A DNA stretch of 64,000 bases from an uncultured Gammaproteobacteria bacterium (GCA_964621085.1 CAZUKY010000001.1:100937-164936), one strand, 5' to 3'. Positions 1 through 64,000 are shown, counted from the stretch's first letter. Made by a program: numbers and translations. The notes: a model not told the origin generated them from the sequence alone.

Positions 1-160
1 GCTGCACCCAGCCCCCCGCTCGCTAAAAAACTCGCTTCAGGAGAAAAGCACATAGTAAAAAACTTTCATGATATTAGTAGTATATATGATAAAGGCTGGC
101 CGCGCGATGTGCACAGCCAGCCAGAACTCGTATTAAGGAATGTTGGAGGAATTGAAGGAA

Positions 161-523
161 CTATAGGAGAATATCGAGCCCCACGATCAGCTTCGGCTCC
201 GATTGCGTTTTCTCCGGATCCCAAAGCGGCGTCCAACTCCAGAGCCTTGCCGTCGGACTCGTAGGGATGAGGTTCAGGCCATCGCTGACCGGAACCTTGA
301 GCAGAGTGACTTGTGGCCCAATTCCGGAGAATCGGCGGTACTCCACGCCGATACTCAACCATTCCACCGCCTTCCAGGACGCAAGCGATCTGCCCCACCA
401 CCCCGATCCTCCATACTCCAGATCGGCATTCTTCGCGATATCTATCACAAGATAACGATTGCCCCGGTAGTGCTCGTACACCCGATTGCGCTGTACGGAG
501 GTTTCAAGTTTTGTATGTTGCAT
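161..523 (-). CDS. hypothetical protein, possibly DUF1653-like
   Basis: ORF 161..547; segment RVYEHYRGNRYLVIDIAKNAD resembles the DUF1653 core; the track start is a TTG, internal ATG at 523; weak. Confidence 0.3.
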   Translation of the reverse strand: MQHTKLETSVQRNRVYEHYRGNRYLVIDIAKNADLEYGGSGWWGRSLASWKAVEWLSIGVEYRRFSGIGPQVTLLKVPVSDGLNLIPTSPTARLWSWTPLWDPEKTQSEPKLIVGLDILL

Positions 524-586
524 ATAACTCAATAGTATCAGGGACAACTATACTGGTCTAGGGGGATTATTTTTTATATCCTATCG

Positions 587-1090
587 CTATTTCGACTCTC
601 CATGAAGCTCATCCCTGATCTCCATCCAAATCTTTCCTACCTCATTCCGGCCGCGCCCGTCTGTGCCATCGTCCCAGAATCCGTCTGCCTTCGGTCCGGT
701 GGTGATATGTTTGACGATGATACTGTCTCGTGACTCAAGCAATGCGCGGCGCACGTCCTCATGCTGCTCAAATTTTGTGCGACACAGTGCCTTCATCACC
801 TCGCGCTTGCGATCGGAAAAGTTTTGCAGCTGCCTCTGCTTATATGTCTGAGATATTTCCCATGCGCGATAAGGACTTCGCGCATTTTGAATCTCAGCGA
901 CTATATCCTGATCAACATATCGCTGGCAGTGATATGCATGTTCGACAGTCGGATACACCGATCCCTTATATTCGATCGCATGCGCCGAATAGGCGGAAAA
1001 GTATATCGCAAAAATTTCTACAGGGAGCGTACTCATATCAGATGTCGCCATTATGCCGTGTACCTTATGACTAGTCATATGCATAGTCAT
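587..1090 (-). CDS. NADAR-family protein (YbiA-like N-glycosidase, DUF1768)
   Basis: 167 aa; motifs YPTVEHAYHCQRY...SPYRAWEISQ...DGFWDDGTDGRGRNEVGKIWMEIRDEL match the NADAR/YbiA fold signature. Confidence 0.6.
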   Translation of the reverse strand: MTMHMTSHKVHGIMATSDMSTLPVEIFAIYFSAYSAHAIEYKGSVYPTVEHAYHCQRYVDQDIVAEIQNARSPYRAWEISQTYKQRQLQNFSDRKREVMKALCRTKFEQHEDVRRALLESRDSIIVKHITTGPKADGFWDDGTDGRGRNEVGKIWMEIRDELHGESK

Positions 1091-1165
1091 TCTATCGTTC
1101 GTATCATTTCGCGCAAGCCAATACTGAACAACGAATAGGAAATCATTTAAATATGTTCCTGGAAT

Positions 1166-1208
1166 TTTAAAAACACAAAACCCACCAAACGGTGGGTTCT
1201 ATGTTCTG
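1166..1208 (-). terminator. GC hairpin (cccacc-aaac-ggtggg) with T-rich tail on minus strand; near-copy of the hairpin found directly 3' of tRNA-Gln(CTG) at 41 kb
   Basis: about 45 nt, roughly 85% identical to 41004..41047 including the flanking gttctgc; no tRNA adjacent here. Confidence 0.4.
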
Positions 1209-1365
1209 CCTTTCCGATGGTTCAGCGACCTTCGAAATGCTGCTGCCGAACATAGTCCATCAATCGAAGAAGCTGAACCTCGACGAATTTAGTCGGCAAG
1301 CGACCCCTTGACCGCTTGCTAATTTTTTGCAAAGGTCATGTCGGACTACGGATGAGCTAGGGAAA

Positions 1366-1409
1366 TTTGCTAGTGACGCCGCTAGTGACGACTGGGAATC
1401 ACTAGCAAA
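1366..1409. repeat. inverted repeat ttgctagtga/tcactagcaa enclosing tandem 12-mers gctagtgacgcc-gctagtgacgac
   Basis: read directly from sequence; non-coding context. Confidence 0.55.
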
Positions 1410-1526
1410 AGATCTATTTCCCTTTATTCTACGATCCTTTCACCTGCCAAAAAACCGTGATTACTACGTTCACCAGAACAACACCTGAGCGCCAGTAGTA
1501 GTACTTTCGATATATTCAGCCATACC

Positions 1527-1650
1527 ATTCCCATACCTCCCAAGAACGGTTTTTTGGTCACCAAACCACCATCCTCATCCAACCCAAACCAAACACCACA
1601 TCCCAAAACCCCCAAACCCAGGAAACACCCCATCCATCCAGACCAACCCT
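1527..1650. repeat. C/A-rich low-complexity tract (ccaaacc/acccc units) followed by a G/A-rich tract to about 1700
   Basis: composition strikingly unlike the rest of the window; no credible ORF. Confidence 0.5.
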
Positions 1651-1798
1651 AGAGGAGTCCGGCAGACGGGAGAGGAGGACGGAGGTGAAAGGGGTTTTGA
1701 TGAACTGTTATTTAGAATCCATTCTTACCCCTCCCTGCCCGTGCGCGAATGGATAGCTAAGGTATTTTTACTCCCTGGATTGAAAAAACCGGGCAATC

Positions 1799-2122
1799 GT
1801 GACTAAATACATTTGGCAATGGTTGAGAAATGGAGGTGTTTCAATGACCGTAGCCTGGAATCCCAAACTCGCAGCCCGACTGACTGGATTCCTCGCCGCC
1901 ATCGCGTTCATGTTCGTCGCCCCAATCGTCATGCTCTATTCCTTCAACGTTTTGGGCGTGACGGGTGCCGCCCTTTTGGGTGGTGCCATGGGTAAGTATG
2001 CCGAAGAGGCAAACGAGCATGATCCAGGCTTCGAGGTCTTCAACTGGATATGCTGCCTGTCGGCAACGGCCGGCACGGGCTTCGCTCTGGCTAGCCCACA
2101 TCTACGGCAGCTTCCCACCTAG
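1799..2122 (+). CDS. hypothetical small membrane protein (2 predicted TM helices)
   Basis: 107-aa ORF, hydrophobic segments LTGFLAAIAFMFVAPIVMLY and GVTGAALLGGAMG; inside the anomalous insert. Confidence 0.3.
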   Translation: MTKYIWQWLRNGGVSMTVAWNPKLAARLTGFLAAIAFMFVAPIVMLYSFNVLGVTGAALLGGAMGKYAEEANEHDPGFEVFNWICCLSATAGTGFALASPHLRQLPT

Positions 2123-2226
2123 TCAGCCGTCATGGGCGGAAAACCCACTTCTCGGACTTGCAGTGATCCCTCTCTACATGGCGTTTTACAGGCTGGCACG
2201 ATACTTCAATTCGCAGGAGGTCTGAA

Positions 2227-2553
2227 ATGAAGCTGAAGTTCTTAGCGGGAGCGCTTGGGCTCCTCTGCTACTCTGTAGTGATCCTCTTCTGTGGGGTTGG
2301 CATCGGGATGATCGACGGAATCGTCCGGATGGAAGGTCGCCCCATGGATCTCACCAGTATGCCATCGATTACCAACTTCAAGGAGCGAGACTTCATCGTT
2401 AATCGTGCCGATTGCGCTCGCGGCGAGGCGTTGATCTCGCGGAAGACAAAGCCAAACGAGTGGATTTACGTCAAGCTACCGAAAGACTTGGCGTGCGTCC
2501 CTCAGGCGCGGCTCGTGACCGTTCGTTCGAATACCGATATCCGTATGCAATGA
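2227..2553 (+). CDS. hypothetical small secreted/membrane-anchored protein
   Basis: 108-aa ORF with N-terminal hydrophobic signal-like segment; 104 nt after the previous ORF. Confidence 0.3.
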   Translation: MKLKFLAGALGLLCYSVVILFCGVGIGMIDGIVRMEGRPMDLTSMPSITNFKERDFIVNRADCARGEALISRKTKPNEWIYVKLPKDLACVPQARLVTVRSNTDIRMQ

Positions 2554-2657
2554 GTTACGAGATCCACGCAACTGCTCTTTGGCCGCCCAAACTTTCAAAG
2601 CCGGGCGGCCACTTTATTTTCAAAAATCTGGCCTGGACTCGAACCAAAAAAATCTCG

Positions 2658-2987
2658 CTAGCTTTTATACACTGAGCGCTTATTCGCTCTTCCTGCTAAA
2701 ATCCAGATTTTCATCTCAACAACCACAGAAAGAAAAACGCCGGGAACGGAACTATCAATTCTCAATTTGGTATTCTGTGAATGATACCAAATGCAATTAT
2801 ATTTTTCGTCAATCTCAATTTGAGTATTTTTCTTTACATACACATCATTTCCCATGCCGCCATAGAAACTCACAAAAAGATCGGCATTTTGAGTAATTCG
2901 CTCAGACACGACATTGAAGACTTGTTCATCTAATTCGATATTGGTTTCATGGGTAATCAAAGTATTTTCATTCTTTAGTGTATACAT
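2658..2987 (-). CDS. AT-rich hypothetical ORF, possible gene remnant
   Basis: the frame stays open upstream to a stop at 3096..3098 with no alternative start codon, so this may be a truncated or decayed gene; AT-rich unlike its neighbours. Confidence 0.25.
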   Translation of the reverse strand: MYTLKNENTLITHETNIELDEQVFNVVSERITQNADLFVSFYGGMGNDVYVKKNTQIEIDEKYNCIWYHSQNTKLRIDSSVPGVFLSVVVEMKIWILAGRANKRSVYKS

Positions 2988-3232
2988 AAGAATTCCGCCC
3001 TCAAAACGCGGAAAGGCATCGAGAAGAATATTTTCGCCAAAGGAGCCGTTGAAAAAATAGTATATGCCCCCGACGTTATTAAAATTTCCTTTTTGTTAAA
3101 AGATAATTCAGCGCTTGCGCTCGACGGAAAAAATTATGCCCCCGATCGTGCGATTGGTAAAAATGGGGATTTGTCCGAATACGAAAATCCGCCCCTTTTG
3201 AGAGAGACGGAAGTTCGTTCTTGTTTCCAATC

Positions 3233-3303
3233 CTGCGGGACTAGGATTCGAACCTAGATAGGGAGCTTCAAAGGCTCCTGTCCTGCCATTAGACGATCCC
3301 GCA
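3233..3303 (-). tRNA. tRNA-Gln (anticodon TTG)
   Basis: manual fold: acceptor TGCGGGA/TCCCGCA, U8, D-arm with GG, anticodon stem GGAGC/GCTCC, loop CTTTGAA, T-arm CTAGG-TTCGAAT-CCTAG, discriminator G. Confidence 0.85.
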
Positions 3304-3355
3304 TTAAAAAAAGAATGGCTCATACACCACTCTTCTTTTGTTGGTGCGGTAGCTA

Positions 3356-4276
3356 TTATACCCTCAAATACCGCCCCATGGCAAGGGTTGTCGAGAGCAT
3401 AGAAAGCACGACTGCAGCCATGAGTTGGTACCCGAAAATTCTAATGAAATTATCATTGAAGTAGCCGAGCACATCAAGCCCTTGTCCGGCAAAAAAAGTG
3501 CTGGCAAACGGTTGAATGAAGCTGAGAATCGGGAAGAAGATCAAAATAGTCAGTCCGATGGCGCAGACACTGTAGAGCACTCCCTCGATCAAGAGTGGCC
3601 AGCGGATAAACGAGTTTGTTGCGCCCACAAGTTTCATAATCCCAATCTCCCGCCGGCGCGAGTAAATGGTTACCCGGATTGTATTGAAAATGATGAGCAC
3701 GGCAATGATTGCGAAAACCCCGTTGACGGCCAGTCCGGCTGCCTGCACATTTTCTTTCAAGCGATTGATCTTTGCGATAAGAATATCGCGATCCTTTACG
3801 TCTTTTTTTTCGATGATATTCGCATATTGCGATGCATCAATGAGGCGGTTGAGTGCCGGATAGTCTTCTATCGAGCGGGCGCGGAGCGTGAGCGAGGCGG
3901 CAAGCGGATTCGACTCAAGCTCTGCCAAGGACTCCTTAATCAGCGGGTTGCCCTCTCGATCATAGCGCTCTTTCAGCCGCTCGAGTGCGGCGTCGCGTGT
4001 AATGTATTCTGATTCCGTAACAAGTCCGGATTTGGATAGATCGTCCTTAAGCGCGAGAATGTCTTTTTCCGCTGCGTTTTGCTTGAAATAAATCGTGATA
4101 TTGACTCGCTCTTCGATTGCCGCAAGGGAGGTGTCTAAGAAAAGATTGCCGAGCAGAAAAACATTCACAGACAAAAAAGCAAGCATGATGATAAAAATAG
4201 TCACCATGGAAAGCCAGAAGTTGCGCCAAAAGTTCTGGAACGCGAAGTGAAAAACGCGAAAAAACGAGTGAAGCAT
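3356..4276 (-). CDS. ftsX: cell division permease FtsX
   Basis: 306 aa, 4 TM topology with a large periplasmic loop; directly downstream of ftsE. Confidence 0.85.
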   Translation of the reverse strand: MLHSFFRVFHFAFQNFWRNFWLSMVTIFIIMLAFLSVNVFLLGNLFLDTSLAAIEERVNITIYFKQNAAEKDILALKDDLSKSGLVTESEYITRDAALERLKERYDREGNPLIKESLAELESNPLAASLTLRARSIEDYPALNRLIDASQYANIIEKKDVKDRDILIAKINRLKENVQAAGLAVNGVFAIIAVLIIFNTIRVTIYSRRREIGIMKLVGATNSFIRWPLLIEGVLYSVCAIGLTILIFFPILSFIQPFASTFFAGQGLDVLGYFNDNFIRIFGYQLMAAVVLSMLSTTLAMGRYLRV

Positions 4277-4291
4277 GGGTCGAAAAATAAG

Positions 4292-4972
4292 CTAGATGAA
4301 ATATTTTCCGTGATGCCGATCAGCGGTTACGGTGCCGTCCTTGAGCGTGACGACGCGGCGCTTCATCATGTTCACAACCTCCCGGTTGTGCGTAACGCAT
4401 AGGATCGTCGTGCCGAGACTATTGATCTTCTCCAAGATATCGACGATACTCTTTGTCGTTATCGAATCCAGGTCACCCGTCGGCTCGTCTGCGATCAGAA
4501 TCTTCGGGCGATGAACCAGGGCGCGGGCGATCGCTGCGCGCTGCTGCTCGCCGCCGGAAAGCTGGCGCGGATAGCGGTCGGCCATCTCTTCCAGGCCGAC
4601 AATCGAGAGCACTTGCGGGACGACTTCCCTCACCTTGCGCCCCGACTCTCCGCACACCTCAAGCGCAAATGCCACGTTTTCGCCAACCGTTTTTTTGTCG
4701 AGCAGTTTGAAGTCCTGATACACGACACCGATCTGACGGCGCAGCTGAGGTATCTCGCGTCGGCGAATGCGCGCGATGTCCCAATCGCCAATGAGGACCT
4801 TGCCATCCGACGGCCGTTCCTCGGCGGTCAAGAGGCGGACGATCGTGCTTTTGCCTGCACCGCTCTGGCCAACAAGAAAAACGAACTCGCCGGCGGGAAT
4901 GTGCAGACTGACGTCTTTCAACGCCTCGATCGACGGATGGTACTGCTTTGAAACATTCTCAAGCGTGATCAT
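4292..4972 (-). CDS. ftsE: cell division ATP-binding protein FtsE (ABC ATPase)
   Basis: Walker A GQSGAGKST, ABC signature LSGGEQQR, Walker B ILIADEPT. Confidence 0.9.
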   Translation of the reverse strand: MITLENVSKQYHPSIEALKDVSLHIPAGEFVFLVGQSGAGKSTIVRLLTAEERPSDGKVLIGDWDIARIRRREIPQLRRQIGVVYQDFKLLDKKTVGENVAFALEVCGESGRKVREVVPQVLSIVGLEEMADRYPRQLSGGEQQRAAIARALVHRPKILIADEPTGDLDSITTKSIVDILEKINSLGTTILCVTHNREVVNMMKRRVVTLKDGTVTADRHHGKYFI

Positions 4973-5622
4973 TTTGATTTCTCATCAAGCATCTCTAGTG
5001 TAACACGAATCAATCCCGCTCTCAAATTGCCAAGCTGTGCAAATCCCTGCTTCTCGATATCGACGATCCGGCGCGGATCCGTCTGCGTCCAGGTTGAGGT
5101 GATTTTCGTCTGAAGCGTCTTGCCGTTTTCGATATTCGTTATCTTTACGGGCGTGCCGAGTGGAAAGAGGTTCGTTGCCGCTCCGGCCGGAGTTTTCGGA
5201 TGCGCATACCAGCTACCGATGCCTTCATACACGACACTGTCTTCGGTAAGCACAGTCACAATTTCAGCCTGATGAATATCGAGTTCAAAGGTCTTTGCCA
5301 CGCGGTTCATAACGCTTTGGCGTTTTTCCCATTCGCGAGCCTCTTCGTTCCAAACATACGCGAATGGACGGTAACGGGTATCTTTATACGGCAGACGAAC
5401 AGTTACTTTTCCGCTTCCGCGATACTGGCAGGCGGCGCTCAGACGGAGAAAGCCATTCGGAACGGGCAAAAATGCGTCCACCAAGATATCGTCAATGACA
5501 TATACTTCATAGCCGCTGCCTTTCGAGACAAAGTCGCAGGAACCGCTGCCCCTCTCTTGCGCAGACGCAGCAGATGGTATAAGGAGGAACGCAAGAGCGA
5601 TTGACACGGCGATTTTTTGCAT
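4969..5622 (-). CDS. secreted RlpA-like double-psi beta-barrel (DPBB) protein
   Basis: true start MQKIAVSIALAFLL (signal peptide) at 5622; C-terminal GSWY...PLGTPVKITNIENGK...RIVDI matches the RlpA DPBB; overlaps ftsE by 4 nt (ATGA). The track ORF extends to 5808 only by reading through the antisense of tRNA-Gly. Confidence 0.55.
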   Translation of the reverse strand: MQKIAVSIALAFLLIPSAASAQERGSGSCDFVSKGSGYEVYVIDDILVDAFLPVPNGFLRLSAACQYRGSGKVTVRLPYKDTRYRPFAYVWNEEAREWEKRQSVMNRVAKTFELDIHQAEIVTVLTEDSVVYEGIGSWYAHPKTPAGAATNLFPLGTPVKITNIENGKTLQTKITSTWTQTDPRRIVDIEKQGFAQLGNLRAGLIRVTLEMLDEKSK

Positions 5623-5643
5623 ATATGGTGGGTAATGAAATTC

Positions 5644-5714
5644 GCGGGTATAGTATAATGGCAGTACATTTGCTTCCCAAGCAAAGGGCACGGGTTCGAT
5701 TCCCGTTACCCGCT
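5644..5714 (+). tRNA. tRNA-Gly (anticodon CCC)
   Basis: manual fold: acceptor GCGGGTA/TACCCGC, anticodon stem TTTGC/GCAAA, loop TTCCCAA, T-arm ACGGG-TTCGATT-CCCGT. Confidence 0.85.
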
Positions 5715-5838
5715 TTTGAAAAGTGGGTTCGATAGCCGAGGATAGCGAGAGAAATGCGAGCCATCGCATTTCCGAGCGACGCAGGACTGCCCAGAGGGCT
5801 ATTCCCATCGTCCGCTTTGAAAAAGTGGGTTCGCTGGA
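5710..5838 (+). repeat. direct repeat of the tRNA-Gly 3' end plus flank (ccgcttttgaaaagtgggttcgatag / ccgctttgaaaaagtgggttcgctgg) about 100 bp apart, with palindrome gaaatgcg-agccat-cgcatttc (5751..5772) between
   Basis: read directly from sequence. Confidence 0.5.
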
Positions 5839-5861
5839 TAGTTTAGCATATTTTTGAAACT

Positions 5862-5889
5862 CAAAAAACTCCCTTTGCGGAGTTTTTTG
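5862..5889. terminator. bidirectional rho-independent terminator (A6-actcc-ctttgc-ggagt-T6) between tRNA-Gly(+) and pyrG(-)
   Basis: stem-loop flanked by A-run and T-run. Confidence 0.6.
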
Positions 5890-5901
5890 ATTGTTGGAGG
5901 T

Positions 5902-7611
5902 CTACGGACTTTTTTGCGTTACGGCCATGTGCGTCGAGATAGTGTCTGCCCAGGCGCTGCGCTCGATGGCCGCTTTTACAAACGCAAGGAAGAGAGGATG
6001 CGGGTCGTGCGGTCGGGAAAGAAATTCCGGATGAAACTGCGTTCCCACAAACCACGGATGGTTTTCAAGCTCGATGATTTCAACGAGATTGTCGCGCTCG
6101 TTTATGCCAGCAAAACGCATACCGGCCTTCTCTAACGGATCACGATAGGCATTATTGAACTCGAACCGGTGGCGATGCCGCTCCATCACCGTATCGCGCT
6201 TATACGCGCGGTAGCTGAGCGAGTCTCGGCGCAGTGCGCACGGGTATGCGCCCAGACGCATTGTCGCTCCCATTTTTTTGTTCTTGATGTTCTGCTGCTG
6301 CTTCGGATTCGCGCAAATGACAAGGTCGGGTGCGTTCGGATTTATTTCTGCCGTGTGCGCGCCCGTGAATCCGGCAACAGTGCGGGCGAACTCGATTGTC
6401 GCTAACTGCATGCCGTAACAGAGGCCGAAAAACGGAATGCGGTTTTCGCGGACAAAACGGATCGCTTCCAGGACGCCGTCGATTCCCCGCGAGCCAAAGC
6501 CGCCAGGTACAATGATGCCGTCGAAAGCGGATAATTCTGAGAGTCGCTGCGGATGTTTCTCAAAATTTTCCGAGTCGATCCATGTCAGGTGCGGCTTGAC
6601 GCCAAGTGCCCATGCGGCGTGTTTTGCGGCCTCGATAACGGAAATGTAGGAGTCGGCAAGGGTGAAATCGCCAGTGCCGAAGTATTTGCCGACAATGCCG
6701 ATATCCAGCGTCTGTTCGCACTTTCGTATGCGACGCGACAATGCCCGCCAGGGACGCATATTGCTCTTGCGCGCGCGCAAACCGAGCGCTGCCAATACAT
6801 GGGCGTCGAATTTCTGCTCGTGAAACAGAAGCGGCACATGGTAAATCGATTCCTGGTCCGGCGCAGCGACGACCGTCTCGGGACGGAGATTGCAAACGGT
6901 CGCCAGAATCTCCCGGCGACGGTTGTCGAGCGCGCGCTCTCCGCGCGCAACGATGAAATCGGCCTGGATACCTGCCGCGTTCAGCGTACGCATGGCATAC
7001 TGGGTCGGTTTTGTTTTCATCTCGCCGATGTGTCCGGGCAGCGGCAGATAACTTACAAGGACAAATGCGACGTCATCGGGTTGCCGTACCTTCATAATGC
7101 GCGCAGCCTCCAAAAACAAGAGGACCTGGTACTCCCCGACCGTCCCGCCGAACTCGACAACCGTTACTTCCGCATCGCTTTTTTGCTGGGCACGCCTGAT
7201 GCGGCGAATGATTTCATCCGGGACATCGGGCACCACCTCGACATCTTCCCCGCCGTATTCCAGATTCCGCTCACGCCGAATAACCTCTTGATAGACCTGG
7301 CCGGTCGTCACGTAATTGACCGCGGTCATCGCGTTGCCGGTGAACCGTTCGTAATTGCCAAGATCCTGGTCGGCCTCGATGCCGTCATCGCCAATAAACA
7401 CCTCTCCATGCTCAGTCGGCCGAATTGTGCCGGCGTCGATATTCACATACATGTCACACTTGATATTCGTCACCCGAAACCCGGCAGCCTGCACAATCGC
7501 TGCAATGGAGGCTGAGGTGATACCCTTGCCGACTGATGACATGACGCCGCCGATTACAAAGATGTATTTCGGTCGCTTTCGCTTCGAGCGCATTTTCTCC
7601 CTTGCATTCAT
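5902..7611 (-). CDS. pyrG: CTP synthase
   Basis: 569 aa; N-terminal KYIFVIGGVMSSVGKGI, C-terminal glutamine amidotransferase domain (GLCYGMQ, HRHRFEFN). Confidence 0.9.
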   Translation of the reverse strand: MNAREKMRSKRKRPKYIFVIGGVMSSVGKGITSASIAAIVQAAGFRVTNIKCDMYVNIDAGTIRPTEHGEVFIGDDGIEADQDLGNYERFTGNAMTAVNYVTTGQVYQEVIRRERNLEYGGEDVEVVPDVPDEIIRRIRRAQQKSDAEVTVVEFGGTVGEYQVLLFLEAARIMKVRQPDDVAFVLVSYLPLPGHIGEMKTKPTQYAMRTLNAAGIQADFIVARGERALDNRRREILATVCNLRPETVVAAPDQESIYHVPLLFHEQKFDAHVLAALGLRARKSNMRPWRALSRRIRKCEQTLDIGIVGKYFGTGDFTLADSYISVIEAAKHAAWALGVKPHLTWIDSENFEKHPQRLSELSAFDGIIVPGGFGSRGIDGVLEAIRFVRENRIPFFGLCYGMQLATIEFARTVAGFTGAHTAEINPNAPDLVICANPKQQQNIKNKKMGATMRLGAYPCALRRDSLSYRAYKRDTVMERHRHRFEFNNAYRDPLEKAGMRFAGINERDNLVEIIELENHPWFVGTQFHPEFLSRPHDPHPLFLAFVKAAIERSAWADTISTHMAVTQKSP

Positions 7612-7622
7612 GGAAAAATTTG

Positions 7623-7871
7623 CTAAAATCCGGGATACCCTTTTGTTTTGAGATATGCCGCGATCTGATCTGCATCGGAGTCGGCAAGGATTTCTCCGTC
7701 AATATCGAGTGTTGGCGTCAGAGTTTGGCCGGATTTGCTAACCAACTCGTCGAAATAGGCGGGATTGCTCCGCACTTCCCGCTCATCAAAAGGAACATTC
7801 TTTGCAACGAGAAGTGCGCGCGCCTCATCGCACCATGGACAACCCGACTTGGTATACATGATAATCGCCAT
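7623..7871 (-). CDS. glutaredoxin-like protein (NrdH/Grx family)
   Basis: 82 aa with CPWC active-site motif near the N-terminus, thioredoxin-fold length. Confidence 0.7.
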   Translation of the reverse strand: MAIIMYTKSGCPWCDEARALLVAKNVPFDEREVRSNPAYFDELVSKSGQTLTPTLDIDGEILADSDADQIAAYLKTKGYPGF

Positions 7872-7883
7872 ACGTAAGAATTT

Positions 7884-7910
7884 GCCAGCGTAGCTGAGTT
7901 GGTAGCTCGC
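7884..7910 (+). pseudogene. tRNA-Thr 5'-half remnant (acceptor plus D-arm only)
   Basis: gccagcgtagctgagttggtagctcgc is 24/27 identical to the 5' end of the intact tRNA-Thr 87 bp downstream; no anticodon or T arm follows. Confidence 0.4.
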
Positions 7911-7970
7911 ACCACCAGGTGCTCACGCGTGCTCTATTAACATCTGATCGTTTTTCCCAAGCCTCCTTGC

Positions 7971-8043
7971 GCCAGCGTAGCTCAGTTGGTAGAGCAATGC
8001 TTTCGTAAAGCAGAGGTCGTGGGTTCGAGTCCCACCGTTGGCT
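7971..8043 (+). tRNA. tRNA-Thr (anticodon CGT)
   Basis: manual fold: acceptor GCCAGCG/CGTTGGC, D-arm GCTC-AGTTGGTA-GAGC, anticodon loop TTCGTAA, T-arm GTGGG-TTCGAGT-CCCAC. Confidence 0.85.
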
Positions 8044-8117
8044 TGGGAAAAACGCTCAGATGGGGCTAACGTACGCGCAGAGGCTGCCCGCAGGACCAAT
8101 CTCGCCGTTGGCTCCAG

Positions 8118-8150
8118 GAAAAAAGTCATTCGCACGAATGACTTTTTTCT
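8118..8150. terminator. bidirectional terminator (A-run, agtcattcg-cac-cgaatgact, T-run)
   Basis: between tRNA-Thr(+) and the ftsB-like gene(-). Confidence 0.6.
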
Positions 8151-8173
8151 ATTGCGCTATGTCCACTCTACCA

Positions 8174-8581
8174 CTAAAACTTCCGGTGAGCAAAAAAGTA
8201 ATCCCACCACTGCTGCGTATTTGACGCCCCTTCGGATACTGCTGCTGAAATCGCTTTCTGTGGGGTGGCATTTTTGGCTACCGGCTTTTCCGCGCTCTCG
8301 GGCGGCGCGCCCTCGATAATGACCGCTTGCTCCCCTTTCTTTTGCATACCCAGCTTGATGCGCGCCTCGCGTTCCGCGAAATAGTCCGTCTCAAGAAATT
8401 GGCTAAGTTCTTTGAGTTTTTGCTGGTTCGTCTCCAGAGAGCGGATCTCTTCTTCAAGATTCGCAATATTCTGATGGGTTCCGTAATTCACATACACGAT
8501 CTTGCTGAACGCAACAAAGAGCAACGCGAGAACCGCGATGCCGACAAGAAAAAACCAACGGGATGAAATTGCAGTACGCAT
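8174..8581 (-). CDS. septum formation initiator family protein (FtsB/DivIC-like)
   Basis: short cytoplasmic N-terminus, one TM helix (WFFLVGIAVLALLFVAF), coiled coil (IANLEEEIRSLETNQQKLKELSQF); start placed at MRTAISS (8581) to avoid a 64-nt overlap with the upstream gene; the track ORF extends to 8671. Confidence 0.6.
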   Translation of the reverse strand: MRTAISSRWFFLVGIAVLALLFVAFSKIVYVNYGTHQNIANLEEEIRSLETNQQKLKELSQFLETDYFAEREARIKLGMQKKGEQAVIIEGAPPESAEKPVAKNATPQKAISAAVSEGASNTQQWWDYFFAHRKF

Positions 8582-8606
8582 AGGAAAACGGGGGCGCTTT
8601 GGAGTG

Positions 8607-9206
8607 CTATGACCAATTCGGAGGATCCTGTTGCTTAAGCGGTAATATTTTCCGTTCAAAATTTTCAGCATCCGAACATCCCTCAGACGTCTCTCCTGTC
8701 GCGCGCCGCGCAGTCTTTGCCGAGGAGACGCATCGCGAAACCACGCTCAGCAATTCCTGGGGCCGGAAAACGGCGGTTATCGTGAACGACCCGCGCGTTG
8801 TAAACAACGAACAATGGATATCGCCGTAGCCGAAAAGCGTCGGGAACACGCCCTTTGCGTCATAGGAAAGCTCGTTGATGTTTTCAAGAAGCACTTCATG
8901 GACTTTTTTCCGGAAAATGCCCAGGCGGTGAATACCGAGAAGACGCCGATCCGTCAGAAGATAGACGCTTCCGTACCATCGCGAGAGGATCGAAAGAAGA
9001 AAAAGCGAATCAAGCGCCGCCACCCCCAAGAAAAAACCGACGCCGAGCGGCCCAAGCGAAACGAGCGGAAAGAGAAATAAAAAGAGAGCGACAAGAATAA
9101 GCATGGCCGGCGTCGCGAGCACGAGTGAACGGACCGTACGGGTGCGAATCGCGGCAACTATTTTTTCATCCGCATCAAGGGATATTTTTTCGGTAAAAAA
9201 CGGCAT
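8607..9206 (-). CDS. membrane protein with bacterial PH (YdbT/DUF304-like) domain
   Basis: two TM helices followed by a PH-like beta-rich domain; 199 aa. Confidence 0.45.
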   Translation of the reverse strand: MPFFTEKISLDADEKIVAAIRTRTVRSLVLATPAMLILVALFLFLFPLVSLGPLGVGFFLGVAALDSLFLLSILSRWYGSVYLLTDRRLLGIHRLGIFRKKVHEVLLENINELSYDAKGVFPTLFGYGDIHCSLFTTRGSFTITAVFRPQELLSVVSRCVSSAKTARRATGETSEGCSDAENFERKILPLKQQDPPNWS

Positions 9207-9290
9207 GGGCTAAAAGATGCATTCTCGGAAAAACAAAATCCCGACATTTCAGTCTAGCATGAAATGTCGGGAAATCGAAGAGAAAAAATG

Positions 9291-9953
9291 CTACAGGGCT
9301 GCGCTTGTGCTTCGCTGCGCGATGCGATCGACGACGACGACCTTTTTTCCCTCGAGCAGCTTGAAAAGAAACATGTCAGCAAGACTTTTGCGGTACACGA
9401 ACTCATCGGTTGGCATAATCGCAAAGTTTATCTCGCGCTCAAGATCTTTTTCGAATTGCGCGATAAGCTTTGACAGCTTCGCTTTTGGAACGGTGCCGAC
9501 AATGAGCAAATCGACATTCACATCTTCGCGATCGGCAAAAAATCCGCTCAGAAGCGCGTAATCGATCGTCTCAACAGCGCGCAATTCCTTTATGAGGTTA
9601 TTCTGAAACATGAGCGGACTTTTCAAAAAAAGATTCCGCAACTCATTATAGAGAACAAAATTTTTATTCAAACGAAAAAATTTCTTTGGCTGGCTGTCTT
9701 TTTTTGCTCGCGTACGCGGTGTGGTGTCTTCGGTATCATCGCTATCCGATTGCTCGCGCGCAGAGGAATTCGGAGCATCAACCACCTCAACAATCGAACA
9801 GTCCAGCAGGTTCTGAAGCTCGCGGCGAACCGAGTTGATCTGCGTGTCGATCTTTCTGGTCAGCTCGCGAATAAAAAACGCCTCGCTTGGATTCAAAAGA
9901 AAAAGCTTGAGAAGCCGGGTGCGTGTCTTTGATCCAAATAATTGTTCAAGCAT
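9291..9953 (-). CDS. putative winged-helix transcriptional regulator
   Basis: N-terminal HTH-like segment (TRLLKLFLLNPSEAFFIRELTRKIDTQINSVRRELQNL), acidic linker, C-terminal alpha/beta domain; divergent from the 789-aa gene. Confidence 0.4.
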   Translation of the reverse strand: MLEQLFGSKTRTRLLKLFLLNPSEAFFIRELTRKIDTQINSVRRELQNLLDCSIVEVVDAPNSSAREQSDSDDTEDTTPRTRAKKDSQPKKFFRLNKNFVLYNELRNLFLKSPLMFQNNLIKELRAVETIDYALLSGFFADREDVNVDLLIVGTVPKAKLSKLIAQFEKDLEREINFAIMPTDEFVYRKSLADMFLFKLLEGKKVVVVDRIAQRSTSAAL

Positions 9954-10008
9954 AGATTCGCTCCAGATGATTTGAGCAAAAATGTATTCAATGCGGCCCT
10001 GGAAACTG

Positions 10009-10078
10009 CTTGCGATTTTTTCAAGCTGTAGTATAATACAGCCGCGTAATATGTAAACCCCCCGCGTTAAATACGCGG
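10009..10078 (+). promoter_or_regulatory. sigma70-type promoter TTGCGA-17nt-TATAAT (10009..10037) plus 5'UTR palindrome ccgcg-ttaaata-cgcgg (10062..10078) and a direct half-site repeat ccgcgtaatat
   Basis: read from sequence upstream of the 10092 start. Confidence 0.45.
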
Positions 10079-10091
10079 CACATTAAGCCGT

Positions 10092-12461
10092 ATGGGTAGG
10101 CATCCGCAGGTATTCATCGACAAGCTTTCGCTCCCGGGAAAATTGAACAACGAGCTATCATACGTGTTCACGAATGATCCGATAGATCACAAAAATGGCT
10201 CAATTACCCTTTTTGGCTTGTTTCTCTGCACCTCTGCGCGCGATCTGTATCATTCTGCCATTAAGGCAACGGTAAAACATTATCTCGATTTTTTTCATCG
10301 GACCGACTTCTCTGTTGCGGAGAGCTTTGAAAACTCGCTGCACGACAGCGGAGAATTCATTTTTGAAAACGCGATCCAGTATACGGGGGAAAAAGTTTCG
10401 CAATCCATTGCGGCCGCTCGGGAAAGCGCGGGGAGCGACGAGACGTTCGAGATCAAGAACATGCACTGCATCCTCGGCGCACTCATCAATGATACGCTCT
10501 TTTTGAGCGTGAGCGGCAGAGCGCTCTGGGCGTACTACATGCATCCTGTCCATCGGGATAACAATTTTTCCCACTATACGCTCGTGCCTATCGTTTCCGG
10601 TTCAGACGCACCCGATGGGTCCCAGCGCCTCTTTGCCAATATTGTCAGCGGCAAGGTCGGGATCAAGGGCGGAACGATTTTTTTGTGCAACGACGCCTTT
10701 CTTGAATACATTGATGATGATCAACTCAAGCAGTCCCTGACAACTCGCCCCATTGAAACCCTGCTCGACTCTTTCCACACCTCGCTCTCCAAAGTCTCGT
10801 CAAAGAAGGATTTTAGCGCGATCGTTATCCAGCCGAACTACACTCCCTCTCCGCATGCGAGCAAGAGCGGTGCGGCACGGCATCAGACGGCATCGAATCG
10901 CTCGATGCAAAGCTTGATATCGACCGAGCGCGGGACCGATAGCGTCATGTCTCCCCAAATTGCGCGCTCCATCGCATCGATCCTCCGTTCGTTTCTTTTT
11001 TCACTCATTCTGCCGGCAATCCGATTGTGCATTCAAACATTGCGCAACGTCCCCTGGAAATCGTATACGGATGGTCTCGCTCGCGTCCTTCGCACTGCTC
11101 CCGGACACGTGCGCACGCTCGCTTCGCGCATCCGTGCCCTGAAACGCGACAACAGCGCTTCGCCTTCGCCGCTTTCGTTTTCAAACGCACAGTCAGCACT
11201 TGCAGGCATGGTGCAGCGATTGGAGCCCCTGCCCCTCGTCCAACGCTTGGCAGGATATGCCTCCCGCATCCCACGCGCATTCGTTGAGCAGGTTCGGCAG
11301 ATTATCGTTGCCCATCGCGAGAAAGGACTACTCGCGTTTCGCGAACTTCCCATGGCATCAAAGGGGTTCCTTGTTCTCGCGATCATCTTCTTGCTTCTCT
11401 TCGTGCAAAGCGTTTTTGTGACCGCCAGCAACAAGGCGTCGGCAAAACGCAACGCCGAGTATGCGCAGAAGTTGAGCGCAATTGACGAGCGCATCGATGC
11501 GGCTGAAGCGAGTATCCTCTACAACGACGAAGCCCGCGCGAGCGGTCTACTTGCTGAAACAGAGGCCCTTCTTGCGGACTTCCCGCCGTCAATGCCCGAT
11601 GCGGATTCCCTCCGCTCATCGCGAGAGCAACGCATCGAGAGCATTCGCATGCGCATTAGCAAAGTAATCTCCATCGTAAACCCCAGCAAACTTGGAGATC
11701 TGTCCGGACAACTACCGAATGCTCGCGAAACAACGATTGCCGTCCTGCCGGGAATGATAGCGCTCGTTTCGCCTGACGGCATATACGAATTTGCCAACGG
11801 CAGCGCAGTGCGCATCGATACCCAGGCAAAAATCCCATCTGCGAGTTGCGCGACACCGCTCTCTGACGAACTTCTTATCTGCAGCAAGGAAGGAGATCGC
11901 CTCTATGCGCTCGCGGCAAAAGAAAAGACCGTCCGGCCGGTTTCTTTTGATCGCGGTGAGGGGCAAGGCGTCCCCGCAGCGATCGGGACATATAATGGTA
12001 ACGCATATGTCCTTGATGCATCATCCGGCAAAGTCTTCCGCCATTCGAAGGCCGGTGACGGTTTCCAGAAAGGATCCTCGTGGGTACGCGACGGCGAGCG
12101 CCTCCTCGCGCCTGCCGCCTCGCTCGCAATTGATGGGAATATTTACGTGGCATCGGCAAACGGGTCTATCATCCGCTATGCCGCCGGCCGAGCGGAGCCT
12201 CTTGCGATCCCTGCACTCGAACCGCCGCTTGCATCGATCAAAAAAATAGTGACACTTCCCGAAACAGACCTTCTGTTCGTTTTGGATGGCCAGAGCGGAC
12301 GAGTTATCATTCTTGAGAAAAAAACGCTTCAGCTTCGCGGCCAACTCATGTCCGAGACGTTTGGCGCGCTTGCTGATATCGCGCTGACCCCTGACGGCAA
12401 GGACATCCTTATTCTGAGCGAGAACGGCGCCCTGTACCGCGTGCCGGCAGATATCAAGTAG
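10092..12461 (+). CDS. large hypothetical membrane protein (789 aa; N-terminal cytoplasmic domain, central TM, C-terminal beta-propeller-like region)
   Basis: long ORF in a high-coding frame; TM segment FLVLAIIFLLLFVQSVFV near residue 430; C-terminal repeated GxxYV(L/A)D and DG motifs. Confidence 0.5.
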   Translation: MGRHPQVFIDKLSLPGKLNNELSYVFTNDPIDHKNGSITLFGLFLCTSARDLYHSAIKATVKHYLDFFHRTDFSVAESFENSLHDSGEFIFENAIQYTGEKVSQSIAAARESAGSDETFEIKNMHCILGALINDTLFLSVSGRALWAYYMHPVHRDNNFSHYTLVPIVSGSDAPDGSQRLFANIVSGKVGIKGGTIFLCNDAFLEYIDDDQLKQSLTTRPIETLLDSFHTSLSKVSSKKDFSAIVIQPNYTPSPHASKSGAARHQTASNRSMQSLISTERGTDSVMSPQIARSIASILRSFLFSLILPAIRLCIQTLRNVPWKSYTDGLARVLRTAPGHVRTLASRIRALKRDNSASPSPLSFSNAQSALAGMVQRLEPLPLVQRLAGYASRIPRAFVEQVRQIIVAHREKGLLAFRELPMASKGFLVLAIIFLLLFVQSVFVTASNKASAKRNAEYAQKLSAIDERIDAAEASILYNDEARASGLLAETEALLADFPPSMPDADSLRSSREQRIESIRMRISKVISIVNPSKLGDLSGQLPNARETTIAVLPGMIALVSPDGIYEFANGSAVRIDTQAKIPSASCATPLSDELLICSKEGDRLYALAAKEKTVRPVSFDRGEGQGVPAAIGTYNGNAYVLDASSGKVFRHSKAGDGFQKGSSWVRDGERLLAPAASLAIDGNIYVASANGSIIRYAAGRAEPLAIPALEPPLASIKKIVTLPETDLLFVLDGQSGRVIILEKKTLQLRGQLMSETFGALADIALTPDGKDILILSENGALYRVPADIK

Positions 12462-12486
12462 TACGAAGGATAATTGGGGGGATAAT

Positions 12487-12515
12487 AAAAACCCGGCGCA
12501 AAGCCGGGTTTTTTT
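12487..12515. terminator. bidirectional terminator aaaaa-cccggc-gcaaa-gccggg-ttttttt
   Basis: between the convergent 789-aa gene(+) and rplL(-). Confidence 0.65.
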
Positions 12516-12532
12516 GAACTATCGTGCCTTTC

Positions 12533-12937
12533 TTATTTGAGCGTCACTTTTGCGCCTGCTTCTTCGAGCTTCTTTTTCATCTCTTCCGCATCCGCCTTTG
12601 AGACGCCTTCCTTTACAACCTTTGGTGCCGCATCGACGAGATCCTTTGCCTCTTTCAGGCCAAGCTGCGTGATCTCGCGGACCGCCTTGATGACATTGAT
12701 CTTGTTGGCGCCGGAATCTGTGATTTCGACGTCGAATGCGCTCTTCTCTTCCGCTGCCTCAGCAGGGGCTGCTCCTGCGCCTGCAGCAACCGCCATCACT
12801 GGCGCGGCCGCCGAAACGCCGAACTTTTCCTCGAGTACTTTTACCAGCTCAGCCAAGTCGAGGACGGAAAGGGATTCTATCTTTGAGACGAGTTCCTGGA
12901 ATTTTTCCGGAACGGTCACTGCCTTCTCTTCTGACAT
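12533..12937 (-). CDS. rplL: 50S ribosomal protein L7/L12
   Basis: 134 aa; Ala-rich hinge, C-terminal [24 protein letters not shown]...[23 protein letters not shown]. Confidence 0.95.
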
Positions 12938-12968
12938 ATGATATGCGTTATATGGTATTATTTTTTAT

Positions 12969-13508
12969 CTATTTTTTTGCTTCTGCAATTGCGTTTAGGG
13001 CGTAGACGAGGCCGCGCAAGTTTCCCTGCAGTACGCCAACCATGCCGCGCATGGGCTGTGCAAGCGATCCGACCGCTTTTGCGAGAAGCTCATCGCGGGA
13101 TGGCAAGCTGGCAAGCGATTTCACCGAACGCGCATCGAGCGCGCGCGAACCTGCCGGTGCGGAAAGGATAAGTCCGGAGAGAATGCCAAGCGCCTCATGG
13201 CTTTTTCCAAAATTTGCCAAGAGCCGCGCAGGCGCAACCTCATCCCCATAGCCGAATACTGCCGCCACCTCACCCTCTAGGGAACGGGGGTCGATTTCAT
13301 CCAGACCGCGCTCCTTCAAAGCAATCGAAAATAGCGTTTTCTTTGCCATGATGCACTCACTGTTTTCCGCGGCGCATATCTTGCGCAATTCCTCGGTTTC
13401 CTTGACCTTCAACCCCTGGAAATTCGCAAAGATAACGGATTTGCTCCTGTCCAACCGCTCTGCCAAACTTGCAGTAACTGCCTTTTTGCTCTCTTTTGAT
13501 CGAGCCAT
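12969..13508 (-). CDS. rplJ: 50S ribosomal protein L10
   Basis: start at MARSKESKK (13508); L10 family similarity; immediately upstream of rplL. Confidence 0.9.
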   Translation of the reverse strand: MARSKESKKAVTASLAERLDRSKSVIFANFQGLKVKETEELRKICAAENSECIMAKKTLFSIALKERGLDEIDPRSLEGEVAAVFGYGDEVAPARLLANFGKSHEALGILSGLILSAPAGSRALDARSVKSLASLPSRDELLAKAVGSLAQPMRGMVGVLQGNLRGLVYALNAIAEAKK

Positions 13509-13703
13509 ATTCTTTGTAAAAAAGAAAAATCTGTGTGTGCACACAGACTGATATTCGAGAAAATCGACCATTGATCGGCCATGATGCCGACATTTCCTCT
13601 CTCGATAGGCGGATAGAATCCATTAAATCTGGGATGTCCCGATACCTATTGTCTGTGAGATGGTCTGACTATACCAAAATACGCCCATCCTTGTCAAGTG
13701 TGC

Positions 13704-14378
13704 CTACTGGCGAATACAGAAAAGGAAAATGGAGAGCGCGTGGCCGACATTCAGGGACTCAAGGCTCTTGCTATGCGGGAGGAAGAGAGAAGTGCCAGGG
13801 ACAGCGAGCTGAATGCCCGATCCCTCAGACCCGGCGATACATACGCAGGGCTTCTCTACTTGAGCAGCTTGAAAAGCTCTTGCCCCCTTCCGCTTTTCAA
13901 GACGGTAGACGGGCCGGCCGTATCCACGGATGGCATCGGTCGCACGCACTCGCGAGAGCGATTGCCAGGGAACTGAAAAAATGGAACCGGCAGACGATCG
14001 CACAACCTTCGGACTCGTCGGATCCGCCGCATCAACAAGGACAAGACTCGCGTCAAAACCAAGACAAGCCCGCTGTATCGCGCCCACATTGCCGGGGTCC
14101 TGCACGCCGTCCAAAACGACGATGATATCGCGTGCAGTGATATCCGAATCGCTCCATACCGGGATGCGCGCAACAGCAGCTCGGGGCTGCGGCGTCTCGG
14201 TCGTTACTAACCGGTGAAAATTCGGGGTATCTTTGGAGCCAAAGGTGAATACCACCGCACTGCCGGCGGCCTCGATCGCCTTTTCTCCCTCTACCAAACA
14301 AAGGCCGCTTACATCGCGGCCTTTTTTCGTATGAAGCGATCGGATCAGTTTTTCTTGCGCCCGAGTGAGCATAATCAA
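13704..14378 (-). CDS. TrmH/SpoU-family RNA 2'-O-methyltransferase (RlmB-like)
   Basis: SPOUT motifs VLDGVQDPGNVGAIQRAC and CIAGSEGSGI. Confidence 0.8.
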   Translation of the reverse strand: MIMLTRAQEKLIRSLHTKKGRDVSGLCLVEGEKAIEAAGSAVVFTFGSKDTPNFHRLVTTETPQPRAAVARIPVWSDSDITARDIIVVLDGVQDPGNVGAIQRACLGFDASLVLVDAADPTSPKVVRSSAGSIFSVPWQSLSRVRATDAIRGYGRPVYRLEKRKGARAFQAAQVEKPCVCIAGSEGSGIQLAVPGTSLFLPHSKSLESLNVGHALSIFLFCIRQ

Positions 14379-14427
14379 ATCTGAAAAATCAGGCTATTGA
14401 GTACCTGATTTTTCGACCTATATCGTT

Positions 14428-16047
14428 TTACCGGTGGTTTCCTGTAATGAAGCAGTATTCATTTTTTTTCATCTCTTCTTCTCTCAATTCTCTAAGCACC
14501 CTATACCGTTCAAATAACGCTGTATCCGCCTTCCCGGAACCTAGCGGATTATAGCCGTTTTCCAATTCCTCAAAATCAGTGTATCCATCGCCATCCGAAT
14601 CCTTTTTGTTCAGTTGTGTCCCAAGTTCAGATTCCATCCAGTCAGGCAATACATCTGAATCAGTATCCCGAGTCCGCTCTGCGTACTCATCACAAGAATA
14701 TTCATTTTTGGGAGCATTTGTCACCTCATCCATTTCTGGTATCTCATCACTGCCGCCGATCGAGAGGCCGCCACCGAATAACGAACCCATGACCTCTTCG
14801 ATACTTTTTGCGCCTTCCGGAGCATCGATAGTTACCGGTGTATTGAACTTGCTATTGGTCTGCCGCAACGAAATATCCGCGGTTACGGGAAACTCCTCTG
14901 TCTTTGGAACGATGAATGAAACCTTATACTGGTACGGATAGTAATCGCGCTTGCCGACCCAGAGCTCAACGCGGATCGGCTTGTCAGCAGGCATGTACTC
15001 CTTGATGAACTTTTCAATCGCCTGCCGTTCGTCGGGTTTCAGCTCCTCTTCCGAGAGGATCTGCTTGATCCGCTCGAAATACTTCAGCACTCCTTCCTGA
15101 TACAGCTCGAATACCAAGTGGTGCGTGGAGACGCCGGAGAGCTTTTCGTTGCCGCGGCTTAATGCATAATACCGCTCTTTCAGAAAGAGTTCGCGGATCT
15201 GCTTTTCCTTCTCTTCCGGGAGCCCTTCGATGCGCGAATCAAGTTCGCCCTCACCGAGTTTTTCCGCCTCCTTATCCAGATCGTCAAGATCGCCGAGTCT
15301 GATCCAGATATTTTCAAGAACACTCAGGTCAAAAAAACCAAAACTTGGAAGCTGCTTTGCGCTCGCATAAGCCACATTCTCGACAAGGCGAAACTCGATG
15401 CCAAGAAGGACATTGAGCGACGTCTCGCCTTCCGAGCGCAACTCGGGCTGCTTTGCCGACTGATCCTCCGCAAAGTTCATGTTCATTGTAAATTTCGGCT
15501 TTTCGCGATCGGTCGCATCGACAACACCTGCACTTCTGACCAGAAATGTCTTGCTTTTGCTCTCTTTCTCCTTTTCAGCGCCTTCTTGAGCTTCTTCTGC
15601 ATCTTCCAGGCCGCCGAGTGCGAGAAGAGAAAGCTCGTCAAGGCCGGTGACGACGGCGCGAATCTCCCCGTTGTACTCGTACGTCTTGATAGAATCCGCC
15701 CGCTCGACAACAGATGCTAAGATGCGCTCCGGTGTAAGGTAAAAATATCCGTAGGCAAAGTATCCCCCCACACCGATAGCGGCAAGACCGACGACGATCG
15801 CTGTAATAATACCGATGAGTTTTCCGGGCGACCGCCTTTCTTCCTGCTGATCGAATGTCGACAAAATATCGTGGCGATTTTCTGTCAACGGAGCGTCGTA
15901 ACTCGGTTCGGCTTCCTGCCCGGAACCGTACTGATACGTATCACCGGCTGGCGTACTTGGCTCGGACGGATTTTGCGACGCGTCTGACGCATCGGACGAA
16001 TATTCTTCGTTCATATTAAAAACAATACATACTATCCTTTTTCCCAA
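14428..16047 (-). CDS. hypothetical surface protein with N-terminal TM anchor and C-terminal thrombospondin type-3-like Asp-rich calcium-binding motif
   Basis: TM LIGIITAIVVGLAAIGVGGYFAY; C-terminal DSDGDGYTDFEELENGYNP. Confidence 0.5.
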   Translation of the reverse strand: MGKRIVCIVFNMNEEYSSDASDASQNPSEPSTPAGDTYQYGSGQEAEPSYDAPLTENRHDILSTFDQQEERRSPGKLIGIITAIVVGLAAIGVGGYFAYGYFYLTPERILASVVERADSIKTYEYNGEIRAVVTGLDELSLLALGGLEDAEEAQEGAEKEKESKSKTFLVRSAGVVDATDREKPKFTMNMNFAEDQSAKQPELRSEGETSLNVLLGIEFRLVENVAYASAKQLPSFGFFDLSVLENIWIRLGDLDDLDKEAEKLGEGELDSRIEGLPEEKEKQIRELFLKERYYALSRGNEKLSGVSTHHLVFELYQEGVLKYFERIKQILSEEELKPDERQAIEKFIKEYMPADKPIRVELWVGKRDYYPYQYKVSFIVPKTEEFPVTADISLRQTNSKFNTPVTIDAPEGAKSIEEVMGSLFGGGLSIGGSDEIPEMDEVTNAPKNEYSCDEYAERTRDTDSDVLPDWMESELGTQLNKKDSDGDGYTDFEELENGYNPLGSGKADTALFERYRVLRELREEEMKKNEYCFITGNHR

Positions 16048-16250
16048 GGATATTAAAGTCTCTCTCTAGTATAGACCTTTTATGATTTTTTTCCAGAAAA
16101 TCCGTCCATGCCCTTTTGAGCTGCTTTTATGCGCCGGGCACGCATGTGTACGCCAGAAAGATATCTGCTTGGCGTCCGATAGCTGGTTTTTCCGGATTTT
16201 CCGCGCGTTCGAGCGTAATTTTTCATAGCTGTCGCGTATGAGCCCAAGGA

Positions 16251-17249
16251 CTATGATTTGGAGAGATATGTATGTTTGTTTCGGACATGCTCTTCAAACG
16301 TTGTGCTGTAGATGACCTTTCCTTCGGGAGTCGTAAGAAAATACCAGTAGGTATTTGGGCGCGGATTCAAAGCTGCTTTGAGCGCGCTCAGGCCGGGGTT
16401 GCTGATCGGTCCGGGCGGCAAGCCTCGGTATCTGTAGGTATTATACGGCGAATTGATGGCCGTGTCGCGCAACAGCGCTTGCGAATCCTTCTTGCCGGTT
16501 ATGTAATTGACCGTCGAGTCCGCCTGCAGCGGCATGCCAACAGAGAGCCGGCGGTAAAAAATATCGGCGACCATCTCGCGGTCAATTTGGCTTTGCACCT
16601 CCCGCTCGATAATGCTTGCCAGGACGAGTGATTTATCTAGAGAAAGACGCCGGGAAGCAGAATCGGCAAATAACGCATCAGTCTTCTTCCCAAAGGTCGC
16701 AAGCATCTTTTGGGGCAGTTCCCGCTTGCGCTCATCAAGGAAAATGCGATAAGTGTCGGGAAAAAGATATCCCTCAAAACCCGTTGCGTTTTCCAAAAAG
16801 GGGTACTGAGTACGATCGACTGCCGCAAGTGCGGCGCGAAACTCCTCGGAACTCATGATCTTCTCCTGTTCGAGATACTGTCCAATATCGGAAATCGTCC
16901 ATCCTTCGACGATTCGCACGCTTCTCTCGTTCGGCCGCCCGGCGACAAGGGCATCTGCAAGGCCGTAAGCATTCATCGGGAAGTCGAAGTCATAGGATCC
17001 GGCTTTGAGAGAACCGCTCTTCCCGCTTGTAATCAGGTACAGCTTGAAGGCAATTGGATTGACAACCAGGCCCTCGCGTGCCAACCGATCGACAATCTGA
17101 TCCGTTCCCTCCCCCTGCGCGATAACGAAACGCGTCGGCTGATGCGAGGGGGCCGTCTCTAAAGCGCTATGCGCTGAACGGAAAAAAAACACGACAAACG
17201 AGGCGAGGGCGATGCAGACAATGGCAAATAATAACGGCTGCTTTCTCAT
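16251..17249 (-). CDS. mltG: endolytic murein transglycosylase MltG (YceG-like)
   Basis: start MRKQPLLFAIV (TM), YceG-like domain; 4-nt overlap with the upstream PAP2 gene. Confidence 0.8.
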   Translation of the reverse strand: MRKQPLLFAIVCIALASFVVFFFRSAHSALETAPSHQPTRFVIAQGEGTDQIVDRLAREGLVVNPIAFKLYLITSGKSGSLKAGSYDFDFPMNAYGLADALVAGRPNERSVRIVEGWTISDIGQYLEQEKIMSSEEFRAALAAVDRTQYPFLENATGFEGYLFPDTYRIFLDERKRELPQKMLATFGKKTDALFADSASRRLSLDKSLVLASIIEREVQSQIDREMVADIFYRRLSVGMPLQADSTVNYITGKKDSQALLRDTAINSPYNTYRYRGLPPGPISNPGLSALKAALNPRPNTYWYFLTTPEGKVIYSTTFEEHVRNKHTYLSKS

Positions 17250-17782
17250 ATGCGTACTCCGCGTAACCGCAAACGAGCTATGACGGCGCATACTAGCAAC
17301 GCCGAGCCGATGCCAGTGACAATGCCCGCCAGCACATCGGCCGGAAAATGGATTCCGGCAAAAACACGGCCGAGTCCGATTAGAAATGCAAGTGGATATG
17401 CCCACAGCGCATGGCGCCTGTCGAGAACCGTAAGCGCCGTTGCGATAGCGAAGGAAACGCCGGTATGGTCCGAGGGAAATGATTTTGTCGCCGAGTGCTC
17501 CAGGAGCGGAACTATATCATACACGACAAACGGCCGATCGCGGTAGACGAACGCGCCAATCAGGGCATTCAGCCCGTAGGCGGCAACCGCGCTGAGGACA
17601 AGGGAAACGAATGATCGCGACCGGAGAGCAATCACGGCAGCAATGCCGCCCAGTATGAATATGGCGTATTGCGCAAAAAAAATACTGATCGCATCGAGAA
17701 CGGGCCAGCGATGCGAAAGATCAAACAGCCAGTAAAATACCTGCTGATTGAGAAATAACTGATCATCAGCCAACATATGCAA
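17246..17782 (-). CDS. PAP2-family phosphatase (undecaprenyl-diphosphatase-like)
   Basis: PAP2 motifs KSFPSDHT, GRVFAGIHFPADV. Confidence 0.75.
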   Translation of the reverse strand: MHMLADDQLFLNQQVFYWLFDLSHRWPVLDAISIFFAQYAIFILGGIAAVIALRSRSFVSLVLSAVAAYGLNALIGAFVYRDRPFVVYDIVPLLEHSATKSFPSDHTGVSFAIATALTVLDRRHALWAYPLAFLIGLGRVFAGIHFPADVLAGIVTGIGSALLVCAVIARLRLRGVRI

Positions 17783-17793
17783 TTCACTAGGGC

Positions 17794-18864
17794 TCAGCCC
17801 GCCAACCAGCGGACGATATCATGATACGTAACAAGCGCGATCAGGCCAAGCAGAAGCGCAAAACCGATCAGATGAATAATATTTTCGATCTCTTCCCGCA
17901 GTCGTTTGCGATGGATGAGCTCCAGGAGCACAAAAGCCGCCCGGCCGCCGTCCAGCGCCGGAATGGGCAGGACGTTGAGGATTGCCAAACTGACAGACAG
18001 CTGGGCAGCAAGCGCCAAAAAAGTCGCGATGCCGAAATTCCAGGCGGTTGCTGCATGCTTTGCGATGCCGACCGGACCCGCGACATTGGAGAAATCCTGC
18101 TTTCCGATCATCTGTCCCAGCACCAGAAACATCGAACGAGCAGTATCTTTGACATCAATGCCGGCCTGGACAAGTGCCCCTACTGGATCCAGTTTCACAA
18201 ATGCGAGTCGCTGCATTCTGATCCCAACCATCGGCTGTCCCTCTTCATTGCGCTGCGGGCGTACCGAACGAGTAACAACATCATCTCCGCGTTTGAGTCG
18301 AAACTCGATTTCCTGATCCGCATTTTTCCGTACCTGGTCCTGGACGGCATGCGTCGTTTCAACGGATGCGCCATTGATCGAAAGAATGACATCTCCCGCT
18401 TCTATGCCTGCGCGATCCGCTGGCGAATCTTTTGTCGCCTCAAAAATATGGACTGCGGGATTGGAAACCCCTCGCGTCGCATCATCCGTGACCGACCTGG
18501 TCACGCCGATCATGGAGACCAGCGAGAACAGGAGTACGGCTGTCGCAAGATTCATGAAAACACCGGCCAATAGGATCGCCAAACGACGGGGCATGGACTG
18601 GGACGCGAAACTATCCGGATCCGTGCGGGACTCTCCCTGCTCGCCTTTGAGCCGAACAAAGCCGCCAAACGGAAGCCAGTTGAGCGTATACACTGTCGAT
18701 CCGATGCGGATGCCTGCGGCGCGCGGCGGAAATCCGATGCCGAATTCATCGACGCGGACCCCGAAAAAACGGGCGGTAAAAAAATGTCCGGCCTCATGAA
18801 CAAGCACGAGGACACTGACAATGATGACAAATAAAAAAAATGTCCAAAGGAATGCCTCGATCAT
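17794..18864 (-). CDS. rseP: RIP site-2 zinc metalloprotease RseP (M50) with PDZ domain
   Basis: HEAGHF zinc site in the first TM helix, central PDZ domain, NVLPIPALDGG motif. Confidence 0.85.
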   Translation of the reverse strand: MIEAFLWTFFLFVIIVSVLVLVHEAGHFFTARFFGVRVDEFGIGFPPRAAGIRIGSTVYTLNWLPFGGFVRLKGEQGESRTDPDSFASQSMPRRLAILLAGVFMNLATAVLLFSLVSMIGVTRSVTDDATRGVSNPAVHIFEATKDSPADRAGIEAGDVILSINGASVETTHAVQDQVRKNADQEIEFRLKRGDDVVTRSVRPQRNEEGQPMVGIRMQRLAFVKLDPVGALVQAGIDVKDTARSMFLVLGQMIGKQDFSNVAGPVGIAKHAATAWNFGIATFLALAAQLSVSLAILNVLPIPALDGGRAAFVLLELIHRKRLREEIENIIHLIGFALLLGLIALVTYHDIVRWLAG

Positions 18865-18871
18865 AGCGAAC

Positions 18872-19423
18872 TCACACGGTCATGATATCTTTTTCTTTTG
18901 CCGCGCCGAGCTCGTCGATGCGTGAGGAATACTCGCGCGTGAGATCATCGAGCTCCTTTACAAGCGCATACCGGTCGTCTTCCGTGATCTCTTTTGCCTT
19001 TTCCGCCTTCTGGATCGCATCTTTAATCTCATCGCGGAGCCCGCGGATGGCGACGCGCGACTGTTCCATTTTCTGGTGAAGTGTTTTTACGAGCGCCTTC
19101 CGGTTTTCTTCGGTGAGATTGGGCATAATGACGCGGATCACCGCGCCGTCATTGACCGGATTCACGCCGATATTCGCGTTGACAATCGCCTTTTCGATTT
19201 CTTTCAGGAGCGACTTGTCCCACGGCGAGATGACGATTGTTTTTGCGTCTGTCACGCTGATGGATGCCGTATGCTGCAATGGCGTGGGCGTACCGTACGA
19301 ATCGACAGTGATATGTTCAACAAGCGCGGCATTCGCTCTGCCGGTCCGCAATGTCTTCATTTCCTGCGTAAAAAAATCGACATGTTTTTCGAAATCGCCC
19401 CGTCTGCTTTTTAAGTCTATCAT
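18872..19423 (-). CDS. frr: ribosome recycling factor
   Basis: 183 aa; full-length similarity to Frr. Confidence 0.95.
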   Translation of the reverse strand: MIDLKSRRGDFEKHVDFFTQEMKTLRTGRANAALVEHITVDSYGTPTPLQHTASISVTDAKTIVISPWDKSLLKEIEKAIVNANIGVNPVNDGAVIRVIMPNLTEENRKALVKTLHQKMEQSRVAIRGLRDEIKDAIQKAEKAKEITEDDRYALVKELDDLTREYSSRIDELGAAKEKDIMTV

Positions 19424-19437
19424 ATGGAGGTTACAGA

Positions 19438-20508
19438 TTAACGTGAAAAGCGCAGAAACGCATCGCCTGGCGCGCGGGTGAGTGTCCGCTCGCCAAGATA
19501 CAGGATGCGCGGATTATTCGGATCGATGGCCAGTGCGCCGGGCGTGCGCGTTCCCGGCACGGGTGTGACGCGCCAGTTTGCGCCGTTATCATCGGAAAAG
19601 TACAGCGTATTCGTTGTTGCGTAGTGGATTTCGCGCTCGTTGAGCGGATTCATTTCTACGGCTGTGATCCGCGTCTCGTCTCGAGGCAAAAGCGTTGCAA
19701 TGCGCTCCCACGTCTCACCGCCGTTAACGGTACGGAAAATTGCGTCGCGCGAGGCGTAGAGCACACTATTTGTCCGCGGCATACTCTTGAAAGATGCGTA
19801 TGCGAGCGTGCCGTTGTTCAGCGCCTCGAGTCCCTGTCCGACTTCTGCCCATGACTCGCCGCGCGTCGTGCTCTTAAAAATTTTTCCCCGATTCGTAGCA
19901 AGAAATGCGATCACGGAATCGAACGGGTCGATCACGATGCGCGCGACACCTTCTGCGTGCCGGAATACGCTCGTCCAGGTCTTGCCCGCATCCGCGCTCC
20001 GAAACACATCCCCTGCCGACGTGGAAAACATCAGCACATGAGGCAGATACGGGTCAACAGCGATACTTGTCAAAGCAGTATTGGCGCGCGCCTCATTATA
20101 CATGATGTGCCATTCTTCTGCGCAATTGAGGGTCTTAAGCACGCGCGTTGCTGTCGTCACATAGACGGTACACCGCGCTGTCGGATCAAGCGCAATATCG
20201 GTGATGGATTCCTTTGGGATCAGTTGCACCCAGTTCTCGCCGCCGCTATCAGAAACAAAGAGGCCGTTTTTTGCCGTGCCAAGGAAGATGAGATTTGATT
20301 TCCGTGGATCGATGACAATACGCGTCACGTCAAGGGACGAGAGTCGCACCTTTTTCTTTTCGGTCGTCATCATCGATACCGAACGCCACTCGGCGCCCGA
20401 ATTTTCCGACTTGAAGATCGCTCCTGATTTCGTCCCTCCAAACGTGCAACTCGCGCCAATGAGCAAGAAAGCGATAAAGACTCCTGATACGATTCCAAAT
20501 CGCCTCAT
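19438..20508 (-). CDS. secreted BNR/Ycf48-like beta-propeller repeat protein
   Basis: signal peptide; repeated S-x-D-x-G-x-(T/N)-W sialidase-type blades (SENSGAEW, SDSGGENW, SADAGKTW, TVNGGETW, SDDNGANW). Confidence 0.55.
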   Translation of the reverse strand: MRRFGIVSGVFIAFLLIGASCTFGGTKSGAIFKSENSGAEWRSVSMMTTEKKKVRLSSLDVTRIVIDPRKSNLIFLGTAKNGLFVSDSGGENWVQLIPKESITDIALDPTARCTVYVTTATRVLKTLNCAEEWHIMYNEARANTALTSIAVDPYLPHVLMFSTSAGDVFRSADAGKTWTSVFRHAEGVARIVIDPFDSVIAFLATNRGKIFKSTTRGESWAEVGQGLEALNNGTLAYASFKSMPRTNSVLYASRDAIFRTVNGGETWERIATLLPRDETRITAVEMNPLNEREIHYATTNTLYFSDDNGANWRVTPVPGTRTPGALAIDPNNPRILYLGERTLTRAPGDAFLRFSR

Positions 20509-21314
20509 ACGTGCCGAACGATCATATATTCGAACGCGGCGCCGAGCTGCCCATCCGAACGCATCCGGCCGGCTCTCAGCGACTCGTACAGTCGCCGGGA
20601 AACATCGAGTGATTGCGTCGTATCATGAAGCATATCTCGGATCAGCGCCTCAAGATGTGTGGAGTCTGATTCAGGGATATCGTCTGAAGCGCGCAGGGCT
20701 ATGGGCAGAGAGGATGAAAGGAGTTGGGCAAGCCGCTCTCGCCGTGACTCCAGATCCGCAAGCGCACCGTCGTGAGCAAGCGTCAGCGCAATGCCGGGTC
20801 GTCCGGCGCTGCAGTGCGCGATACGCGCCGCATCAGGATGATTGATTGCTGCGGCGATCTTATCTTCCGGAACAAGTCCGAATGAAATCCCCATGCACCG
20901 GGACCGAATCGTCCCGAGAACAGCAGACGCATCGTGAGCAATAAGAAAAAAATGTGTTCTCGCCGGGGGTTCCTCAAGACTCTTGAGAAGCGCGTTGCTT
21001 GCCGCATCAGTCAAACGTTCAGCCTCATCGATAAGGATCACGCGCACACCGCCGTCAAACGTTGTCTGATTGAGACTTGTTATAGCATCGCGCACCTGCT
21101 CGACTGAGATTGCCGCCGCGCGTACGCCCTTCTCACTGACCAGTCGCTCTAAGGTGGTGTGTTCGGACGGTTTCAAAAGACGAATAATCCAATCGGCAAC
21201 TGTCCGCTTTCCAACTCCGTTCGGCCCGCAAAACAAGTACGCGTGCGAAAGAGTGTCGCGCGCAATTGCGTCTTCCAGGTGATTCCGGATCTTCTCGTGC
21301 CCGATAATATTCAT
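20505..21314 (-). CDS. holB: DNA polymerase III delta-prime subunit
   Basis: AAA+ clamp-loader motifs HAYLFCGPNGVGKRT, ILIDEAERL; start chosen at MNIIGH (21314), which has a GGAG 9 nt upstream; the track ORF extends to 21440. Confidence 0.8.
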   Translation of the reverse strand: MNIIGHEKIRNHLEDAIARDTLSHAYLFCGPNGVGKRTVADWIIRLLKPSEHTTLERLVSEKGVRAAAISVEQVRDAITSLNQTTFDGGVRVILIDEAERLTDAASNALLKSLEEPPARTHFFLIAHDASAVLGTIRSRCMGISFGLVPEDKIAAAINHPDAARIAHCSAGRPGIALTLAHDGALADLESRRERLAQLLSSSLPIALRASDDIPESDSTHLEALIRDMLHDTTQSLDVSRRLYESLRAGRMRSDGQLGAAFEYMIVRHV

Positions 21315-21345
21315 ACGATAGTGCTCCATTGCACTAGTTAGGATA

Positions 21346-22431
21346 TCATACATTTTTGAGGCATTCCAGCGTTTGAGAAATCGTCTTCTCCCACGAAAAA
21401 CGCCGACAGTTACCCGCTCCAGCGGCAACAAGCGCCGCACGAAGCGAAGAGTCTGAAATGATACGCGTCAACGCATCCGCAATATCTTCCGGACGTGACG
21501 GATCAATAAACAGGGCTGCGTCTCCTGCAACTTCCGGAAGGCTGCCGGCACGGGAGGAGACGACCGGAATACCACATGCTTGCGCCTCAATAACCGGCAG
21601 TCCGAAACCCTCGTACAGACTCGGCTGAACAAGACACAGTGCGCCTTGAAGAAGTCGCACCTTCTCGGTCTCGGGAAGCCAGTCGGACACGCGGATGCGC
21701 GCCTGCGCCGAACTTGCCGCGATCGCGTGATCGATCTCGGCTGCATGGTGGCCCGGCGGACCCTGCAGTACAAGGTAAGGCGTTTCCGTGCCGAGCTTTT
21801 CAGAAAGCATCTCATACGCCCGAACGAGTGCGATCAGGTTTTTGCGGCGCTCCCTCCGACCGATACATAGGATATACGGCGCTCCTCCTGTCGGTACTGT
21901 GGCAGGGAGATACTTTTCCGCATCGTATCCCAAATGCGTCACAAGGATTTTTTCCGGATCAACGCCGCACAGCTCAACGATCTCTCGCTTTGAAAACTCG
22001 GAAACCGTCACAATGCGCGTCACCCGATGCGCCGCCCTACGCGATGTCAGTGCCAGATACGCGCTCGAGAGTGGTTTCCGCTCCTCGGGAAAACGCAGGA
22101 ATCCCACATCATGAATCGTTGTTACCGATTTTTTCGGCAACGCGAGCGGTAGTGCGCGCGCCGGCACAAAAAGCACGTCCGGCGGCCCGGCGAGCATTTC
22201 TGCCGAAAGCCGGATTTCGGACCAGAAGTACCGTGTCGGCCACGAGAGCACGCGCGGGTACACGCCCGGGATCTGCTCGACCGGCGGTTGGTCCGTATAT
22301 GCGCGAATCTCGACGCCTTCTGAGCGCATAGCGGAAAGCCCGGCGGTCATGCGCCACGCATACCACTCGATCCCCGTCTTTGCCCGCCGATACGCCGGCG
22401 AGGCGTCAATACCGATAATCATACCGCTCAA
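21346..22431 (-). CDS. glycosyltransferase family 4 (GT-B, group 1)
   Basis: C-terminal EGFGLPVIEAQACGIPVV motif typical of GT4. Confidence 0.8.
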   Translation of the reverse strand: MSGMIIGIDASPAYRRAKTGIEWYAWRMTAGLSAMRSEGVEIRAYTDQPPVEQIPGVYPRVLSWPTRYFWSEIRLSAEMLAGPPDVLFVPARALPLALPKKSVTTIHDVGFLRFPEERKPLSSAYLALTSRRAAHRVTRIVTVSEFSKREIVELCGVDPEKILVTHLGYDAEKYLPATVPTGGAPYILCIGRRERRKNLIALVRAYEMLSEKLGTETPYLVLQGPPGHHAAEIDHAIAASSAQARIRVSDWLPETEKVRLLQGALCLVQPSLYEGFGLPVIEAQACGIPVVSSRAGSLPEVAGDAALFIDPSRPEDIADALTRIISDSSLRAALVAAGAGNCRRFSWEKTISQTLECLKNV

Positions 22432-22523
22432 ACGTACTACAATATCGCATTTTTTTCAAAACCTCAACCTTGACATTTTTTATCTTGCACTCGAGAACGA
22501 AATACAAGAAAGGGGTGAACGGC

Positions 22524-23021
22524 ATGGAAAAGACGGTATCTCCTTCCCTGGGCAGTTTCTGGCGGGCGACGCGCCACACGCGCGTCATTATGCTCCCAAT
22601 AATCCTCGCTGTCAGCGGACTTGACGCCTGGCGCAGCAACTACTCCCTCGAACTTTCCGTCATTGTATTTGCCGCGCACGCATCGACTCTGATTGCCTGC
22701 GAGCTCTTCGTCTCGAGTCTCTACGTCAGACTCATGCACAAGGGCGAAAGCGACTTCGAGAACTTCTACCGCATCGCGATGCTTCTCGCGTTTGTGAGCG
22801 GGGCGACCTTCATGTGGGTCATCGAACCGCTTCCGCGCCACTTTCTCGCCGGACCGGTTCCGCGACTTGTCTGCGAAGCCCTGGCAATCATGACCTTCTC
22901 GACCATGGCGCATATTTCCAGGCACGACTTCGGGAACCCATTCGCATACAAGATCAACGCGGATGTCTTCAAGTACGGCTTCCTCCTCTGGGCATTCTGC
23001 CTGGCAGCACTTCATCCCTAA
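22524..23021 (+). CDS. hypothetical membrane protein
   Basis: start MEKTVS preceded by AGGGG RBS; 4 hydrophobic helices; the antisense ORF is highly charged and less protein-like. Confidence 0.35.
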   Translation: MEKTVSPSLGSFWRATRHTRVIMLPIILAVSGLDAWRSNYSLELSVIVFAAHASTLIACELFVSSLYVRLMHKGESDFENFYRIAMLLAFVSGATFMWVIEPLPRHFLAGPVPRLVCEALAIMTFSTMAHISRHDFGNPFAYKINADVFKYGFLLWAFCLAALHP

Positions 23022-23058
23022 GCCGTACACGCGTGTATCCCCCCCTTTTTTTCATAAC

Positions 23059-23090
23059 GGCAGCCCCTACCCGGCTGCCGATATTTTTTT
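23059..23090 (+). terminator. rho-independent terminator ggcagcc-cctaccc-ggctgcc-T8
   Basis: downstream of the 22524..23021 gene. Confidence 0.5.
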
Positions 23091-23109
23091 AAAAACTTCT
23101 TGTTTGTTT

Positions 23110-24129
23110 TTAAGAACCCGTTCCGCTTTCTGCGGCGGAACGACCCTTTTTATTGTAAGCGGTTTCCATAACCTGGCTTCCGGCAATGGCGAGCGCGAGC
23201 AGCAGCGCGTAGCATGCGAGAAATACCCCGACGGAGATCGGTATGCCGCGAAGCGTGCCGAGAATGAATGCCGTATACCACGACGTGATCGAGATTGCGC
23301 CGAGTGCGAACGCGAGGCGGCGCATGCGGCGCGGAGCGCCCGTCTCCTGGCGCGAAGAAAGGAACGAAAACTTCAAGAGCTGCGGCGCGATTATGATGTT
23401 CAGAAAGGCGCCGTTTATGATAATGACCGCAACGACTACCATCTTGCCCACAAACTTCGATGACGCAAGAAGCGCATCGGGATTTTGAAGAAAAAGGCCG
23501 GCACCCGTTGCAACCAGCAGGGCGAGCGCAAACCAAATGACATTGGAAAGCGTATTCAAAATGCCCGTCTCCCATGCGGAAAAACGAAAATCTTTCAAAA
23601 ATTTAAAAAAGAAAACATCCGCAACCGTTGCGCCGCCAAGCCCGATGGCAGCCGCGATGGCGTGCACGGTCACGATGGCCTGCCGATATTCGGACAAGAG
23701 GAAGATCGGATCCCATCGCATCGCGTGTACTGATGCGAAAAAAATAACAAGGCACGCAATCGCCGATCCAATGCACCACGTGCACCACTGGCGCAATACT
23801 GCCGCCTGAATGAAAATCAAATATGCCGAAAAAAGCGTTGCAAGCGCTGTTGCCGCCAAGAGGACGAACGACGTTGCTGGCTGCTGCACTGCCGGAATGA
23901 ACGCATACGCCGCGTATCCCACAACGATACAGGCGTAATAGGCCATTCCAAGCACTTCTACGGGCACATGCAAAAACCGCGAGTAATCACTCCGAACAAC
24001 AGTATCGCAGTCCGAGCCAAGAGGGCATGTGAGTTTTTTTTCCTTGCGCTTATTCGAATGGATGCTCGCAGCAATCGCAAACCCGGCACATCCCGCGGCA
24101 ATCACGACAAGTTCAAGACTCAATGACAT
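23110..24129 (-). CDS. vitamin K epoxide reductase (VKOR) family membrane protein with C-terminal membrane extension
   Basis: VKOR active-site pairs CPLGSDC and WCTWC within TM helices. Confidence 0.7.
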   Translation of the reverse strand: MSLSLELVVIAAGCAGFAIAASIHSNKRKEKKLTCPLGSDCDTVVRSDYSRFLHVPVEVLGMAYYACIVVGYAAYAFIPAVQQPATSFVLLAATALATLFSAYLIFIQAAVLRQWCTWCIGSAIACLVIFFASVHAMRWDPIFLLSEYRQAIVTVHAIAAAIGLGGATVADVFFFKFLKDFRFSAWETGILNTLSNVIWFALALLVATGAGLFLQNPDALLASSKFVGKMVVVAVIIINGAFLNIIIAPQLLKFSFLSSRQETGAPRRMRRLAFALGAISITSWYTAFILGTLRGIPISVGVFLACYALLLALAIAGSQVMETAYNKKGRSAAESGTGS

Positions 24130-24162
24130 GGTCGTTTGATTACGATTCGAGGGGTTGCGACC

Positions 24163-25179
24163 CTACTTTGTCGCTAAAATACTTCGTTTGTACGCCTCAA
24201 GATTTTCCAGAACGATACCGGTCCCCTTCGCGACGCAGAGCAGCGCCTCATCGGCAATATAGGCCGGAATGCCGGTTGCGCGCGTGATGAGCTGATCGAG
24301 GTTGCGTAACAGGCAGCTGCCGCCGGACATGATGATTCCTCGATCGATAATATCTGCCGCCAGCTCGGGCGGCGTATTCTGAAGCACCGCCTTTACGGCG
24401 GAAATAATGCCGTCAAGCTCGTCGGATACCGCATCCGTAACATCGTCAGAGGTTGCCGTAATTGTTTTCGGGAGACCGGAAAGGACATCGCGTCCGCGCA
24501 CATCCATGGTGAGTTTTTCCTCCAGGTATAGCGAGGATCCGATCGTGATCTTGATCTCTTCTGCGGTTCGGTCGCCGATCGCAAGGCCATAGCGCTTGCG
24601 GATGTGCTCGGTGATAGCGGCATCGAACTTGTTTCCACCAATCCGAACTGAGGTGGAATGAACCACGCCGCCCAAGCTGATGACCGCCATCTCGGCCGTG
24701 CCGCCGCCGATGTCGATGATCATGTGGCCCGACGCGTTTCCGATCGGAATATTCGCGCCAATGGCAGCGGCGACCGGTTCCTTGATAATATAGGCTGCCT
24801 TTGCGCCGGCCGCCAGTGTTGCATCGATAACGGCACGCCGCTCGGTCGAGGTAATGCCGGCAGGAACGGACACCATGACCTCCGGACGAAACAAACGCAA
24901 GCCGCCCAGCGCCTTGTTAATGAAATACCGAAGCATCGCCTCGGTTGTCCGGTAGTCGGCAATCACGCCATCTTTCAGCGGACGGTATGCAACGATCGTA
25001 TCCGGGGTACGGCCCAACATTTCTTTTGCCTCGCGTCCGACGGCGAGCACTTTTTTGTCGATAATGGAAACAGCGACAACGGACGGCTCATTGATGACGA
25101 TGCCCCGCTTGGGCGCATGCACGAGCACGTTCGTTGTTCCAAGATCAATGCCGAGTTTTCTCGTTAAAAATAATCCCAT
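24163..25179 (-). CDS. mreB: rod shape-determining protein MreB
   Basis: 338 aa actin-like ATPase; IDLGTTN phosphate-1 motif, full-length similarity. Confidence 0.95.
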   Translation of the reverse strand: MGLFLTRKLGIDLGTTNVLVHAPKRGIVINEPSVVAVSIIDKKVLAVGREAKEMLGRTPDTIVAYRPLKDGVIADYRTTEAMLRYFINKALGGLRLFRPEVMVSVPAGITSTERRAVIDATLAAGAKAAYIIKEPVAAAIGANIPIGNASGHMIIDIGGGTAEMAVISLGGVVHSTSVRIGGNKFDAAITEHIRKRYGLAIGDRTAEEIKITIGSSLYLEEKLTMDVRGRDVLSGLPKTITATSDDVTDAVSDELDGIISAVKAVLQNTPPELAADIIDRGIIMSGGSCLLRNLDQLITRATGIPAYIADEALLCVAKGTGIVLENLEAYKRSILATK

Positions 25180-25224
25180 AGGAGCCTTTGCGTAACGGAC
25201 GGCGAATGTGCGTTTGCGAATGCG

Positions 25225-27129
25225 TTAAAATCTGATCTCGAACTTTCTGTCGAGCCGCAAGTCGGCAATGAACTGTGCACTGGTAAGACCGATCTTTCCA
25301 TTGAAGAACCCTCGCGGCGAGACGTCACGAATCGGGCTCTTGAATCCGAAGTCTCCGGCAAATCGCTGATTCGCGACACCCGACTGCTTTTGAACAAATA
25401 ATGTATACAACCCATTTTTCTTGCGCTCGGCTATCCAGCTGGGAAGACGATATTCGATAACAAACCGATGCGCCGCGCGAGGCTCGACGACAAAATAGGC
25501 GCCGACCTCCATCTTACCATGCGCGCGCGAAAGCTCAAGCTGGCCCTCTTCATCCGACAACTCGCGCACCATCGCCCCCTCCCAACGCACAATCTCGCTG
25601 CCGTCCGGTATGTAGATGCGGACATAATTCCGGTAGCGGGTCGTATCCCAGGAGAACATGCCGTTGTTGCGATACAGGAGTTCAACGCGCGACACGAGAC
25701 TGCCGTCATCCTGCTCAACGACCGAGTAACGGATATCCTTATCCATCACCGCATCCGTTTTCATGCTCCCCATATTGCTGTCAACGACCATGAGGAAATC
25801 TTCCCTTCCCTGCGAAATCGCGCCGCCCCAGTACCGCGAGAGAATCTGCTGTTGAAGCTGCGGATCGTTCGCGTACAGCAGGATGTGTTTTTCATTCAGC
25901 TTGGTCTCGAATGTCTTTGCCAGCTCAAGAAGGGTCTCGCCAGACAGCGAATTGATCTTTCCGAGAATCGCGCTTCCGATCTTTCCGACGATTTGCTTTC
26001 GCTGCGACTCCTCGATGCCCTGGTCTACATACCCCTTTTCCACATGGTACTGCAGCTCTTTCGTAAACGTATCTGCAGAGAATTCGATTCCGTCGATGCG
26101 TACCGGGCCCACAACGCGCAGCAGCGACTCCATAACATCGGGGGTCATAGCGATGACGCCGTCCAGATGTTCCTTGCCGCCCTGTTTTTGGTAAAACCAC
26201 TGCGCCTGAGAAGCGGCCTCGCGGAAGTCGGCAGACCAGTTGGAGTCGCGAAGAAACCATTTTTGCAGTGAACCGGGGAAATACCGCACGAACGGCTCGG
26301 GCGGACGCACCGACAGTGATGCGGCTGCGGGATAATCAAAATTATAGATATTATCCGTCATGAACGAGACGACGCTGCCATTTTTGATTTTCATGATGCC
26401 GTAATTGCCGATGAACCCCCCGGTACCCCGCACCTCGCTGTTGTTTTGAAGGAGGAAAAGATAGGTCTTCTCCTCAGGAAAACCGGTAAACGCAGGCAAA
26501 AAGGATACATAGGGTATCGTATGATCCAGAATATCCAGCAGTTGCTCGTCGTATTCGCGGAGCTGATTGCGTACGGAGTGCAATTGCGGCAGCAAGCGCG
26601 CATCAGGGATCCGCTCCATTGATTGCAGAGCCAGAGCGATATTCGCGCGTGCTGCAACAAGATCGGTTTCGGACCGAGAGAGGGCCTGAAGGAGGCGGTA
26701 TTTCCCTTCAGCCGAGATGCGTTCGGGCGCAAACGATCCTCCGTCTTCGCCGCCGAGCGCCTGGAATGCGCGCTTCGCAACGATCACAAGATCGCTTGCC
26801 GCATTCATGCTTTGCATTCCCGATTGCAAAAGAGCATCAACGCCTTTGATATGCGCCCCGACAATCGGAGTGCTGTGCAAGACCATTGCATATTCAAAGA
26901 GCTCGTCGATGCGGGCAAGCCGTTTTTCTGACTCCGCGATGGAAGCCTCAAGCTTCGCGATGTCCTTTTCCGCCGCTGCCGCGCGAACCGCAATCAGCGA
27001 CTGCTTGAGCGCGACGCCTTCGCGGGCAATCATCCAGCCCCACACCACAAACGGCGCAAGTGCGAATACAAGCGCGAACGTCGCACCGATAATAATTATC
27101 CGTCTCTTTTTTCCCGACAGGCGCGCCAT
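25225..27129 (-). CDS. hypothetical membrane-anchored protein (DUF4012-like) heading the glycosyltransferase cluster
   Basis: N-terminal TM, coiled coil, large extracytoplasmic domain; start uncertain (27129, 27174 or 27207); the longer forms overlap the upstream GT2. Confidence 0.5.
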   Translation of the reverse strand: MARLSGKKRRIIIIGATFALVFALAPFVVWGWMIAREGVALKQSLIAVRAAAAEKDIAKLEASIAESEKRLARIDELFEYAMVLHSTPIVGAHIKGVDALLQSGMQSMNAASDLVIVAKRAFQALGGEDGGSFAPERISAEGKYRLLQALSRSETDLVAARANIALALQSMERIPDARLLPQLHSVRNQLREYDEQLLDILDHTIPYVSFLPAFTGFPEEKTYLFLLQNNSEVRGTGGFIGNYGIMKIKNGSVVSFMTDNIYNFDYPAAASLSVRPPEPFVRYFPGSLQKWFLRDSNWSADFREAASQAQWFYQKQGGKEHLDGVIAMTPDVMESLLRVVGPVRIDGIEFSADTFTKELQYHVEKGYVDQGIEESQRKQIVGKIGSAILGKINSLSGETLLELAKTFETKLNEKHILLYANDPQLQQQILSRYWGGAISQGREDFLMVVDSNMGSMKTDAVMDKDIRYSVVEQDDGSLVSRVELLYRNNGMFSWDTTRYRNYVRIYIPDGSEIVRWEGAMVRELSDEEGQLELSRAHGKMEVGAYFVVEPRAAHRFVIEYRLPSWIAERKKNGLYTLFVQKQSGVANQRFAGDFGFKSPIRDVSPRGFFNGKIGLTSAQFIADLRLDRKFEIRF

Positions 27130-27136
27130 TGCCGTG

Positions 27137-27970
27137 TCATGCGCGACTGCCGCTTCCAAAGGGCTTTGGGACATAGTCTTTCCGATGTTTGATAAAGAAT
27201 CGTACACCGCTTGCCATATGCGCGCGCGCCGCGCGATCGAACAGGCCTTTAAAAAAACCTTTTTGCGCCGAGTCCCGCTTATAGAGATGGATCATCTGCG
27301 CCTGCGGGACATAGCAGACACGAAAGCCCGCCTGCCAGAACCTCTTGCACCAGTCAGTATCCTCGAAATAAAGAAAAAACCGCTCGCTGTCCATCATGCC
27401 GACACGCTCTATTGCGGATCGTCGAACAAACAGCGCAGCTCCCAAGAGCCAGTCAACCTCCATACCGCGCGTAGGATCGGCGTCCTTCATAAGAAAATGA
27501 TCCAGATGCGCACGGCCGGCCTTCCATCTGCCGATCGGCAACCGCCGGAAAAAGGGCGTAAGCGGACGGTAAAAGCGGTAGTACGATTGTTGGATGCTCC
27601 GATCCGGATTCAGAAGCTGCGGCCCCGCGATACCGACGTCGGGATGCGCTTCCATATACTCGAACAAGCGATCCAAGACGCCGGGCAGCGCTGTCGCGTC
27701 CGGATTCAAGACGAAGACGTATGTTCCCCGCGCAAGCGAGATTCCCGTATTCACCCCGGCAGAAAAACCCCTGTTTTCGCGCAACGGAATATAGGCCGCA
27801 TGTGCGAAATTCGAACGCAGCATTTCTTTCAGTCCCGGATCGCGGCCGTTATCGACCACGATGCACTCAAAACGGATCGAGTGACTGAGTGCGGCAAAAC
27901 TGCGAAGACACTCGCGCACCAAGTGCTTCGTCCGATAATTCACGATGACAATGGAAACATCCATACGCAT
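27137..27970 (-). CDS. glycosyltransferase family 2
   Basis: VSIVIVNYRT start; GT-A fold with DxD. Confidence 0.8.
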   Translation of the reverse strand: MRMDVSIVIVNYRTKHLVRECLRSFAALSHSIRFECIVVDNGRDPGLKEMLRSNFAHAAYIPLRENRGFSAGVNTGISLARGTYVFVLNPDATALPGVLDRLFEYMEAHPDVGIAGPQLLNPDRSIQQSYYRFYRPLTPFFRRLPIGRWKAGRAHLDHFLMKDADPTRGMEVDWLLGAALFVRRSAIERVGMMDSERFFLYFEDTDWCKRFWQAGFRVCYVPQAQMIHLYKRDSAQKGFFKGLFDRAARAHMASGVRFFIKHRKDYVPKPFGSGSRA

Positions 27971-27980
27971 TCACGTGTCT

Positions 27981-28979
27981 TTAGGAAAACCGCGAAATCA
28001 TTTCCGCGTCTGTTATGCGTCTGCCGGCCATGATGGCACGCCGTTTTTCACTGACGCTTCGGCGCAATCGGAAAAGTCCTGCAAGCGCAGCGAAAAAATT
28101 TCCTGGCTCGCGGAACACGCTATAGACCGCTTTGCCGAATTCATACCAGAGAATTCGATACCAACAGGCGCGAAAAATACCCGGGCTCACATTTTTGAAA
28201 AGAAGAAGCGCGTGGTTGCGGTACGACCAGAGGTTGATGCGAGCACTCGGCCGCGACAGGAGGGCTGCGTGCGTGGATCCGACATGAAATCCTCGCGCCT
28301 CGGGAACGGCTGCCGCGTGCCACCCACGCCATGCAAGCCGATACGCAAGATCGCAATCTTCCTTATACATGAAAAAATCTTCGTCGAAAAACTCCGGCTT
28401 CCCATCGCGAACATACGCGACATCTTCCAGCGCCGAACGGCGATACAGTGCGGCCGCTCCCGGTGCGCCAAAGATCTCGCGGGGCGCATCAGGTATGGTT
28501 GGAAAAGCTTTCGATCCTCCCAGCGCGCCGATATAGTGATTCGCCCGTATGCAGAGTCCGCAGGTGTCAACTCTAGCGGCAGCGGTTGTTTGTGTCAAGT
28601 CAGAGACCTTGTGCAGGCAGCCAGTTACGCTTGCGCAATTCGGATGCGCATCGAGATACGCAGCGCAATGCTCGATATAGTCCGGCAGCAGAAAAATATC
28701 CTGGTTCAAGACAAGTACGTAATCGGCGGCCTGACACTCCTGCAGAATGCGGTTATGCCCTGCTGCGAATCCGAGATTCGTCGGCGAGATTTCAAGACGG
28801 CAGTCTGGCGCGGAGGCGCGCACGGCAGCGACGGTTGCGTCGGATGACGCATTATCTAAAACGCAGAGGCTCACATCGACGCGCGTTTGACTCCGTATCC
28901 CTTCCAGACATCGCTGGATGTGGCGTTCCCCGTTGTACGTGACCAGGCTGATGACGACAGACGACATAAAGGCATTCAA
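27981..28979 (-). CDS. glycosyltransferase family 2
   Basis: ISLVTYNGERHI...VLDNASSD GT2 N-terminus. Confidence 0.8.
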   Translation of the reverse strand: MNAFMSSVVISLVTYNGERHIQRCLEGIRSQTRVDVSLCVLDNASSDATVAAVRASAPDCRLEISPTNLGFAAGHNRILQECQAADYVLVLNQDIFLLPDYIEHCAAYLDAHPNCASVTGCLHKVSDLTQTTAAARVDTCGLCIRANHYIGALGGSKAFPTIPDAPREIFGAPGAAALYRRSALEDVAYVRDGKPEFFDEDFFMYKEDCDLAYRLAWRGWHAAAVPEARGFHVGSTHAALLSRPSARINLWSYRNHALLLFKNVSPGIFRACWYRILWYEFGKAVYSVFREPGNFFAALAGLFRLRRSVSEKRRAIMAGRRITDAEMISRFS

Positions 28980-30488
28980 TCACTCTTCCCGCCGCTTCTG
29001 TGTCACATTGAATCCCAGCGGCCGACCCAGCATCAATCGGGTCTGCGCATCGATCGCGGGCAGCGCCGAAAATGCAATGATCGATATCGGCAAGAGAAGC
29101 CATTGCGCGACCATAAACAGGCGACGCCTGATCGAACGGGCCGCCGGTACGCTTGGGAGAAGAAAAAACGACAAAAAACCGATGATAAAGATTCCCGCCA
29201 TACTCACATTCAAAAGCGTCTCGAGTATGAAGGGGGCGTTCTGAACCAGGAGGGAGACGTGTTCCCCCTTTTCGGCAAACAAAAGCGGCAGACGGCCAAG
29301 AACAAGGATCAATAGAGGCGCGGTTGCCCACGTGTACATGCCTTCCGCCTGATTCCACAAAAGACGAATCTTCTTATGAAGAGGCATGAGGGGATCTTTC
29401 AAGAACGAACGTATCATGTACGGAAAGTGTTCCACCCCCCAGGCCCAGCGACGCTGTTGCTTATACAAATTTGCGAGACTCTGCGCAAGCGTATCGCCGA
29501 CGACCGTGTCCATCGAGAGAGGGATATACAGCGGCGTCACGGAATAGTCCCCGTGATAGTGCATGAAACACTGGAGAAAAATTCTGGAATCTTCGCTGAC
29601 AATATCCTTCTGCCAATACCCGACGTCGACAAGCGCGCGAAAGCTCATGCTGTGAGAAGAAAACGTAAAGAGCCGATCCGGACGCGCAAGCTCGCTCATC
29701 AGCCAGAATGTCGTGGAAAACGCGGCAAGGCGCATGGGTGCCGGTGAGGTCCAAATGTTATTGTTGTACAATACCACCGGCTGATAGCTTGTGCGCGTTG
29801 GGTTCGGATGCGACAGATACGCATCAGTCAGACAGGCAAAATAATCCGGGTGAACGACCGTATCGATATCGAACGCCGAAACGATCACGTTTTCGTACGG
29901 GATGCCCTTCTCATCGATGTATTCTCTCGCACGCTGTCCGGCATAGTTGAGATTCGCTCCTTTCGAGCGGATCTCTCCCGGCACATCGGCCGGATGAAGA
30001 GTCGAAAGAAATCCGGAAAAAATGGCGGCGAATTTTTTTTGCATCTCACTCGCGACGCGCGTGCAGTGCTCGGCAGCACGCTCTTCGCCAGCAAGAACGA
30101 CAATGCAGCGATCCATCGGATAACGCGATGCAACAAGCGCGCGGAGCGTGTGCTCGACAATCGCCGCATCTTCGTTGACCATGGGGAGAAAAATCAGATG
30201 ATAGATGTCACGCCAGGTCGGGTGCCGCTGCACACGGGCAGTCCAGTCGGTTTTTTGCGCCCGTCTATACTGCTGCCATGAAAACAAAAGAACACAGACA
30301 AAATAAAAAACCCTGCACAGCCAGTACAGGTCAAAAAGGATAATGAAAACAATGACGGCGAATGGATTGAAAATCGAAAAAACGATACCAGCGCCGAAAG
30401 TGAGCCAAACAAGCCCTCCAGGAAGAATCTCGAGAAACCGCTGAAAAAACGGCTGCGCGAGATCATGGCGCGCCACACTGGTTATCAT
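28980..30488 (-). CDS. membrane-bound processive GT2 synthase (cellulose/chitin-synthase-like)
   Basis: DxD motifs and QQRRWAWG (QxxRW) between TM helices; start chosen at MITSVARH (30488) to avoid a 128-nt overlap with archease. Confidence 0.75.
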   Translation of the reverse strand: MITSVARHDLAQPFFQRFLEILPGGLVWLTFGAGIVFSIFNPFAVIVFIILFDLYWLCRVFYFVCVLLFSWQQYRRAQKTDWTARVQRHPTWRDIYHLIFLPMVNEDAAIVEHTLRALVASRYPMDRCIVVLAGEERAAEHCTRVASEMQKKFAAIFSGFLSTLHPADVPGEIRSKGANLNYAGQRAREYIDEKGIPYENVIVSAFDIDTVVHPDYFACLTDAYLSHPNPTRTSYQPVVLYNNNIWTSPAPMRLAAFSTTFWLMSELARPDRLFTFSSHSMSFRALVDVGYWQKDIVSEDSRIFLQCFMHYHGDYSVTPLYIPLSMDTVVGDTLAQSLANLYKQQRRWAWGVEHFPYMIRSFLKDPLMPLHKKIRLLWNQAEGMYTWATAPLLILVLGRLPLLFAEKGEHVSLLVQNAPFILETLLNVSMAGIFIIGFLSFFLLPSVPAARSIRRRLFMVAQWLLLPISIIAFSALPAIDAQTRLMLGRPLGFNVTQKRREE

Positions 30489-30504
30489 ACAACTCGAGGT
30501 GCGG

Positions 30505-30936
30505 CTAACGTGTTGGAAGTGAAATGTCGCAGGAACAGGTTGCTCCGTCGCGCGACTCGGAACAGGGACCTTTCTTGATGCGCGGCTTTCCGAAAACGCC
30601 CGAGTGGCGCTGCGGATCAAAAGGCTCGCCATACGCTTCGCCGGTCAGGAGGTATTGGTTATCGTTGACCTTTTGAACCGAAGCGACGCGGAAATCACCC
30701 AAAACAAGCTGTCCCTCATCCTGGCGCACAATCAGCTCCTCAAGCCATGCGGCAAAGAGCGAGGCAATATCCGGAGCATCGATCACGATCTTGATGCGCT
30801 CGCCATCACTTACTCGCTCGCTGTCGCGCTGGAGGGAAAATAAGCCGAGCGCACCCTGGAGAAAAGCGTCTTTCACATCGCTGCCCTGTGCCGTGAGCGT
30901 ATAGGCATCCTTTTTTTGTTCGAGCGAAAACGGCAT
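30505..30936 (-). CDS. archease
   Basis: 143 aa; ALGLF, WLEELIV and LVLGDFRV...GEAYGEPFDPQRH segments parallel archaeal/bacterial archease. Confidence 0.55.
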   Translation of the reverse strand: MPFSLEQKKDAYTLTAQGSDVKDAFLQGALGLFSLQRDSERVSDGERIKIVIDAPDIASLFAAWLEELIVRQDEGQLVLGDFRVASVQKVNDNQYLLTGEAYGEPFDPQRHSGVFGKPRIKKGPCSESRDGATCSCDISLPTR

Positions 30937-31011
30937 ATCAAACGAGATAACAAAAACGAAAGAGGCGGCTGATCGCCTCTTTGCAGAATATCAAATCTCG
31001 CGCGCCCGGTC

Positions 31012-31039
31012 AAAACAAAAAAGGAGGCTTTCCGCCTCC
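31012..31039 (-). terminator. terminator (aggaggc-tttcc-gcctcct with T-run on minus strand); a second hairpin lies at 30952..30980
   Basis: downstream of the YtxH-like gene. Confidence 0.5.
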
Positions 31040-31046
31040 TTTCCGC

Positions 31047-31367
31047 TTACTTTTTCTTGATCTCCTTTTGGATATCCTTCCAGCTGCCCTTTAAAATGCC
31101 TGTCACCTCATCGATGAATTCTTTCGTCAAGCGCTTTCCGCGCGCATACTCGGCCACCGTTTTTCCCACAAGCTCGTCATAGGCTTCTTTTGAAACCTCG
31201 GTAAGCTGGTCAAGTTGTTTACTCAACCGCTTCGTCAAGCTGCTGACAAGTTTTTGAACGTCGGCACGGGTTTTCTTCCCGGACTTCGGCGCCAGCAAGA
31301 GCGTCGCGACGGATGCGAGAAGCGCGCCGATGGCAGCTCCCCGCAGGAAATGGTTATCTTTTCCCAT
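31047..31367 (-). CDS. YtxH-like general stress membrane protein
   Basis: 106 aa; N-terminal TM plus amphipathic helices. Confidence 0.5.
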   Translation of the reverse strand: MGKDNHFLRGAAIGALLASVATLLLAPKSGKKTRADVQKLVSSLTKRLSKQLDQLTEVSKEAYDELVGKTVAEYARGKRLTKEFIDEVTGILKGSWKDIQKEIKKK

Positions 31368-31439
31368 AATGAGTATTTAAAAAATAATGGATGGGTTCAG
31401 TATAGCAGAGTAAGAGAACGGTGAGAAGACGAATTATTC

Positions 31440-32399
31440 TTAAAGCGAGCGGAATCCCCAATCAACCTTCAGCGCCCTCGCCCCTTTTAATGCGCACACA
31501 TATGCTGATGCTGCCAGTGCGGCTTTCGCTCCCTCTCCGGCAGAGATGACAATCTGCTGATAAGGCAGCTGAGTTACGTCACCCGCTGCGTAGAGCCCGG
31601 GGGTCTTCGTCTCGCACCGCTCATTGACAAGAAGAGCGCCGTCCGGACTCCGCTCAACCCAATCGCCAAGGAAGTTAGTTTGCGTTTCGAACCCGACAGC
31701 AATGCACAGCGCGTCAACGACCAGATCAGTTTGCGCGCCGTTTGCGTCCTGCATAGTAAGAGACTGCAATTGGCTGTCGCCGCTTACAGATGTGACTGTC
31801 GCTGAAAGGCGCTTTTCGATATTCTGAAAGCCCGAAAGCCTATCAAGAATGATCTTTTCCGCACGAAACTCTTCGCGGCGATGAATAAGATACACGCGAC
31901 TCGCATACTGCGCTGCGGCCCCGACTGCCTGTACGGCCGAATTTCCGCCGCCGACGACAGCGACGCTTTTTCCGATGAGATTCTGCGGTTCGCGGAAGGA
32001 ACTATATTCGATGCCATTTCCCAAAAAATTCTCTTCGCCGTCAACCCCCAGACTCTTGGGTGCCTTACCGGCGGCACAGATAACGGCATGCGTATAGTAG
32101 GATTGCACATGGGTCACGACGCAAAAGCGCTCGCCGTCTTTTTCGATGCGCCTGACCGATTCGTACCGGATATCACAGCCGAAACGTGCTGCTTGCTCTT
32201 CGAACAGCGCCATCAGCGCCGTTCCTTCGATCCTGCCGAATCCCGGATAGTTTTCAATTTCCGCCGTCGATGCCGTCTGTCCGCCGAAGTCCCGTGTCAG
32301 AATCAATACGCTGCATCCCCGCCGCACGGCAAACATGCCGGCGGTCAGTCCCGCCGCTCCGCCGCCGATGATTACGATGTCACACTCATTGAGAGCCAT
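31440..32399 (-). CDS. thioredoxin-reductase-like FAD/NAD(P) oxidoreductase lacking the CxxC redox motif
   Basis: GGGAAG FAD site and GGGNSA NAD(P) site, LYAAGDV motif; no CATC-type disulfide found. Confidence 0.7.
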   Translation of the reverse strand: MALNECDIVIIGGGAAGLTAGMFAVRRGCSVLILTRDFGGQTASTAEIENYPGFGRIEGTALMALFEEQAARFGCDIRYESVRRIEKDGERFCVVTHVQSYYTHAVICAAGKAPKSLGVDGEENFLGNGIEYSSFREPQNLIGKSVAVVGGGNSAVQAVGAAAQYASRVYLIHRREEFRAEKIILDRLSGFQNIEKRLSATVTSVSGDSQLQSLTMQDANGAQTDLVVDALCIAVGFETQTNFLGDWVERSPDGALLVNERCETKTPGLYAAGDVTQLPYQQIVISAGEGAKAALAASAYVCALKGARALKVDWGFRSL

Positions 32400-32438
32400 A
32401 CACTCAAAAGGGCCGCCGCTGCGGCCCCTTTGTTCTCT

Positions 32439-32750
32439 TTAATACTCGTCCTCCTCTTCTGTTTCCTCGTGAAAACCGCTTTCTTCATCACCGAAACCCT
32501 CTTCGTCGAGATCTTCGTCATCGAACAGGTCTTCGTCGTCTTCGTCTTCTTCTTCTCCTCCTTCATCCTCCTCATCCCCGAAATCTTCATCTTCCTCATT
32601 ATCCTCTTCATCATCTTCATCAAGACCGAGACCGTAGTCTCCCAACTCATCCTCCTCGCTTGCGGGCACGAGATCTATCTGGCAGTTTTCGCAGATACCC
32701 GGCGCTGCGTATTCTTCCCCGCAGACCGTGCACACATATAACTGTGGCAT
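32439..32750 (-). CDS. zinc-ribbon (CxxC-x13-CxxC) protein with about 70-aa poly-Asp/Glu tail
   Basis: CTVCGEEYAAPGICENC followed by a low-complexity acidic tail; 40 nt upstream of the TrxB-like gene. Confidence 0.45.
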   Translation of the reverse strand: MPQLYVCTVCGEEYAAPGICENCQIDLVPASEEDELGDYGLGLDEDDEEDNEEDEDFGDEEDEGGEEEDEDDEDLFDDEDLDEEGFGDEESGFHEETEEEDEY

Positions 32751-32845
32751 AGTGGAATTCCTCTATGATATGAATATGGCATTAAGAATACGAAATGGGA
32801 ATTCGTTGTCAATGTGAATAACCTTCGATGGTGAGTCAGGTACTT

Positions 32846-34402
32846 CTATACTCTGCCGTAGTTGCGCCCCACCTCGATAAGGAGACGCGTGCCCGAGCCG
32901 CTTGCGCCCTTGCTCAAGTACTGATCGGAAGATGTCACCATAGTTGACGCAATGTCCAGGTGCGCCCATCGCGGGAATTTTTTTGCGAATTGATACAAAA
33001 ACATTCCGCCGTTGATCGCTCCCGCGTCGCGGCTCTTGAGAGCATTGGCAATATCGCCGACCGTGCCCTTCACGTCCGCCTCATACTCCGCCCACATCGG
33101 CAGCGGCCAGGCGTAATCGCCGCTGGATTCCCCCAGATTGCCCAGACGGGAAGCGAACTCCTCATCGGGAGAAAGAATAGCAAACGCATGACGGCCGAGC
33201 GCCACGCAACACGCCCCCGTCAGTGTGGCAACATCTAGCACAATACTCGGTTCATACCGCGTGGCATACGTAAGCGCATCTGCGACCACGATCCTTCCCT
33301 CAGCGTCAGTATTGGCAACCTCGACCGTTGTGCCCGACATCATTTTGAGCACATCCCCGGGGCGATACGACTCTCCGGACGGCATGTTTTCTGCCGCAGC
33401 TATGATACCGATGATATTGGCCTTCGCCTTCATGCGCGACAGCGCCGCAAGCGCAGAGATCACTGCCGCACCGCCGCTCATATCCATGTGCATCTCGTCC
33501 ATTCCCGCCGTTGGTTTCAGGTTAATTCCGCCGGTGTCAAACGTAATGCCTTTGCCGACAAAGACATACGGCTTTTTCGAAGCGGCCGCATTGCGGTATT
33601 CGCACACGATCAGCTGTGCTTCTTCCTTGCTGCCGCATGAAACGCCCAAGATACCGCCCATGCCCATCTTTTTCATTTCCGCCTCCCCGATAACCTTCAC
33701 CGTAAATCCGCAGTGGGCTCCCCTGCGCTTTGCCGCTTGGGCAAGCAGACGAGGCGTCATGTCTCCGCCGGGAGTATTGGCAAGTTCCCGCGCCGCATTC
33801 ACCTCTTGACCGATAATCGCGCCTGTTTCGACTGCGCGCTGAATCGCGCGCTTCCGTGCGGAATCTTTGATGCCATAAGAAACGCTTTCAATAGCGTTCC
33901 ACCCTTCTTTCGGAGCGCTGCGATATGACACAAACTCGTAGACGGCCATTTCCGCATTCGAAGCGATGGTTTCTGCTATCGTCTCGAGCGATTGCCGTGT
34001 GGTAGTAAAGTCATCCACATGCAGGGCGATTTCGGCGCAGTGCGCACCTTTGAGCGCCTGGAAGATCTTCCTGACAGCCAGACGCAGTCGTCGGAATCCC
34101 CACATATCCCGCTGTCCAAGGCAAAGAAGGCAGACTTTTTTCTGCGCATCCGGCAGCAGTGCAATCGTAAACTCTCCCTCGCCGGTCAGTTTTTTAGAAA
34201 GGGCGGTCGCGTATTTTTTGTCGAGCGAAGAAAAAAGGTCAAGGATCGGATGCTGTCGGGGAAATGCGTTTGAAAAGTATGCGATAACATACGCGTCGGC
34301 CTTTGGCGCCTGGAGAAAGATAGCATGTTTCATATTTTTACACATGAGTATAAGGGGAAGAATAGTAAAGCGCCAACCTCTTGTAAAGAATCGGCAAAGC
34401 AA
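32846..34402 (-). CDS. pepA: leucyl aminopeptidase (M17)
   Basis: NTDAEGR motif, M17 catalytic-domain similarity. Confidence 0.9.
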   Translation of the reverse strand: MLCRFFTRGWRFTILPLILMCKNMKHAIFLQAPKADAYVIAYFSNAFPRQHPILDLFSSLDKKYATALSKKLTGEGEFTIALLPDAQKKVCLLCLGQRDMWGFRRLRLAVRKIFQALKGAHCAEIALHVDDFTTTRQSLETIAETIASNAEMAVYEFVSYRSAPKEGWNAIESVSYGIKDSARKRAIQRAVETGAIIGQEVNAARELANTPGGDMTPRLLAQAAKRRGAHCGFTVKVIGEAEMKKMGMGGILGVSCGSKEEAQLIVCEYRNAAASKKPYVFVGKGITFDTGGINLKPTAGMDEMHMDMSGGAAVISALAALSRMKAKANIIGIIAAAENMPSGESYRPGDVLKMMSGTTVEVANTDAEGRIVVADALTYATRYEPSIVLDVATLTGACCVALGRHAFAILSPDEEFASRLGNLGESSGDYAWPLPMWAEYEADVKGTVGDIANALKSRDAGAINGGMFLYQFAKKFPRWAHLDIASTMVTSSDQYLSKGASGSGTRLLIEVGRNYGRV

Positions 34403-34470
34403 AATCGCTCAAAATAAAGCGGCAGTGAGAAATCACTGCCACCCCTTCGCTTTCCTTTGTGACCTCCTCG

Positions 34471-34716
34471 TTATCGTTGGGACGACTTGCGGCGAGCTTC
34501 GCCTCCTTTCCGTCCCGCCTCGCGGGCCTCTTCCGACGTAAACTCATGCGCCGTTCCCTTGGCATGCGCTGCCTTGCCGCCTTTGCTGGCAATTTCGCGC
34601 TGCTTTTGGGGATCCATGGCAGCAAAGCCGCGAAGCTCTTTTCCACCCCCCTTTGCAGGGCTCAAAGTGAACATATGTTTGTTTGGGTGTTTACAGACTA
34701 AGGTTCCAACCTCCAC
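34471..34716 (-). CDS. KGG-repeat stress-induced protein
   Basis: GFAAMDPQKQREIASKGGKAAH and KGG repeats. Confidence 0.6.
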   Translation of the reverse strand: MEVGTLVCKHPNKHMFTLSPAKGGGKELRGFAAMDPQKQREIASKGGKAAHAKGTAHEFTSEEAREAGRKGGEARRKSSQR

Positions 34717-34790
34717 GGGATTCCGCTATCTGGAAACCTACGAACCCGATCGATCTTGTGCACTGCTCATGCGGTGCGCAAAATCGTAGT

Positions 34791-34828
34791 GAGGGCATAG
34801 AATGCGAATATTCGCGTCCTATGCCCTC
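34791..34828. promoter_or_regulatory. nested palindrome gagggcatag-aatGCGAATATTCGCgtc-ctatgccctc upstream of the KGG gene
   Basis: 10-bp outer arms with an inner 12-bp perfect palindrome. Confidence 0.35.
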
Positions 34829-34925
34829 TTTTCGCCCTCGTCCATAATAGACGCCGTTCTTCAGAAATCCTTACCTCGCGCGCCCTCTGTGTACCTTTGT
34901 TCGACTCTGTACCTGTATACGGAAT

Positions 34926-34960
34926 ACAAAAAGACCGGCAGAACGAGAGGTCCTGCCGGC
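34926..34960 (-). terminator. rho-independent terminator of prs (ccggcag...ctgccgg with T-run on minus strand)
   Basis: immediately downstream of the prs stop. Confidence 0.55.
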
Positions 34961-34982
34961 AGCGCGAGGGCGTGCCGCGCGC

Positions 34983-36053
34983 TTACTTGATCTGCTTGAG
35001 GAAGCCGACCATATCGGAGAGCTCCTCTGCGTTGAAAATCCGCCTTATCGCCTCGGCGAAGAACGGCGCGGTCGAGAGTACCTGGATCTTGTCCGGAAGC
35101 TTTTCGCGCGGATGTGCGATGGTATCCGTCACCGCGATCGCCGTGATCGCATTCGAGCCAAGCTTCGCGATCGCCTCGCCCGAAAGAAGCGCATGAGTTG
35201 CGGCGACATTCACCTTCACCGCTCCCTTTTCGAGAAGGAACTCGGCCGCCGCCTTGATGGTGCCGGCAGTATCGATCATGTCATCGATGATGATGACTGA
35301 CTTGTCCTTCACTCGGCCGACCAGCTTCTTGGCTTCCGCACGGCTGTGGGCAGTGCGGAGCTTGTCGACGATGACGTAGGGCACGTCAAGCCGCTTGGCG
35401 TATGCGCGGGCCCGTTCCACTCCACCGACGTCCGGAGACGCGATCGCGATCCTGCGGCGCCCGCCATCCATCCAGTGCTGGCGGATCCAGTCCGTCATGG
35501 GGATGGTGGAATAGAAGTGGTCGCCCGGAATCGGATCGAAGAATCCCTGGATTTTGGGCGTGTGCAGATCGAGCGTCACGATGCGGTCGACGCGTCCGGA
35601 GTTGCAGATGGTCCGTGCCGCCCATGCGGCGGAATTCGCCTCCCGGCCGCTTGCGATCTGGTCTTGTCTGCCGTACCCGAAGTACGGCATGACAAGCGTC
35701 AGTTCCCGTGCGCTTGCACGCGTGATCGCGTCGATCATCAGGCACAGCCGAACGAAGTTGTCATTCACGGGCGGACAGGTCGGCTGCACCAGGAAGACGT
35801 CCTTGCCGCGTACCGTTTGCTTTAGACGAACGTAAATCTCCCCGTCGGCAAACTGCTTGTTTCCGAGTTCGAGCGGGGCAGTATCGAGGACGTCGGCAAT
35901 CGCACGCACGAGCGTGTCGTTGCCGCCGCCGCTCACCAGAACAGGGGTATACACCGGCTGCCGTGGCGCAAACGGCTTTCGCTCGCTCGCCGCTGGCGCC
36001 GATTGAGCTACCGAGACATTCAACATCGTCACCGCGGGACTCTCCTCTCTCAA
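34983..36053 (-). CDS. prs: ribose-phosphate pyrophosphokinase
   Basis: PRPP synthase motifs DGEIYVRL, VIIIDDMIDTAGT. Confidence 0.9.
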   Translation of the reverse strand: MREESPAVTMLNVSVAQSAPAASERKPFAPRQPVYTPVLVSGGGNDTLVRAIADVLDTAPLELGNKQFADGEIYVRLKQTVRGKDVFLVQPTCPPVNDNFVRLCLMIDAITRASARELTLVMPYFGYGRQDQIASGREANSAAWAARTICNSGRVDRIVTLDLHTPKIQGFFDPIPGDHFYSTIPMTDWIRQHWMDGGRRRIAIASPDVGGVERARAYAKRLDVPYVIVDKLRTAHSRAEAKKLVGRVKDKSVIIIDDMIDTAGTIKAAAEFLLEKGAVKVNVAATHALLSGEAIAKLGSNAITAIAVTDTIAHPREKLPDKIQVLSTAPFFAEAIRRIFNAEELSDMVGFLKQIK

Positions 36054-36119
36054 GGGACAGGCTCTAAAACTGACTATGGGGAATACTCAACAAAAAGTCA
36101 AACGTTCGACTGTATTTCA

Positions 36120-36881
36120 CTACTCCCCGCCATGAGCCACGGAGACGAGCGCTCCGATCGATACGAGTCCAAGGAGGAATGCGATCAGAATTCGATATGT
36201 TTGGCTGTGTTTTGCGCGATCCTGCAGCTCAGGAATGAGATTCGAGGCTGCGATATAGACAAAAATACCCGCCGTTCCCGCCAAGAGAAACGGCAACGTG
36301 TTTTCAAACATGCGAGCTCCGAAATATCCGATAATTGCTCCGATGACGGCAAGCAGCGATTGCCCCACATTCACGGCCAATACCTTCATCTTGGACCATC
36401 CCCGATCCAGGAGAATGATGAAATCACCGATTTCCTGGGGAACCTCGTGCGCAGCAACCGCAAAAGCGGTCACGAGCCCCAAGGAAGGGTCTGCGACAAA
36501 CGCCAACGCTATCGCAACGCCGTCGAGGAAGTTATGGATGCTGTCGCCCAGGATGACAAGGCTTGGCAGAGAGGCGGTATGCTCGCTATGCGAATCTTCT
36601 GTCCGATGCAGGGAATGGAAATGGCGCATGATCAGCCGTTCCAATACAAAAAAGAGGAAAAAACCCACGAGAAAAGCGATGAAAATGTCGTGCGGCTCGT
36701 CGACCGCCTCTACGGCTTCCGGAAGCAAGTCCAAGAAACTGACGCCCAAAAAAGCGCCGGCCGCAAACGCGATCAGCGGAATAACAATCTTCATCGCAAG
36801 CTGATAGCGCCACAGCACAAGAATGCCTCCAATAAGCGCGAAAAATCCGGAAATAAGACTATAGAGAATAATCTGACCCAT
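36120..36881 (-). CDS. ZIP-family zinc transporter (ZupT-like)
   Basis: 8 TM helices, HEVPQEIGDF motif. Confidence 0.85.
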   Translation of the reverse strand: MGQIILYSLISGFFALIGGILVLWRYQLAMKIVIPLIAFAAGAFLGVSFLDLLPEAVEAVDEPHDIFIAFLVGFFLFFVLERLIMRHFHSLHRTEDSHSEHTASLPSLVILGDSIHNFLDGVAIALAFVADPSLGLVTAFAVAAHEVPQEIGDFIILLDRGWSKMKVLAVNVGQSLLAVIGAIIGYFGARMFENTLPFLLAGTAGIFVYIAASNLIPELQDRAKHSQTYRILIAFLLGLVSIGALVSVAHGGE

Positions 36882-37095
36882 ATGCGTATTTTATTTATAT
36901 AACCATAGATACTAATCAATTATACTGAAGAGTACAGTAAATGCAAACTTATTGCAATAGTATTTTGTGAAAAAAACAATTCTGCGCTTACCAGCAGCGT
37001 AACCGCCGTCAGCGGGATCGCGTATAAGACTGAAACGACTGCCTTTAAATTTCAAAGAATCAAATATATAACTTATACGCATAAGTGAATTACCT

Positions 37096-37704
37096 ATGAA
37101 GCGCCACGCAATCTTGCGTACAATAAGCGTCTTCTGTTGCATCTGTGTCGCAGTAGCAGCAACTCCCGGCACGACTCTTGCCCAAACATGGAGCACATCT
37201 GGACCATCGATCATCCAGTCAAATAAGCCGCTGTACGTGTATTGCGAGAGCTGCCCTCCATCAGCGCCGCTTACCGCTCCTGTAGCGCCGCCATCAGTGC
37301 GCATGCTTCCATCGCAATATTATCCATCGCCAACACCTCCTTCACAGGATCCATCCCCTTACTACCCTTTATATCCGTCGCCAACGCCGGCTCCCTCATA
37401 CCCCGCCCCGACTCCGCCCGCACGCTACATCCAAACGATCACTTCTGCACACAACAGTGCGACCGTCACCATCAATCCGGGCGACGAGATTCGACTTCAG
37501 CTTGACCCAGTCCCAATGTGGAGCATACGCGCGTATGACGCGGGCATTTTGAGAAAAATTGAGGGCGGCGACGGCCGCGAGACGCACGGAACATTTCGCG
37601 CGCTCCGCTCTGGCGCGACAGATCTCGTTCTTCACGGTTTCCAGCAGTGCTTTGCGCCGCCGTGTCCGCGGCAGATCTTTCAAATCCGAGTGATCGTCCG
37701 ATAA
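37096..37704 (+). CDS. secreted Pro-rich protein with C-terminal chagasin-like (I42) beta-domain
   Basis: signal peptide, PSPTPP linker, C-terminal TVTINPGDEIRLQLDPVP...W...GATDLVL pattern. Confidence 0.4.
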   Translation: MKRHAILRTISVFCCICVAVAATPGTTLAQTWSTSGPSIIQSNKPLYVYCESCPPSAPLTAPVAPPSVRMLPSQYYPSPTPPSQDPSPYYPLYPSPTPAPSYPAPTPPARYIQTITSAHNSATVTINPGDEIRLQLDPVPMWSIRAYDAGILRKIEGGDGRETHGTFRALRSGATDLVLHGFQQCFAPPCPRQIFQIRVIVR

Positions 37705-37755
37705 TCATCCGGTCAGTCACTCGAGGGCGGTTGGATTGTTTAGAAAGGGGGCGTC

Positions 37756-38391
37756 ATGCGACGCGCATTGAAAATCCTTGCAGTCGCAACACTGTTTGGG
37801 ATACCGACTGGGGCCTTCGACGCGCCTGTCGCCTCTGCGCAACAACAGCAGTCGCGGGACGATCTGCTTCGCACCCTCATTGCAACCCATCCGACACCCG
37901 ACATTCGAACACTGGATACCTGGTTGCGCACCGGGACCGTCAGTCTCATCTATGAGCCGCGGGTTCGCGAAATGGTCGTGCAGCTTTTGAACGCAGGACC
38001 CGCGCTTCTGGTCAACGAGCACTTTCTCAGGACGGCGGATATCCGGTATCAGTACCTTGCGCTCACCCACGCGTACCGCCGGCTGCAGGAGCACTTCTTC
38101 GGAAATTTTCCGCTTCTGGCGCAACGGCCGACAACTGCCCCGGAAGCCACAGAGCATGCGCGCATCATCTGGAACTCGGAACTGATTGCCACCCGCGCGC
38201 AATGGCAACTTGCCAAGCAGCTCGGCGTTCCTCACTTCCTCCCGATCCTCGTACGCAATGCGCAAACGTACGGTGACACGGAGCGTGCGCTGATCCATAG
38301 CGTCTATGAGATGCGCCGCCAAGACGTACCCGCCGAGCTACAGGCGGAGTTCAGCCGGCAGTATACTCAAAGCCTTGCCGGGGTCCGCTAG
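37756..38391 (+). CDS. hypothetical secreted protein
   Basis: signal peptide MRRALKILAVATLFGIPTGAFDAPVASA; the antisense ORF is less plausible. Confidence 0.4.
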   Translation: MRRALKILAVATLFGIPTGAFDAPVASAQQQQSRDDLLRTLIATHPTPDIRTLDTWLRTGTVSLIYEPRVREMVVQLLNAGPALLVNEHFLRTADIRYQYLALTHAYRRLQEHFFGNFPLLAQRPTTAPEATEHARIIWNSELIATRAQWQLAKQLGVPHFLPILVRNAQTYGDTERALIHSVYEMRRQDVPAELQAEFSRQYTQSLAGVR

Positions 38392-38440
38392 ACGACGTAC
38401 CGGTATGAGCATCTCCACATATTCGCATGTGCGCGGCTGA

Positions 38441-38480
38441 AAAAATAACGCCCGGGAACACAAACCCGGGCGATCTTTAT
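38441..38480 (+). terminator. hairpin cgcccggg-aacacaaa-cccgggcg
   Basis: downstream of the 37756..38391 gene. Confidence 0.45.
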
Positions 38481-38552
38481 TAGATTTCCAGGGGTAACAT
38501 GCTACACGGATGCTCGACATCCGTTCTCTCATCGCTTAAATGGAAGATGTAC

Positions 38553-38585
38553 GGGTTCGCACATGTGCGGACCCCTTTCTTTTTA
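38553..38585 (+). terminator. rho-independent terminator gggttcgcaca-tg-tgcggaccc followed by ctttcttttt
   Basis: strong hairpin plus T-run. Confidence 0.55.
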
Positions 38586-38645
38586 AAAAATTGAAGCTTG
38601 TACTACACTAAAAACAATATTTTTTGACGCTGAAAACTCTGCGCC

Positions 38646-39338
38646 ATGAAAATCTCGCGGAAAAAATGGCTCGGTGTCGCAATAGGTTTTGTTGTTCTTT
38701 TCTTGATCTTTTTTGATTTGCGTCATCTCTCCGATCCCATGCATGCGCTGGGCCATGGCTTGGTACGGTTGGGCATTCCGTTCGAACATGCGATGCGCTT
38801 GTGTCCCGCATTCCTCAAGTATGGCTGCGCACATGGCGCTATCATGCAACATATCGAGTCGGAGAGCCTCGAAATTTCTGCAGCATTTGCCACGTGCGAT
38901 GACCTGGAGGATAACCGCACACTTTATCGCAACTGCATTCACGGCGCCGGGCATATCGCATATCTCGCACAGAAATTACCGCCCGAAAAGGGCGTTCATA
39001 TATGCCATCAGTTTGAGAGCGATACGGCGCATGCGTGCGCGAGCGGCGTCTTTATGGAATATGCACTTAGTATGCACGCGCATGATTCGCAGTCACACTA
39101 CCGGCAGCTGCCCTGCAAGCGCATCGAGTGGCAGTATCAAGAAACATGCTATGCAAGCGAGGGATCATATCGGCAGTACCAGCCGGGCATCGAGTCATTT
39201 GCCGAGACGTTCGCATATTGCAACAGTATTCCGGCAGCATATCGTCTTAGTTGTCGCGCTGCAGCAGAAGAGCGCATGCGACTCTCATCTCTGTATCATC
39301 TATTTAATCATTTTATAAAACAGGACCTGCTGCCGTGA
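38646..39338 (+). CDS. membrane-anchored Cys/His-rich hypothetical protein
   Basis: N-terminal TM; repeated C-x-H-G-A motifs (CAHGAIMQH, CIHGAGHIAY, CASGVFMEY). Confidence 0.45.
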   Translation: MKISRKKWLGVAIGFVVLFLIFFDLRHLSDPMHALGHGLVRLGIPFEHAMRLCPAFLKYGCAHGAIMQHIESESLEISAAFATCDDLEDNRTLYRNCIHGAGHIAYLAQKLPPEKGVHICHQFESDTAHACASGVFMEYALSMHAHDSQSHYRQLPCKRIEWQYQETCYASEGSYRQYQPGIESFAETFAYCNSIPAAYRLSCRAAAEERMRLSSLYHLFNHFIKQDLLP

Positions 39339-39374
39339 CAACGGGTCCTTATAGTAGCCAGGTTGTGCCGCGTA

Positions 39375-39806
39375 TTATTCGGCGTTCGGGTAATGGTAAT
39401 TGATCATCCACTGAACGCCGAACTTGTCCTTCAGACTGCCGTAGTAATCGCCCCATGGCTGGTCGGCAATCGGCATTTCAACGACACCGCCATCACAGAG
39501 TGCATTGAATAGACGGTCCGCCTCTTCCTTACTATCCGGATGAATCGAAATGTAGGAGTGATTGCCAAAGCTCACCTTAAAACCCATGCTTTCCAGCGCA
39601 TCGGATGCCATAAGCATGTCACTGCCAATGGGAAGCGCGATGTGCATGATCTTATCCTGATCCGCCTCGGGAAGACTGACCCCTTCGATCGGCATATCCT
39701 TGAACCGAACCAAAGAGCGGAACTCGCCGCCGAAGACCGATTTATAAAAATTGAATGCCTCCTCGGCATTTCCAGGAAAATTCAGGTAGGTATTGAGTTT
39801 TGGCAT
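39375..39806 (-). CDS. VOC/glyoxalase-family protein (PhnB-like)
   Basis: 143 aa paired beta-alpha-beta-beta-beta modules. Confidence 0.65.
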   Translation of the reverse strand: MPKLNTYLNFPGNAEEAFNFYKSVFGGEFRSLVRFKDMPIEGVSLPEADQDKIMHIALPIGSDMLMASDALESMGFKVSFGNHSYISIHPDSKEEADRLFNALCDGGVVEMPIADQPWGDYYGSLKDKFGVQWMINYHYPNAE

Positions 39807-39878
39807 AGCAATCTCTGTCTATGAATGAGATTTCGTTAGTATACCGCGCCATTTCGCATACAGTCAATTCAAGATTGC

Positions 39879-40349
39879 TTGCGGGACGGCCCATCCCTAA
39901 TCTCTCCCTCGAGCGGAAGTAATACCAACCCGCTCAGAGCGTCCTTTATTGTACGACGATGTGGAGGACGTGCAGTGGCTCAATGCGAGATTTACGATAG
40001 CCCCGGAATGCGAGATACCTTGCAAACGGTCCTTGGTACTACCGAGGGTATTTGCGACGCTATCCTTATCAATGCCCACTATACTGCCAGCGGCACGCGA
40101 AGAATTTCCAGTCTTCATGGATTAGACATCGCCCTCAAGCTGCTTGAAAATAAAAGGGATGATCGCGTCATTATCATTTACAGCTTCTTCAGGCCAAGTG
40201 ACCACACCCTTATGGAAGATTCCAGATATAAGCAACTCCAAAAATGCAGCCGGGTTATTTTTACGGAGTTTCCCCTTATTACCGAGGCATTCGTCCCTAT
40301 CCTCAAAGAGGCGAAAAAGCGTCGGGCAAGGCGTTCATCCTCTAAGTAG
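39879..40349 (+). CDS. hypothetical protein
   Basis: ORF only; start uncertain (internal M at MRDTLQ). Confidence 0.3.
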   Translation: MRDGPSLISPSSGSNTNPLRASFIVRRCGGRAVAQCEIYDSPGMRDTLQTVLGTTEGICDAILINAHYTASGTRRISSLHGLDIALKLLENKRDDRVIIIYSFFRPSDHTLMEDSRYKQLQKCSRVIFTEFPLITEAFVPILKEAKKRRARRSSSK

Positions 40350-40423
40350 GTTACTTCAGTGCCGTCCGGCGGTTCTTGCCGGCGGCGCTTTTTACACTCC
40401 ATCGCATCGATACGATAAAATTT

Positions 40424-40975
40424 TTATAAACAAATCCTTCTTAGCGCCTTTCTCAATTCGCCGTGATGTGGGAGTGTATGTTCGACGAGCTTCCAGAACC
40501 TTTGCGAGTGGTTGAATTCTTTCAAATGACAGAGTTCATGCACGACGATGTAATCGATAAGTTGAAGCGAGAGATGGACGATGCGATAGTTGAAGTTCAA
40601 ATTTCCGCTCCGCGAGCAGCTACCCCACCGCGTGCGCTGGTTTCTAATCGCAATCCTGCCGATCGCAAAACCGTAAAAACCGTTGAAGTACTCAATGCGC
40701 GAGCGCACTAAGGAAAGAGCATCATGACGCAGATGTTCATACTCTTCTCGAGATCTCTGCGATAGTCCCAGTGCCTTGAAAAAATTGATTTTGCTGACAA
40801 TCCAATCGATTTTCTTTGCGACAATTTCCTCTATACGCATAGCAGGCACGCGAGTCGGTTGCGTGACAAAAACAGCCCCATCGCAACTCACCGAAATGCG
40901 CACATGCTTTGCCCTTGCATTCTTGCGAACCGTATAGGAAATAGTCTGATCATGCGCTTGGATCGTTTTTTTCAT
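40424..40975 (-). CDS. YgjP-like (DUF45/M48-related) metal-dependent hydrolase
   Basis: C-terminal HELCHL zinc motif. Confidence 0.7.
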   Translation of the reverse strand: MKKTIQAHDQTISYTVRKNARAKHVRISVSCDGAVFVTQPTRVPAMRIEEIVAKKIDWIVSKINFFKALGLSQRSREEYEHLRHDALSLVRSRIEYFNGFYGFAIGRIAIRNQRTRWGSCSRSGNLNFNYRIVHLSLQLIDYIVVHELCHLKEFNHSQRFWKLVEHTLPHHGELRKALRRICL

Positions 40976-41003
40976 ACCATTTCAGAATATCATCGAAAGC
41001 ATA

Positions 41004-41047
41004 TTTTTTTAAACACAAAACCCAACCTTCCGGTTGGGTTTCGCGTT
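41004..41047 (-). terminator. terminator hairpin cccaacc-ttcc-ggttggg with T-rich tail directly 3' of tRNA-Gln(CTG)
   Basis: near-copy at 1166..1208. Confidence 0.55.
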
Positions 41048-41118
41048 CTGCGGGACTAGGATTCGAACCTAGATAGCGTGATTCAGAGTCACGAGTCCTG
41101 CCATTAGACGATCCCGCA
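41048..41118 (-). tRNA. tRNA-Gln (anticodon CTG)
   Basis: identical to tRNA-Gln(TTG) outside the anticodon arm (stem CGTGA/TCACG, loop CTCTGAA). Confidence 0.85.
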
Positions 41119-41162
41119 TCGCTTGGATAGTATACTCTTTTTCTTGGAAAAAATCAAGGGGC

Positions 41163-42272
41163 TTATACGTTCGCTTCTTTCACATCCGGCTTGACCGCTT
41201 GGCAACTGCGTACGATTGCCATCTCAAGCGGCAGCTGGGGTATGGTGAACCATCGGGCATCCCTCTGTGCCGTCGCAAAGGCGTCGATAATACGAAGAAT
41301 ATGCTCTTCACTCAAGCGTTCGGCCAGCGCCGCCGTTCGCTGACGCGACTGCTCGCCGCTCTCCCCGACCGCCTCTAACCCGTTTTTGATAAGTAATATA
41401 TCACGAAAGTAATCGATGAGGTCTGTCGTAAAGACGCCGAAATCAATCCCGTTTTCAATCAGGGCAGATACGGCAGCCAGGGCTTCCTGCTGCCGTCCCG
41501 CGACAATATCTTCGGCAAGCTGTAGCACGTACTCCCGATTCGATAGCGGAAGAATAAGCGAGGCAAGCTCCCGGTCGATCTTTTTCTCATGAAGCGCAAG
41601 CACTTGGCCCAGGAGACTTTCCGCATCGCGCTCGCATCCGCCAGAGAGGCTAATGATCTCATTGAGCACATCCGCGTCAACGTCTTTTTTCTCGGCGACA
41701 ATTATTTTTGCCAGCCGGGCGCGCATATCCTCCGGCTTGATCTTCTTAAAATCGAACCGCTGGCAGCGGGAAACGATTGTTGCCGGAACTTTGTGCAGCT
41801 CGGTTGTTGCAAGAATGAAGAGCACATGCGACGGCGGCTCTTCGAGCACTTTCAACAAGGCGTTGAATGCCGAGATCGAGAGCATGTGCACCTCATCGAT
41901 GATAAATACTTTGTACCGCAAGCCGCTGCTTGCGACGCGCGAGGCAGCGATGATGTTTTCGCGGACGTTATCAACCCCGGTGTGCGATGCGGCATCGATC
42001 TCGATGATATCCATGGATCGCCCGTCCAAAATCATTGCGCAGACATCGCAATCATTGCATGGCTCGCTTTCGGCCTCGCTGCGCTTGAGGCAGTTGACTG
42101 CGCGCGACAGGATCCGCGCCGTAGTGGTCTTGCCGACGGCTCGCGGTCCGGAAAAAAGATACGCATGCGTAAGCACTCCGCGTGCAATCTCGTTTTGCAA
42201 CGTCGTTTTGACGTGCTCTTGCCCTGCAATATCCGCAAAGGTGAGCGGACGATACTTTCGATACAATGACAT
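41163..42272 (-). CDS. dnaX: DNA polymerase III gamma/tau subunit (short form)
   Basis: HAYLFSGPRAVGKTT, FIIDEVHML, SRCQRF sensor. Confidence 0.85.
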   Translation of the reverse strand: MSLYRKYRPLTFADIAGQEHVKTTLQNEIARGVLTHAYLFSGPRAVGKTTTARILSRAVNCLKRSEAESEPCNDCDVCAMILDGRSMDIIEIDAASHTGVDNVRENIIAASRVASSGLRYKVFIIDEVHMLSISAFNALLKVLEEPPSHVLFILATTELHKVPATIVSRCQRFDFKKIKPEDMRARLAKIIVAEKKDVDADVLNEIISLSGGCERDAESLLGQVLALHEKKIDRELASLILPLSNREYVLQLAEDIVAGRQQEALAAVSALIENGIDFGVFTTDLIDYFRDILLIKNGLEAVGESGEQSRQRTAALAERLSEEHILRIIDAFATAQRDARWFTIPQLPLEMAIVRSCQAVKPDVKEANV

Positions 42273-42288
42273 ACTGCTCGCGCGTGTC

Positions 42289-43149
42289 CTAATATTTCTT
42301 GATGATATTTTCTACGGCGCCCCATCGGCTCGCCCGTCCGGCAGGCACCAACAGCACGACCTCATCTCCCGGCAAGCCCTTGTAATACGTGACGCTTGCC
42401 GTCAGAACGCGCCATCGATGATCCGATGACCGGACAAAGTACTCGCCGCTGCCCTCCACTTCCAAGTATCCGATGGCGCGACGGCGCTCGATCGGATGAA
42501 TCTGCTTGTAGATAAACGAGCCATTATGCGCGATCGTCAACTTCATCCCATCACCCTCCACAAGCTTTGACTTTGAAGCGTAATTCGGTGGTATACTGTA
42601 CTGTTTGCCTGCCGTGTCGCGCATATGCTGCCCATCAAAAATACCCTCGACAACCGTTTCAGATGGCGCGTATGGCAGTGATTGATTCGATACCGCATCG
42701 GATGCGCGCGCTGCCGCATGCTGCTCTATAGGCATATGCGTACTACCCCCTCCGGTCTGCGTGCGCGTAAGGATTCCCAGGACACGCTCGCATGCGGACT
42801 TGAGCGACTCGACGGCTGTTTTCAGTTCGTGTGATGTTTGGTCGGAATCTGACGATACCGCACGATCGCCTTCCCTCTGAGCGGAATCCGCTTCGGGATC
42901 TTTTTTTTCAGGCTGTACGGTTCTGATTGCCGTGTCAAAAAGCGTCGATGCGAGCATTTCGAGAGAGTCGTCGGCTTTTTGCGTCGAATCGCGGGACGGC
43001 ATGCCCTGCGCCCCGTGAGGGTGCGGATACAAGTATGACATAGCGTTGCCGAAACCCGCGGCCATGCGGGTTTCGCTTTTTATTTTCGTTTTCCTTTTGA
43101 TTTTTTCTTTTTCTTTCCCTACCGTACCACCTTTCGCTGTCGATTTCAA
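42289..43149 (-). CDS. hypothetical protein with conserved C-terminal beta-rich domain
   Basis: 286 aa; Lys-rich N-terminus, low-complexity middle; 3-nt gap to the ATPase gene upstream. Confidence 0.45.
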   Translation of the reverse strand: MKSTAKGGTVGKEKEKIKRKTKIKSETRMAAGFGNAMSYLYPHPHGAQGMPSRDSTQKADDSLEMLASTLFDTAIRTVQPEKKDPEADSAQREGDRAVSSDSDQTSHELKTAVESLKSACERVLGILTRTQTGGGSTHMPIEQHAAARASDAVSNQSLPYAPSETVVEGIFDGQHMRDTAGKQYSIPPNYASKSKLVEGDGMKLTIAHNGSFIYKQIHPIERRRAIGYLEVEGSGEYFVRSSDHRWRVLTASVTYYKGLPGDEVVLLVPAGRASRWGAVENIIKKY

Positions 43150-43152
43150 GCC

Positions 43153-45666
43153 TTACCAACTCTCGCCGCCGAGCTTTGAACGTTCGAGAATCTCAGCCTC
43201 CACGAGCGACCGATCGCGGCCGTATTTCAAGCGGGAAAGCTGCCGGATTGCTGCTGCGATCTTCGGATCGCCAATAGGCGGCGGCAGCGTCGCCATGTTA
43301 AAGGGTCGTGCAGCGGCATTATCGATCATGAGGCGGATATACGCTGTCCGCTGGGCAATATTCATCACATCAAACTCGTTGAAGACCGGCGCCATCTGCT
43401 TTGCGATGATTTCCGAATCATCGACGCCAACGCGGAACGCTATAATGCTGCCGACGTTTCCAAAAACCGCATCGCGCACCTTGGTATCGCCGGCCTTTGG
43501 CATCAGCTGCGCGACGAACTGATGTCCCAAAATAAGATTAAGCCGGTACTTGCGCGCTTCAGACAGGATAGTCGCGATGCTGTCGGTGATGAAGTTCTGG
43601 AACTCGTCGATATAGAGAAAGAAGTCGTGCCGATCTTTTTCATGCATGTCGGCCCGCGCTAAGGCGGCCATCTGAAGCTTTGTCACAATAATAAGACCCA
43701 AAAGATTGCTGTTCATCTCGCCGATCTGGCCCTTGGACAGATTTACCAAGAGAATCTTTTTCTTGTCCATGATCTCGCGGAAATTGAACCCGGAACGCGC
43801 CTGGCCGATGATATTGCGGATCATGTTGTTCTCAATGAAGCGACCGATTTTTGACACCAAATACGGCAGCATCTCGCCTTTGGTCTGGCCCGATGTCTGC
43901 GGTAGCTCCTTTTCCCAAAATGCCCGAATGATCGGATCGGTCACTTTTTGCAGCATGTGCTGCTGGAACTCCTTGTCGGTCAGAATGCGCGGTATCTCGA
44001 CGATGGTATTCGGATCATCCGGATGTGCCATGAGCGTGAGCATGGCGTTTCTCATGTAGTGCTCGAACATCGGCCCGATCATGGACGGGTCGGTCACCAG
44101 ACGGTAAAAAATCGCGATCATCTCTTGCGCGACGAAGTCCTTCTCCTCCTCCGTGCTCGCCTCGAGCATGTTCAACCCGACCGGACGCTCAACATCTGCG
44201 GGCTCGAACAGAATCACGTCATCGGCGCGTTCCGGCGGAATATTTTCCAAAATGGTCTGCAAATCCTGGCCGTGCGGATCGATATAGCAGCAGCCATGCC
44301 CGTTTCGAATATCTTGGACCATCATATTGAGCATGATGGTCGACTTTCCGACGCCGGTCATACCGATGACATAGACGTGACGCCGCCGGTCGGCCGGAAG
44401 CATGCGCACCAACTGCTTCTTGCCGCGGTAATTCGTCTCGCCGAGAATGATGCCCTCGGACGGCAGGTTGTGCGGCGGCGGTGCCGATCGCGCCTTGAGC
44501 CAGTCGATATTCGGCGTTTCCGTACTGGAAAGCGGCATATGATACAGGCTCGCGAGTTCTTCCGTATTCAGAACGATCACGCGCTTCTCATCGAAATTGC
44601 GATACAGCGCGTTGCGGATCATCTTGGACGCAGAAAAGTACTTCTGCTTTCGAAAATTAATGCCGGATTCTGGCCCCATGTACTGTGCAAAGGCGTTGGT
44701 AATATTGAAAAGATGCATCTTTGCGACATGCGCGTCATCCGCGACTGCGAGGATGCGGATATTCGTCTCAAAACCGACCTTCGAGCTTTTTTCCTCCATT
44801 GCCTTTATCAGCTCTTGCTCGAATGGCGAAAGCTTCGGCGAGCTGGCCGCCTCTTGCTGCTCTTTCAGTTTTTCCTTCTGGCCGGAAAAAACCGCCTTCC
44901 CGATCCAGCTGAACATGCTTTTGCCGTGCATCGCCTCTTCGAGACTCTTGCCTTTTTGCATATCGCGCGCAACCTTCTGCCCTCGCGCGCGCCAGCCCTT
45001 TTTCGCCGTCCGTATCATAATCTGGATCGCCGCTCCTTGCGATTCCTCGACCTTGCTGAGCGCATTGGTAAGTCCATTCAGAGGATCGGAATCCATTTTT
45101 TTATAGGATTTCAACGGAAAGATCCATGATTTTGTCAGAAGCAGCGGAGCGATCTCGATGACCCCGCGCGGACGGAAGATGTTATAATCGTCAACGACAG
45201 ACAGCTCGGCAGACGGGTATTGCGCGTGAAGCTGCTGCTCGAAAAATGCATGCAGATGCTCAGGGACGACCGCATAAAACTTGATCAGTCCCCCGCTTGC
45301 GACAATTTCAAGCGCGATCTGGTCGTCGCGCCCCAGAAAAAAAGAGCGCAGCTTGTTGCGGGATTTGACGTTCCCCAGCGTCATGTAAAACGCCTCAGCC
45401 ACGGCAATGAGTTCTTTGTAGTTTTTCTGGGATGATTTTTCCTCTTCTTCTTTTTTTGCGCCTTCCTTGGGCACGCGGATTTGGATAATCTTTTTATTGA
45501 GCGCAAGCGGAATCGCGAAGATGCGATGCAGCGCCGTTCGGACAATAATAAGCAAAAGCCACACCGCTGCAATACTTACCGTGCCGGCGAATGCAAAGAA
45601 AAAAAGCTCATTTTGCGCAATGAACTCAGCAAAGCTCGGCAGATTTTCCACAATCTGCTCATCCAT
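43153..45666 (-). CDS. FtsK/HerA-superfamily ATPase, type IV secretion VirB4/VirD4 (coupling protein)-like, with N-terminal TM
   Basis: 837 aa; Walker A GMTGVGKST, DPHGQ, Walker B FFLYIDEFQNF, C-terminal all-alpha region; N-terminal TM helix. Confidence 0.55.
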   Translation of the reverse strand: MDEQIVENLPSFAEFIAQNELFFFAFAGTVSIAAVWLLLIIVRTALHRIFAIPLALNKKIIQIRVPKEGAKKEEEEKSSQKNYKELIAVAEAFYMTLGNVKSRNKLRSFFLGRDDQIALEIVASGGLIKFYAVVPEHLHAFFEQQLHAQYPSAELSVVDDYNIFRPRGVIEIAPLLLTKSWIFPLKSYKKMDSDPLNGLTNALSKVEESQGAAIQIMIRTAKKGWRARGQKVARDMQKGKSLEEAMHGKSMFSWIGKAVFSGQKEKLKEQQEAASSPKLSPFEQELIKAMEEKSSKVGFETNIRILAVADDAHVAKMHLFNITNAFAQYMGPESGINFRKQKYFSASKMIRNALYRNFDEKRVIVLNTEELASLYHMPLSSTETPNIDWLKARSAPPPHNLPSEGIILGETNYRGKKQLVRMLPADRRRHVYVIGMTGVGKSTIMLNMMVQDIRNGHGCCYIDPHGQDLQTILENIPPERADDVILFEPADVERPVGLNMLEASTEEEKDFVAQEMIAIFYRLVTDPSMIGPMFEHYMRNAMLTLMAHPDDPNTIVEIPRILTDKEFQQHMLQKVTDPIIRAFWEKELPQTSGQTKGEMLPYLVSKIGRFIENNMIRNIIGQARSGFNFREIMDKKKILLVNLSKGQIGEMNSNLLGLIIVTKLQMAALARADMHEKDRHDFFLYIDEFQNFITDSIATILSEARKYRLNLILGHQFVAQLMPKAGDTKVRDAVFGNVGSIIAFRVGVDDSEIIAKQMAPVFNEFDVMNIAQRTAYIRLMIDNAAARPFNMATLPPPIGDPKIAAAIRQLSRLKYGRDRSLVEAEILERSKLGGESW

Positions 45667-45677
45667 ATCTTAGAGCG

Positions 45678-46199
45678 CTAAATATCGAGATCTTTAAGGC
45701 TGAGGATCTTTTCTGCCTTGATTTTTGCCGCGCGCTCGACAAAAAATTTATTGATGCCCGGCACCAGCAAAAGCCACTCGCGAATCATGAGAATAACTGT
45801 GCGCAGTTTTATTTTTGCGCTTGCGACCATTGTTTCAAGCTTTCCGGCAAGGCGCTCCCCCTCGTCTCGAAACTGTTTGCGCTGTTCGGAGGAAAGCTGG
45901 CTGTACATATAAGAAAGGTCTTCCTCAAGCACCCGCTCGATATCAAGGCGCAGCTCTGTCTTTTCTTGAGTGACGGGTCGGGGCAAGGTTTGGGCCAGTG
46001 GCGAAATAGCTGGCGCAGATCCGTCTTCTTTTTCGGTTGGCGTACTCGAGTGCCGCTCAGGCACTGGACGGACCTCCCCCTTCTCTGGCGGCAATGGTTC
46101 TGCTGTCTCAAGAAAGTGCTCGGCTTCCTGCTGGGGAATGGAAAGCTTTTCGTTTTCGTCTGACATAGATGAAGTCTTACTGAGCAGGTCCGGCTGCAC
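45678..46199 (-). CDS. hypothetical protein
   Basis: 173 aa; overlaps the upstream membrane-protein gene by 23 nt, suggesting co-translation. Confidence 0.4.
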   Translation of the reverse strand: MQPDLLSKTSSMSDENEKLSIPQQEAEHFLETAEPLPPEKGEVRPVPERHSSTPTEKEDGSAPAISPLAQTLPRPVTQEKTELRLDIERVLEEDLSYMYSQLSSEQRKQFRDEGERLAGKLETMVASAKIKLRTVILMIREWLLLVPGINKFFVERAAKIKAEKILSLKDLDI

Positions 46200-46734
46200 G
46201 CCGCCGAACCAGCGCCATCGCGAAAAGCGGTGCGATCATCCAAAATGTCCGCGCAATATCGCCGGAAAAATAGTTTATCGAAAAATCGCTTGTATAAACC
46301 GTCGGCCCGATCAAGAGAAGAATGCTACTGATAAAAAGTCCGACTTGCACAAAACTCAAAAGAAACGAGTGCAGATACGAGTGGCCGACCTCAGCACGGA
46401 GAGACATCCGGTGGGACAGAAGCCCGTAGAGGACGAGAAATATACCGACAAAAATGCCGATGCGCCATTTGTAGACATCGTCCGCGCTCAGCGTAGCGAG
46501 GGCATTCGTTATCATCGGAGTAGCCAAAACGATCGCCAATGACGTATAGACAGACAACAGCACGACGGCGATCCGCTCGCGGCTGACAAAAAAGGAGTAC
46601 GCGATCGTCGCAAAGAGAAAGGAAAGAATCAAAAATGCATCCCAGGAAGGCGTCGCGATGGCGCCCTGCAAGGATGACGGATCAAAAGAAATGCTTACAA
46701 GTGAAAACATAGGGAACATAAAACAACCCTTCAT
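46177..46734 (-). CDS. polytopic membrane protein (5-6 TM)
   Basis: 185 aa, hydrophobic throughout. Confidence 0.5.
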   Translation of the reverse strand: MKGCFMFPMFSLVSISFDPSSLQGAIATPSWDAFLILSFLFATIAYSFFVSRERIAVVLLSVYTSLAIVLATPMITNALATLSADDVYKWRIGIFVGIFLVLYGLLSHRMSLRAEVGHSYLHSFLLSFVQVGLFISSILLLIGPTVYTSDFSINYFSGDIARTFWMIAPLFAMALVRRRAAGPAQ

Positions 46735-46842
46735 GCTCTAGTATACCATAGCACGGTGGCGCAGTGAATGAGACAAAAGTGCGCATGCTCGCTGCGGCGA
46801 GCATGCGCACTGCAGATTGAAATGCGGCAGGGCTCTTTCCTC

Positions 46843-47724
46843 CTACTTCCCCTTCTGTGCGACAATTGTGCCGCTCAACAGTACGCTATCATCAACACTG
46901 GCAACAAAGGGTACATCTGGGATGCCGATACCGAAGTCTTTTCGGGAGACGGTCGCGGACACGGTTGCCGTAAGTCTCTCCAGCGACTCGAGTCGCAGAT
47001 CTCCGCGAAACGCAGCCGGCCGCGTGACGCCGGCAATGGTAAGCTGCCCGCGAATCGTTACCGGAACCGAAACACCCACTGAGAGCGTCTCTGAAAGACC
47101 CTCGATAGCCTGCATGCGGAAGGTAATCATCCGATTTGCCTCGTTGTTTGTCTTGAGGATAAAAAGCCGAATTGCATTATCGCGTCCCCCGCTATCGGTT
47201 GCAAGAGTACTCGCGTCAATTGCAATGTTTTTTAGGGATGCCGTGCGTGCGGCATTCGCAAGGTCAACAGAGACCTCGCCGGTGATTTTTCCTGTCGTGC
47301 CAACCGCGGTGAAGTCCTCGCCGCGCAAGACCTCTTTGACAGCGAACTGCACGCGCGACTCGTCCGAGACGATTGTAAAACGCGAAATTTCTGATTTCGG
47401 CAGTGAAGGTGCCGACTGCGGCTGCAAGGACGCCGTAGGCGAAGATGATGCCGGCTGATTTTTTGCTGGCGCTTGTAAAGGCTCATCAGTGCTTGGTTTT
47501 TCCGAAATGGTTTCAGAAGGGGTGCTCGTCTCCTCCTCAGCAATCTCGACCTGCTGAGTCGCACTCTCACCTGCACTTTCCCCATTTTCCAAGCCTCCGG
47601 TAATGGCAGTCTCGCCTTTTTGAGGTACCGCCGGTTTCACAGCGTTGTTATAGAAGAGTCCAGCACCAATCAAAACGCCGATAACCGCGATCACACCGCC
47701 TACGAGATTTTTATTCATACGCAA
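46843..47724 (-). CDS. YceI-like domain protein with N-terminal TM and Ser/Pro-rich linker
   Basis: C-terminal 170 aa: FTIVSDESRVQFAVKEV...GGRDNAIR...FGI pattern typical of YceI. Confidence 0.55.
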   Translation of the reverse strand: MRMNKNLVGGVIAVIGVLIGAGLFYNNAVKPAVPQKGETAITGGLENGESAGESATQQVEIAEEETSTPSETISEKPSTDEPLQAPAKNQPASSSPTASLQPQSAPSLPKSEISRFTIVSDESRVQFAVKEVLRGEDFTAVGTTGKITGEVSVDLANAARTASLKNIAIDASTLATDSGGRDNAIRLFILKTNNEANRMITFRMQAIEGLSETLSVGVSVPVTIRGQLTIAGVTRPAAFRGDLRLESLERLTATVSATVSRKDFGIGIPDVPFVASVDDSVLLSGTIVAQKGK

Positions 47725-47871
47725 ATATTATGAATCATCGCTCATGTATAGTACGCGATTCCCGAATACTGAACAAGTCAAAAATCAAGAACGGCCGAAC
47801 GGCCGTTCCTTTTGAATTAATTTGGAATTATCCTCCGATTGCCCTAGTCTTTCCTCCTCCTCTGCTCGGCC

Positions 47872-49980
47872 TCATTGGCACTGCGTTCCCGCCGTTTTCT
47901 TCGTATAGATAGCGAAGTTCGGATAGGGCGATGTCATCTCAAACCCGCCGAAGGAGATCCAGCGCGCTCGATACTCGTCATAACACTTTTCAGGATCGTT
48001 CTGCTGGGCCGGTGTCTGCGTTTCCACATATCCTTTCCATGGCGCCACGTCCCATCTGCTCGGATCCCTGTCGCTAGGACAGCGCGCAAGGTTCGGCTGC
48101 CAACTCGTCAGTGTTGTCTTATCGGCCGGATTCGTTTCATATACGTACAGCGGTTCGCACTTCTGCTGCGAAAGCGTCGCAGGTTTTTCGATGCGGTATG
48201 ACTGAAGCTGTACGGCGCCTTCGTACCCATAATACCTGTACAACTGCTTATCAGCCAAGTTTCCGTTATCGGCTCGTATATAATTAAGTGTCAATCTGCC
48301 GTTTGCCGGAAGCGAAGCGAGCCCCTTCTCGTCCACTCGTCCGAATACGTAAACAATTAGAGGTACACCCGTTGGCAGATCAGAAAAAATCGACTCTCCG
48401 ACTTTCTCAAATGCAAGACGGTTCCCAGTCGGGCGCTCATATTTTCGGAATGTTCCAACTTCTCTATTTCCCTCATAAACCGTAATTGCGACCTCCTCGA
48501 ACGCCGCTAATTCTTTCGCCTCGGATTCAGTAAAGAACATGCCGCGTACATTGCGCGCATCCTTTGGTAGCGTCATAGTAAAGGATCCGAACATCACGGT
48601 TAGCGGCACCGAGTCAACCCGGGCACTGATTGTGCCTGAGGTATCGACGCTGACGGAGATCCGCTCAGGTAAAGATGCGGTCGGAGAATCCTTCAGACTC
48701 ACGCGATACTGCTGCAAGAGCACCGGTTGTTCAAGTGTATATTTTTTACGATCTCCCAACGCGTATATGCCGCTCAACTGAAGTCTTCCTGCCGACGGAA
48801 GGGACTTTGCTATAGCAGGACTTGTTGATGCGACAACCTCAAAAAGAAGCTGAGTTTGCGTCGGAAGTCCTTTCAGTATTTCATTAACTTTTTGGCCGGC
48901 GATGGTGTCGAAGTGCAGCTTGCCGGAATCTGCCTGCCGCGTCCATATGGCACTGCTTCCGATGCGCTCCCCAGTTTTAGCGTTTTTCACATTCAGGGTA
49001 AAGTACTGGAAAGCGGAAGGAAAAGCGGTCTTTGTTTCCGGTTCAAAGGTTACGTCTACTACCCGATCGACTGAGCCTGGAAGCGTGACCAGTGCGCGCG
49101 CAAGCGGCACGGATGCGCCTTCCTTGCCCTTCAGTTCAATCTCGGTAGTCAGATCTTCTTCGGTTTTCGGCTTGACGCTGATGCGCTCATCTCGGGAAAT
49201 AGTTACCGTGAAATCCTGATTCGGACGATCCTTAGTCTGGAATTTTTGCGATTGGTTGGAGCCAAGGATGCTGAATACTGTCGACTTGCCCTCGAACGAA
49301 CCCGACTTACTGTACACGTCGGCGATCAAACTGAATGTCAGTGGCGTTTCCGTTGGAAGGCCCTTGTAGAGCACTTCCTTTTTCGTAGTCGTATAATCGA
49401 AAATGACATCCGCTTCAGTGTTTTTCAGGGCAGAAATCGGCTGGATAACGATATCCTCTCCTATTATTTCTCCGAACTGATTCTGTGCGCGCAGCCGATA
49501 TCCTGTGACATATGGCAGCTGAAGCGGGCTCGATCCGGAGCTGTCATGGAGCTGAAAGATGACTGAGTTGATGAAGTAGACGCCGGCCGGCAGTGTTACT
49601 TCCGTGCGCGCAAGAGTTGCGGAGGATAGATCGCCAAGAAAATTTTCCGGCCTTAAGGTAGTGTCAATAGAACGCTCCTTCGCAATAACCCTGATCGGTT
49701 CAACAGTTTTTACGCATTGTTTGAGTTTCTCTTGGTACTCGTACCCAGTTTCGCACGTACAGGTTCGGGTATCACTGACGATCAATGACTCCTTGCACGG
49801 CAGGCAGATGGACTGGCCGTACTCCCCGCAGACATCGGCTATTTTGCTTGGCATCGTAGAATTCATGGCAGACGAGAGAAGCGCAGCGGCAACGCCCGCC
49901 GCGCCAAACCCGACAATCGCAAGGGTCTTTACCCGCGTCCCGGAGAGTATTCCGACCTTGGTGGCCGTTCGTTCGCTCAT
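47872..49980 (-). CDS. large secreted multidomain hypothetical protein (702 aa) with N-terminal Cys-rich module
   Basis: TM/signal anchor; CGEYGQSICLPCK...CTCETGY...C EGF-like spacing; C-terminal Cys pairs. Confidence 0.5.
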   Translation of the reverse strand: MSERTATKVGILSGTRVKTLAIVGFGAAGVAAALLSSAMNSTMPSKIADVCGEYGQSICLPCKESLIVSDTRTCTCETGYEYQEKLKQCVKTVEPIRVIAKERSIDTTLRPENFLGDLSSATLARTEVTLPAGVYFINSVIFQLHDSSGSSPLQLPYVTGYRLRAQNQFGEIIGEDIVIQPISALKNTEADVIFDYTTTKKEVLYKGLPTETPLTFSLIADVYSKSGSFEGKSTVFSILGSNQSQKFQTKDRPNQDFTVTISRDERISVKPKTEEDLTTEIELKGKEGASVPLARALVTLPGSVDRVVDVTFEPETKTAFPSAFQYFTLNVKNAKTGERIGSSAIWTRQADSGKLHFDTIAGQKVNEILKGLPTQTQLLFEVVASTSPAIAKSLPSAGRLQLSGIYALGDRKKYTLEQPVLLQQYRVSLKDSPTASLPERISVSVDTSGTISARVDSVPLTVMFGSFTMTLPKDARNVRGMFFTESEAKELAAFEEVAITVYEGNREVGTFRKYERPTGNRLAFEKVGESIFSDLPTGVPLIVYVFGRVDEKGLASLPANGRLTLNYIRADNGNLADKQLYRYYGYEGAVQLQSYRIEKPATLSQQKCEPLYVYETNPADKTTLTSWQPNLARCPSDRDPSRWDVAPWKGYVETQTPAQQNDPEKCYDEYRARWISFGGFEMTSPYPNFAIYTKKTAGTQCQ

Positions 49981-50082
49981 ATCTTTTTAAAAAATGGGAA
50001 AAACATGTATAAAATTATCCACATGCATTAAGGGTATCATACTGCTCAGTTTGCCGCACTATCATTCTGAAGAACTCTCTAT

Positions 50083-51111
50083 CTAGTGGATATCCTTCGG
50101 ATCCATGTCTACCCATTCGGCGACGACCTCCTTAATGTGCGCAACGCCGACGAGGGGTTCTTGATCCGGCGGACAGGTTTTGCACGCCCGCTTGGCTGCA
50201 TGATGTAAAATGGCTGCCGCATGCTCGTGACGCGAACCGCGCTGGACATTCACTTTTGCCGCCGCCTCGTCCATCACATCGATCGCTTTGTCGGGCAGGC
50301 GACGGCCTTTTATGTATTCTTGGGATAGCCGTACCGCAGCACGGATCGCCTCGTCTGCGATTTTCACCCCATGATACTCCTCGTAGTTCCCTTTCAGGCC
50401 TTGCAGGATATTGATTGACTCATCAACAGTCGGCTCATCAACCAGCACAACCTGAAACCGTCGATCCCAGCTTTCGTCCGGCTGAATATAGGACTCGTAC
50501 TCCTTCTGGGTCGTAGCGCCCACAAGCTGCAAATCACCACGCGAGAGCGCCGGTTTGAGAATATCCGAAAGATTCACGGCGCCTTCCGCCCCTTTTGCCT
50601 GAGTAACCGTATGGATTTCATCAATAAAAAGGATGATTGTGCGTCCGCTTTTGCGAATGTCGCTCACGATCGCTTTGATGCGCTGCTCAAAATCCCCTCG
50701 ATACTTCGTCCCGGCAAGCAGCTCGGAGACCTGGAGCAAGAGCACGCGTTTATGACTCAGGAGCTCCGGAATGTCCCCGTCGGCGATGCGCTGCGCAAGA
50801 CCCTCGACGATCGCCGTCTTCCCGACGCCGGGCTGACCAAGCAAGATAACGTTATTTTTCGTGCGCCGGGAAAGGATCTGAATGACGCGGGTTATCTCCT
50901 CCTCGCGCCCGATGACCGGATCAACGCCGCCTTCGCGCGCAAGTGCTGTGAGGTCGGTCGCATACAGGTCGAGCGTTTGCGTCGCCGAGCCGCCGATCCG
51001 GAATGCGGATGGGGACGGTGACTTTTTGAAATATAAAAAAGCCGCTGTTCCGATGCTAATGACAGCGACCCATTTGAGAATGTCCGCCAAAGCCCACGGT
51101 GCTTCTGCCAT
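50083..51111 (-). CDS. membrane-anchored Clp/Hsp100 D1-only AAA+ ATPase
   Basis: N-terminal TM; ClpA/B D1 motifs IGREEEITRVIQILSRRTKNNVILLGQPGVGKT, ILFIDEIHTV, sensor; ends where the D1 small domain ends; no middle domain or D2. Confidence 0.65.
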   Translation of the reverse strand: MAEAPWALADILKWVAVISIGTAAFLYFKKSPSPSAFRIGGSATQTLDLYATDLTALAREGGVDPVIGREEEITRVIQILSRRTKNNVILLGQPGVGKTAIVEGLAQRIADGDIPELLSHKRVLLLQVSELLAGTKYRGDFEQRIKAIVSDIRKSGRTIILFIDEIHTVTQAKGAEGAVNLSDILKPALSRGDLQLVGATTQKEYESYIQPDESWDRRFQVVLVDEPTVDESINILQGLKGNYEEYHGVKIADEAIRAAVRLSQEYIKGRRLPDKAIDVMDEAAAKVNVQRGSRHEHAAAILHHAAKRACKTCPPDQEPLVGVAHIKEVVAEWVDMDPKDIH

Positions 51112-51248
51112 ATACTTTAAATATATATTTCAACTCTTCTTTAATTCTAGGGGAAGGTTGTAAATGAGGCAACTCATGTTTGGATATGCTATACTGGGGG
51201 CATAGTCCAAATCACGATTAATCATAAACAATAACGAATCCGCGTTTT

Positions 51249-53252
51249 ATGCGAGCAAAAATATCGGCGCTGCTGATTGCGGCGCTGTTGGTGCCGCAGG
51301 GCACCGCGTTTTCGGCAGAACATGCTGTCGAGACAACCCAGACACCTCCGGCAGAGAATGCTGCACCGCCGCAAGAGAGCATAGAAACCATAGAGAATAG
51401 TAAAGAGGATCACAGCCGCCTCAAAGAACAGGAACAGCGGCGATTTGATGACAAGCGCTTTGAGGGCGAACGGCGCCACGAAGACGATCGCCGGCGATCC
51501 GAAGAGCAAGAGCGGCAGCGCTTTGAACAAGACGAACAGCGTCGTGCCGAGGACGAACAACGCATGAACGAACGGCGATTTGAGGATATGAAGCGCAACG
51601 TGGAGCGTTTCATGCGCGATATTTCACGCATGGAACGGGAGGCAGAGCGAACGGCAAAACGCCTTGAGCGGTGCGAGTTCGGCATTCCGGCGGAACTGAC
51701 GAAGACGCTTGATACTGCAAAAGGCCTTGCCGAAAAGGTCAAAACGGCCAACTCGGCTGATGAGCTTGAGGATATCATGTTTGAGTTTGAGGATGTCGGC
51801 TACCTTATGGGAGAATGGGGGCGTCAGATGGGCCCCTTACAGCAGGTCTGTGAGATGCTAGGAAACGCCGATCGCGAGGTTCAACGACTCCTTCGCGAAC
51901 AGGATCGCATGGAGCAGCGAGCGAAACAGCAAAAAATCGATGCGTCTCTGATGCTTGGAAAACTGCGGGAATTATCTCGAAAAATGGAGGAAACGCTCGA
52001 GCGCGCCCGCTCACTGGCGCAAAAGAGCCCTGAGGATGCGGTATTTTTAATACAAGATGAGATATTTTTCCGAATGGAAGAGTATCACAACGCGCAACGC
52101 GGTCTGGAGATGGCCCTTGACCTGCGCCGCGGACTGCAAGATGCCGGAGGGGAGATCTGGGAGTTTAAAGCGCTCATTAAAGAATTGAAAGCGAAGAAAA
52201 AAGACACGACGCGCCTTGAGCGTCTTCTAGGACAAATGGAAGGAATCAAAGGAAAGCTTGATGGGATGGCACAGCGCTCAGTCGATCCAGACAGCGTCCA
52301 GCCCCTCATCGAAGAAGCCTTCGACCTCCGTGAGGAATTTGTCCGCCTGGCAAGCCACCTTGGCGGAGGAGCACGGTTCATGGACGAGAAGTCTGAAAAT
52401 GCAGATGAAGAGGACTTTCGCGTAGATCTGCCGTCAGGGTTTAAACCGTCTGCAAAAGCCCGTGCGTCGCGTGACGCGGAGCGATCGGGCGGTGGCGGTG
52501 GTGGAGCAGACGCCCAAGTTCAAGAAATCAAGGCAAAAGCCGAACTCCTTGCCGACAACCGCCTCGATGCGATTCTTTCGGAGCTGAAGCAGTTGCGTGA
52601 TCAAGTAAAGGAGCAGCAAGCGGAAATCAAATACCTGCGCACACTTACACAGGATTTCGCGCAGCTCAATGAACAAATGCAGACACAGCTGAATACATTT
52701 ATCACCTACGGTGTCGATGAGAACTCCAAGCGCCTTGGCGAGGGCGAGCGCGCCGCGGTGCTGCACTCGTACAAATCGGCATTCCAAGCATTGCCCGAAG
52801 ACGAGCGCGGTATCGAAGATGTCATTAAAATTGTCAACGGACGCTTTCCAAGTCAACGAAGCGGCGTAGCGGAAAAGCAGGCGAAGAAGTTTTTCCGGGA
52901 GATTTACAAGCGCGTCGCAAATATGGAAAACGAAAACGACAAGGCGGCCATCATGGTTATGGCGTACGGGTTGCGCCAAGCGGCGCAAAACCGTAACCTC
53001 GAGAGCGAAAAACGAGGCATTGAGACGTTCAAAAACATCTTCGGATACCTGCCCACCACGACCGAGGAATGGAACGCCATGCAGGCCATCACCTACTCCG
53101 GCGCCGTGCGGCGGCCGGATAGTGACAAGGACGGCCTGTCCGATGCTGATGAAAAGCTCATCGGGACCAACTCAGACAAACCCGATACCGACGGCGATGG
53201 CATTCCAGACGGCGACGAGGTCGATGAAGAATTCGATCCGCTCAAGAAATAA
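51249..53252 (+). CDS. secreted coiled-coil protein with C-terminal thrombospondin type-3-like calcium-binding repeats
   Basis: signal peptide, long E/R/Q-rich heptad region, C-terminal DSDKDGLSDADE...DTDGDGIPDGDE. Confidence 0.5.
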   Translation: MRAKISALLIAALLVPQGTAFSAEHAVETTQTPPAENAAPPQESIETIENSKEDHSRLKEQEQRRFDDKRFEGERRHEDDRRRSEEQERQRFEQDEQRRAEDEQRMNERRFEDMKRNVERFMRDISRMEREAERTAKRLERCEFGIPAELTKTLDTAKGLAEKVKTANSADELEDIMFEFEDVGYLMGEWGRQMGPLQQVCEMLGNADREVQRLLREQDRMEQRAKQQKIDASLMLGKLRELSRKMEETLERARSLAQKSPEDAVFLIQDEIFFRMEEYHNAQRGLEMALDLRRGLQDAGGEIWEFKALIKELKAKKKDTTRLERLLGQMEGIKGKLDGMAQRSVDPDSVQPLIEEAFDLREEFVRLASHLGGGARFMDEKSENADEEDFRVDLPSGFKPSAKARASRDAERSGGGGGGADAQVQEIKAKAELLADNRLDAILSELKQLRDQVKEQQAEIKYLRTLTQDFAQLNEQMQTQLNTFITYGVDENSKRLGEGERAAVLHSYKSAFQALPEDERGIEDVIKIVNGRFPSQRSGVAEKQAKKFFREIYKRVANMENENDKAAIMVMAYGLRQAAQNRNLESEKRGIETFKNIFGYLPTTTEEWNAMQAITYSGAVRRPDSDKDGLSDADEKLIGTNSDKPDTDGDGIPDGDEVDEEFDPLKK

Positions 53253-53265
53253 ATCACACAAACAT

Positions 53266-53294
53266 CAAAAACCCGGCCTTCCCGCCGGGTTTTT
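53266..53294. terminator. bidirectional terminator aaaaa-cccggc-cttcc-gccggg-ttttt
   Basis: between the convergent coiled-coil gene(+) and dnaJ(-). Confidence 0.6.
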
Positions 53295-53318
53295 GATGTA
53301 TGAATTCTAGCTGAAACG

Positions 53319-54401
53319 CTACAGTCCCTCCTTTCGAAGCTCTTCAAGCAGCTGGCGCTGACGCTTCGAGAGATTTTTTGGAGAAGCCACCTGAATGACA
53401 ACAAGCAAATTGCCTCTGCCATGGCGCCGCACATGAGGCACACCAAGGTTGGCCAAGCGCAACACCTGGCCCGATTGCGTCCCGGGCGGAATTTTGAGAT
53501 CAACAGGCCCGTCATGAGTATCAATTCGGATGGTATCTCCCAATACGCTTTGGCTATATGCGATCGACTGCTGCAAGATAAGATCGTCCCCTTCTCGCGC
53601 AAAATGCGGATCCGCCTTGACATGCACGCGAATGAAGAGATCGCCGGGCGTTCCGCCGAGCTGGGCGGACTCGCCTTGCCCCGTCACCCGAAGCGTTTCG
53701 CCATTGCCAATTCCAGCGGGAATCGCAACCTCGAGCTCGCTCTGCCCTTTTTCAACGCCGGTTCCGCGGCATATTTTGCACGGCTTCTCGATTGTCTTTC
53801 CAACTCCTTTGCATGCGGGGCATTGCACAGTGGTCTGGATGTTTCCCAATATGGTTTGGCGCACCGACATCGTCTGTCCTCTGCCGCCGCACGTTGGACA
53901 AGTGGTCACCGGCGTGCCCGGTTCTGCGCCTCCGCCGCCGCAGTGTTTGCACGAGATTGATTTGTAGAGCGAGATCGTTTTCTTTGTTCCGAAAAGCGCC
54001 TCCTTGAATTCAAGCGTCACATCGACAGCGATATTCGCGCCCCTGCGCTGCGCGCTTGAGCCGGCCCGAGATCCGCCAAAACCAAAAAAGTCGCCGAACA
54101 CATCGCCCAGATCTCCGAAATCGAACTGCGCGCCGCCCCCGGTTGCGCCTTGCGCAAAATCCTGCCACGAAAAACCGCCGCCCCCCGGCATTCCCTGCTC
54201 GAAGGTGCGTCCGAACTGATCGTACTGTCGGCGCTTTTCCGGATCGGACAAGACCTGGTAGGCCTCGTTCACTTCCTTAAACTTCTTCTCATCGCCCCCT
54301 TTTTTATCGGGATGGTACTGATGCGCGAGCTTGCGAAAGGCGCGTTTAATCTCATCGGCCCCGGCGCCACGGGAAACGCCGAGTATCTGGTAATAGTCCA
54401 T
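53319..54401 (-). CDS. dnaJ: chaperone DnaJ
   Basis: J-domain with HPD, G/F region, four CxxCxGxG zinc-finger repeats. Confidence 0.95.
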
Positions 54402-54481
54402 GTCAATAGCTTCTTAGCTTGTAGCTGATTAGCTCATGAGCTTCCTAAGAAGCTACAAGCTAATCAGCTAAGAAGCTCGCA
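54402..54481 (-). other. structured dnaK-dnaJ intergenic element built of NNNAGCT heptamers forming overlapping inverted repeats
   Basis: units tcttagct/tgtagct/gattagct/catgagct ... agctacaagctaatcagctaagaagct. Confidence 0.4.
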
Positions 54482-56398
54482 TTAATCTTTCTTTGTAAAC
54501 TCAGCGTCGATCGGCCCCTCGTCAGACTGAGACTCCTGGCTGCCCGGCTGCTGTGCTTCGCCTGCGCCGCTGGCAGCGCCCGGTGCCGCTGAGGCGTCCG
54601 GCTGCTGATACATGGCACTGCCGATTTTTGAGATGCTCGCATTCAGATCCTCCAATGAGCGCTTAATCGCCTCGATGTCATCGCCGTCTTTCACCGCTTT
54701 CAGAGCTGCGAGCTTACCCTCCACCTCAGACTTCACATCTGCAGACAACTTATCCCCGTATTCCTTCACCGTTTTTTCCGTCTGATACAATGTCGCCTCG
54801 GCGGTATTTTTCACCTCTATCATCTCACGCTTTTTCTTGTCTTCGTCCGCGTGCAGCTCCGCATCAGTGCGCATGCGCTCGATTTCTTCCTGCGTAAGGC
54901 CAGTTGAGGCCGTAATGACGATTTTTTGCTCCTTGCCGCTTGCCTTATCTTTTGCCGAAACATTCAAGATGCCATTCGCATCAATATCGAACGTAACCTC
55001 GACCTGCGGCACCCCGCGCGGAGCGGGCGGAATGCCGTCAAGGATGAACCGACCCAGCGACTTGTTGTCCGATGCCATCTCGCGCTCTCCTTGCAGCACA
55101 TGGATCTCGACAGAGGTCTGGTTATCCGCCGCTGTTGAAAAAATCTGACTCTTTGAGGTTGGGATTGTCGTATTGCGATCGATCAGCCGCGTCATGACGC
55201 CGCCAAGCGTTTCAAGACCCAGCGAGAGCGGCGTGACATCCAAAAGAAGGACGTCCTTGACCTCGCCCCGCAAAACGCCAGCCTGAACAGCTGCCCCCAT
55301 GGCGACTACTTCATCAGGATTGACGGAAATGTTCGGCTTTTTGCCGAAGAACTTCTCGACCGTCTGCTGCACCAGCGGCATGCGCGTCATGCCCCCCACC
55401 AAGATCACCTCATTGATATCCGAGACCGACAGCCCCGCATCGGCAAGCGCCTTGCGGCAGGGTTCCAACGTCCGTTCGACAAGGCCCCCGACCAACTCCT
55501 CGAGGTTGGCGCGCGTCAGCTTGAGAATCAAGTGCTTCGGACCGGCCGCATCAGAGGTGATAAATGGCTGATTGATTTCTGTTTCGATACTTGAGGAAAG
55601 CTCGTGCTTTGCCTTTTCCGCAGACTCCTTCAGGCGCTGCAAGGCAAGCTGATCCTTGGAAAGATCGATGCCTTCCTGTTTTTTAAACTCAGCGATAATC
55701 CAACCGATGATCAGCTGGTCAAAGTCGTCTCCGCCCAAATGGGTATCGCCGTTTGTCGCCTTTACCTCGACCGTATCCTCGGCAACTTCAAGAACTGAGA
55801 CGTCAAACGTCCCGCCGCCAAGGTCGTACACGACGATTTTCTCATCTTTCTTTTTATTGAAACCATAGGCGAGCGCGGCAGCAGTCGGCTCGTTGATGAT
55901 ACGCTTTACCTCAAGTCCCGCGATGCGGCCCGCATCCTTTGTCGCTTGGCGCTGCGAGTCGTCAAAATATGCCGGAACCGTAATAACCGCCTCGGTGATT
56001 TTTTCGCCGAGCCGCTCCTCTGCGTCGCTCTTCAGCTTCTGTAGAACCATTGCGGAAATCTCCTGCGGCGCGTACTCGTTGCCGCCCATTAAAACCTTGA
56101 CGCCGCTGTCTGACTGCACAATCTTGTATGGCATCAACGTCACGTCGCGCTGCACTTCCGGATCGTCGTACCGGCGGCCGATGAGTCGCTTTACCGAATA
56201 AATGGTGTTTTCCGGATTTGTCACCGCTTGGCGCTTCGCCAGTACGCCGACGAGACGCTCGCCGCTTTTGCTTGTCGCGACAACGGACGGCGTGGTTCGG
56301 TTTCCCTCTTTATTTTCAAGGACTTTTGGCGTGCCGCCCTCAATAACTGCCATGCATGAGTTTGTCGTACCAAGATCGATACCAAGTATTTTTGCCAT
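54482..56398 (-). CDS. dnaK: chaperone DnaK (Hsp70)
   Basis: [16 protein letters not shown], full-length Hsp70 similarity. Confidence 0.97.
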
Positions 56399-56409
56399 AG
56401 GTTTCCAAA

Positions 56410-56982
56410 TTATTTTTTCTCGTTCGAATCACCTTCGCCCGCTGGTTGCGGTTTTTTATTGACAATGACCTTTGCCGGAACGATAAGCGTGCCGTTGTGC
56501 CGATATCCCGCGCTTATCTCTTGCGTTATCACACCCTCGTCCATGTCCTCGCGCCACTCATGACCGACGGCCTCGTGTACGCTGGGGTCAAATGGTGTTC
56601 CTGCCGCATCGGCGATTTCCTCAACACCCGTGCTGCGCAAAATATCCTTCATCTGGCGGTAGATATGTTCGATGCCCTTGATCCATTCGGAGGCCTTCAG
56701 TTCGTCGGGAACGTGCTGAAATGCCTTGCGAAAATTCTCAACAACCGGCAGATACTGCATCAGGGATGCCATCCGCGCAAATGTCGCGAGTTCCGCGGAT
56801 CTTTTTTCCTGCTCGTTTTTAAAGTTTACGTAATCTGCTTTTGCGCGCTTCCACCCATTCAGATACTCATCGCGTTCCTTTTCAAGTGCGCTCTTTTGCT
56901 CTTTGAGGTCTTCTATTTCCTTGAAGGCCCCTTCAAGGGTCATCGTATTCTCATCAGACATAGAGATACCAAACATTAACAA
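56410..56982 (-). CDS. grpE: nucleotide exchange factor GrpE
   Basis: coiled-coil N-terminus plus GrpE C-terminal beta domain. Confidence 0.9.
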
Positions 56983-57677
56983 ACTTCGTGTGTCGCTGCG
57001 AGTGCGTTTTTCAACGTATTCATGAGGGCGATGTTACGGGAATAATTCATGCGCATCGGTCCCAAAATTCCGGCAATGCACTCTTGGCGATTGAATGGGA
57101 AGCGCATGAGAACAGCGCTGCATTGGGGGGAAAAACGGCTTTCCTGGCCGATCCACACCTGCGGCTCGCGCGTTACCGATACTGCAATCCGAGCGACGAG
57201 GGTATCAAGAGTGTCAATGATTCGGGCAAGCGTGCGTCGAAAATCAGCATCCTCGTATTCGGGTTTTTCCGCTGCATAGGAAAGGCCAAAAAAAACTGCT
57301 CCGCTCTTGCGATGCACGAATGCGATCTCCTCGGCATATGCCGAAAGAGTTTGCGCAAGCGTGCGCAGTGCCGCTTCTTCGCTTTCCTGGTCCAACGCGG
57401 CTGCAAGATCCGCGTGCGCGCGTGCGGGAAGACGCGACGGGCGGACATACTGGAGATAAATCCGATATCCCGTCTCTGTCGGAATCCGTCCGGCGGAAAG
57501 ATGCGGCTGATACATGTAGCCCAATTCTTCAAGGGCCGCCATACAGTTTCTGATCGTCGCAGAACTGCATCCCAGCCGGTATTTTTCGACCAGGGTAACC
57601 GATCCGATCGGATGCGCAGATGCGATATACTGCTCGATAATGCGGGTGAGAATATCCCGCTTTCGCTGATCAATCAT
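56976..57677 (-). CDS. hrcA: heat-inducible transcription repressor HrcA
   Basis: N-terminal wHTH RKRDILTRIIEQYIASAHPIGS; operon order hrcA-grpE-dnaK-dnaJ. Confidence 0.9.
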   Translation of the reverse strand: MIDQRKRDILTRIIEQYIASAHPIGSVTLVEKYRLGCSSATIRNCMAALEELGYMYQPHLSAGRIPTETGYRIYLQYVRPSRLPARAHADLAAALDQESEEAALRTLAQTLSAYAEEIAFVHRKSGAVFFGLSYAAEKPEYEDADFRRTLARIIDTLDTLVARIAVSVTREPQVWIGQESRFSPQCSAVLMRFPFNRQECIAGILGPMRMNYSRNIALMNTLKNALAATHEVC

Positions 57678-57693
57678 GCGAGGAGTAGGTGCA

Positions 57694-57720
57694 TTAGCAC
57701 TCTATTATTTTGACTGCTAA
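57694..57720. promoter_or_regulatory. CIRCE operator TTAGCACTC-N9-GACTGCTAA
   Basis: 8/9 + 9/9 match to the CIRCE consensus TTAGCACTC-N9-GAGTGCTAA, 17 nt upstream of the hrcA start. Confidence 0.75.
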
Positions 57721-57729
57721 GCAGCAGTA

Positions 57730-57750
57730 TAAAAAAGCCCGTCCGGGCTG
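57730..57750 (-). terminator. terminator of the upstream TPR-like gene (agccc-gtcc-gggct with T-run on minus strand)
   Basis: located between that gene's stop and CIRCE. Confidence 0.5.
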
Positions 57751-57777
57751 TCAAGAGGAGTATCGATAAGGCGCCCC

Positions 57778-58308
57778 TTATACCGGGCAGCTGTTGTGAG
57801 GAAAGGGCCTGCCGTTTGTAAGCGCCTCGAGAAATTCGGCCGTGCCGAGCCGGTCGTCGGTATCTGCCTGCTGCAGCATGCGATACAGATCCAGTGCCTC
57901 GTCTGTCTTGCCGCGCGCATAGGCGCAATGCGCAAGCCCGATCAGCGTGCGCATGACGCACCGATCATGATAGCTATGCCATCGAAGCCGTTTCGGAAAC
58001 CCGTCCGCGTAATGGCGGGAGAGCTCGTACCGCGCCTCGCCGTACCAGCGGTGCGCTTCCGGAATATCACACGCGCGTAACGCGATCGCACCGAGTCCGG
58101 CATGCGCCTCGGCGATATCAAAAACGGTATGCGCCCCATCGTGCTGCGCTTCCGCAAGAACATCGGTAAAATGCTCTCGGGCCGTCGCATATGCGCCAAT
58201 CTCGAACGCGCCCCACGCTTCTTCGATGCGGCGGCGGTATTTTGTGTTGAGAAAATCAAGAAGCATATGTGGAAAGATTATCTTTCCCTGCCTCCCAGTA
58301 TAGCACAA
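57778..58308 (-). CDS. TPR-like repeat hypothetical protein
   Basis: helical-repeat pattern (AHAGLGAIALRA..., LIGLAHCAYARGKTDEALDLY). Confidence 0.4.
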   Translation of the reverse strand: MCYTGRQGKIIFPHMLLDFLNTKYRRRIEEAWGAFEIGAYATAREHFTDVLAEAQHDGAHTVFDIAEAHAGLGAIALRACDIPEAHRWYGEARYELSRHYADGFPKRLRWHSYHDRCVMRTLIGLAHCAYARGKTDEALDLYRMLQQADTDDRLGTAEFLEALTNGRPFPHNSCPV

Positions 58309-58347
58309 AGAGGGCCCTGCGCCCTCTTGTGTGTGAAAAAATTCGTT

Positions 58348-58695
58348 TTAGGAAACACCGATACCAAACTCAAGCTTTTCTATGCGCTGATCCTGTATAT
58401 CATTTCGCGCCTTCTCATCAAGAGCTATCCGTTCCGTTCTTCGCAGCCACTCAGTGAGAGATGCCTGCTCCGTATCCATTCGCTTCAGAATGACCATCAT
58501 CGCATCTTGAGTTTCGACAAACTTGCGAAACTCAGTCTTTGTCACCATCTGCTCCTCAATGCGCTCAAATCGCTCGTCATGTTCGATCAGTTTCGAGATA
58601 ATCCTATCAAATCTGGCGTCATGATCCTTGAGCTTGGCATTTATGCTTTCGATCACTTCATCATGCGATGCAAGTTTTTGGAGCACGTCAGACAT
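58348..58695 (-). CDS. hypothetical coiled-coil protein
   Basis: 115 aa heptad-rich; the antisense ORF is Arg-rich junk. Confidence 0.4.
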   Translation of the reverse strand: MSDVLQKLASHDEVIESINAKLKDHDARFDRIISKLIEHDERFERIEEQMVTKTEFRKFVETQDAMMVILKRMDTEQASLTEWLRRTERIALDEKARNDIQDQRIEKLEFGIGVS

Positions 58696-58856
58696 AGAAT
58701 ACTACTCATGAGCGAGGAGATTTTCATTGTACGCCTTCACGAACGAAGGGTCAATCGCGCCATACGAATGAAATTCGCTTTAATTAGAGGCTTCTACTGC
58801 GTTATCCACAGACAAAGGAACATACGACTCAAACCATAAAGGAAAATTCAGCATAA

Positions 58857-59648
<792 letters not shown>

Positions 59649-59697
59649 TTCCTCCGCCGACAAAGAGGGGCTCATCCAGATGGGCCCCTCTCTTTTT

Positions 59698-60867
59698 TTA
59701 AATATTTACGGATGTGCACTCGCGCACGGCTTGAGCAACGCGAAGTGCAACGGTTCGGTCCAACGTGCTTGGCATAAATGCTTCCGGAGAAGGATTCGGG
59801 CAACAACCGGCTATAGCTGCGGCTGCGCGCACCTTCATGTCGTCGGTAATTGCGGAAACGCGTGCGTCGAGCGCGCCGCGAAAGATTCCGGGAAACGCAA
59901 GGACATTATTTATTTGATTCGGATAATCGCTGCGGCCCGTTGCCATGATTCGTACCCCGGCCTTCGCCGCCTCTTCCGGCATGATCTCGGGTACAGGATT
60001 TGCCAGTGCGAAAATAATCGGATCGTCTGCCATTGTTGCGATATGTTCTGCCGTCATGATATGAGGCGCGCTGACTCCGATAAAAACATCCCGTCCTCTC
60101 ACGGCGTCCGCAAGACTCCCGCGTATCCCGTCGGGATTGGTAATAAGCGCTAACGCGCGCTTGGCATCCGAAAGGTCCTCGCGGGTCTGCGCAAGAATCC
60201 CCTGCGAGTCAAGAACAACAATATCATTGACTCCTTCTCGCAAAAGAAGGCGCGTAATCGCCGTGCCTGCCGCCCCCGCGCCATTGATGGCAACTTTTAT
60301 TTCCGACAAATTTCTGCCACTTACCGCACAGGCATTGATGAGGCCGGCAAGCACGACGATCGCTGTGCCATGCTGATCGTCGTGAAATACCGGTATGTCC
60401 AATTCCCGCTTGAGCCGCTCCTCGATCTCGAAACAGCGAGGCGCACTGATGTCTTCCAAGTTGATGCCGCCGAAATTCGGGGCAAGCGCTTTGACAATCG
60501 CGATAATCTCATCCGCGCTTTGCGTCGCAAGACAGATCGGAAAAGCATCGACATTGGCGAACTCCTTAAAAAGTACGGCCTTGCCTTCCATAACCGGCAA
60601 TGCCGCCTCCGGTCCGATATTTCCAAGACCCAACACCGCCGAACCGTCGCTGACGACCGCTACCCAATTCCCTCGCGCGGTATAGCGCCATACATTTTCC
60701 CTCTCCTGTGCGATAGCGGAACTGACGGCAGCGACTCCCGGAGTATAGGCAAGCGAAAGATCATCCCTGCTGCCGATCGGCACTTTTGCATACAGCGCGA
60801 TCTTGCCCTTCTTTTGCTCGTGAAGATCAAGCGATCGCTGTGCGGTATCGCTACTCTGATGACTCAT
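59698..60867 (-). CDS. NAD(P)-dependent malic enzyme
   Basis: 389 aa; malic-enzyme N-terminal and NAD-binding domains (VINGAGAAG). Confidence 0.85.
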   Translation of the reverse strand: MSHQSSDTAQRSLDLHEQKKGKIALYAKVPIGSRDDLSLAYTPGVAAVSSAIAQERENVWRYTARGNWVAVVSDGSAVLGLGNIGPEAALPVMEGKAVLFKEFANVDAFPICLATQSADEIIAIVKALAPNFGGINLEDISAPRCFEIEERLKRELDIPVFHDDQHGTAIVVLAGLINACAVSGRNLSEIKVAINGAGAAGTAITRLLLREGVNDIVVLDSQGILAQTREDLSDAKRALALITNPDGIRGSLADAVRGRDVFIGVSAPHIMTAEHIATMADDPIIFALANPVPEIMPEEAAKAGVRIMATGRSDYPNQINNVLAFPGIFRGALDARVSAITDDMKVRAAAAIAGCCPNPSPEAFMPSTLDRTVALRVAQAVRECTSVNI

Positions 60868-60887
60868 AGTTGCAGCAGGCGAAATTA

Positions 60888-61361
60888 TTACACAAGCGGT
60901 TTCTGCGCTTTCGACGCGAAGAATTTTTCTTTCAGTGGGCGCGGAAAAGCAAACATCTCCGGATGCATCGCGTAGGCGATCAAAACAAACAAATAGACGA
61001 CATGGTCATCAACGAACGGATTGCTCTTGATGGGCAAGACCGCAAGCCACATGAGAAGCATCAGAACAGCTCCGCTCCAACCGGCAATGCGCGCATACCG
61101 TCCGATCGCAAGACTCATCCCGATGCCGAACAATCCTGCCAAAAAAAGAAGTTCGACCATGGGATTTCCTGCAAGCCCATTGAACAGCCAAGCGAACGGA
61201 CCCGAGACCTTGGCAAGAAATCCCGCGGTCGCCGAACCGCCCGCAAGCACCGCGCGCTCGGCAGGCGTCGAGATGCCCAAGCCCAAGAGCTTATCCGCAA
61301 ATGCCCAGAGAAAAATGAAGGCCAGCGATATCCGAGCCAGAAAAAGAGGGAGCGTATTCAT
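60888..61361 (-). CDS. DoxX-family membrane protein
   Basis: 157 aa, 4 TM, FADKLLGLG start typical of DoxX. Confidence 0.55.
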   Translation of the reverse strand: MNTLPLFLARISLAFIFLWAFADKLLGLGISTPAERAVLAGGSATAGFLAKVSGPFAWLFNGLAGNPMVELLFLAGLFGIGMSLAIGRYARIAGWSGAVLMLLMWLAVLPIKSNPFVDDHVVYLFVLIAYAMHPEMFAFPRPLKEKFFASKAQKPLV

Positions 61362-62062
61362 AATCGAATAGATACGTTAGTTATATCTTTTTGGAAAAGA
61401 GGAACCATGTCGCTCATTTCCTCTATAGAAAACGGGGTATATGACGCGAAAACCGGATCAAGCGTAATCTCCGGCCGGAATTGCTGAAGATAGAGCGTGT
61501 CAGCACCCGCCAAAGACTTCGCCATCCGCGCAAGCGTCTCAGGCGAGTGGAGCTCCCGCACCAGCGTTACCCGAAATTCGGAGGGGATAGAAGATTGCTT
61601 AATAAGCTCGACACTTTCCGCTACCTTCTCATAGCGAACAGTTAGCCCCATAAGGTCAGTATACCCCATCTCATCGGTTTTGAAATCCATCGCAATATAA
61701 TCAATAAGCTCTTTGTCAAAAAGCGTCCGAACAATCTCGGGACGGGAGCCGTTGGTATCCAACTTGACCAAAAAACCACGGGTCTTGATCTCGCTGACAA
61801 ACTGCTCAAGTCTGGGCTGGAGCGTTGGCTCACCGCCCGAAACCACCACGCCGTCCAACAACCCCTGCCGCTTCTCCAAAAAAGAGAAAAACGTATCCGG
61901 ATGAATGAAGCTCGGCGCATTTTCTCGGATGATTTTCGGATCGACAAGTTCGGGGTTGTGACAGAACCCGCACCGAAAATTGCACCCGGCCGTAAAAACG
62001 ATGCAGGCGATCTTGCCGGGATAATCGATCATCGAATATTGTTGGACGCCTCCGATGAGCAT
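61358..62062 (-). CDS. nrdG: anaerobic ribonucleotide reductase activating protein (radical SAM)
   Basis: CNFRCGFCHN radical-SAM cluster motif; adjacent to nrdD. Confidence 0.85.
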   Translation of the reverse strand: MLIGGVQQYSMIDYPGKIACIVFTAGCNFRCGFCHNPELVDPKIIRENAPSFIHPDTFFSFLEKRQGLLDGVVVSGGEPTLQPRLEQFVSEIKTRGFLVKLDTNGSRPEIVRTLFDKELIDYIAMDFKTDEMGYTDLMGLTVRYEKVAESVELIKQSSIPSEFRVTLVRELHSPETLARMAKSLAGADTLYLQQFRPEITLDPVFASYTPFSIEEMSDMVPLFQKDITNVSIRL

Positions 62063-62286
62063 ACCGTACCCGATTCGATGTCTTCTCTCGTTCCATACCG
62101 CTCGGAAAACGTCTTGTTTGCCGCAACACTTTCCTTAAAATGCGTCCGCGAGACGTGTTCTGACTTCTTCCCGATATTGAAATGGGAGACCGGCCGATGA
62201 TAGCCCATCACCCGCGTCCAGACCTCGCAGCGCGTGCGCCGCGGCATTTTTTGCTCGTGCATATACGTGAATATTAATTTATTCAT
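62029..62286 (-). CDS. nrdD: NrdD C-terminal glycyl-radical segment encoded as a separate ORF
   Basis: RCEVWTRVMGYHRPVSHFNIGKKSE matches the NrdD Gly-radical loop (RVxGY...N.GK..E); overlaps the nrdG start; the homologous part may start at MPRRTR (62247). Confidence 0.55.
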   Translation of the reverse strand: MNKLIFTYMHEQKMPRRTRCEVWTRVMGYHRPVSHFNIGKKSEHVSRTHFKESVAANKTFSERYGTREDIESGTVCSSEASNNIR

Positions 62287-62295
62287 AACAAATTA

Positions 62296-62444
62296 ATGTG
62301 GCTGAGCTTGCGTTTTCGGCGACTTTCGAAGCAAGCGAGCATGGTTTTTCGCCGAAGGCGAAAATCGCGCAGCAGAGACGAGGTGTGCTTCGCGCTGGCG
62401 AAGCACACCGTTCGCCGAAAGCGCAAGCTCAACCACTCACTCTC
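62296..62444. repeat. GC-rich nested inverted repeats between the two nrdD pieces
   Basis: gaggtgtgcttcgc-gctg-gcgaagcacacc (12-bp stem), ttttcgcc-gaag-gcgaaaa, and outer arms gagcttgcgttttcggcga / tcgccgaaagcgcaagctc. Confidence 0.55.
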
Positions 62445-64000
62445 TCACCGCGCCGCTGCCGCACTACGATGCTTTACGCGAAACACCTCATCAAACTGCG
62501 GAGCGCCGATAATGCCATTTTCCGTATCGCAACGGGGACAGAAGTCATACTCGCCAGCCAGATAGCCATGGATCGGGCAGATGGAAAACGTCGGCGTTAT
62601 CGTGATATACGGCAAACGGAAATTCGAGAGGATTTTTCGCACCAGATTCCGGCAGACCTGCGCACTCGAGATCCGCTCGGTCATGTAACAGTGGAGGACC
62701 GTGCCGCCCGTGTATTTTTTCTGCAAGTCATCCTGAAGCGAGAGCGCCTCAAAGACATCATCCGTGTAGCCGACCGGTATTTGAGACGAGTTGGTATAAT
62801 ACGGGGCTTCCTGCGTTCCCGCCTGTATGATTCCCTCAAACCGCTTCTGGTCTTCTTTTGCAAACCGATACGTCGTACCCTCTGCAGGAGTCGCTTCGAG
62901 ATTATACAAATTGCCCGTTTCTTCCTGATACGAAATTAGCCGCTCCCGCATAAAGTCCAAAATTTTTGCCGCGAACTGCTGGCCCCAGTGCGATGTGATG
63001 CTGTCCCGATCGCCCGTAAAATTACGGATCGCCTCGTTTATGCCATTAATCCCGATTGTCGAAAAATGGTTGTGGAGGCTTCCCAGGTACCGGCGTGTAT
63101 AGGGAAATAGCCCGGCATCGATCCATTTTTGAATCTCTTTGCGCTTGATCTCCAGCGAGGCCCGTCCCGCATCCATCAGATAGGAAAGCCGATCGAAAAA
63201 CGCCTCCGGCTTCCCTGCCGTCAGATGACCGATGCGCGCTGCATTGATTGTCACAACACCGATCGACCCGGTCATCTCGGCAGATCCGAACAGTCCGCCG
63301 CCGCGCTTGCGCAACTCCTTCAGATCGAGCTGGAGTCGGCAGCACATCGACCGGACATCGCCCGGATTGAGGTCGGAGTTGATAAAATTCTGAAAGTACG
63401 GCGTCCCGTATTTTGCCGCCATTTCGAAGAGTGGAAGGTTCTTCGGATCCTCCCATCTGAAATCTTTGCCGATATTGTATGTCGGGATCGGGAAGGTAAA
63501 CGCGCGCCCGTGCGCATCGCCGCGCGTCATCACCTCGATGAACGTCTGATTGATCACGTCCATTTCTTTCTGCAGTTCCCCAAAGGTATGCGCAAACTCG
63601 ACGCCGCCGAGCAGCAGCCGGCGGTCTTTCAGATCCTCTGGACAGTCCCAGTCGAGCGTAATATTCGTAAATGGTGTCTGGGTGCCCCAGCGCGATGGAA
63701 TATTGAGATTGAAGGCAAACGACTGCATATTCTGATACACGTAGCGATAGACCTTCTGCTCAACATACCGCTCGCGCGCCTCCTCGCTCCCGAACTGCAC
63801 CCCTGCCGCGCGCAGATCCTCGCGCGTCTCGATCTCGTACTTTTTCACAAACGGCGCCAAATACGTATCAAAACTGGAGAACGCCTGTGCGCCCGCCCAC
63901 TCGTTTTGGAGTGTTCCCAAAAAATTCACCATCTGCGCGACCGCCGACGATAGATGCCGCGGAGCGGTTGACTCGATCTTGTCTGGGACGCCGTTGAATC
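62445..64000 (-). CDS. nrdD: anaerobic ribonucleoside-triphosphate reductase, catalytic body (5' partial; truncated after the Zn ribbon)
   Basis: SMCCRL, C-terminal CPIHG...CPRC Zn ribbon then stop; the frame is open to the window edge (first ATG at 63932). Confidence 0.85.
   Translation of the reverse strand, partial: FNGVPDKIESTAPRHLSSAVAQMVNFLGTLQNEWAGAQAFSSFDTYLAPFVKKYEIETREDLRAAGVQFGSEEARERYVEQKVYRYVYQNMQSFAFNLNIPSRWGTQTPFTNITLDWDCPEDLKDRRLLLGGVEFAHTFGELQKEMDVINQTFIEVMTRGDAHGRAFTFPIPTYNIGKDFRWEDPKNLPLFEMAAKYGTPYFQNFINSDLNPGDVRSMCCRLQLDLKELRKRGGGLFGSAEMTGSIGVVTINAARIGHLTAGKPEAFFDRLSYLMDAGRASLEIKRKEIQKWIDAGLFPYTRRYLGSLHNHFSTIGINGINEAIRNFTGDRDSITSHWGQQFAAKILDFMRERLISYQEETGNLYNLEATPAEGTTYRFAKEDQKRFEGIIQAGTQEAPYYTNSSQIPVGYTDDVFEALSLQDDLQKKYTGGTVLHCYMTERISSAQVCRNLVRKILSNFRLPYITITPTFSICPIHGYLAGEYDFCPRCDTENGIIGAPQFDEVFRVKHRSAAAAR

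Follow-up and report, generated by a model that had tools for sequence, protein, structure and literature searches.

The DNA analyzed here, a stretch of 64,000 nucleotides referred to below as the window, carries on its minus strand three adjacent genes of a class III (anaerobic) ribonucleotide reductase (RNR), namely the gene for the large catalytic subunit, a small gene for a stand-alone glycyl-radical protein, and nrdG. The features of the locus, in the order in which they are read, are as follows.

62445..64000, minus strand: nrdD large (catalytic) subunit gene, 3' part, with the frame open to the window end (64000)
62529..62579, minus strand: Zn-ribbon segment C-P-I-H ... C-P-R-C (C, H, C, C ligand pattern), read from the sequence
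62448..62528, minus strand: large-subunit C-terminal tail of 27 codons, DTENGIIGAPQFDEVFRVKHRSAAAAR, compared with the tails of 118 homologues
62448..62469, minus strand: 5' arm of an outer stem, in the last codons of the large ORF, pairing with 62225-62245
62298..62436, unstranded: 139-nt nested inverted-repeat element with 25-nt terminal inverted arms, inserted between GAGAGTGA and ATTAATT
62382..62409, unstranded: hairpin within the element, its perfect 12-bp stem (62382-62393 / 62398-62409) closed by a loop of 4 nt
62346..62364, unstranded: hairpin within the element, its perfect 8-bp stem (62346-62353 / 62357-62364) closed by a loop of 3 nt
62263..62297, minus strand: AT-rich remnant of the ancestral spacer, by eye collinear with the spacer of the closest relative, L082 (TTAATT...ATTCA..CG.ATATG)
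62029..62262, minus strand: small gene for a 77-aa stand-alone glycyl-radical subunit (Pfam NRDD profile 531-562; called gene P0121)
62225..62245, minus strand: outer stem, 3' arm, directly behind the third ATG (62247-62245) in the 5' part of the small-gene coding sequence
62200..62214, minus strand: RVMGY glycyl-radical motif, with the Gly codon at 62205-62203
61358..62032, minus strand: nrdG activase (radical SAM; Pfam Radical_SAM, TIGR02495 NrdG2)

The large reading frame ends where an earlier note on this DNA had placed its end, at the TGA at 62447-62445 on the minus strand, and the encoded C-terminus reads FSICPIHGYLAGEYDFCPRCDTENGIIGAPQFDEVFRVKHRSAAAAR. The full protein is on record as a 100% identical polypeptide of 705 aa (P0001) with an ATP-cone and an NRDD domain. 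The large ORF matches Pfam NRDD (PF13597) with E=1.7e-144 and 483 bits (cut-off 26.2) over profile positions 76-531 of 562, and the subunit scores well above the cutoffs of NCBIfam NF006126 (1052 bits vs 548) and TIGR02487 (438 bits vs 326). Matches to NrdD structures in the PDB reach 4e-38; a PDB search with the 112-aa C-terminal fragment gave no match. The finger loop RSMCCRLQLD is present and is invariant in alignment A3, its MCCR motif being that of NrdDh4 (PMC4493059). The predicted metal-binding Zn ribbon lies wholly on the large subunit, and its pattern C-P-x-H-G-Y...C-P-x-C is invariant in relatives (alignment A1). The tail that follows CPRC has 27 codons rather than the 11 counted previously. 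Its length and loose pattern are common to the Patescibacteria relatives, and its codon differences (33-60 synonymous vs 67-104 non-synonymous) indicate weak constraint.

The glycyl-radical segment lies on a small ORF (62029..62286, minus strand) in another frame than the large ORF, carrying TRCEVWTRVMGYHRPVSHFNIGKK, and this frame is closed by a TAA two codons 5' of its first ATG, both as described in the earlier note. There are in-frame ATGs at 62286, 62262 and 62247. Alignment by eye with L082 identifies the second of these (62262, giving 77 aa) as the homologous start, which is also the start called in the public record, where P0121 is 100% identical to the small protein. The small ORF matches Pfam NRDD (PF13597) at profile positions 531-562 of 562. 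The two matches, 76-531 and 531-562, adjoin on the profile, and no part of NrdD is missing. The glycyl-radical domain and the barrel are nevertheless on separate polypeptides, with a stop codon, a 182-nt spacer and a change of frame between them. The small ORF shows 810 synonymous vs 200 non-synonymous codon differences, by which measure the small gene is under purifying selection. Neither a Shine-Dalgarno site nor a promoter was detectable 5' of the small gene, whether here or in other Patescibacteria, and a scan of 61900-62700 for consensus promoters and terminators found none. The TGA of the small gene overlaps the ATG of nrdG (ATGA at 62032-62029). The nrdG gene is called as 224 aa, a longer ORF of 234 aa beginning at 62062, and its product scores 195 bits against TIGR02495 NrdG2 (cutoff 131). 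The large subunit and the small ORF together thus belong to NRDD by their catalytic domain, finger loop, Zn ribbon and RVMGY, with NrdG encoded next to them.

The same division of NrdD is found throughout the relatives. When the large protein is compared with its 120 best homologues (77-81% identity, 704-705 aa), 118 of them end at the same point, and only P0062 and P0103 are fused. The 80 related loci comprise 73 with split genes, 2 with a fused gene and 5 left unassigned; the fused relatives on record are P0062, P0103, L031 and L063. The order large gene, small gene, nrdG occurs in 73 of these 80 loci, which come from Patescibacteria, many Proteobacteria and Bacteroidota. The frame of the small ORF relative to the large one is 0, +1 or +2 in 20, 29 and 24 loci, respectively, and the small proteins of the 73 loci share the consensus R.rCEvWTRVMGYhRPv..FN.GKk.Eh.eR..F.E. 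Proteobacterial small ORFs have GGAG or AAGGAG 5-10 nt 5' of their own ATG. Large-subunit tails measure 12-54 aa (median 17), small-protein leaders roughly 10-35 aa, and the spacer is 15-50 nt long in most relatives. In L082, with 80% aa identity, the genes are split by a spacer of 32 nt. Homologues of the small protein number more than 5000, and the best 120 are all stand-alone proteins of 54-80 aa. In 69 of 70 loci the small gene is followed by an ORF with a CX3CX2C motif, taken as nrdG. (Alignment A2, in which large and small proteins were mixed and the small ones misplaced, was not used.) These comparisons show that NrdDs of this clade are normally divided behind the Zn ribbon, and that this state is conserved. 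The earlier note had offered a genuinely split class III RNR, a mobile or self-splicing insertion and an artefact as three options without preferring any, and had doubted whether a functional anaerobic RNR was present. Orthologs with the same split and no repeat bear out the first option, and the doubt is unfounded as far as the sequence tells.

Cultivated bacteria carry the arrangement as well. In Bradyrhizobium three CDSs are annotated by RefSeq, and Cupriavidus metallidurans CH34 has the same three-gene layout. The CH34 genome paper gives NrdDG as Rmet_5137 and Rmet_5139, skipping Rmet_5138, and cites that C. eutrophus H16, a related strain, needs nrdDG to denitrify completely. RefSeq places the symbol nrdD on a 63-aa piece, the catalytic gene being left without a symbol. 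An AlphaFold2 model of the fused homologue P0103 (31 sequences) had a mean pLDDT of 71, with values below 50 for the C-terminal 50 residues because only two alignment rows cover them, and the split site could not be mapped on it.

Most of the spacer in the window is occupied by the inverted-repeat element. The 12-bp stem, the 8-bp stem, the long arms and the repeated motifs (TTCGCCGAA / TTCGGCGAA) are all as reported before, and the block measures 139 nt, not 150. Its terminal arms (62298-62322 / 62412-62436) are 92% complementary. The element has a minimum free energy of -82.4 kcal/mol against -51.5 +/- 4.2 for dinucleotide shuffles (z = -7.3), none of 200 shuffles being as stable, so its structure is far beyond chance. 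The remnant of the ancestral spacer beside it includes a small AT hairpin (62273-62297) and extends to the small-gene start codon.

L082 lacks the element, and its flanks are collinear by eye with those in the window, which makes it an empty site with an approximate junction at this level of divergence (80% aa identity). A second case of presence and absence is given by two Magasanikbacteria contigs about 95% identical to each other (L104 and L105), of which only L105 has a 163-nt terminal-inverted-repeat element in the spacer, at the same position and unrelated to the 139-nt element. Long structured inserts are also found in the spacer of L032, L054, L067 and L074. A permissive Rfam scan of 61900-62800 returned three chance matches (E 5-9), with no intron model and no family for the element. 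Within the 64-kb window, BLAST with 7-nt words recovered the element's own arms and no second copy, which does not bear out the recurrence expected of a miniature inverted-repeat element (MITE). The arm pattern TGAGCTTGCGYTTTCGGCG gave 19 single-site matches in JGI metagenomes, none with a partner arm, and these were taken as chance. At the flanks of the element (...GAGAGTGA on one side, ATTAATTT... on the other) no direct repeat is visible, and no target-site duplication was seen.

The element thus resembles MITEs and REP-like palindromes in being short and non-coding, in its 25-nt terminal inverted repeats, in its intergenic position within an operon and in having an empty site in a relative, and the unrelated element that is present or absent in the same spacer of related genomes also fits. 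It differs from them in that further copies were not found in the 64-kb window or the JGI metagenomes and that its flanks show no target-site duplication. We call it MITE-like or REP-like, and on this evidence it is at most a putative mobile element. The comparison with relatives indicates that the 139-nt block is a lineage-specific insertion in a pre-existing intergenic spacer and not the cause of the split. The option of a palindromic mobile element was therefore right as to an insertion relative to L082 and wrong as to its effect, since the split is present in relatives without the block.

Beyond the element itself, the 3' end of the large ORF can pair with the beginning of the small gene in an outer stem, with a duplex energy of -39.7 kcal/mol (z -5.3 vs shuffles), that would loop out the whole insert while the element folds on itself. 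The fold sets the third AUG of the small gene opposite the UGA of the large ORF. When the same pairing was tested in 72 loci, the window included, the median z was -0.26 and 7 of the 72 fell below -2, so pairing of the large-ORF end with the small-ORF start is not a conserved feature of the family in this set. With low confidence, we suggest that the outer stem may tie small-gene translation to translation of the large gene.

The most durable alternative takes the 139-nt block for a functional intercistronic RNA. It might stabilize the mRNA or be a site of RNase III processing, might set the large:small:NrdG ratio as a leaky attenuator, or might serve long-range translational coupling as a scaffold. 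Its extreme stability (z -7.3), a 25-bp closing helix followed by AUUAAUUUGUU, the outer stem specific to this genome (z -5.3 against the median of -0.26) and the long structured inserts of other lineages in the same spacer are all in favor of such a role. Against it, most relatives do with spacers of 15-50 nt, the consensus scan gave neither terminator nor promoter, and neither Rfam nor the JGI metagenomes contained a homologue of the element, which therefore has no covariation support. The inserts of other lineages are moreover unrelated in sequence, as expected for opportunistic insertions. On balance we consider a function of this kind unlikely, at perhaps one chance among several.

The other readings fare far worse. 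That the palindromic element or some other lesion broke a continuous nrdD and left a pseudogene, and hence no working anaerobic RNR, might be suggested by the position of the element between the pieces and by their different frames. The same break occurs without such an element in 73 of 80 relatives from several phyla and in 118 of the 120 closest homologues, L082 is split with just 32 nt of spacer, and the small ORF is under strong purifying selection, which together make this explanation very improbable.

It is just as improbable that some 200-280 nt are spliced out as a tiny self-splicing intron, or bypassed by the ribosome, to give one fused NrdD. Fused relatives do exist (P0062, P0103, L031, L063), and for bypass there is a take-off codon CGG (62450-62448) with UGA directly after it, a matching in-frame landing codon CGG (62241-62239), and an unusually stable fold that joins both sites. 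The codon match is weak evidence, because a near-palindromic GC-rich stem and an Arg-rich leader give it trivially. The self-splicing option is not supported, since no group I or group II model was matched over 61900-62800 even at E<=10, the relative without the element still has two genes, and the frames 0/+1/+2 are spread over 20/29/24 loci; relatives need no splicing. Both forms of the proposal are also opposed by the absence of the element from relatives and by the separate start and Shine-Dalgarno site from which relatives make their small protein, in all three frames. T4 nrdD (sunY) is a classic host of a group I intron, and the bypass in T4 gene 60 spans about 50 nt. The locus resembles both of these T4 systems as an interruption of coding sequence, and resembles gene 60 further in the matched codon pair, the stop after the first codon and the stable local fold. 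It differs from them in that no intron model matches and the relatives have two ordinary genes, and the gap of 209 nt is, to our knowledge, about four times longer than any known bypass. For this genome in particular, we give only a very slight chance to a model in which the 245-nt looped-out fold brings ribosomes across from the UGA at 62447-62445 to the small-gene start, by hopping or by re-initiation. A split intein was rejected, as the tail (12-54 aa) and the leader (roughly 10-35 aa) appear too short and seem to lack intein blocks.

A sequencing, assembly or frameshift artefact such as a missed indel, for which the frame change itself and nothing more speaks, is the least probable of all, as the large ORF closes with a TGA, the non-coding spacer measures 182 nt, a TAA stands 5' of the small ORF, an independent Logan assembly (run SRR5011273, second assembler) is 100% identical over 7338 bp, and the arrangement is conserved among relatives.

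We therefore consider it very probable, as judged from sequence comparison, that the locus encodes an intact class III RNR of the MCCR / NrdDh4 type, functional and of an ordinary two-gene kind, whose two genes are set apart by a MITE-like insertion. It shares with NrdDh4 enzymes (NF006126 / PRK08270) the ATP-cone and NRDD domains, MCCR, the Zn ribbon, RVMGY and an adjacent activase of the NrdG2 type. The three genes would form an operon for the large catalytic subunit, a separately translated 77-aa radical subunit and the NrdG activase. The palindromic block would have been inserted into a spacer of originally about 30-40 nt, and would have been tolerated because both reading frames were left untouched. 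In characterized and crystallized NrdDs (T4, T. maritima, P. copri) the glycyl-radical domain is on the same polypeptide, whereas here, as in most members of the clade, it is a separate protein of 54-80 aa. From the architecture of fused NrdDs and the precedent of GrcA/YfiD with pyruvate formate-lyase (PFL), we infer that the small protein docks non-covalently in the barrel of the large subunit, at the place of the covalent C-terminal domain of other NrdDs, and that NrdG places the radical on its glycine. After cleavage by oxygen, replacement of the small subunit alone would then suffice.

GrcA (YfiD) is likewise a small stand-alone glycyl-radical loop protein with a cognate activase and a large barrel partner (PMC13450708). 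The difference is that PFL keeps a covalent radical domain, which GrcA replaces only after oxygen damage, whereas the large subunit here has no radical loop of any kind, and is thus not the partner with its own radical domain that a spare part of the GrcA type has. The small protein would act in the manner of GrcA but would for this reason be obligatory and not a spare. A review of June 2026 states that stand-alone radical-domain spare parts are known only for formate lyases and leaves the matter open for the other enzymes (PMC13450708). Within the RNRs, the split class II enzyme NrdJa/NrdJb of Pseudomonas aeruginosa similarly has a C-terminal module, including a Zn-finger region, on a second adjacent gene (PMC9669993), but it belongs to another class with AdoCbl chemistry and no glycyl radical, and its second subunit is much larger.

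No description of a split class III RNR was found in the full-text literature searched, where earlier mention in organism-specific papers is possible, and a family-wide stand-alone glycyl-radical subunit of class III RNR appears to be undescribed there. We propose tentatively, at somewhat less than even odds, that a whole class III RNR clade, spanning Patescibacteria, many denitrifying Proteobacteria and some Bacteroidota, has the 54-80-aa protein as its obligatory radical-bearing subunit, with the radical carried on a cheap, exchangeable cartridge. Such an architecture is not known to have been characterized for any glycyl-radical enzyme. As the carriers include cultivable and tractable Cupriavidus, Paracoccus (P. 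denitrificans), Bradyrhizobium and Stutzerimonas (S. stutzeri), the question left open in the review is directly testable. Public annotation of these genes is confusing, with the RefSeq symbol nrdD on the small piece and the locus tag of the small ORF omitted from the CH34 paper, and pipelines that require a single full-length NrdD would miss class III RNR in many Patescibacteria and denitrifiers. The anaerobic RNR of the present genome is to be scored as present and intact, and not as a pseudogene. More widely, the comparative data point to thousands of stand-alone radical-domain proteins attached to class III RNRs, and if the cartridge proposal is true, a cell could exchange these proteins once oxygen has cleaved them and need not make the 700-aa catalytic subunit anew.

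The anaerobic ribonucleotide reductase (RNR) genes lie on the minus strand, as three co-oriented, tightly packed genes with a structured element between the first two:

64000 (window edge) to TGA 62447-62445, minus strand: large nrdD frame, open throughout
62298-62436 (139 nt): element of nested inverted repeats between the large and small genes
62382-62409: perfect 12-bp hairpin inside the element
62346-62364: perfect 8-bp hairpin inside the element
62029..62286, minus strand: small ORF in a frame other than that of the large ORF, reading MNKLIFTYMHEQKMPRRTRCEVWTRVMGYHRPVSHFNIGKK...
From ATGA 62032-62029, minus strand: nrdG, its ATG overlapping the small-ORF TGA, an NrdG2-type activase (TIGR02495, 195 bits)

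The split reported in the earlier note was found again in full, with the large ORF stopping at 62445, the glycyl-radical segment on a separate out-of-frame ORF (62029..62286) and a TAA two codons ahead of that ORF's first ATG; the distance between the Zn ribbon and the large-ORF stop needed correction, from 11 codons to 27 beyond CPRC, the C-terminus reading ...FSICPIHGYLAGEYDFCPRCDTENGIIGAPQFDEVFRVKHRSAAAAR*. The called small gene (P0121, 77 aa) starts at the second ATG, 62262, so that the stop-to-start distance between the two genes is 182 nt. The large protein carries the barrel, the finger loop RSMCCRLQ, whose MCCR motif places it in group NrdDh4 of subclass NrdDh (PMC4493059), and the Zn ribbon, and the small protein carries the radical glycine. 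The large ORF covers positions 76-531 of the Pfam NRDD profile and the small ORF positions 531-562 of 562, so the two pieces jointly make up a complete NrdD. Against NCBIfam NF006126 (cut-off 548) the complete large protein (P0001, 705 aa, 100% identical) scores 1052 bits.

The same break recurs throughout the relatives, and the first of the options raised earlier, a genuinely split class III RNR, proved right. Among the best 120 large-protein homologues (77-81% identical, mostly Patescibacteria), 118 stop at the same place, at about 704-705 aa or less and with tails of comparable length; P0062 and P0103 alone are fused, continuing through ...CEVWTRVMGY. A one-genome-per-species scan gave 80 related loci from Patescibacteria, Thiobacillus, Pseudomonas/Stutzerimonas, Aquabacterium, Sutterella, Alphaproteobacteria, Bacteroidota and others, with 73 split, two fused (L031 and L063) and five that could not be judged. 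Relative to the large ORF the small ORF lies in frame 0, +1 or +2 at 20, 29 and 24 loci, respectively, and this spread over all three frames argues for an independent gene rather than a frameshift, intron or recoding site. In Proteobacteria, GGAG or AAGGAG stands at the right distance before the small-ORF ATG (e.g. L024, L050, L053, L058), small-gene codon differences across ten Patescibacteria loci are 810 synonymous versus 200 non-synonymous, and an ORF with the radical-SAM CX3CX2C motif lies no more than 400 nt beyond the small ORF in 69 of 70 loci. Databases hold more than 5000 homologues of the small protein (core consensus R.rCEvWTRVMGYhRPv..FN.GKk.Eh.eR..F.E), and the best 120 all stand alone, at 54-80 aa. 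Judged by these sequences, NrdD is normally split in this clade, of which the feature in the window is an ordinary member.

Several further features of the two proteins were observed. Past CPxCD, the Patescibacteria large subunits (P0002-P0120) share a tail of constant length (about 26 aa) and of the loose pattern G-[IV]-x3-5-[RK]-[FY]-D-x-E-x-R-K-x-[YH]-x-S, which may serve to dock the small subunit; tails in Proteobacteria are different and shorter, at 12-20 aa. In the Zn ribbon a His replaces the second Cys (C-P-x-H), and at least 90% of small proteins keep a Cys eight residues ahead of the radical glycine (R-C-E-V-W-T-R-V-M-G; window 62200-62240), which may help to tie the small subunit to the metal site.

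Cultivated organisms carry the same layout. By tblastn against plasmid and chromid records the small gene was found in 163 (Ralstonia, Cupriavidus, Paracoccus, Bradyrhizobium and others). The RefSeq order on Bradyrhizobium ottawaense pBoOO86 (1407-4257 of L102) is a 678-aa "ribonucleoside triphosphate reductase", a 63-aa CDS and an activase, the symbol nrdD being placed on the 63-aa radical-loop CDS and the 678-aa catalytic gene having no symbol. C. metallidurans CH34 (1657-4323 of L103) has the same three ORFs; its genome paper gives NrdDG as Rmet_5137 and Rmet_5139, passing over 5138, the small ORF, without comment, and recalls that the related strain C. eutrophus H16 requires nrdDG for denitrification to go to completion (PMC2864759). 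From these annotations the layout is routine in databases but has no specific name.

Of the second option, insertion of a palindromic element holds for the spacer only and fails as the origin of the split. The 12-bp stem, 8-bp stem, complementary arms and repeated motifs described earlier were all located in the 139-nt block, which ends in 25-nt terminal inverted arms (92% complementary) and has recurring TTCGCCGAA / TTCGGCGAA motifs inside. Folded as RNA it reaches -82.4 kcal/mol, whereas shuffles give -51.5 +/- 4.2 (z = -7.3), which confirms that it is no chance feature. In L082, the closest relative (80% identity in the large protein, 86% in the small one), the genes are likewise split with a gap of only 32 nt, TAA-ACAAAGAGG-TTAATTATATTATTCAAACGAAT-ATG, and by eye its flanks are collinear with those of the window, TGA-GAGAGTGA-[139 nt]-ATTAATTTGTTATGAATAAATTAATATTCACGTAT-ATG, which identifies the AT-rich stretch as ancestral spacer and 62262 as the homologous small-gene start. 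Spacers of most related loci measure about 15-50 nt. No second copy was found elsewhere in the 64-kb window, a metagenome scan for the arm pattern returned single-site chance matches only, no Rfam family matches the element, and a consensus scan around the spacer yielded neither promoter nor terminator. On this comparison the element is best regarded as an insertion private to this lineage and not as the origin of the split; we call it MITE-like or REP-like.

Other loci have received inserts at the same position. Two Magasanikbacteria contigs about 95% identical (from GCA_021648085.1 and a Logan contig) differ by a 163-nt element in the large-small spacer, filled in L105 (1321-1483) and empty in L104; it has perfect 14-nt terminal inverted repeats, GGAGTCTCTGATAA...TTATCAGAGACTCC, and is unrelated to the element of the window. 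Long structured inserts of 170-220 nt, with z from -3.2 to -5.4 and unrelated sequences, occupy this spacer in betaproteobacterial, Gracilibacteria and Sutterella loci (L074 3034-3253, L032 3094-3316, L054 3070-3238 and L067 3034-3207). This polymorphism and the unrelated inserts show that the spacer readily accepts small palindromic elements. The L074 insert has a long palindrome of ACAGAGAAC repeats, and L105 and L104 also differ by about 156 nt in the small-gene/nrdG spacer, with inverted repeats there too.

An extra stem in this genome joins the final large-ORF codons (62469-62448) to early codons of the small gene (62245-62225) in a duplex of -39.7 kcal/mol (z = -5.3; the median z over 72 loci in all is -0.26). 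The full fold (62480-62215, -129 kcal/mol) has this outer stem enclosing an AT hairpin and the 139-nt element, and is predicted to set the large-ORF UGA opposite the AUG at 62247-62245. A ribosome reaching the end of the large ORF might melt the stem and expose the small-gene initiation region, which would keep synthesis coupled and stoichiometric despite the insertion; we put forward such translational coupling with low confidence. The same geometry supplies a formal take-off/landing codon pair (CGG-UGA ... CGG) for ribosome bypass over 209 nt, which is nevertheless very unlikely because the split is conserved across the clade with the small ORF in all frames, and cultivated carriers have three separate CDSs. 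A frameshift or assembly artefact is refuted by an independent Logan contig (run SRR5011273, different assembler, 7649 bp) that matches the window from 63366 to 56029 at 100% identity, whole spacer included.

Other structured or repetitive sequences were seen in the window. A tRNA-Thr(CGT) gene (7971-8043, plus strand) lies inside 38-nt inverted arms (7926-7963 and 8040-8077, 79% complementary) that form a long stem round the whole tRNA (201-nt fold, z -5.4) and may represent a processing stem or a further palindromic insertion. A 248-aa ORF (58902-59648, plus strand), for which the public call has no Pfam match, has a lipoprotein-like N-terminus followed by long Pro/Val-rich repeats (PVPVPQ...), its DNA having tandem periods of 66 and 30 nt and GC up to 0.68. 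Strong hairpins occur at 53259-53302 (19-bp stem and T-run, CAAACATCAAAAACCCGGC / GCCGGGTTTTTGATG, of terminator-like look) and at 54407-54470 (26-bp stem).

Taken as a whole, the locus very probably encodes an intact class III RNR from separate large and small genes plus nrdG, with a MITE-like insertion in the spacer. The Gly loop of the small protein would reach into the large-subunit barrel, NrdG would make the radical on this loop, and small subunits cleaved by oxygen would be exchangeable, as suggested by the established NrdD architecture and by GrcA/YfiD, the stand-alone glycyl-radical protein that serves PFL (PMC13450708). Spare-part proteins are known for formate lyases only, according to a June 2026 review of glycyl radical enzymes (GREs; PMC13450708), and a split class II RNR, NrdJa/NrdJb, is already known (PMC9669993). 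The full-text literature searched and the RNR and GRE reviews consulted make no mention of a split class III RNR, and we therefore rate the clade architecture as a class III RNR variant that seems not yet characterised. By its gene content, the organism is predicted to have a complete anaerobic RNR system.
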